A stretch of DNA of 63,882 nt, the filler included, from Octopus bimaculoides (taxonomy: Eukaryota): the NCBI RefSeq assembly GCF_001194135.2. It is 5 parts of 4 records of this genome, joined end to end, with 100 filler letters (N's around TTAATTAATTAA, not from the genome) between each part and the next. Parts side by side here need not be neighbours in the genome. Positions count along the whole stretch, not along the records: positions 41,124 to 53,454 come from NC_068981.1; 4 more parts are not named here. One strand, given 5' to 3'. The notes under the pieces are model-generated. The model was not told the origin of the DNA and searched no databases. It saw only the letters and a list, made by a program, of their open reading frames with translations. The translations under genes and the position numbers were made by a program. The first letter of the stretch is position 1, and the number at the start of each line of letters is the position of its first letter. Positions 1 to 63,882 of this stretch are shown one piece after another.

Positions 1-11173: not shown

Positions 11174-11256
<83 letters not shown>

Positions 11257-11258
11257 TG
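10958..11258. repeat. Degenerate (TG)n array with higher-order subrepeat
   Basis: Alternating purine-pyrimidine tract; the source of many spurious ORFs. Confidence 0.95.
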
Positions 11259-11557
11259 TGTAGGATAACCAATAATTCTACAAACCTGCATTTTCTTCCA
11301 AACAATGGACTTGATGGACTAAAACATCCAGTGTGCCGCTGTAATAATGTATATCGTCCACTGAAAATAAACAAATATTAGACAATACACAACTATAACG
11401 TAATCAGTGCGCGAGGAGAATGTAGTGCAGTTTCTTAGTTTGTATGTGGTCGCTCAACTCACTAGAAATAACAGTCGAATCTTCCTTAAATCATATCCTA
11501 CTCTCTTAGGATAAGCATACCTCGCAGCTGAAATGCAAATGAGGGCAGGAACATCAA

Positions 11558-11790
11558 AGGCGGAGGGCTGACAGAATCGTTAGCAAGCTGGACGAAATGC
11601 TTAGCAGTATTTCGTCTGCTGTTACGTTCTGAGTTCAAATTCTACCGAGATCGACTTTGCCTTTTATCCTTTCGAGGTCGATAAATTAAGTACCAGTTGC
11701 GCACTGGGGTCGATCTAATCGACTTAATTCCTTTGTCTGTCCTTGTTTGTCCCCTCTATGTTTAGCCCACAAGGGGCTAAACATAGGGGG
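11558..11790 (+). mobile_element. SINE family B copy
   Basis: Family B consensus, including box B GAGTTCAAATTC. Confidence 0.88.
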
Positions 11791-12461
11791 GGGGGGCATC
11801 AAACTCCCTTATTCACCAAATGCCACATATCAGATGAGGTTTCAAGTAATGAAAGTGTAGCAAAACTAACAGCTCTCGAGTTGAAACTAGTAAAAGAATA
11901 AAAGAATAATAAATAGACTATATAGCGCTATTTACTTCTAAAAAACCTGGATGGTCACAACTGAAATTTAACCATAGGTATAATACGGGTATCTCCAATA
12001 TCTTTATTATACCCTAGGTATAATATGGGTATCTCCCATATCAATTATATCACGATTAAGAATCTCAGAAGTTTCTTCTAGCTTCTGCTTGCACCGTAAA
12101 GGTTGATGAGAATCTAAACCCTAAAACCCACAGTGTTCTTGTGAGGACCTTTGAAAGACAAATCCCCACAAATCCATTAATTAATGGAATGAGTGAGGTG
12201 CCTGATACCGTGCACCACAAACGTGAGCAGAATAGAAACAACAGACTCGATGTAACAGCACAGTTGACCATGGGCTAAAACAAAGAAACGAACGAACAAT
12301 AACACCAGCGATACACACACACACACACACACAGAAAAAAAATAACAGCAAAGACATTAACGAAGAGCAATGTTTTTCACATTTCTTTTACCTGCAAACT
12401 TCAAATCTGGCATCTGTGAGACCTGTAAAAAGGGAAGAAGACAGGCTGTTGAATAATAATT

Positions 12462-12526
<65 letters not shown>

Positions 12527-12555
12527 CATATAAATAAAGTCGGATACGTTATATA

Positions 12556-12600
12556 CTAGCAGAAGTACCCGGCGTTGCTCAGGATTCAAATACTACAATG
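12556..12600 (-). mobile_element. Probable Helitron 3' terminus (degenerate hairpin + CTAG|T)
   Basis: Minus strand reads ...CCTGAGCAACGCCGGGTACTTCTG-CTAG|TATA, the typical Helitron 3' layout. The 5' extent is unknown. Confidence 0.45.
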
Positions 12601-13648
12601 CTTCTGAAACTTAGTAAATTTCCTATGTCATAAATAACATTAACGCCAAATTAACAAAATTGATCGCTTATTGTAACAATTGTAACAAAACTGTCGCAAA
12701 TTGTAACAAAATTGGTTGCCGGGTACCGCTGAATCCAAACGGTAACAGTTTGATACGAAGTCCTGAGAAGGGCTTTAATGCGTTCTCGAATGTGTAACAA
12801 TCATGAGTGAAGTAACCTTTTGTCGTTCTCACAATTTGATAAGAAGCTCCGAAAAGGCCTTTAACGCGTCCTCAGGTGGTGTAAGAATCGTATGTAAAGT
12901 GGCCCTGAAAAGGGCCTTTTTTTTCGTTTACACCGAAAGCAACGGAACTGTGAAATGTGAAATTCTGTGAAAACAGATGACAAGCTTAAGTTGGACAAAG
13001 GAAAAGAAACATGGTTCATGAAGTGCCTACAACACCTCTCTGTAGACCACATTTTTTTGTTTTGCCATTAGGTGCAAGTACGAATAAATTTTATTGCTTC
13101 CAACTCTGGAGCATCCGACATATAACTGGTCATGAGGGAAACATGGCTCGCCTAAATGGAGGCCTGCCGTGGTTAGGGTTTGGCACGATGAATGAAAAAA
13201 TTAACCTATTAAACGAATTATTAAAAAAAGGTGGAAGCAAGGACAGGCAGTTAGCTATCTGGACACAAAGATACTGAATACAATATTTTTTAACGACACG
13301 TAAGCTAAAAACTAGTTGGCAGCAACAGTATGAAGGAGTTAACTTAATTGAGTATGGGGACAACAAAAAATTTCAGCAGTAAGTTAAAGCAATAATGTCA
13401 ACTGGTAAGCCTAACATGTAAGCCGAAGCGCGTATGAGATATGCACAAAAGCGCATCAATAATTACGATTTGGCACTGGCATGATCAGATGAACAGTGTT
13501 CCACCAATGAAATTTAGTTAAAGAATTAATTGGACGGGCTCATATTCATAGTCCACTCCTTGTTGACAGACCATTGACGTAATGCCATTAAGGAAAATGG
13601 TGGTGAAAAGGAGTCATTATGATCGTCGGCGATAATAGGGGAGAGTCT

Positions 13649-13751
13649 TTGGTCGGCCCGAGGCTATAGTAAAAGACATTCGCCCAAGGTACCACGCAGT
13701 GGGAATGAACACAGAACCATGTGGTTGGGAAGTAAACTTCTTACCACACAT
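13649..13751 (-). mobile_element. SINE family A 5' fragment
   Basis: tRNA head and CCTTGGGC core on the minus strand. Confidence 0.8.
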
Positions 13752-13858
13752 ATACCTTTATGTTAAGTTATAATGAAAACAATTTTACACTCCGACGCTG
13801 GCTTAGCTGGCCGAAACTTTGAAGTCACTGTCAACAACATTTTGGTACAAGAATAACG

Positions 13859-13919
<61 letters not shown>

Positions 13920-15414
13920 NNNNNNNNNNNNNNNNNNNNNNNNNNNNNNNNNNNNNNNNNNNNNNNNNNNNNNNNNNNNNNNNNNNNNNNNNNNNNNNNN
14001 NNNNNNNNNNNNNNNNNNNNNNNNNNNNNNNNNNNNNNNNNNNNNNNNNNNNNNNNNNNNNNNNNNNNNNNNNNNNNNNNNNNNNNNNNNNNNNNNNNNN
14101 NNNNNNNNNNNNNNNNNNNNNNNNNNNNNNNNNNNNNNNNNNNNNNNNNNNNNNNNNNNNNNNNNNNNNNNNNNNNNNNNNNNNNNNNNNNNNNNNNNNN
14201 NNNNNNNNNNNNNNNNNNNNNNNNNNNNNNNNNNNNNNNNNNNNNNNNNNNNNNNNNNNNNNNNNNNNNNNNNNNNNNNNNNNNNNNNNNNNNNNNNNNN
14301 NNNNNNNNNNNNNNNNNNNNNNNNNNNNNNNNNNNNNNNNNNNNNNNNNNNNNNNNNNNNNNNNNNNNNNNNNNNNNNNNNNNNNNNNNNNNNNNNNNNN
14401 NNNNNNNNNNNNNNNNNNNNNNNNNNNNNNNNNNNNNNNNNNNNNNNNNNNNNNNNNNNNNNNNNNNNNNNNNNNNNNNNNNNNNNNNNNNNAGAGAGAG
14501 AGAGAGAGAGAGATTTCTACACCGTGGTCGTTCAACCTGCTTGATATAAAAGTCAAATTTCTCCCAGGTCATAATCTGCAGCCTTATGTACGATGTAAAT
14601 GCAAAGAAATGTGCTAACTTCCGATGTATCCTAGATGTCAAATCTAAAACAAAAGTCACTGATGAGGACTCCACAAATGTGAACTCTAATCCATACCAAC
14701 CCTAGGTACCACAAATCAATTTTTTCTACAACATAAAACACACAACCCATTTATTTCTGAGACGCAGTTTACCCGCTCCTTATCCTGTACTCTATCGCTA
14801 CTGCCCAAGTTATACTTTTTACTCAAGCTTCATTTCGAAAGATGGCGTCTGCATATGTGTGTATTCTATACTCCTGTCCACTCACTTCTTCCACCTAGAC
14901 ATCGGCAACAAGGAATTCTTGTTACTCAAACTTAAAGTCTCCCTCCCTTCATTTCTGCAATTAAAGCTTCGTCCTTTACCGATCTCTCCGAGTCATCAGT
15001 AACTATTGACCGAAACCACCGTTTTCGTGATGTCAATGCTCACAATTGTTCTTCACTCTCACATTCATCGCACACTAATGCCATTTGTACAGGAACCGAG
15101 TCGTTTGCGATCCTCAACTTCTATCAACTTCTATCATGCCTACACGAATCCTTTCCAAACACACACACACACACACGCACATACACGCCCTAACACGTAC
15201 ACATACAGTCACATACACGCACTAACAAGTGCAAAAATACGCGGCACACATTTGCACAACGCATGCCGAACATAAACCCCTGCAGCATAGAAAATTAGGT
15301 GTAACATACAAACACCATACTAAACTCACAAAAGACACGGAGGTGTAAAAATGATGATTCGGTAAAAGCACATTTGAAACTGTTGAAAATAGAAGGAGGA
15401 GGGGGAGGAGCAGA

Positions 15415-15512
15415 AGAAGAAGAAGAAGAAGAAGAAGAAGAAGAAGAAGAAGAAGAAGAAGAAGAAGAAGAAGAAGAAGAAGAAGAAGAAGAAGAAGAAG
15501 AAGAAGAAGAAG
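15415..15512. repeat. (GAA)n microsatellite
   Basis: Pure run; produces the poly-E/poly-S ORF artefacts. Confidence 0.98.
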
Positions 15513-15780
15513 ACGAACGTACCTGGGAGTACTGTCTGATACAGGTTAAGAATTCCTCAATATCAATATCTGTGAAACAGTAGAATAGCAAGAGATAGTC
15601 AAATGATTTTAGTAGCTACTTACAGAGGAAGGGCCACGCTCAGCATATAAGTAAAACATACAAGAACAGCAAACGGTGATCCCATATCGAAATAAACAGC
15701 GCATGAATTTGCAGGTGTAATTTGCAAATGTAATTGACTAGTCTCCACCCACCAAATGTCAGGTCCTGTACCTATAGTAC

Positions 15781-15845
<65 letters not shown>

Positions 15846-15847
15846 TT

Positions 15848-16060
15848 TACGCGGCGTGCTGGCAGAATCCTTAGCATGCCGGCAAAATGCTTAGCGGCAT
15901 TTTGTCCAACTTCTGAGTTCTGAGTTCAAATTCTGCCGAGGTCGACTTTGCTTTCATCTTTTCGGCGTCGATAAATTAAGTACGAGTGAAACACTAGAGT
16001 TGATGTAATCGACTTAGCACCTCCCGGAAATTGCTGGCCTTGTATCGAAATTTGAAAGCA
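15848..16060 (+). mobile_element. SINE family B copy (alternative tail type)
   Basis: Family B body with tail CCCGGAAATTGCTGGCCTTGTATCGAAATTTGAAA. Confidence 0.82.
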
Positions 16061-16443
16061 ATATCAAAGAAGCAGGGAAGCAAGTAGAAGGAAAGAATGA
16101 AACAAATGAAACTAAAAGAGAAAAAGACAGCAAAAAAGAACGTAAGACAGAAAAAAGGGCAAGAAAGAAAGAGGTAAGTAAAGAAAAGAACAAATAGCAA
16201 AGAAAGAAACAAACAAACAAAGATGTGGGGAGGTTATTTACTCTTGTTTACGTACCCGGGTAATTGTTTTCATTCAACTTTTGTCTCCATAATTCTTGTT
16301 GGAAATATGATGTAAAAATGAAATGATATTCCTTTTTGGTATCAATGTCATTGACTATGAGTCTGAGATGTGGCATGAGAAGTGAAATAAAATATTCCTG
16401 GAAAAAATAAACCATTGTGTACATATAAATATATAGTAAAGTT

Positions 16444-17240
16444 TATTTGGCAACATTATGTGGCAGTCCTATACAAGGACGATGTTATTGTTATTTAACC
16501 CCAGGAAAACATCTTTTCCAGTTGGCTACCGACACACAATTTGTGTCCGTATAGTATATTGCAAAAGTGGTCATCGCTCCTATCTCTAGCCTTACGTGAT
16601 ACTCACAGACCTAGGTTTCTGGGTGGATACCCATCCTCAGTGTGAGACAACCAGTGGAAGTGATGAAGGCTCTCTCCGTTGGCAAATACTATATATTCTT
16701 TAAGCGACACACCGTCGCTGATCTCGTAAAGAGAAAAACATTTTTTTTTAAATCACTGAGCGAGAGATATACAGTAACAGTACCGAATAGTAAAGTTTAT
16801 TTGCCAACGTAATGTAGCAGTCCTATACAAGGATGATGTTGCTGTTATTTAACCCCAGGAAAACATCTTTTCCAGTCGGTTACCGACACGTAAATTTGTG
16901 TCCGTATAGTACATTCGGTACTGTTACTGTATCTGTCTCGCTCATAAATTTTAAACAAGTTGTTTTTCTCTTTACAACGGAGAGAGCCTTCATCACTTCC
17001 ACTGGTTGTCTCGCACTGAGGACAGCAAACTACCCACAAACCTAGGTCTGTGAGTATCACGTAAGGCTAGAGATAGGAGCGATGACCCCTTTTGCAATAT
17101 ACTATATGGACACAAATCGTGTGTCGGTAACCAACTAGAAAAGATGTTTCCTGGGGTTAAATAAAAGTAACATCGTCCTTGTATAGGACTGTCACATTAT
17201 GTTGGCAAATATCTCGCTCAAAAATTTAAAACAAGTTTTC
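16444..17240. repeat. Nested fold-back inverted repeat
   Basis: Arm A 16444-16681 pairs with 16975-17211; arm B 16726-16788 pairs with 16913-16975; the loop is a second partial copy of A (16789-16912). Confidence 0.92.
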
Positions 17241-17293
17241 TCTTTATATATATATATCTGTAATATAATATTTGACAATTATTCGGTTGCCAT

Positions 17294-17354
17294 AATAAAA
17301 CTCCGAGTTTCGGATGTCGGGACGGAAACCTACTCCGGCATCTCTTCAGTTATC
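17294..17354 (-). ncRNA. Minimal type-I hammerhead ribozyme-like motif (Penelope-type)
   Basis: GATAA-CTGAAGA-GATGCCGG...CCGACATC-C-GAAA-CTCGGAGT-T-TTATT: helix I, core, helix II, palindromic helix III, GUU triplet. There is one extra C before GAAA. Paralogous to 41228-41288. Confidence 0.55.
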
Positions 17355-17644
17355 GAGGCAATCAAAATATTCTATGAAAATTACCGTTAAACAAAGGGAA
17401 ATTACTATGTAACTGACCGTTATTAAGACAAAAGAGCTATTAGAATGACCGTTAAATAAGGGAAAAAACCGAAGTGGAGAAAGTAAAAAGTAAAGGAGTA
17501 AAAATGCTCATAGCAATCGTGCATGTGCGCATGTACATACATACACATCCGCGCACGCACAACCACGTACATGTCCCTATATGCATATGATCACTCACTC
17601 GCATGAAACACACACATGCGCACCCACACATACGCCAATAGATG

Positions 17645-17685
<41 letters not shown>

Positions 17686-17884
17686 NNNNNNNNNNNNNNN
17701 NNNNNNNNNNNNNNNNNNNNNNNNNNNNNNNNNNNNNNNNNNNNNNNNNNNNNNNNNNNNNNNNNNNNNNNNNNNNNNNNNNNNNNNNNNNNNNNNNNNN
17801 NNNNNNNNNATATAGTGATGAAATGTATGTCATACATTAGTACACTCACTCTTTTAAATCGACGTTGCTCGAACAGTTGCACAG

Positions 17885-18090
17885 TATACCACAGGGGGGG
17901 GGGCTAAACATAGAGGGGACAAACAAGGACAGACAATGGGATTAAATCGATTACATCAACCCCAGTGCGTAACTGGTACTTAATTTATCGACCCCGAAAG
18001 GACGAAAGGCAAAGTCGACCTCGGCGGATTTTGAACTCAGAACGTAACGGCAGGTGAAACACCTGGTGTGCTAACGATTCTGTCAGCTCA
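17885..18090 (-). mobile_element. SINE family B copy
   Basis: Family B consensus, with an internal deletion near the head. Confidence 0.85.
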
Positions 18091-18590
18091 CACAATATTA
18101 TTTTACAGACATTTACCTCTATGGTAAAGTTTTTATCCTGCATTATCTGGAAATGTATATGATGTTAGACACAGTCAACTTTCAAATGGTGGCAAGATGT
18201 AGGTATGAAGTGCATTTATCATGCCGTACATAGACAATGCATGTAGTTGCCACGTAGTGGCCACAAAAACAAAACAAAAACTAGAGCAATTTTAGATGTC
18301 TGCATCCCGGCCTAATAAAGCTCCTTCTCGAGTCATATAGACTTCGAAGACCGGTATCTGTAGCGTATATATTCCTCATTTGACGGGACACCGGTCCATC
18401 GTAGGACAATTCCTTTTTTACCAGCTGATCGGACTGAAGCAAGATGAAATGAGGTGTCTCGCTCATGAACACAGCGCATCCCAGGCCAGGAAACGGATCT
18501 ACAATCCTACGATTTAACACCTTAACCGCTAAGCCACACACACCCACAAACCCAAGTACACACCCACACATGTATGTATATATATTTATG

Positions 18591-18619
<29 letters not shown>

Positions 18620-18625
<6 letters not shown>

Positions 18626-19985
18626 TTAGAGAAAAGAACCAAGGTTCATGAACTCATCCATGAAAATCCAGTCACATATAGAAAAATTAATAAGTAAAAG
18701 CACAATGAATAAGTATAATATAATACAAAGTAGATATCATAAGATAATGATAATAAAACGACTACACGTGTTTCATAACCAAATTTTCAAATAGAAAAAA
18801 TATTTAAATTGATTAAAACTATCGAAAATCAATTCTATTCAAAAATATAGCTAATCTTCAGGTCAAATTACAACAATAATAATAATAAAAGAATGTATAT
18901 ATCAACCAACAATAAATAACAAATGAATGTATATAAAACACTTATTATACTAAGATACAAAAATATTATTAAAGATATCAAAATTATAAACGTTCCATAA
19001 TTAACTTTATGTTTATTATAATATAAACTAACAGAAATAGTATATGCAAAAACTAATTTTAACGAATCTTTCGTTTAAAATACAATTTAAACGAAGTTTT
19101 AGGTTAAATTAATAAAGATACAAGTAATATTTATCTAAACGATGCTATAGTTTAAACTAAAAGATTTTAGACTAAAACGTTTATTAGAAAGAAGTCTATT
19201 GAAAATATTGCGTAAAGAAAAAGAATAGAATAAATAGATATAAAAACATGAATGAAAATTTTATTATAAATGAAAGATTAAACTTTATATAACTTAAATC
19301 ATAATAAAACAATTAACTATATTGTAAACATTTAATTGAACGTTAGAATCTAAATAATTATAGATTCAAACGAATAAGACTAAGAAACAATATATACAAA
19401 CAGAAATATTATATGCAAGTCTTATCTTAACGAATCTTTCGTTTAAAATACAATTTAAACGAGGTTTTAGGTTAAACTAAAATTATAAACGTAAAAAATA
19501 GACTAACAAAAATTAATTTATATAAATTAATATATAAAAGCAATTATATCACCATTAAATAAAGGAAAAAACATTTAACAAGATTATTGAAAAGAGATAC
19601 AAAGTTTATCTAATCGAAACTTTAGTTTAAATAAAATTATAAAGTTATAAATGTTGTACTATTGACAGAGCATTAATTAGAAAATAAACTAATAATCAAA
19701 GAAATTAAATAAAAAGACTACTTATTTATCCCATAAAACAAAAAGAAATATTAAACAAGATTAATGGAAAAAATTCAATCCTAATCTAATCGAAGTCTTG
19801 GTTTAGGCTAAGATGATAAACTCACAACTATTAATTCGGTGTTAAAAAGGGTATCGACTAAAATTATCTTTAAAAATCAATTGAATTAATATAAAAATCC
19901 ATATTTTTTCAAACAATGATATAAAGTCATTTAACAAAGGTAAGACGACACTTATCGCAACGATGCTGTAGTTTAAATTATCTGT
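18620..19985 (-). mobile_element. Very AT-rich block with internal ~365-bp-spaced duplication, probably a Penelope-like pseudo-LTR/UTR
   Basis: Flanked by (TA)n; carries the hammerhead motif; segment ACAGAAAT..TATGCAA...AACGAATCTTTCGTTTAAAATACAATTTAAACGA.GTTTTAGGTTAAA occurs at ~19032 and ~19400. Confidence 0.45.
18760..18864 (-). ncRNA. Minimal type-I hammerhead ribozyme-like motif with long AT-rich helix II
   Basis: GAC-CTGAAGA-(~80-nt imperfect stem)-GAAA-CACGTGT-A-GTC; palindromic helix III ACACGTGT; GUA triplet; 3-4 bp helix I. Confidence 0.6.
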
Positions 19986-20019
19986 AATTTTGGATTTTTA
20001 TCCCTAATATTATTGTTAT

Positions 20020-20105
<86 letters not shown>

Positions 20106-21149
20106 ATATATGTACATACATACGTATATATGTACATACATATATATTTCAAATATTTTACAAAAACACAAGAGGAAAATTTTAGAAAAAACATAAAAAG
20201 CAGAAAATTCGTAACTGATCCCTCATTAGTCAACGTCTAAAGATCCTTACAATTTCGCGCCTTCAACGTTGATATTATTCACTTTTGGTGGCACCAGTGG
20301 CGAAAAGCCATTGAGAATAGCTAATGAAGGTATAGGACAATGACGAAAACAAACATGACAAAATAAAATATACACATACAATAACAAAAAAAAAAAAGAT
20401 AGATATGGGGTAGCGTAGGGATAATAAAAATGTCCTGTAAGACTGGAGGCAAGAGAAGGACAAATAGAAAGTCAGATGAAGGAAGGAGTGAAGTATTAGG
20501 AAAGAAAACAGAGAGGGAGGTAAGTAAAAGAGAGACAGAAATAGATGTCGCACAAAAATTATTCCAAGAATATCTTATAAATTGGTATATATATATTTAT
20601 ATNNNNNNNNNNNNNNNNNNNNNNNNNNNNNNNNNNNNNNNNNNNNNNNNNNNNNNNNNNNNNNNNNNNNNNNNNNNNNNNNNNNNNNNNNNNNNNNNNN
20701 NNNNNNNNNNNNNNNNNNNNNNNNNNNNNNNNNNNNNNNNNNNNNNNNNNNNNNNNNNNNNNNNNNNNNNNNNNNNNNNNNNNNNNNNNNNNNNNNNNNN
20801 NNNNNNNNNNNNNNNNNNNNNNNNNNNNNNNNNNNNNNNNNNNNNNNNNNNNNNNNNNNNNNNNNNNNNNNNNNNNNNNNNNNNNNNNNNNNNNNNNNNN
20901 NNNNNNNNNNNNNNNNNNNNNNNNNNNNNNNNNNNNNNNNNNNNNNNNNNNNNNNNNNNNNNNNNNNNNNNNNNNNNNNNNNNNNNNNNNNNNNNNNNNN
21001 NNNNNNNNNNNNNNNNNNNNNNNNNNNNNNNNNNNNNNNNNNNNNNNNNNNNNNNNNNNNNNNNNNNNNNNNNNNNNNNNNNNNNNNNNNNNNNNNNNNN
21101 NNNNNNNNNNNNNNNNNNNNNNNNNNNATATATATATATATATATATAT

Positions 21150-21432
21150 ATAGTATGCATCAGAGCAGCTGACTGGCTTCCGTACCGGTGGCACGGAAAA
21201 AATCATTCGAGCGTGGCTGTTGCCAGTACCGCTCGACTGGCCCTCGTGCCGGTACCACGTAAAAGCACCCACTACACTCTCGGAGTGGTTGGCGTTAGGA
21301 AGGGCATCCAGCTGTAGAAACTTTGCCAGATCATATTGGAGCCTGGTGCAGCCATCTGGTCAAATCGTCCAACCCATGCTAGCATTGAAAACAGACGTTA
21401 AACGATGATGATGATCATGATCATGATCATGA
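21150..21432 (+). mobile_element. RTE-related LINE/SINE 3' end with (GAT)n tail
   Basis: GTGGTTGGCGTTAGGAAGGGCATCCAGCTGTAGAAAC...CCAACCCATGCTAGCATTGAAAACAGACGTTAAACGATGATGATG resembles RTE-type 3' UTRs. Confidence 0.65.
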
Positions 21433-23603
21433 TACGTTAATAAAATACAACATGATATTCTTATATCAACATTAACAACCGGTTTCATACCAGGCGTTGA
21501 GATATCCGAGACAATCATGCATAAGGCCGAAAGGAGTAGTACGGACTGGAGCCTGAAAGTATCACCTCCAGTCTGTTGATATTATGGCTGTTGTTACATC
21601 TTAATAAATAAATAAATATATGATGGAATGAAATCGTCCAAAGAAAAATCGTTTTTAATTCATTGAAATAATGATCGCGGGATTGAGAGCAAAATATGCT
21701 AGGGTATGCTAGGGTACATTTGCGTTTATGAGAGCAAGAGCAGAATACCTGGCTCTTTTAGTTACGGGGGATTAAGAACTGTGGATATCCCATTCACATA
21801 AAATCATTTACAGCTTTGTTAACACATAAATAAAGAATATTTATCCACCAAATGTGGTGTTGAATACTCATTCTTATTATTCGATGCTACCGTTAATATA
21901 CATGTGTATATTACCAGTTCAAATATGTTTGAGGCATATTTGAGCTCGTAAGAAAGCCATTTATTGTATTTCATCAAGGGGAAAATTTTTTTTCGCCGTA
22001 AACAGATAGGTGTAGACACACCGAGTCAATTCGTAGCCACTCTAACCAGACTGCTTGATGCATGTATCTTAGTGTGCTTATCTCTTCCCCAGCAGCCATG
22101 CCCGGGGAAGTAGACGCTGCGAACTGACTTGAGAAACAGCTTCCTCTTATTATAAGCCTCTCATTTTTCAATGACTGGCTGCACTCCAACTAGACTGTTG
22201 GATGAGCACCGTATTTATGCACATCACTGCTTGGCGCTGTCGTCCCGGTCTTTAATTACGGCGAGCAGCTGAACAGTACAACTCGTTTTTTACACACACA
22301 CACACACACACACAAACACACACAGATATATATTATGCGTCTGCATGTTACAGTCGACTATGTACCTGCATGTGTTTGCATAGATCTGCACAACCTTCTT
22401 TTGGAAAAGATTGGTAGCTGCCTATGCTTGCAAGTCTCCGTGACATCCATGTCTAAGCTGACGTCAGCAGCCAGTATTGTCGCTGGCATCGCAGTCAGTG
22501 CGCATAGAGCCAAAACTGATCCCACAAGGTATCGTGCCCAGCTCTTTAACGATTGTCTACCCTGAACCGGTATCTTTCTCGAGAAAATCAAGCCTGAGAA
22601 CATGAAAGATGACCTTGGCAGAATTTGAACTTAGAGGGCAGTGTGTTGGAACAAATACCATAATGTATATATAGAGAGAGATAAAGAGAATTTGTAATAT
22701 GGTGAGAAATTAAGACAGAGAGAGACAAAGGGGGGAGAGAGAGGAAGACAGAGAGGCTAGAGAGTGACACGAAAAAAGAGAGGAGGATAGAGAAGGTAGA
22801 GAGTGAGAGAGAGAGAAACACGGGAGAGGTGAGAGAAAAACGTGAAAGATATATATATANNNNNNNNNNNNNNNNNNNNNNNNNNNNNNNNNNNNNNNNN
22901 NNNNNNNNNNNNNNNNNNNNNNNNNNNNNNNNNNNNNNNNNNNNNNNNNNNNNNNNNNNNNNNNNNNNNNNNNNNNNNNNNNNNNNNNNNNNNNNNNNNN
23001 NNNNNNNNNNNNNNNNNNNNNNNNNNNNNNNNNNNNNNNNNNNNNNNNNNNNNNNNNNNNNNNNNNNNNNNNNNNNNNNNNNNNNNNNNNNNNNNNNNNN
23101 NNNNNNNNNNNNNNNNNNNNNNNNNNNNNNNNNNNNNNNNNNNNNNNNNNNNNNNNNNNNNNNNNNNNNNNNNNNNNNNNNNNNNNNNNNNNNNNNNNNN
23201 NNNNNNNNNNNNNNNNNNNNNNNNNNNNNNNNNNNNNNNNNNNNNNNNNNNNNNNNNNNNNNNNNNNNNNNNNNNNNNNNNNNNNNNNNNNNNNNNNNNN
23301 NNNNNNNNNNNNNNNNNNNNNNNNNNNNNNNNNNNNNNNNNNNNNNNNNNNNNNNNNNNNNNNNNNNNNNNNNNNNNNNNNNNNNNNNNNNNNNNNNNNN
23401 NNNNNNNNNNNNNNNNNNNNNNNNNNNNNNNNNNNNNNNNNNNNNNNNNNNNNNNNNNNNNNNNNNNNNNNNNNNNNNNNNNNNNNNNNNNNNNNNNNNN
23501 NNNNNNNNNNNNNNNNNNNNNNNNNNNNNNNNNNNNNNNNNNNNNNNNNNNNNNNNNNNNNNNNNNNNNNNNNNNNNNNNNNNNNNNNNNNNNNNNNNNN
23601 NNN

Positions 23604-23659
<56 letters not shown>

Positions 23660-23663
<4 letters not shown>

Positions 23664-23822
23664 TCCACCACCATCACTTGACAACCGGTGCTGGTTTGTT
23701 TAAGTCCCCATAGCTTAGCGATTCGGCAAAAGAGACCAATAGAATAAGTACTGGGCTAACAAAGAATAAGTCCTGGGGTTGATTTGTTCGACTAAATGAC
23801 TGAAACAAGTAAAAGTATAAAA
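23660..23822 (+). mobile_element. SINE family A 3' half
   Basis: Follows (TG)n; family A 3' module. Confidence 0.85.
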
Positions 23823-36044: not shown

Positions 36045-37739
36045 NNNNNNNNNNNNNNNNNNNNNNNNNNNNNNNNNNNNNNNNNNNNNNNNNNNNNNNN
36101 NNNNNNNNNNNNNNNNNNNNNNATATATATATATATACATTGTATTATGTCAATTTACCAGTTTATTTTTCAACTAAGAGGACAATAAAAACAATATACA
36201 AACACATAAGACATTGCGTCATATCAGTAATTAAAATTAAAAAGGACATCTAGTGACCGACATACATACATACATACATCAAAGATATGAAGATTTTCAT
36301 ATTGGAAGCGTTAACAGTTGGAATATTTCATAGATTTAAACCTGCAACAAGGCTATTCACAGCAGTCTGTCCGGAAGAAATATATTACAAAAGGATGTAA
36401 ACACACTATGGTCAGTTCAGAGTGTCCTCTAGTGGAGTGATGGCTACATGCATTTCGAAATAGTTATCCTCCCATCAGTATCAAATACCAAAGGGAGGTA
36501 ACTCCAAACTCCATCAAACCTAATGAAAATTTACATCTTTTCCTGTTCCTTAGTTATCATTAGAATAATCTGCTCATATTTCTTATTCCTAATTTGTGTC
36601 AAATAAAATTAATAACGGAGAAATAAATTAATGAATATATAAAAATCAATTTATATTTGATATATTCATGCTGCTAACTGATTCGTAAAATAAAAAAAAA
36701 GCGAGTGTTTTTAATGTATCATTTTACTTTCATCATTGAAGTTATAATATCTCGGTAATTACACAATGGAAGAGTCGAGGGAGGCACCGTTGACGGGTGT
36801 GTTTAAGGCCTCGTTCACCTTAATCTACCCGTGTGTAGGGGCTTCCAATCCCTTCCAAACTTTCTGTGCAATAGATCGTGCAACATCTAGAAAGCTGTCA
36901 ATTTCTAAATCGCTCCATTTCGCATATATAACAACAATGACTGTATGTGTTTTTTTTTTGTTTTTTTTAAAATATATTTCTTATGTTAAGCATTTTATCC
37001 GCTATGGAAGATCTGAAATAAATAAATAAGCTTTTAATTAGTTTGAAGGGAGTAATATACCGATGATTCAGCGTCCTCAAATTCCTCTTGCACTCTGTAC
37101 ACACACACACACACACACACACACATCTGGAAAGAGAGAGAGGAGTAAAAGGGAGAGATGCACAAAGCTTATAATATTCTGCTTATGTCTCGGTGTCTAC
37201 TCCTGCGTCTGCCAATTATTATTTATTATATCCGTTATTTGTAGAAGAAAAAAAGATCTCTAACTATAATCTTTGATTTAATGTATTTTGTCTCTTACAC
37301 AGACAAATATACTCACTGACATGCACATACATTTATACACCAGAAACAGACAGAAACCATCAATTTTATACATGATTACATCTATATATATCTCCATTAC
37401 ATCATGTCTGACAACTGTTTTGTGTATATAATACAACTATAGCCATATTAACACATTTTGCATACACTTTTATGTCTTTGATCTGTTTAACCAGTTCGTC
37501 TGGCAGTCATGTGGTTATTGGTTCGGTCTGTTTCATTGCGAGACACCTTATACAAGTACGTCTTGTGGTGGCTTTAACTGAGTGCAAGCCTTGTCAGAGG
37601 AATTAGGGAGGCAGACATTGAATAACATCTTCTCCAATGAAGTATACTTCTTATTAAGGTGGTAGAACTATAGAACTATTATTACCTGCTGCTTGATTGG
37701 ACGCCTTATTTGATCCGCGATCAAAATGTTCTTTTTCCC

Positions 37740-38555
37740 TTTTACTTGTATCGGTTGACTACGGCCATGCTGGAGCACCGCTTTGAAGGGTTTTGCCAAA
37801 CAAATCGATCCCAGAACTTTTTATAAGTCTAATACTTATTCTATCGGTGTATTTTGTCGAACCACTAAGTTACAGGGACGTAAACACACCAAGCACCGGT
37901 TGTCAAGCGGTATAGGGGAAAAAACATAGGCACAAAAACACACACATATAATATACATATATATATACGACGGGCTTCTTTCAGTTTCTTTTTTTTTACT
38001 GCCCACAAGGGGCTACACACATAGGGGACAAACAAGGACAGACAAACGGATTATTAAGTCGATTATATCGACCCCAGTGCGTAACTGGTACTTATTTAAT
38101 TGACCCCGAAAGGATGAAAGGCAAAGTCGACCTCGGCGGAATTTGAACTCAGAACGTAGCGGCAGACGAAATACCTATTTCGTTAATGCCCACAAGGGGC
38201 TAAACATAGAGGGAACAAACAAGAACAGACGAACGGATTAAGTCGATTACATCGACCCCAGTGCGTAACTGGTACTTAATTTATCGACCCCGAAAGGATG
38301 AAAGGCAAAGTCGACCTCGGCGGAATTTGAACTCAGAACGTAACGGCAGACGAAATACCGCTAAGCATTTCGCCCGGCGTGCTAACGTTTCTGCCAGCTC
38401 ACCGCCTCGGCTTCTTTCAGTTTCTGACAACCAAATCCACTTACAAGGCTTTGGTCGTCCTGAGGCTATAGTAGGAGACCTTTGCCCAAGGTGTCACGCA
38501 GTGGGATTGAACCCGGGACGATGTGGTTGAGAAGCAAGCTTCTTACCACAGAGCC
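37740..38555 (-). mobile_element. SINE family A interrupted by a family B dimer (37990-38408) with 17-bp TSD
   Basis: GGCTTCTTTCAGTTTCT at 37973-37989 and 38409-38425 flanks two tandem B units. Confidence 0.88.
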
Positions 38556-39031
38556 ACTAACAGCATCGATCTCACAGGTGTCAAAGGACCAACCAAGGAT
38601 ATAAGCGGGTACAACCTGATCATACCAATAATGACAAAAATTGAAAATATAAAAACAAATTTCCAACTCGAAATCGTTATCTTGATGTACTGCCTTCTAT
38701 TGCACCGACGAATGAATACGGACAAATGAAACTGGAAGAGGGCACTTTCCCATTCCTTGGAGATATCAGAGTAATCCGGGATTTTTTTGTGGGGTTTACC
38801 CCAGGTTACCCTAACTGGACTACCCCGCTATTTGAGATTCTGGTTATTTACTTATTATTTATTTCTCTTCTTTCTAATATATACCATCTGTTATATCTTT
38901 TAATGTGGTAGTATCTCCCCTTGATTGATGCTAACCCCACATGTTTTTGTAACTTTTGTTTTTGTACTATAATTCAACTCGTCCTTCGATATTGCCCGCC
39001 ATGTCTTCGGCCCTTGCAGCCAAGAAACGAA

Positions 39032-39102
<71 letters not shown>

Positions 39103-39114
39103 TATTATTATTAT

Positions 39115-39320
39115 GGTTCAGTACTTTTATTTTTATAACGTGCTTTCACTTCACTACCGAGCGCAGCTCTGTGCGCCTTGGGTATGTGCTGTGGTTTGCT
39201 GTGGCGCTCTTATGTTTACTGTATTGAAAGTGTTTTGCGTAGAATGTGTGCAGTACCCAGTAGTGCAATTTTCTGTATGTTATATATATTTGTAAGTCCT
39301 GGTATTTTTGTTATGTATTT
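39115..39320 (-). mobile_element. R4/Dong-type retrotransposon 3' end with (AAT)n tail, copy 1
   Basis: 39320-39216 encodes KYITKIPGLTNIYNIQKIALLGTAHILRKTLSIQ*, the C-terminal QK..LLGTAHILRK.L motif of RLE elements, followed by a 3' UTR and an (AAT)n array. Confidence 0.8.
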
Positions 39321-39692
39321 NNNNNNNNNNNNNNNNNNNNNNNNNNNNNNNNNNNNNNNNNNNNNNNNNNNNNNNNNNNNNNNNNNNNNNNNNNNNNNNN
39401 NNNNNNNNNNNNNNNNNNNNNNNNNNNNNNNNNNNNNNNNNNNNNNNNNNNNNNNNNNNNNNNNNNNNNNNNNNNNNNNNNNNNNNNNNNNNNNNNNNNN
39501 NNNNNNNNNNNNNNNNNNNNNNNNNNNNNNNNNNNNNNNNNNNNNNNNNNNNNNNNNNNNNNNNNNNNNNNNNNNNNNNNNNNNNNNNNNNNNNNNNNNN
39601 NNNNNNNNNNNNNNNNNNNNNNNNNNNNNNNNNNNNNNNNCATTTCTTTTAGAGAAACGTTGTCATTTCTTTTAGAGAAACGTTATTATTTC

Positions 39693-39768
<76 letters not shown>

Positions 39769-40229
39769 TAACACGGCAACTTCGCTTAGGATTGTTGCAA
39801 CGTTTCAGATGTCCCCAATCTGTGGACTAAGGTACCACTCATCATTCAGATTTCGAGAACTCTGCAGAGGATTCGTACGACTCCAGCCAATAATCTACCT
39901 TCACATTTACCCTTATCTTTCCAAACCAGTTGGGGAACTTTGTAATCCAACAACATGTACAACGCTCACTTTATTCAATGGCCACATTAATATAATAATA
40001 ATATTTGTTGGAATGAAGACGGCAAGCTGGTAGAATCCCCAAGCACACCGGACAAATTGCATAGCAGCATTTTGTCCGCTTTTATGCTGTGAGGCCAAAT
40101 TAAGCCAAGGACGACTTCACCTTCAGTTGTTTCGTGGTCAACAAAAGAAGTACCTGTTGAACACTGAAGTTGATATAATCGACTGTCACTCTGCCCCAAA
40201 TTTCAGGACTTGTGCCTATAGTAGAAAAG

Positions 40230-40264
<35 letters not shown>

Positions 40265-40286
40265 TATTATTGTTATTATTATTATT

Positions 40287-40490
40287 GTTCAGTAGTTTTA
40301 TTTTTATAACGTGCTTTCACTTCACTACCGAGCGCAGCTCTGTGCGCCTTGGGTATGTGCTGTGGTTTGCTGTGGTGCTTTTATGTTTACTGTATTGAAA
40401 GTGTTTTGCGTAGAATGTGTGCAGTACCCAGTAGTGCAATTTTCTGTATGTTACATATATTTGTAAGTCCTGGTATTTTTGTTATGTATT
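40287..40490 (-). mobile_element. R4/Dong-type retrotransposon 3' end, copy 2
   Basis: Near-identical to 39115-39320, with a few substitutions. Confidence 0.8.
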
Positions 40491-40501
40491 TNNNNNNNNN
40501 N

Positions 40502-40585
<84 letters not shown>

Positions 40586-40607
40586 CATTATTATTATTAT
40601 TATTATT

Positions 40608-40759
40608 ATTCAGTAGTCTTATTTTTATAACATGTGCTTTCACTGCACTACCGAGCGCTGCTCTGTGTGCCTTGGGTATGTGCTGTGGTTTGCTGTGATG
40701 CTCTTATGGTTACTGTATTACTGTATTGAAAGTGTTTTACATAGGATGTGTGCGGTGTC

Positions 40760-40760
<1 letters not shown>
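40608..40760 (-). mobile_element. R4/Dong-type retrotransposon 3' end, copy 3 (older, 5'-truncated)
   Basis: More diverged copy embedded between (TAT)n arrays on both sides. Confidence 0.75.
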
Positions 40761-40791
<31 letters not shown>

Positions 40792-41227
40792 TTATGTTTG
40801 ACTTTTGTTTTGCATTTGTACAAGTTGGATCCAAGTCTCACCCAGAGACCTCAAGAGACAACAAGTTAGAAGTTCATGTAGGTGTTATGCCTAGGGTACC
40901 ATATATTTGGATTTGTACAGTTTTGTTCAAGTGAATGTTTAAGAAACCATAAGAAAATTATGTGTTTGCTTTAAAATTTGAGATCACATAGACAGTATTT
41001 TACGTAGGATATGGGCAGTTCCCNNNNNNNNNNNNNNNNNNNNNNNNNNNNNNNNNNNNNNNNNNNNTTAATTAATTAANNNNNNNNNNNNNNNNNNNNN
41101 NNNNNNNNNNNNNNNNNNNNNNNTATATATTGATAGAAAGGACAACAAAAGTAAGAAAGAGACCTCGATATTATGTAAATAGAGGAATTTATTTGTAAAA
41201 ATATGGGACAGGAATTTTCAACGGGCG

Positions 41228-41288
41228 GATGACTGAAGAGATGTTGGCGTGGGTTCCCACCCCGGCATCCGAAACTCGGAGTTTTATC
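41228..41288 (+). ncRNA. Minimal type-I hammerhead ribozyme-like motif (paralogue of 17294-17354)
   Basis: GATGA-CTGAAGA-GATGTTGG-(GTGGG TT CCCAC hairpin)-CCGGCATC-C-GAAA-CTCGGAGT-T-TTATC. Confidence 0.55.
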
Positions 41289-41602
41289 ATGGCCACCGAA
41301 TAAGTGTCACATATTTTTACTGATATATATATATATTAAGGGATTAAGTCGATTACATCGACCGCAGTGCGCAACTGGTACTTATATATATATATGTATA
41401 TATATATATAATGTTGGCTATGATCATCGCTGACAAGTATTAAGTGTCGTCAGCAATGCCTGTAAAGGGTTTTAAGTCAAGTGCGGAATTGCACGACACC
41501 ACGATGACCCTCACTAGCAAAACCAAGAAGCCCAGAGACAAGCAAAAGTGCGAGATACCCGGTTCACTGCAGCAATGGGTTCTATATACGAGTTAGCCTT
41601 CC

Positions 41603-41805
41603 TATTTCTTTATTGCCCACAAGGGGCTAAACACAGAGGGGACAAACAAGGACAGACAAAGGGATTAAGTCGATTACATCGACCGCAGTGCGCAACTGGT
41701 ACTTAATTTATCGACCCCGAAAGGATGAAAGGCTAAGTCGACCTCGGCGGAATTTGAACTCAGAACGTAACGGCAGACGAAATACCGCTAAGCATTTCGC
41801 CCGGC
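41603..41805 (-). mobile_element. 5'-truncated SINE family B with 9-bp TSD
   Basis: TAGCCTTCC at 41594-41602 and 41806-41814. Confidence 0.88.
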
Positions 41806-42009
41806 TAGCCTTCCCTTAGAGGGATGCCTTGACATACATACATACATTTATGCATGCATGAATACATCATTATAGGTATGTGTGTGTGTGTGTGTGTTTG
41901 CATATATTCATATCTATATGTACATACATGTTTATATGCATACATACACACATTATATGTGTATATCTATCTATATCTATATCTATATATCTATATATAN
42001 NNNNNNNNN

Positions 42010-42051
<42 letters not shown>

Positions 42052-43547
42052 CGTTGTGCAGCTGCATGTGGAAATTTGATATAAAAGCAAAAAGTGCGAG
42101 TGAAAGATTCTATTTCTTAATACGAAAGACAACATACTTTTTAATCACTAGTTTATTGCCTGTTCTCGTTTTTGTTTGTTTAGTTTATTTTTCTGTATTG
42201 TGTATGCAAAATTTATCTGTTCATTATCTATCTCTAATTCATCTGTATACACATACATAAATGCATACATACCTATACATGTATATTTACACAAACATGC
42301 ACATACATTCATAGCATACATACATACATACATACATACATGCATGCATACATGCATGCATTTCTTCAAGTTGCATGCTGGTTCGAATGTCCCATCAGTA
42401 ATGTTTAGATCCATGATTCTCAATCAATTTATAATTCGGGATCCTTTTATTTGAATGAATTTTACCGAGTATCTTAGGCTTTTGAAAAGTCTGCTTACAA
42501 ATTGTGCTATTTTTGTTTGCTAACGGCAACTCGTTTTCTCAGTTTCATCTCTCAGTCAAAAGATAAATATAATTGAATAATCTTATATCACCAGAGTAAT
42601 TATATTTTCTATATTGCAGTCTTCAAAAATTTTGAGTATGGTACACAGACTCAAACTTCCAGCACTATGTAGGTTGAACTCCAGTTTCGGTTTAGACGAA
42701 GTGTTTCTTATTCAAGTTAGTTCGAAGTCATTGCTTTATTCACTTTTATCTTTTAATTTTTTCAGTCATTAGACCGTCCTGAGGGGGTTTTCCAGTGGTC
42801 CCTACGACCACTGCGGGTCCATATAAGATTTTTGGGGGACCACGCTAGCAAAATAATAAATTAGGAATTCACTGAAGTATTTTAAACATTCATGAAAAGA
42901 TTTGATTTAAATGCATGCATTGCAAGAAACAGCAAGGTTTCTTTCTCTAATATCTTACATTAATACAACCTATACAAGTCAATGTATGAATAAAAAACTA
43001 GAATTTTTGAAAGAAACATCTATAAAATTAGTTTTTATAAACATTAAATGGCTATGGGGATCCACCAGAGTCATACCCGGTAAGTTCACCGTCATCAATT
43101 CACCGCAGGGTAAGTTCATCGTTCGAAGATTTTGACATAATTTTTCAACTTCAATATTTCTCTCGTTTTTTTTTCTTCAATAAAGTATCATAGTTCTTAA
43201 CTATCAATGGTGAGTGAGATACTATGGATATGTTTTCTCGGTAAACTTTCCTCACGGTGAACTTTCTTCANNNNNNNNNNNNNNNNNNNNNNNNNNNNNN
43301 NNNNNNNNNNNNNNNNNNNNNNNNNNNNNNNNNNNNNNNNNNNNNNNNNNNNNNNNNNNNNNNNNNNNNNNNNNNNNNNNNNNNNNNNNNNNNNNNNNNN
43401 NNNNNNNNNNNNNNNNNNNNNNNNNNNNNNNNNNNNNNNNNNNNNNNNNNNNNNNNNNNNNNNNNNNNNNNNNNNNNNNNNNNNNNNNNNNNNNNNNNNN
43501 NNNNNNNNNNNNNNNNNNNNNNNNNNNNNNNNNNNNNNNNNNNNNNN

Positions 43548-43790
43548 GCGGTGGTGGGAGACACAAATAGAAAGACATAAATAGAATAACACAAATAGAA
43601 ACATACACACACACACACACACACACAGAGCTTGTTTCAGTTTCTGCCTGCCAAATCCACTCTCAAGGCTTTGGTCGTGCGAGGCTATAGTAGACGACAC
43701 CTGCTCAATGTCGCGAAGTGGGACTGAACCCAAGACCACATGGTCGGTAAGCCAGCTTCTTAACCACACAGTCATGCCTACAGCCACACT
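43548..43790 (-). mobile_element. SINE family A 5' half, degenerate
   Basis: Family A head and core on the minus strand. Confidence 0.8.
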
Positions 43791-45314
43791 TACATGATTA
43801 ACAATGGTGCTTTTTGTACACGAGTGTGGAATAATTCGTAATCTTGATAACTATTTGTTGCATTGACATATGCCTCTGCCGTTAAGGTATACTCAAACAT
43901 GGGCACAAGCATATGCATGTTCAACTCAGTGAAAAGGCAAAACCAAAAGAACAAAACGAACAATCTTTTTCAAACATTAGTTTACGTTAACTCTTTATGA
44001 GAACGAAATGCCGCCAGAGCTGCACTTAGACTTGGTTACACCCAAAGTTGCGTATATTAAACCTTAGTAGTTGCTTGTTAACTTATTATCCTTGAAAATC
44101 CCACAAATATTTGAAACGTATGTGCCTTTTAATTCCGAGTTCCTGTACTGTCGAATTCCGAGGTCCTGTACTGTAATCTAGTTATCTTACACATTAATCT
44201 TGTACCGTAGGTCATGACATCATTTGTTTATCGATGACATTAGCGAACTTACTTGAATTGCTGAGACCAGGAATCGAAATTTGGTCGCAAAGTCAACTCG
44301 CCGGAAGCTATTTATCGTAGTCTATGACATTTCGTTACCCGCTCCGTTTGCGGGCTTAAAATGTAAGATTTACATATAAAAGAGACATAGCGCAATATTG
44401 AAATGTTTATTCCTTTCGTTGGGACGTTAATCGTATAAGTGGTATAAAATTACTGCAAACATGTGTAGTTTGATCTTCCTTTAATTCGATGGAATTTCTA
44501 AATGGAGGAGCCAATACATTGCAGGTCTATACAAAAATCTGTCAGAAATATCAACCAAAATGTCGCTCAAAAATCATATCATCTTCAAAAAGGAAGGATA
44601 TATTAAATAATGTAGTCCTAGATATGCTATGCCTGATAAAGAAAAAAGATGAGATGGTGGATGGTCAAAACACCTACGATGAAAGATTTGCTTGATCAGG
44701 GTTTCTAGGATTAAACAACTACTTCGGTTTCTTTTTATTGAACACAGGACATGTATGTTTTCAGAGGACAGGAAACTACACTTTTTACGGTGCTCATGGA
44801 TATTAATAGGCACGAGTATAATGAAATGAATTAATTTCAACTGGGAATGGAAACCGTTTCGCTGAATCAGCTTGCTTGGAGTTTATCACTTTCAAGGCTC
44901 GTTGGGAGCCTCTTTGTACGAATGAATAACAACGATCATCATGCTTTGGGAAATTTTAAATATTTTCACTTGGAGCAAAGTTCTATAGAATTTAGACGAG
45001 TGACAGAAATTGTACCATTCATATTGAATATTGATTACGTAAGTGAAGTAAATGGACTTGAAACAAGGATCGAAAACAGCTCGTAGCGGACTTATCACTT
45101 GTTTTGCGACAAACGCTATTTCTTCTTACGCTGATTTTCGAAAGGAATGCTCAATAAACTTTATTTTTGAAATGTGGAAGTAAGAGAAGGGTAGTGTACA
45201 CAGGATTGTATACATTTAGGTAGGATTTGTATTCAGAACTTACAAAGACAAAACTGCATAACTATTTTTGTACACTGTCGTCCGAGTCTCTAATTTCGTT
45301 TTCGTTTCTTTTCT

Positions 45315-45358
45315 TATAAGTTGCCGTACTCTCGGCTTCGAGAGTACGGCAGCTTATA
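45315..45358. other. 20-bp near-perfect hairpin with 4-nt loop
   Basis: TATAAGTTGCCGTACTCTCG-GCTT-CGAGAGTACGGCAGCTTATA (one G-T pair). Confidence 0.9.
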
Positions 45359-46150
45359 TTTTCCTTTGAGTGCGACTCAAAAGTTTGCCGTGCATCCGAG
45401 AGGACGAAGTTTATAATTTTCATAAGCCTGTTCTAATCCCAAAGAAGGTATGCTAAACTTATTGTGTCTCCAAACGGTAAGAAAACAAAATGAAGGCTAT
45501 AAATAATAGGACCGATATGTTGCTAAACCACAGCCAAAACATTTTGGCTGCGGTTTGTGAAAGTCGTGAAACCTTGTTTTTTATGTTATCCTTTTTAGAA
45601 AAATTCCAAGTCATAATAAGGGTGCATCTTTGGAGTAAAAGTGTCTTCGACCCCCAGAAATACGGGAGTCCGACAAGGAGAGGATAGTGTCCCTAACATT
45701 AGAGGATAGTGTCCCTAACGTTCGTAGGTCCTCCTACACTCGTGAGAGGGACGGAGCAGAAGCCCAGCCAAAACATCTGCGGGTCAATGATGTAGATGAT
45801 TGGTTCGAATAGTTGCCACAAAGCGAACATATCTAAATGCTCCTAAAGACCTGGTAGTGGTGTTAAATAGGATGGCGTCTTTGGACTACTATACAAAATA
45901 TCAAGAATAACCCGAACAAATAACAGCAAAATAACGGTAGAAATAGCAATACTACTATGAGAAGCGATAACAGTACTAGGATTATGTTGGCGAGACCAAA
46001 AATGTTTTAGAATATTAATTTGATGTGGGAAGACGAAATATCTAGAGCTTCGAACAGAACACATTAATCGGAGATTTAAGAGAATACGAAGAAAACTAAC
46101 ACAGGAAGTTATGACAACACTGGGAAAAAAATTACCGAAATGCCACTCAC

Positions 46151-46307
46151 CATTTGCTCGAAGATCATTAAGTCGAAAATTTTTATCCTGCTCAATCTTG
46201 GGGACATCCCGCCAGCACTCTTTCTCCAGAGCATTTTGTAATTTGGCCGACAAGAGAATCTCCTCCGATGTTATATTCCGTTTTTTGATTAAGAATGACC
46301 GAGGCAT
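46151..46307 (-). CDS. First coding exon of a SNAG-domain protein (Snail/Scratch/Gfi1/Ovo-type N-terminus); downstream exons not identified
   Basis: MPRSFLIKKRNITSEEILL... is a canonical SNAG motif at the initiator Met; 52 codons + 1 nt, then donor AATG|GTGAGT (46150); non-repetitive sequence. Confidence 0.85.
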
Positions 46308-46520
46308 TTAAACAGTTCGAACGTATACGAAGCAAAGAAATTAGCGTTGAAATAATTTTAATAGTAATTAGAACAATGATAAAAACGACAATAGAAATGG
46401 CAATAGATGAAAATTAAATAATAAATATTAACAACACAGATAAAATCCGAGAAATTGTGATATTTCCAATGAGAAAGATAGGATCTCTTTTTGTTTTAAA
46501 ACAGATCGATAATAAGTCAG
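46308..46520 (-). other. 5' UTR portion of exon 2 of the SNAG gene
   Basis: Branch-like GCTAAT, then TTTTATTTTTATTTAG| acceptor at 46522-46521; no ATG between it and 46307. Confidence 0.6.
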
Positions 46521-47382
46521 CTAAATAAAAATAAAATCCGTCAATCGATTAGCTTCAAGGGAGTTTTTCTTTGTTTTTCTGTTTCTTAAGTCCGAGATGA
46601 GTTAAGTTTCTTTCGTTGATAACTCACAAATATACATACATATATACATACATGCATAAGCATGTATGTATACATAGAGACAAAACTCCTAACTTATGTC
46701 TGTATAGTGGTACACACAAGTATAAATGCATGCATATTTATAAGCATTTATGTATGTATGGTTGTATATGTATATATATATATATATATGTTATGTAGAG
46801 AGCAGGTGTAGATATAGATGTATAAAAGTGGACTTTTATACCTGTACTTAAACAAGATTAGATTTGATAATCAGTAACTTTTGTAATGTTAGTCTTATAG
46901 TTTTTTGTTTTTTGGTGGTGGTGGTGGTGGTGGTGGTGGTGGGGTACTTTTTGGTGCTATGTAATCAAATTTGAAAACATAAACATTTAATACGTATATT
47001 TATTAGCAAATATATTAACATACGGTTGCATTAACGTATGTATGTGTATAATCATATACATATATATATATATATGTGAATGTATTTGCGTGTATATTGA
47101 CTAGATATGTCTATATTTATATACAAATATATATTTATATATATATATAAACGAGTAGATATATTAAATAGGAATATAATGTTATTTGTGTGTGTGTGTG
47201 TGTGTGTGTGTATATTTACATATACGTATCAGTTATATATGCATGTACAGATAATTTTATATATCAGTTATCTGACGCCGTGTTCACCTGTGAGCATATG
47301 TGTATGCATATATATCTATATATATATATATATACATTAATCTGTGTGTGTGTGCGTTCGTTATGTTCAGTTCAGAACGTAC

Positions 47383-47421
47383 CTGTACGCATCTATCTAA
47401 GCAGGCGTACAGAATTTGAGT
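47383..47421 (-). other. Predicted 39-nt first exon of the SNAG gene
   Basis: Starts at the Inr A (47421) and ends at donor CAG|GTACGT (47382). Confidence 0.55.
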
Positions 47422-47451
47422 GACTACAGTGCAGCGGTGTGACTTTATATA
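47418..47451 (-). promoter_or_regulatory. Core promoter: TATA box + initiator
   Basis: TATATAAA at 47451-47444; TCACTC (YYANWY) with its A at 47421, exactly 30 bp from the first T; GC-box-like GGGGCG motifs just upstream. Confidence 0.65.
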
Positions 47452-48187
47452 TCACGAGTGTCGCCCCCATTAGCGCCCCTACAACACACCTTATCCTTTT
47501 CTTCTGTTTTCTTTTTTCTTCTCTCTCTCTTCCTCCTTCTACTTCTGTTCAACCACATGCTGTCGGGCTATTGTTTGCTCTCTCCCCACCACCACTACCA
47601 CCACTTACTGATAGTTTTTTCCTATTTTTTTCTTTCTTTCTTTTACCTAACCTTCTATTTCCTCCATAAGGCACTACGGCGACGAGTAACTCCCCCTCCA
47701 CACCGCTATGAACGCCTGCACACTCATAAACGCACACGCGTACACACTCACACACTTTCATGCCACCACCGTTAACCACGTTACCACCATCACCACCACC
47801 ACCACCACCACTTCAACCAGCATACAACCTCTGCGTATATACGATCATTCGGCCTGCTAGAAGTTACAGCTAGTTTCCTTTCAATCCACACTGTTCNNNN
47901 NNNNNNAAAAAAAAAACAAAAACAAGGAAAAAAAAAGTACACATTAGCAAATGTACTTCGAGGCCACAGCTGGTCAAACAATGGAGAAAACGGGAGTTAA
48001 AGAATCCTGACCACAACAACATTAAACCAAGAACATTACAGCAACAACAACACGCTCAAAGGCCAAACGAGGATCTCTGAGTAGTCGCTCGATGTACTAG
48101 AAATAACTGTTAAACTCTCTCAACTAAATCCCTTACTGCTTTACTGCTTTACACACACACGTACACACACACACACACACACATAGT

Positions 48188-48384
48188 TTTTTTACTTGCT
48201 TCAGTCATTTCACTGCGGCCATACCGGAGCACCGTCTTAAAAGGGTTTTATTAGTCGAACAAATCGACCCCAGGACTTATTCTTTGTAAGCCTAGTCCTT
48301 ATTCTATCGGTCGCTTTTATCGAACCGCTAAGTTACGTGGACGTAAACACCGATATCGGTTGTCAAGCGATGGTAGTGGAGACA
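48188..48384 (-). mobile_element. SINE family A 3' half
   Basis: Family A 3' module on the minus strand, running into a gap. Confidence 0.85.
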
Positions 48385-49197
48385 NNNNNNNNNNNNNNNN
48401 NNNNNNNNNNNNNNNNNNNNNNNNNNNNNNNNNNNNNNNNNNNNNNNNNNNNNNNNNNNNNNNNNNNNNNNNNNNNNNNNNNNNNNNNNNNNNNNNNNNN
48501 NNNNNNNNNNNNNNNNNNNNNNNNNNNNNNNNNNNNNNNNNNNNNNNNNNNNNNNNNNNNNNNNNNNNNNNNNNNNNNNNNNNNNNNNNNNNNNNNNNNN
48601 NNNNNNNNNNNNNNNNNNNNNNNNNNNNNNNNNNNNNNNNNNNNNNNNNNNNNNNNNNNNNNNNNNNNNNNNNNNNNNNNNNNNNNNNNNNNNNNNNNNN
48701 NNNNNNNNNNNNNNNNNNNNNNNNNNNNNNNNNNNNNNNNNNNNNNNNNNNNNNNNNNNNNNNNNNNNNNNNNNNNNNNNNNNNNNNNNNNNNNNNNNNN
48801 NNNNNNNNNNNNNNNNNNNNNNNNNNNNNNNNNNNNNNNNNNNNNNNNNNNNNNNNNNNNNNNNNNNNNNNNNNNNNNNNNNNNNNNNNNNNNNNNNNNN
48901 NNNNNNNNNNNNNNNNNNNNNNNNNNNNNNNNNNNNNNNNNNNNNNNNNNNNNNNNNNNNNNNNNNNNNNNNNNNNNNNNNNNNNNNNNNNNNNNNNNNN
49001 NNNNNNNNNNNNNNNNNNNNNNNNNNNNNNNNNNNNNNNNNNNNNNNNNNNNNNNNNNNNNNNNNNNNNNNNNNNNNNNNNNNNNNNNNNNNNNNNNNNN
49101 NNNNNNNNNNNNNNNNNNNNNNNNNNNNNNNNNNNNNNNNNNNNNNNNNNNNNNNNNNNNNNNNNNNNNNNNNNNNNNNNNNNNNNNNNNNNNNNNA

Positions 49198-49440
49198 TAG
49201 TGTTAATTCAAAAAAACCCATTATGAGGTTCGCAAGGACTGGTGCAGCTTTAGTACCCATCGCGATACCACATTTTTGGCGAAAGTATGTGTCTGCAAAC
49301 AGGAAGTAATTGTTGGTCAGAATGAACTTAAGTGATTCTATGATGAAAGTTGTGTTGATGCGATTAGGAAATGTTTCTGGGTGTTTGTGCAGCCAGAATT
49401 TAATTGCCTCAATCGCATATTCATGAGGGATATTTGTATA
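49198..49440 (-). mobile_element. Penelope-like element reverse-transcriptase core fragment
   Basis: YTNIPHEYAIEAIKFWL...LKFILTNNYFLFADTYFRQKCGIAMGTKAAPVLANLIMGFFE contains the PLE RT motifs YTNIP, NNYF.F....Y.Q..G.AMG and P..AN..M...E. Confidence 0.88.
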
Positions 49441-51319
49441 TATATATATATATATATATATATGTAAAACAAATAATAAATGAGTATATGCATATATACG
49501 TACAAGTATGTGCATACCTACATCTACCTGTATATATAGGTGCATATCTGGGTACAGGACGTTGCAAACAAAACGTAGACAAAAAAAAATAATAACCAGA
49601 GTATGCCCCGGCAGGGCCGCAGCCCAATGATTGAAACGAGTAAAAGATAAAAGATATATGTATAATATATATGCATCGGGGATGCCTCTAACTGGTCGCT
49701 CGATGTACTAGAAATAACAGTTAAATTCTCTCTCAAAAGAAAAACTCCTTTACTGCCTTACACACACATAATTTGGCGTTTGTATATTTGCGTTATATGT
49801 GGTGCAAATCCTCGTGCTAGATAGCCGGGGTAGTCAAGGATGGATTGCTATCGATTATTGGGAGATGGATGTCAAAGGTTGACTCGGAGTTAAATAACAA
49901 CAATAAAAAACAACAAGAACAAACTAACAATCGTCGTCTGAGACACTCGTGCACCTTTCCCTCTCTTCCACTCCTACTGTCCCTCACGCTCTCCCTCCTT
50001 TCTTCTTTGCCGTCAGGGCACGCTTCTCCCTCTGTCTCTCTTTCCTACCTCCCCTTCACGGCACGCTTCTCTTTCTCCGCCTCTATCTCTCTATCTCTCT
50101 CTTCCTCTCTCTCTCTCTCGTTTNNNNNNNNNNNNNNNNNNNNNNNNNNNNNNNNNNNNNNNNNNNNNNNNNNNNNNNNNNNNNNNNNNNNNNNNNNNNN
50201 NNNNNNNNNNNNNNNNNNNNNNNNNNNNNNNNNNNNNNNNNNNNNNNNNNNNNNNNNNNNNNNNNNNNNNNNNNNNNNNNNNNNNNNNNNNNNNNNNNNN
50301 NNNNNNNNNNNNNNNNNNNNNNNNNNNNNNNNNNNNNNNNNNNNNNNNNNNNNNNNNNNNNNNNNNNNNNNNNNNNNNNNNNNNNNNNNNNNNNNNNNNN
50401 NNNNNNNNNNNNNNNNNNNNNNNNNNNNNNNNNNNNNNNNNNNNNNNNNNNNNNNNNNNNNNNNNNNNNNNNNNNNNNNNNNNNNNNNNNNNNNNNNNNN
50501 NNNNNNNNNNNNNNNNNNNNNNNNNNNNNNNNNNNNNNNNNNNNNNNNNNNNNNNNNNNNNNNNNNNNNNNNNNNNNNNNNNNNNNNNNNNNNNNNNNNN
50601 NNNNNNNNNNNNNNNNNNNNNNNNNNNNNNNNNNNNNNNNNNNNNNNNNNNNNNNNNNNNNNNNNNNNNNNNNNNNNNNNNNNNNNNNNNNNNNNNNNNN
50701 NNNNNNNNNNNNNNNNNNNNNNNNNNNNNNNNNNNNNNNNNNNNNNNNNNNNNNNNNNNNNNNNNNNNNNNNNNNNNNNNNNNNNNNNNNNNNNNNNNNN
50801 NNNNNNNNNNNNNNNNNNNNNNNNNNNNNNNNNNNNNNNNNNNNNNNNNNNNNNNNNNNNNNNNNNNNNNNNNNNNNNNNNNNNNNNNNNNNNNNNNNNN
50901 NNNNNNNNNNNNNNNNNNNNNNNNNNNNNNNNNNNNNNNNNNNNNNNNNNNNNNNACCACCACCACCACGAACCACCACCACCACCACCACTACTACTAC
51001 TACTACCACCATTACTTTAAGCAGGTATTTCCTCCTTAATTGGGTTTTAATTTTTCCTTATGCCCTCTAGCACTTCTTTTTCTCTCTTACTTTCCCTTTT
51101 CCAACTCTCCCCCCTCTCTTCCCCTCTCTTTCTATTTCCTTATCTTTGTTCATTTTTTCATCTCTTTATCGCGCTCACATTCTCTTATCCTTCCTTCCTT
51201 CCTTCCTTCCTTCCTTCCTTCCTCCTCCTCTCTCTCTCTCTCTTTTTTCTTTCTCTATCTCTTCTCTGTTTTTCTCCTTATATGTGTATGCATAACTCGA
51301 ACTGTGTGCCAATGTGTTA

Positions 51320-51535
51320 AGAAGTTTGCTTCCTAACCAATTGGTTCCGGGTATTGTCCAACTGCATGGCACCATTGGGCAAGTGTCTTCTACTATAACA
51401 TCGGGTCGGCCATAGCCTTGTGAATAGATTTGGTAGACGGATACTGAAAGAACCCGTCATTCGGGTGTGTGTGTGTGTGTGTAGCTGTCCTCCACCACCG
51501 CTTGACAACTGGTTCGACAAAAGGAACCCGATAGA
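51320..51535 (+). mobile_element. SINE family A, degenerate
   Basis: Head, core and start of the 3' module. Confidence 0.78.
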
Positions 51536-51556
51536 CCAGGCTTTAGAAACATTCAT

Positions 51557-51780
51557 ATTCTTTATTGCCCACAAGGGGCTAAGCATAGAGGAAACAAGCA
51601 AGGACAGACAAAGGGATTAAGTCGATTACATCGATCCCAGTGCGTAACTGGTACTTATTTAATCGACCCCGAATGGATGAAAGGCAAAGTCGACCTCGGC
51701 GGAATTTGAACTCAGAACGTAGCAGCAGACGAAATACCGCTAAGCATTTCGCCCGGCGTGCTAACGTTTCTGCCAGCAAC
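51557..51780 (-). mobile_element. SINE family B copy
   Basis: Near-consensus copy. Confidence 0.9.
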
Positions 51781-51819
51781 CGGCTTTAAAAACATTCGTT
51801 CAACTAAAGCCCTTTAAGG

Positions 51820-51871
51820 TGTTGTTGTTGTTGTTGTTGTTGTTTGTCTTCTTCTTCTTCTTCTTCTTCTT

Positions 51872-51902
<31 letters not shown>

Positions 51903-51930
51903 TTCTTCATCATCATCATCATCATCACCT
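51820..51930. repeat. Compound (GTT)n(CTT)n(CAT)n microsatellite
   Basis: Read directly. Confidence 0.97.
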
Positions 51931-51970
51931 GAGACACATGTCAGTGGATCTAAGAGCAAGCTGCTAGATA

Positions 51971-52385
51971 CTCTTTCTCTTTACTCTTTTACTTGTTTCG
52001 GTCATTTGACTGTGGCCATGCTGGAGCACCGCCTTTAGTCGAGCAAATCGACCCCAGGACTTATTCTTTGTAAGCCTAGTACTTATTCTATCGGTCTCTT
52101 TCGCCGAACCGCTAAGTTACAGGGACGTAAACACACCACCATCGGTTGTCAAGCGATGTTGGGGGGACAAACAGACACACAAACATATACATAAACATAC
52201 ATATATAGATATGCATATATACGACGGGCTTCTTTCAGTTTCCGCCTACCAAATTCACTCACAAGGCTTTGGTCGGCCTAAGGCTAAAAGTAGAAGACAC
52301 TTGCCCAAGGTGCCACGCAGTGGGACTGAACCCGGAACCATGTGGTTGGTAAGCAAGCTACTTACCACACAGCCACTCCCACGCC
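51971..52385 (-). mobile_element. Full-length SINE family A
   Basis: Near-consensus reverse complement of 5217-5652. Confidence 0.92.
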
Positions 52386-52399
52386 TATATATATATTTA

Positions 52400-52830
52400 T
52401 TGTTGGCACTCCGTCGCTTACGACGTCGAGGGTTCCAGTTGATCCGATCAACGGAACAGCCTGCTCGTGAAATTAACGTGCAAGTGGCTGAGCACTCCAC
52501 AGACACGTGTACCCGTAACGTAGTTCTCGGGGATATTCAGCGTGACACAGAAACANNNNNNNNNNNNNNNNNNNNNNNNNNNNNNNNNNNNNNNNNNNNN
52601 NNNNNNNNNNNNNNNNNNNNNNNNNNNNNNNNNNNNNNNNNNNNNNNNNNNNNNNNNNNNNNNNNNNNNNNNNNNNNNNNNNNNNNNNNNNNNNNNNNNN
52701 NNNNNNNNNNNNNNNNNNNNNNNNNNNNNNNNNNNNNNNNNNNNNNNNNNNNNNNNNNNNNNNNNNNNNNNNNNNNNNNNNNNNNNNNNNNNNNNNNNGC
52801 TGCGCTAACCACTAGGCCATTGCGCCTCCA
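52400..52830 (-). mobile_element. SINE family C (middle in gap)
   Basis: 3' part at 52400-52555 and tRNA head at 52799-52830. Confidence 0.88.
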
Positions 52831-52889
52831 CATATATTATATATACAGGTGTACATTCATGTATGTATGTATGTATGTATGTATGTATG

Positions 52890-52921
<32 letters not shown>

Positions 52922-53695
52922 ATTTCAACCTTAGTAATTATAGCTACTCCAGCAACAACAACTACAACATTAATAATGATGATGAATGATATCTCAGTCA
53001 TGAGCCGGACGAGTGAGGTGGGGGTGGGGAAGAAACAGGCAATCTTAAAGTAAAAGCCCCAAAATCTGGAAGTTAACAAGCCAGAAAGAATTTGAGTTCA
53101 CCTGAAAGCCTGGATGCCCTCTGTTCCAGACAGGTGAGCGATTCTCTGTTTCAGGTATTATGTTACTTTGTTAGTAAGTTAGTTAATGTGAGAAAGAGAG
53201 AGAGAGAGAGAGAGAGGGGAGAAAGAGGGGGGAGTGAGTGTAAGTAAATGTATAAGAAAGTATGTGCATGTGCCTACTTGAGTGCAGGATTATATATGCA
53301 TATCATTTATCTTTTACTTGAAGAATTTTTAGTCGAATGAATGTATTGGTCTCTTTTGTCGAACCGCTAAGTTACGGGGACGTAAATACACCAGCGCCGA
53401 TTGTCAAGCAGTGATGGAGGACAAACATAGACACAAAGACACACACACCCGTATNNNNNNNNNNNNNNNNNNNNNNNNNNNNNNNNNNNNNNNNNNNNTT
53501 AATTAATTAANNNNNNNNNNNNNNNNNNNNNNNNNNNNNNNNNNNNNNNNNNNNGTATATCCATATGTATATATCTGTATATGTATATACATATATATGT
53601 ATACATATGTATATACATATATATGTATACATATGTATATACATATATATGTATACATATGTATATACCTATATATGTATACACATATATATGAT

Positions 53696-54009
53696 GTGAC
53701 ACTCCGTCGGTAACGACAACGAGGGTTCCAGTAAGTGGCTGAGCACTCCACAGATCAGTGTCCCCTTAACGTAGTTCTCGGGGAGATTCAGCGTGACACA
53801 CAGTGCAGGTACAAATGCAGGTACAACAGAAATAGCAAGAAAGAGTGAGAGAAAGTTGTGGTGAAAGAGTTTGGCACTAACCCTTGTCGGAGCCTCGTAG
53901 ATCTGTAAGTGTTGCTCAATAAGCACTCACAACGCCTGGTCTGGGAATCGAAACCGCGATCCTACGACCGCGAGTCCGTTGCCCGAACCACTGGGCCATT
54001 GCGACTCCA
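53696..54009 (-). mobile_element. SINE family C, degenerate with deletions
   Basis: Recognisable head, body and tail. Confidence 0.82.
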
Positions 54010-54349
54010 CTATATATATAAGTTGTGTGTGTACGACTCCACTGTATATATGTGTGTATACGTGTATATATATATGCTTGTGTATATACATATGTGGTTT
54101 TTATACATATCTGGTTTTTATTATATTTTTAACAGTCAATTCGTCCACACCCATCTTTAATATATTCCTCTTACCCCGAACCATAGCCACTTTCTTCATA
54201 CCCCTAGGATACTTGGTATTATTAAATCATATGATTCATAGCTTTCCTTTCCGATTTTAACGCATACACATACAATATATATATGTGTGAGTACGTTCTT
54301 CATATGTTTTTGTGTGTATCTAAATATTTGTCCACAAACGTAACTAACT

Positions 54350-54407
54350 TATCTCACTTGTAAGTTGATTTTGCAGACGGAATCTGAAAGGAAGCCCATT
54401 GTACATA

Positions 54408-54493
<86 letters not shown>

Positions 54494-54620
54494 AGTCGGT
54501 GTGGATGTTTTTGTGTTTGCCTCCACCACTACATGACAGCCGATGTTGGTCTGCCTGAACAAGTCAGTTATTGGACTGCATGGCTGCAGTCTAATAAATG
54601 AAACAAGTAAAATGAAAGAT
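54350..54620 (+). mobile_element. SINE family A remnant around (TG)n
   Basis: Core end and degenerate 3' module. Confidence 0.7.
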
Positions 54621-54974
54621 GTATGTGGTACTCTCGCTGGTCCTTGTAGGCATGAATTTTCTTCTGCCTTTCATATCCATTGTGTTTTTAACACACCAAA
54701 CCCATAGCTAGTGTTAGCTCAGGATAAATCCTGCAGCAACAGGCCGATCGATCATGTGTGTATTTTAATTATTCCATAAAGATAGTTATTTCAAGTAAAT
54801 ACTATTTCTGTGGCGTATAGTAGATATGTGAGTGTGTGTTCGTGAGTAATCGTTTGTGAATGTATGTAAAAAACTATATATGCATATATTCATACCAATA
54901 TATATGTGTGTATGCATCTGATATATATGTTTGTATCTATATATGTGTATATATATGTATGTAGAAGATTGAAA

Positions 54975-55990
54975 AGAAACACGAGTTCACATATATAGGG
55001 GAAAAAAAGTCAAGGTAGAAAATGCTAAAATAATTTTATAAAAAACATTTCGGTACCGGTTTCAGTCATTCGGACGTTTTCAACTCTAAGAATGGAAAAC
55101 AATTAAATTTTGGAAAAATGAAATGAAAAGTTTTTTTAAAAGAATATTTGCATAGTATTCAAATACAAGGGGCATTTTCCTTGTTTCTGCCTGTCTCTGT
55201 CTTTCTTGCTTACTCTTGTGGGTTCAAAGCCGTTGTGAATTCTTGGCGAAGAAGAAGGAAGGGAGGGGAGGAGGAGGAGGAGGAGGAGGAGAAGAAGAAG
55301 AAGAATGCGGGAGTGCTATGATAGTAGTAGGATGTTAAGTGGCCAAGTGCCTTGAAAGTGACTTGTTGTGGATGGTTGTCGTGATTGAATTCTTGAGATA
55401 TCTCTTTTGAATGTATTGTTTATAATATTTGCGTAGGTGTTATTCTAAACAGCAGTAGTAGTAAAGTAAGGAAGGAGGTGGCGGAGATGAAGAAGAAGGA
55501 GAAGAGAAAGAATAATACAAGAATGTGGGATGGTATTATAGTAGTAGGATGTTAAATGGTCAAGTGACCTAAAAGTGGCTCGTTGTGGATTATAGCAGTG
55601 ATTGGGACTGTTTTTAATGAATTCTTGGGTATCTCTTTTGAATGTATCGTTTTTTTATATTTGCGTGTATGTTATTCTAAGGTCGTGGTGGATGTTATGT
55701 GTTGCAGATGCGTTCAAAAGGGGTCTGTATTTTGTGATAAAGTGAGACTCTTTACTAATTCGTTGGCTACAGGTTGCATCGTCCCTGAATTGATAGAGGG
55801 AAAAAATTCTGAAGCTTGGATTTTTGTTATTGACGCAAATATCGATGTGCTAGCTGAATGCTATTTTCTGGGTCTTTTGGATTTTTTATCTGGGATCTGT
55901 GCAGAGCCATCCTTTGACGAAGGAAAATAAGACAAGGTAGAAAATGCTCAAATAATTTTATCATTTTAGAACTCGAATTTCTGGGTGATT
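54975..55990 (-). mobile_element. Penelope-like element 3' region: GIY-YIG endonuclease C-terminal remnant plus duplicated 3' UTR/pseudo-LTR
   Basis: Minus frames RQRMALHRSQIKNP and HIDICVNNKNPSFRIFSLYQF...RISKESHFITKYRPLLN (55920-55655); 55320-55450 duplicated at 55540-55680; CAAGGTAGAAAATGCT..AATAATTTTAT at ~55011 and ~55933. Confidence 0.75.
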
Positions 55991-56554
55991 ACCCGTCTTC
56001 AGCGTGTGTTAACCACCAGCTCAGCTGATGATATATTGGTATATATAGGCAAATTATATATAGTTGTATGAGTATATACATGTAGATGTGTGTGTGAGTG
56101 TGTAAAAGCTTACATATACACATGTGAGTGTGTGTATAATTTTCGCATCAATAAACATTGTCTACGATCACTATCAATAAACAATCTCACTAGAAATCTT
56201 AATAAAATTTGAGAACAAGATGACGAACAAGATTTATTTTTAGAAACAAAGTTTTATTTTCAATATGTTTCCAAACGATTAAACCATAGTAAAGATTTTA
56301 AATAACCGCTGTGTTCACTCTTGTGTGAGAAACACTTCGTAATTTTCAAAGAACTCCATTGATAGTTGTCCCTTAACACTTCATTATCGTTTTATGAACT
56401 TTAATATATCCAGTAGTTTTTCCCTCTCTCTTTTTCTTTCGTAGTCAAACCGTAAATTAGGCTTAAACAATCTAGCGTTGTTGATAATTTATTGTTTTAC
56501 TTATATCCCTTCTAATATAGGTACCAGGCGTAAAAATTCCGTACGAAAGGACTT

Positions 56555-56705
56555 AAATGATTATATCGATCTCAGTTTTTAATTGTTAATTATTTCAGCG
56601 ATTCTGAAAGGATAAAAAGCAAAGTTAACCTCGGTGTCATTTGAGCTCAGAAAAGTAAAGAAGGGCGAAATGTCCGGGAAGCTAACGATTATGTTAGCTA
56701 GCCAG
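56555..56705 (-). mobile_element. Degenerate SINE family B
   Basis: Diverged family B body. Confidence 0.6.
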
Positions 56706-56864
56706 CTTGAGGTTTAACGATCTAAACATAATCTGTAAAATTTCAGTAGGGTACTAACAAGACTTCAACCACACACTTATTGCTTAACAATTAGCTGCAT
56801 TACCAATTGTACTACAGAGTCCCAACTTATTGTTTTACTTATATTATTATTATCAATCCTGTAG

Positions 56865-56975
56865 GGCGATGAGATGGCAAAATGGTTGGCGCACCGCACA
56901 TGACGCTTAGCGGTATTTCTTCCCGCTTTTTACGCACTGAGTTCAAATTTCGCCGAAGCCTACTTTGCCTTTCTT
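56865..56975 (+). mobile_element. Degenerate SINE family B 5' part
   Basis: tRNA head and GAGTTCAAATTT box B. Confidence 0.65.
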
Positions 56976-57114
56976 CAAGCACTTTCCACAAAACTTCACG
57001 CTTTGTACCTTTCGGTCATACATTCTAAACGCATTCAAGGGTTTCATAGTTACCTTTATTGAACCTAGTGTGTGTGGTGTGTGCATACATACACACATAC
57101 ACTTTTATTCTTTT

Positions 57115-57310
57115 GTTTTAATTATGTGACTGCAGCAATGCTGGAGCCTTTAGTCGAACAAAGTGACCGACCCCAGGACTTATTTTTTGTAAGCCTAGTA
57201 CTTATTCTATCGGTCTCTTTTGCCGAACTGCTAAGTTCCGGGAACATAAACACACCAGCAGTGGTTGTCATGCGACGGTTGGGGAGGCAAATACAGACAC
57301 ATACACACAA

Positions 57311-57312
<2 letters not shown>
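57115..57312 (-). mobile_element. SINE family A 3' half
   Basis: Family A 3' module on the minus strand. Confidence 0.82.
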
Positions 57313-57375
<63 letters not shown>

Positions 57376-57658
57376 TTCGCTCATGATCCCATACCTGTAT
57401 CGTTCATTTATCGTTGTTCTGCTTGGTTTTCTCCAGAATACCATGATTCTGATGAGGATAGCATTAATTCTTTTAAGTTGGTTTAATTTTTCCCAACCGA
57501 TTAATAGATCGATTAAGTAAAACGATCAGTGAACACACCTATAATGACTACCGGAAACAGCTGTAAGTCAAATTTACTACAATAAAGAAACATGTTATGA
57601 TGATATATATTATTCACAGTTTCGGGAAACGTTCTAATGCCTGTTTGTTTCATTACAG

Positions 57659-57709
57659 AATAACTTGCTTAACTCATCACTGAATCTGTTTAACGACATT
57701 TCTTTAAAG
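57659..57709 (+). other. Candidate 51-nt internal exon on the plus strand (phase 0-0)
   Basis: Branch TTCTAAT, tract GCCTGTTTGTTTCATTACAG|, donor AAG|GTAAGT; only phase 0 is open (NNLLNSSLNLFNDISLK). Confidence 0.35.
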
Positions 57710-58844
57710 GTAAGTGAATGGTTTAATATTACGCAGGCACATTTTCACGACAGAAATTTATGTGTGTATGTATGCATGTGTGTATTATGTTTGTATGTAT
57801 GGCATTGAGTTTATTTCNNNNNNNNNNNNNNNNNNNNNNNNNNNNNNNNNNNNNNNNNNNNNNNNNNNNNNNNNNNNNNNNNNNNNNNNNNNNNNNNNNN
57901 NNNNNNNNNNNNNNNNNNNNNNNNNNNNNAGATTTAAGGCTCCTTCATTAATATTTCAACATCAACAACTGGGTATGTTTGTATGTATGTGTGTATGTAT
58001 GTTTGTATATGTGCAGATGTATTTATGTATGTTTGTATGTATGCTTGTATGTATGTATGCGCAGGGACGTGAAAATATCTGGGTTTGAGTGTATGAGAGA
58101 AAAGCACACGCCATGAAAGTGACAATGGCGGAGAAATATACGAAGACCAATGTACCCATCATGTATGTATGCATATGCATATGTGTGTGTGTTCGTTTGC
58201 GTGTGTGTGTGTTTGTGTGTGTATTTGTCTGTGTTTGTCTATCACACTTTCAATGAATCTAAGCACGTATACATACATACATGCACACTTATATATATAC
58301 ATGCAAATGTACATATCTACGTATCTATATCACTCTCTCTATTCCCCCTCTCTCTCTCTCTCTCTCTCTCTCTNNNNNNNNNNTCTCTCTCTCTCTCTCT
58401 CTCTCTCTCACGCACTCATACACACTCAAACACAAACACGCATACATATATAAACACACTTTTTGTATAGATCCTTCCATCGTTTGCTCGATCGATCGAC
58501 AGATTAAGTTAAAGTAAAATGCAAGCTGTTTATGCTGCTTTCTTCTGCTCTCGCATCGTATCGTCTTTTAAACTTCAGAAAATGCTTTACCATGCATAAA
58601 TACATACATACATGTACTGCTATTTTTATCCCGACCAGGCAGTCCACTAATGCAACACTGCCCAGTGCTTCCCCCTTTTGGAGCAATGGTGCTGTTGCTG
58701 TTATGCCCATCCAAGCCAATCGGTCCAATAGCCGAACGCAGTCACTGTTAGTGACTGCTTTCTAGTTAAATCTCCGGCTTTGAAGCTACCCAGGGTACTC
58801 TCACTTCGGTATTTCTAATTGAGAAAGGCTAATGAGCTCGAAAT

Positions 58845-59068
58845 ATTTATTTCTCTATTGCCCACAGAGGGTGCAAACAAGGACAGACGAATGGATTAAG
58901 TCGATTACGTCGACCCCAGTGCCTAATTAGTACTTATTTAATCGACCCCGAAAGGATGAAAGGCAAAGTCGACCTCGGCAGAATTTGAACTCAGAACGTA
59001 ATGACAGACGAAATACCGTTAGGAATTTTGCCCGGCGTGTTAACGACTCTGCCAGCTCGCCGCCTTAA
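58845..59068 (-). mobile_element. SINE family B copy
   Basis: Full head GGCGGCGAGCTGGCAGA and family B body. Confidence 0.88.
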
Positions 59069-59255
59069 ATGAACTAGAAATATTGCGTTTGGGAATCCGA
59101 TGGGGACAAGCACTGAGCAGATGTCGTGTTTTTTAACACATTTACCNNNNNNNNNNNNNNNNNNNNNNNNNNNNNNNNNNNNNNNNNNNNNNNNNNNNNN
59201 NNNNNNNNNNNNNNNNNNNNNNNNNNNNNNNNNNNNNNNNNNNNNNATATATATA

Positions 59256-59530
59256 CTAGCTGGGCCCCGTGCCGTCCAAAATAACGGCTAATTGTAGTAT
59301 AAGGGACAAAACCAAGATTTTAGTTTAATAATTCTTTTATTACTAAATTTTTCGTGAAAAATCTATCCGCAACTAACGTCCTTTGACTGCTAGTTTCCTT
59401 CAAAAGAATTTTCAAGTTTCCATTCTTCCTTGTCCGACTTAAGGCCACATAAAGCTGGCCGTGACTCAATACGGGAGCTGGCAAGTAAATACCAAATACA
59501 CAGAGTTGAAACGCTGTTTGATTTTTCTTT
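59256..59530 (-). mobile_element. Helitron 3' end: RepHel PIF1-like helicase C-terminus, hairpin and CTAG|T terminus
   Basis: GIYLPAPVLSHGQLYVALSRTRKNGNLKILL...TKNLVIKELLN* matches the helicase motif G..L..PVFSHGQLYVALSR; GCCGT-TATTTTGG-ACGGC hairpin; CTAG at 59259-59256 followed by T. Confidence 0.9.
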
Positions 59531-60127
59531 TCAGCGTTGAATGTTTCATCATCCCATTTCCATTGTACACACACACACACACATATCTCCGTTTTACATA
59601 CACAGACATAAGCTCATACAGAGTTGAGACGTTGTTTCATTTATCTTTTTCACCGTACAGTTTCCATCATCCCACTACGAAGTTTGCCATCACTCCACTT
59701 CCACACACACATATATATACACGTATACATACATATATATACATACATACATATACATACATATATATATATACGTATATATACATACATATATATATAT
59801 ATACGTACATATGTATATACATANNNNNNNNNNNNNNNNNNNNNNNNNNNNNNNNNNNNNNNNNNNNNNNNNNNNNNNNNNNNNNNNNNNNNNNNNNNNN
59901 NNNNNNNNNNNNNNNNNNNNNNNNNNNNNNNNNNNNNNNNNNNNNNNNNNNNNNNNNNNNNNNNNNNNNNNNNNNNNNNNNNNNNNNNNNNNNNNNNNNN
60001 NNNNNNNNNNNNNNNNNNNNNNNNNNNNNNNNNNNNNNNNNNNNNNNNNNNNNNNNNNNNNNNNNNNNNNNNNNNNNNNNNNNNNNNNNNNNNNNNNNNN
60101 NNNNNNNNNNNNNNNNNNNNNNNNNNN

Positions 60128-60357
60128 CATATATATATATTCATATATATATGCATATATATGTAGATATATACATAAATATATAGGTATACCTATGTAT
60201 ATATGCATATGTATATATATATATACATAAATATATCTGTATATCTATATATGCATATATATATGCATGTGCATATGTATATGTATATACATATATATAT
60301 CCTTATGCATATATGTATACATTAATATATATGTACATATGTATATACATGCATGCG

Positions 60358-60410
<53 letters not shown>
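60128..60410. repeat. (TA)/(TG)/(CA) low-complexity tract
   Basis: Read directly. Confidence 0.95.
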
Positions 60411-60413
<3 letters not shown>

Positions 60414-61341
60414 TGTGCATATGTCTGTATGGAGGTTTTGTGTGTGTGTGTGTTTAACTGTGCGCATTTGTATATGTCAAACGTATGTACATACACACCC
60501 AAACAGCGTATCTCTGTATAATTTGTTATTTGCAAGTTCTTGTGTCGTCGTGTGCTGCCCTGCATGTTTGTGTTTAGAACACTATGTTTGATTAAATGCA
60601 CGTGTAAACATACATATGTTCGTATATAAATATACAAAGGTATCGTTAAGTGCAGCAATAGTATTCACATTAGATTTACAGACGTACAAACCTAAAACCA
60701 TTTAATAAATGGGATTACGCAAACATGTCCCTTGCAGTAGATCTTTTTTCCCCCTTTTTGGTTACACATGGTTTCTTCAATTGGACATCGATTCAGATCA
60801 CAGACTCCGAAATGATGCTCTGGAGACAGAGAAGAGTAAATTGCATTGCAATATCAACAAAGTGCTGTGGGAGTAATAATTTTGAACACCTACAAAAATT
60901 GTCATGCATATTATCAGCAATGTCTCATATACAGCAATTTGGAAATCGCCCTTAAAAGCTTACAAATGATGTAATTCCTATGGAGAATTTACAGGCAACA
61001 CTGAGGATCGTTCGTCAATATTTGAGAATGATAGAGTCATATTGTCCTCTTAACATATGCTCCAAATTGTTTCCCCTTCTGATTTAGATGTCCTTTCTTT
61101 CCTTACTTTACTGTGCATTTTTCAACGTTATAGAATTTACATAATTTTACAAATGTAGTAATTGGCTTACTGCACAGATTGTCAGGTTGGCAGTGTAGCT
61201 AAGGGTTCGACCTCCGCTACAGTTATGGACAATACACTTAACTTCAGAGAAACGTCTCTCTTTTGTACATATATATTGTTCTTGGTATCTCCCTCTCTTT
61301 ATCTCCCTCTCTTTATCTCTCTCTCTCTCTCTCTCCTTCTC

Positions 61342-61410
<69 letters not shown>

Positions 61411-62439
61411 TACACACTGAGTTCAAATTCTGCCGCGGTCGACTTTCCTTTTCATCGTCTCTGAGTCGAAAACTGCGACCGCTATAACCGACCACCTGTC
61501 TATTCAGTGTTGCTAACCTTGTACCAAAATTAGAATTATCAAACCACGGTATAACTTTTGACTAATTACTATTTATTCAGGTACCGACTTAATTATTGTT
61601 TGTTAAAATATTTACCTAGCCCTGCTTGACCTACTGATCTTGCGAGCAGCACTAATCATTTGTAAAGGCTTAGAAGCTATCGAGTCATTACGAGGTGCAT
61701 TCTCTATAGTCGTTTCTCTCCAACGCCTGCAAGGCTTGATTAGATTACCATGAATTAAGTATTTGTGTAGTTTATACAGACAGTCCAAGCGTCACCAATC
61801 CATCATCCTTTCGGACATGGTATATCTAGGACTAACATATCTAATGTGTCATCTTTCTGATGTGAAAGATGACTGAGCTGCTATTTCTATCCAGTTGAAC
61901 GAGCCCATAAAAAGTGATATTAGAGGCACCCCCGCTGACTCTTTGACTGTTATATTGAGATGAGTGATGGGAGAGAGTTAATGAGTGTAAGAGAAAATGT
62001 ACCAACTGGTGTATGTAATAGCATTAAAGTCGTGGTTCATAGAAAATCTTTCCTGCACAATTTAAATAATTATACGATAGGTAGATAGATAGATAGATAG
62101 ATAGAGACATACATACATACATACATACATACATACATACATACATACATACATACATACATGGGTAACTTATTTTAGTCATTGGACTCCAGCCATAATT
62201 AGGCAACGCACTGAACTTAGTCAACCAAATCGATAACATCATTTACGTTTTTGCGGTTTTTTTTTACTCTGTTACATATACATATATGTATGTCTATATT
62301 TTTACGCTGATATAGTCTGAACAAATTTCGATTTTACGAACATTTCTTCAGTGCAGTATATATTAATCGTAGTTGACGAAAGAAATACAAAGTTGATGGA
62401 CAAACATTATAAACGAGTAGACATTATATATATATAATA

Positions 62440-62775
62440 GAATTCCTAGAGACAGGAAAATCCTTATGAGACACAGAACAAAGGTCTCAAACCAGTTAAA
62501 TAGAGAACTGGAGGATAGGAAAAGGGCTAAATTAAAACTAACACTGTTAGAAATAGAAAACAAAATTAAACTCTCCCATGAAAAGGAGAGAGCAGAGAAG
62601 GAAAAGAGAGCAGTAGAAAGCATAAAAACAAACCCCAAGGCTTTCTATAGATTTGCAAAGGAGACTGCTACGGTGCAGTATAAGATAGGACCCCTGTTCC
62701 TGCCTAATGGCTCACTGACTGCAGATCCCACCTGGATAAGTGAAGTGCTCAGTACACAATTCAAGAGTGTCTTCA
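62440..62775 (+). mobile_element. CR1/L2-type LINE ORF2 fragment (linker between endonuclease and RT)
   Basis: IKTNPKAFYRFAK...KIGPLFLPNGSLTADPTWISEVLSTQFKSVF matches NPK.F..Y.....IGPL...G....D......L...F.SVF. Confidence 0.8.
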
Positions 62776-62875
62776 NNNNNNNNNNNNNNNNNNNNNNNNN
62801 NNNNNNNNNNNNNNNNNNNTTAATTAATTAANNNNNNNNNNNNNNNNNNNNNNNNNNNNNNNNNNNNNNNNNNNN

Positions 62876-63008
62876 ATGTATATATAAAAGAGACCACTAA
62901 GTGGACTGCTAATGTGCTAGAAGATGATCACTTAAAAATTGAGAACTTTTCAGTGATCTTCTTCTAGCACATTAGCAGTCCACTTAGTGGTCTCTTTTAT
63001 ATGTACAT
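62876..63008. repeat. 133-bp fold-back with 57-bp arms
   Basis: 62876-62932 versus 62952-63008, two mismatches. Confidence 0.92.
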
Positions 63009-63144
63009 ATACAATAATCCTTTTGAGATCTCATAAATTTTTTCTGAATCTTCTGATTCTTTTAATGTGCCGGTTTCCTGGTATTAAACTGATATTAATT
63101 AATATCAAATTTTTACCCTATTATGTTAACTATGTATATGTATG

Positions 63145-63208
<64 letters not shown>

Positions 63209-63234
63209 GTGCATATATGTGTGTGGGGCTCTCT

Positions 63235-63365
63235 TTCTGTCAGTGTGTCCCCCACCACCGCCTGACCAACGGCTGTGTAACGTAGCGATTTGACTTATGA
63301 GACTGATAGAATAAGTATTGGGGTGGATTTGTTCGACATAAACCTTTCAAGGCGGTGTCCCCTCA
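63235..63365 (+). mobile_element. Degenerate SINE family A 3' fragment
   Basis: CCCCACCACCGCCTGACCAAC...GATAGAATAAGTA...GGATTTGTTCGAC..AAGGCGGTG. Confidence 0.65.
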
Positions 63366-63882
63366 CAACCGCAGGTTAATGGCATAATAATAATAATAAT
63401 GATAATAATAATAATAATAAAAGATGCATACATAATCATGTTAATGTTTTCAATCTCTGGCTTTTGTAAAATTTCCTAACCATGAAGTAGTTATATTTTT
63501 CATTTTTGTTTTAATTTTCAAAATGCTCTATGCTCAATTCTTTAAATATTTCTTGATATATTAATTAATCAATTAACTACAATTATTTCTGATGTAAAGC
63601 GTCACTCCTAGTTAAACAGTGCAAAGAGCCGGCCACTGTAAAGACAAAAAAAAGAAAAAAAAAAAAAACACCAGCAAAAAAACTGGTTTATTGTATCGTT
63701 TTACATGTTAAGAATTTCGTGACATTATTTCGTTTGTTAGATAATGAACAAATTTTTACTCATTAACTGTTTTCTATTTTAATTATTCCCTAATTGATCA
63801 TAGTGAGTGTTGACTGAAGAATTAGGACAGCTTTATATATATATATATATAATGTGTGTGTGTGTGTATATATATATATATA

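What the first reader, a model, noticed from the sequence alone, without database searches (positions are those of the whole stretch)
46151..47451. SNAG-motif gene with complete promoter and 5' structure but no visible DNA-binding exons in 46 kb
Seen: TATA at -30, Inr, a 39-nt exon 1, an 862-nt intron and exon 2 encoding MPRSFLIKK followed by 43 residues I do not recognise. By-eye scanning of the non-gap minus strand down to position 1 found no C2H2 (CxxC...HxxxH, TGEKP) or homeobox coding segment. Established: SNAG must be N-terminal and recruits LSD1-CoREST-HDAC in Snail, Scratch, Gfi1, Insm and Ovo proteins. Inference: either an exceptionally long TE-inflated intron in a developmental repressor, exons hidden in gaps, or a lineage-specific SNAG protein with a different or absent effector domain.
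Basis: partly seen in the sequence, partly recalled or inferred. Interest (0 to 1): 0.72.

Follow-up and report, generated by a model that had tools for sequence, protein, structure and literature searches.

The report
First exon of a SNAG repressor gene
This is almost certainly the first protein-coding exon of an ordinary SNAG-type (Snail/Scratch/Gfi/Ovo-like) repressor gene; its DNA-binding exons look absent only because about 5 kb of real sequence follows the exon.

Summary
The core observation holds. On the minus strand an ATG at 46307, with an in-frame TAA directly before it, opens MPRSFLIKK plus 43 more residues. The frame meets a consensus donor (G|GTGAGT) at 46151/46150 in phase 1. A strict SNAG 9-mer is expected 3e-7 times by chance in this piece.

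The exon is a purine-rich island between T-rich flanks. It follows the longest gap-free ATG-free run on that strand (330 nt). None can be verified without transcript data, and exon 1 adds an upstream ATG.

The headline claim, no DNA-binding exons in 46 kb, is void. Only 5,027 nt of real sequence (287 of them N) lie downstream before the piece ends.

The 43-residue tail matched nothing in two very large protein libraries, Pfam or PDB. It also showed no significant similarity to 16 Snail, Scratch and Ovo N-termini. The first 11 residues are closest to mollusc Snail (MPRAFLIKKRD). Ovo, Scratch and Gfi cannot be excluded.

Verdict: an ordinary first coding exon of a SNAG repressor, family unresolved. 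Interest is low, with a small chance of a lineage-specific SNAG protein.

The parts
47462..47479 (-). Two GGGGCG (GC-box-like) hexamers, at 47479-47474 and 47467-47462, just upstream of the candidate TATA box
   Evidence: These are the only two GGGGCG in the whole piece on either strand. A promoter role is an inference.
47443..47451 (-). Candidate TATA box, TATATAAAG
   Evidence: It starts 30 nt upstream of the proposed start site. TATA-like matches are abundant in this AT- and microsatellite-rich DNA, so on its own it is weak evidence.
47383..47421 (-).
   Evidence: It contains an ATG (47392-47390) that would open a 38-codon upstream ORF ending inside exon 2. There is no transcript evidence.
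46521..47382 (-). Proposed intron 1 (862 nt, GT...AG), made mostly of (TA)n, (CA)n and (CCA)n microsatellites
   Evidence: This is a model only. A start site inside 46520-46640 is an equally possible alternative, because the ATG-free stretch runs up to 46637.
46308..46520 (-). 5' untranslated part of the coding exon; T-rich, no ATG, ends with an in-frame TAA directly before the start codon
   Evidence: 0 ATG in 213 nt against 2.8 expected, and 4.7% of shuffles also have none. One search shows T-rich period-3 low complexity in a phase different from the coding frame.
46281..46307 (-). SNAG motif MPRSFLIKK (codons 1-9)
   Evidence: Chance expectation is 3e-7 per piece. The same V7I variant occurs in Branchiostoma Snail and Capitella Scratch 4, and FLIKK occurs in Lottia, Patella and Platynereis Snail.
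46151..46307 (-). Coding part of the exon: 52 codons plus the first base (G) of a split codon
   Evidence: Purine fraction is 0.53-0.57 against 0.34-0.38 in both flanks. AlphaFold2 without an alignment predicts a helix at residues 14-31, with block pLDDT 83-89.
46145..46150 (-). Splice donor GTGAGT (context AATG|GTGAGT), phase 1
   Evidence: It is one of only two GGTRAGT sites on this strand in about 10 kb.
41124..46144 (-). Start of the next intron, running to the edge of the piece; contains N gaps (43271-43547, 42000-42009), SINE-like repeats and microsatellites; no further recognisable exon
   Evidence: There is no C2H2, TGEKP or homeobox pattern in six frames. tblastn with 120 OVOL proteins, Lottia OVOL1 and Drosophila Svb found nothing beyond the SNAG exon. 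Repeats are listed.

Best explanation
The locus is the 5' end of a gene for a SNAG-type transcriptional repressor, transcribed on the minus strand.

Shown:
- The first coding exon starts at ATG 46307 and encodes the N-terminal SNAG motif plus a 43-residue lineage-divergent tail.
- It ends at a phase-1 donor at 46151/46150.

Inferred:
- The DNA-binding exons, most likely C2H2 zinc fingers of the Snail/Scratch, Gfi or Ovo kind, lie beyond the edge of the piece, across a first coding intron longer than 5 kb.
- After removal of the initiator Met, the free Pro-Arg-Ser-Phe N-terminus would insert into the LSD1 active site as a mimic of the histone H3 tail. This would bring LSD1-CoREST-HDAC to the sites bound by the DNA-binding domain.

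My rough split within this explanation is Snail/Scratch about 45%, Ovo about 25%, Gfi about 20% and other about 10%.
For: - The motif is at the very start of the reading frame, with a stop codon directly upstream.
- The strict motif is expected 3e-7 times by chance in the piece, which scales to about 0.08 for a genome of an assumed ~2.7 Gb (my assumption, extrapolated from the per-site rate).
- The frame ends at a consensus donor, one of two GGTRAGT sites on that strand, where composition switches from purine-rich to T-rich.
- The 330 nt upstream are free of ATG.
- A TATA box with the piece's only two GGGGCG hexamers lies about 1.1 kb upstream.
- The V7I form of the motif is normal in Snail and Scratch: Branchiostoma Snail MPRSFLIKKK, Capitella Scratch 4 MPRSFLIKKH, Lottia Snail 1 and Patella Snail 2 MPRAFLIKKRD (9 of 11 identical to MPRSFLIKKRN), Platynereis Snail 1 MPKSFLIKKH (PMC2688512 supplement).
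- Ovo proteins also start this way: Drosophila Svb MPKIFLIKNR and Lottia OVOL1 MPKSYMIKR (PMC3380836 supplement).
- Pigeon OVOL2 has a short first coding exon of 33 codons ending in phase 1, as here.
- A SNAIL residue 1-9 peptide is reported to bind the LSD1 active site with a Ki of 0.14 uM, and its Pro1 and Arg2 are reported as critical (PMC13316430). Both residues are present here.
Against: - No DNA-binding exon was seen, although only 5 kb could be examined.
- No protein carrying this exon was found. The word-indexed search of 5.8 billion clusters found nothing. It recruited no candidate even when MPRSFLVKK was supplied, so its negative is weak. phmmer against 1.84 billion representatives returned only a spurious tandem-repeat protein. 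The exact read-through ORF is not on record either.
- That library does hold animal proteins. So the exon is unannotated, weakly expressed, or from a genome the library lacks.
- The tail has no significant similarity to any of 16 Snail, Scratch or Ovo N-termini (lowest p 0.04 before correction for 16 tests) or to the vertebrate OVOL W-x-E-L-P-D-E box (p 0.05-0.12).
- The context of the start codon (T at -3) is not optimal.
Confidence: 0.72

Rival explanations
1. A lineage-specific SNAG protein. The exon is real and expressed, but it joins to exons encoding a different DNA-binding domain or none. In the latter case the product could be a small LSD1-binding decoy or adaptor made of the SNAG hook plus a helix.
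For: The 43-residue tail has no detectable relative in 1.84 billion representative proteins, Pfam or PDB. No protein with this exon was found in a library that does contain animal proteins. Residues 14-31 are predicted as a helix, which differs from the Ser/Pro-rich disordered stretch that follows the motif in many Snail and Gfi proteins (own knowledge).
Against: Regions just after the SNAG motif are poorly conserved even within families (PMC2688512), and none of the 16 compared N-termini matched the tail. Lack of similarity is therefore expected for an ordinary member too. All well-studied proteins with this exact N-terminus are zinc-finger repressors (own knowledge). The absence of fingers rests on only 5 kb.
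Confidence: 0.1
2. A non-functional relic: a duplicated or orphaned first exon of a SNAG gene that is no longer transcribed or spliced into a productive mRNA.
For: No predicted or transcript-derived protein in the libraries contains it. The surroundings are dense with SINE-like repeats, a possible reverse-transcriptase fragment and microsatellites. The start-codon context is weak.
Against: The reading frame, the motif, the stop codon directly upstream, the donor consensus and the ATG-free leader are all intact. That would not be expected to persist in decaying sequence.
Confidence: 0.13
3. The whole 154-codon ORF (46307-45843) is one unspliced small gene, encoding a SNAG motif followed by hydrophobic segments.
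For: The frame stays open for 102 codons beyond the donor. Only 0.5% of mononucleotide shuffles do so, and T reaches 58% at third positions. It is the longest gap-free ORF in the piece.
Against: The stretch after the donor is T-rich low complexity with an NNT periodicity. The non-coding leader shows the same kind of periodicity in a different phase. Composition changes sharply at the consensus donor. The 154-residue product has no Pfam match and is not on record in the gene collection. A nuclear LSD1-binding hook fused to membrane-like segments makes little biological sense.
Confidence: 0.03
4. Chance resemblance in non-coding DNA.
For: None beyond the general abundance of short ORFs in the piece.
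Against: The expected number of strict matches is 3e-7 in the piece. The motif also coincides with a start-of-frame position, a consensus donor and an ATG-free leader.
Confidence: 0.01

Closest known systems
[quoted passage not shown]
   Same: Both have an N-terminal SNAG-1 box. The first 11 residues MPRSFLIKKRN match MPRAFLIKKRD at 9 of 11 positions (Lottia and Patella Snail) and MPRSFLIKKH/K at 9 of 11 (Capitella Scratch 4, Branchiostoma Snail). An acidic, Ser-containing stretch follows the motif (TSEE here, SESE or TEES in the mollusc Snails).
   Different: No zinc fingers are visible in the piece. There is no SNAG-2, SCRATCH or SLUG box. The tail has no significant similarity to these proteins (p 0.2-1.0). 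Position 4 is Ser here and Ala in the mollusc Snails.
Ovo/OVOL/Shavenbaby family
   Same: The family has a SNAG-like N-terminus MP[KR]xF[LM][IV]K (Drosophila Svb MPKIFLIKNR, Lottia OVOL1 MPKSYMIKR, fish OVOL3b MPRSFLVK). Pigeon OVOL2 has a short first coding exon ending in phase 1. The tail's best placement on the OVOL W-x-E-L-P box is at CWRDVP. There is a weak match, LQNALEKEC against LQFKLEEKC, in Lottia OVOL1 (p 0.04 before correction).
   Different: None of the tail similarities survives correction for multiple tests (OVOL box p 0.05-0.12; Svb tail p 0.8-0.9). No Ovo-type fingers occur in the piece. The spacing between the motif and the W is 22 residues against 9 in vertebrate OVOL.
Gfi1/Gfi1b/Senseless family
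   Same: From my own knowledge, these proteins carry the N-terminal MPRSFLVK SNAG motif that recruits LSD1-CoREST, with the first coding exon separate from the finger exons.
INSM1/Nerfin
   Same: From my own knowledge, INSM1 has a SNAG-like N-terminus that binds LSD1.
   Different: From my own knowledge, the INSM1 motif is MPRGFLVKR (Gly at position 4) and the vertebrate gene has no introns. Here position 4 is Ser and the exon ends at a splice donor.

Membership tests
SNAG-domain repressors (functional class) | Motif sits at the extreme N-terminus, directly after the initiator Met | tested here: met
   ATG at 46307 is preceded by an in-frame TAA, so the frame cannot extend upstream.
SNAG-domain repressors (functional class) | Consensus M-P-R-S-F-L-V-K-K/R, with Pro and Arg as the residues critical for LSD1 | tested here: met
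   MPRSFLIKK matches at 8 of 9 positions, with V7I. The same variant occurs in accepted family members. Pro1 and Arg2 are reported as critical in PMC13316430.
SNAG-domain repressors (functional class) | Binds the LSD1 active site and recruits CoREST/HDAC | not testable with these tools
   This needs a binding or repression assay.
SNAG-domain repressors (functional class) | A sequence-specific DNA-binding domain (usually C2H2 fingers) in the same polypeptide | tested here: inconclusive
   None is present in the 5,027 nt available downstream. The piece ends inside the intron.
Snail/Scratch superfamily | Four to six C2H2 fingers with the signature ...CGKAFSRPWLLQGH... | tested here: inconclusive
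   No C2H2 pattern occurs in six frames of the piece. The finger exons would lie outside it.
Snail/Scratch superfamily | Accessory boxes (SNAG-2, SCRATCH, SLUG, CtBP sites) | tested here: not met
   The tail shows no similarity to the 13 Snail or Scratch N-termini among the 16 compared. These boxes are often absent in true members (PMC2688512), so this carries little weight.
Ovo/OVOL/Shavenbaby | Four C2H2 fingers with ...CGKGFNDTFDLKRH... | tested here: inconclusive
   tblastn with 120 OVOL proteins found only the SNAG exon in the piece.
Ovo/OVOL/Shavenbaby | N-terminal MP[KR]xF[LM][IV]K followed by the W-x-E-L-P-D-E-x-R box (vertebrates) | tested here: inconclusive
   The motif is met. The box gives its best placement at KECWRDVPKIEQDKNFRL, with a negative PSSM score and p 0.05-0.12.
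Ovo/OVOL/Shavenbaby | Short first coding exon ending in a phase-1 intron | tested here: met
   Pigeon OVOL2 has 33 codons plus 1 nt. Here there are 52 codons plus 1 nt. Phase alone matches by chance one time in three.
Gfi/Senseless | Six C2H2 fingers of the Gfi type after a SNAG N-terminus | not tested

The most novel reading that the evidence does not exclude
The exon belongs to a lineage-restricted SNAG protein with no zinc fingers. It could be a short LSD1-binding hook plus helix acting as a decoy or adaptor, or a SNAG hook fused to a different DNA-binding domain. That would explain why neither the exon nor its tail appears in billions of predicted proteins.
Probability: 0.08. Interest if true: 0.6.

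Novelty: new member of a known kind. Interest (0 to 1): 0.2.

Why it matters
If the ordinary reading is right, the practical value is for annotation. A real first coding exon of a developmental repressor, with a candidate TATA promoter, is missing from every protein set searched here. Gene models for this locus probably lack their repression domain. That matters when inferring whether the factor recruits LSD1-CoREST. Only if the exon turned out to join something other than zinc fingers would it add a new architecture to the SNAG class.

Tried and rejected
- **Word-indexed homology search.** I searched with the 52-residue peptide, and again with an added I7V copy. Neither found a candidate. The second failed even though it contained the common motif MPRSFLVKK and the library holds animal proteins. 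This negative is therefore weak.
- **phmmer against 1.84 billion representatives.** The single hit, P0001, is a 1,011-residue tandem-repeat protein. It scores by adding 14 weak repeat matches and was rejected as spurious.
- **Other library searches.** Exact look-up of the 154-residue read-through ORF found nothing. Pfam gave only a sub-threshold stray hit (Bac_small_YrzI, E 0.08, 13.5 bits against a 23-bit cutoff) for the exon peptide, and nothing for the 154-residue ORF. PDB gave nothing. The JGI metagenome scan gave 600 pattern matches, none confirmed. Full-text searches for MPRSFLIKK, for related strings, and for SNAG domain plus cephalopod found nothing useful.
- **Chimeric query.** I joined the exon to an Ovo finger consensus to pull out Ovo proteins carrying a similar N-terminus. 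It returned 1,210 OVOL proteins, of which the best 120 were listed, all vertebrate or arthropod. None had a tail similar to this exon.
- **Ovo hypothesis.** I tested it with a PSSM for the OVOL box, by alignment to Drosophila Svb and Lottia OVOL1, and by intron phase. The results are suggestive at best and not significant.
- **A resemblance I recalled between the tail and human GFI1B.** I dropped it because it rested on memory only and lies in a non-conserved region.
- **Rfam and tRNA scans.** These gave only sub-threshold hits on microsatellites.
- **The 154-codon ORF as a real gene.** I rejected this because both T-rich flanks show period-3 low complexity in different phases.

Full report
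**What could be examined**

Only 41124-53454 is real sequence: 12,331 nt, of which 2,184 are N in six gaps. The DNA is AT-rich and full of microsatellites. It also carries SINE-like dispersed repeats. The finding lies on the minus strand. Upstream is therefore towards higher coordinates, and only 5,027 nt (46150-41124) lie downstream of the exon.

**The observation**

- TATATAAAG lies at 47451-47443.
- An Inr-like TCACTCA has its A at 47421, a 6 of 7 fit to YYANWYY.
- A 39-nt segment ends at CAG|GTACGT (47383|47382).
- An acceptor, ttttatttag|CTG, lies at 46521|46520, giving an 862-nt GT...AG interval.
- An ATG at 46307 opens MPRSFLIKKRNITSEEILLSAKLQNALEKECWRDVPKIEQDKNFRLNDLRAN.
- That frame ends at AATG|GTGAGT (46151|46150), in phase 1.

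**Is it more than chance?**

For the coding exon, clearly yes.
- A strict SNAG 9-mer, MPRSFL[IV]K[KR], is expected 3e-7 times in the piece. For an assumed genome of about 2.7 Gb (my figure), the same per-site rate gives about 0.08 matches.
- An in-frame TAA sits directly before the ATG, so the motif is truly N-terminal.
- GGTRAGT occurs only twice on this strand in about 10 kb, and one copy ends this frame.
- The 330 nt before the ATG contain no ATG. This is the longest such run on the strand that does not span an assembly gap.
- The 52 codons are purine-rich (0.53-0.57), while both flanks are T-rich (purine 0.34-0.38).

The promoter and exon 1 are plausible but remain a model.
- Matches to TATAWAWR number more than 80, mostly inside (TA)n arrays. 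Other non-repeat TATA boxes exist, for example at 46840.
- Against its neatness, exon 1 carries an ATG that opens a 38-codon upstream ORF.
- The ATG-free leader continues past the proposed acceptor to 46637. A start site within the same exon is an equally good alternative.

**The headline claim**

'No DNA-binding exons in 46 kb' cannot stand. The remaining 5 kb show no C2H2, TGEKP or homeobox pattern in six frames. tblastn with 120 OVOL proteins, Lottia OVOL1 and Drosophila Svb found nothing there beyond the SNAG exon. A first coding intron longer than 5 kb in a repeat-rich genome is unremarkable.

**The open frame beyond the donor**

The frame stays open for 102 codons after the donor, which gives a 154-codon ORF. 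Only 0.5% of shuffles do this, and T reaches 58% at third positions.

I considered whether the exon is really longer and rejected the idea. The downstream stretch is NNT-type low complexity. The clearly non-coding leader shows an equally strong period-3 T bias in a different phase. Composition switches exactly at the consensus donor. The 154-residue product has no Pfam match and is not on record in the gene collection.

**Which gene is it?**

The 43-residue tail has no detectable relative.
- The word-indexed search of 5.8 billion clusters recruited no candidate. It also recruited none when MPRSFLVKK was supplied, so its negative is weak.
- phmmer over 1.84 billion representatives returned only a spurious tandem-repeat protein.
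- Pfam gave only a sub-threshold stray hit for the peptide, PDB gave nothing, and the metagenome scan confirmed no match.
- A chimeric query, the exon plus an Ovo finger consensus, showed that the library does hold animal proteins. It returned 1,210 OVOL hits, and none of the 120 listed carries this exon.

I then compared the peptide with N-termini taken from two paper supplements (PMC3380836 and PMC2688512).
- The first 11 residues are closest to mollusc Snail. Lottia Snail 1 and Patella Snail 2 read MPRAFLIKKRD, 9 of 11 identical.
- Capitella Scratch 4 and Branchiostoma Snail (MPRSFLIKKH/K) also reach 9 of 11, with a slightly lower substitution score.
- Ovo proteins share the motif type: Drosophila Svb reads MPKIFLIKNR and Lottia OVOL1 reads MPKSYMIKR.
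- Beyond residue 11, none of 16 N-termini gives a significant match. The lowest p is 0.04, for Lottia OVOL1, before correction for 16 tests.
- The vertebrate OVOL W-x-E-L-P-D-E box places best at CWRDVP but is not significant (p 0.05-0.12).
- Pigeon OVOL2 has a 33-codon first coding exon ending in phase 1, as here. Phase alone matches one time in three.

Gfi sequences could not be retrieved. The family therefore stays unresolved. This is expected, because sequence after SNAG-1 is poorly conserved even within the Snail superfamily (PMC2688512).

**Mechanism**

Steps shown here:
- A reading frame begins Met-Pro-Arg-Ser-Phe-Leu-Ile-Lys-Lys.
- It is followed by a predicted helix at residues 14-31. 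This comes from AlphaFold2 run without an alignment, with mean pLDDT 70.

Steps from the literature:
- Pro1 and Arg2 of the SNAIL SNAG domain are reported as critical for engaging the LSD1 substrate site.
- A residue 1-9 SNAIL peptide is reported to bind that site with a Ki of 0.14 uM (PMC13316430).

Steps inferred:
- After removal of the initiator Met, the N-terminus of this protein would dock into LSD1.
- It would bring LSD1-CoREST-HDAC to sites chosen by a DNA-binding domain encoded further downstream.

**Verdict**

This is a real and probably functional first coding exon of a SNAG repressor gene. It is absent from every protein set I could search. It is a new member of a known kind, not a new architecture. 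Confidence in this reading is 0.72. The rivals are an orphaned relic exon (0.13), a lineage-specific SNAG protein without the usual fingers (0.10), the unspliced 154-codon ORF (0.03) and chance (0.01 or less). Interest is 0.2.

Noticed in passing
window 49197-49545 (minus strand), next to the N gap at 48385-49196: An ORF fragment ...NIPHEYAIEAIKFWLHKHPETFPNRINTTFIIESLKFILTNNYFLFADTYFRQKCGIAMGTKAAPVLANLIMGFFELTL runs into the gap. From memory, the G-x-AMG...AP-x-x-AN-x-x-M pattern resembles a reverse-transcriptase motif of Penelope-like or LINE elements. Pfam gave no hit.
   Followed up: partly
window 41606-41805 and 51558-51757 (93% identical); 41338-41384 (47-nt partial copy); 48251-48350 and 52035-52134 (92%); 52089-52165 and 53344-53420 (83%); 43591-43762 and 52189-52364 (75-80%): Several families of dispersed short direct repeats look like SINE-type elements and flank the gene on both sides. 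ARAGORN finds no intact tRNA in the piece.
   Followed up: partly
window 46150-45843 (minus strand): The SNAG frame stays open for 102 codons past the splice donor, with 58% T at third positions. I attribute this to NNT-type low complexity, because the 5' leader shows a similar period-3 bias in another phase. The origin of this periodic T-rich sequence on both sides of the exon is unexplained.
   Followed up: partly
   Followed up: yes
It could be an alternative promoter, but several ATGs lie between it and the coding start.
   Followed up: no
window 41830-42361, 46612-47368, 52836-53322: Sub-threshold Rfam hits to mir-297, mir-466, mir-3149 and similar families all fall on (TA)n, (CA)n or (CATA)n microsatellites and are artefacts of low complexity.
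   Followed up: yes
protein P0001 (not in the window): The only phmmer hit is a 1,011-residue protein built of about 14 near-identical 70-residue tandem repeats, probably a translated satellite. It reached E = 3e-18 only by summing weak repeat matches.
   Followed up: yes
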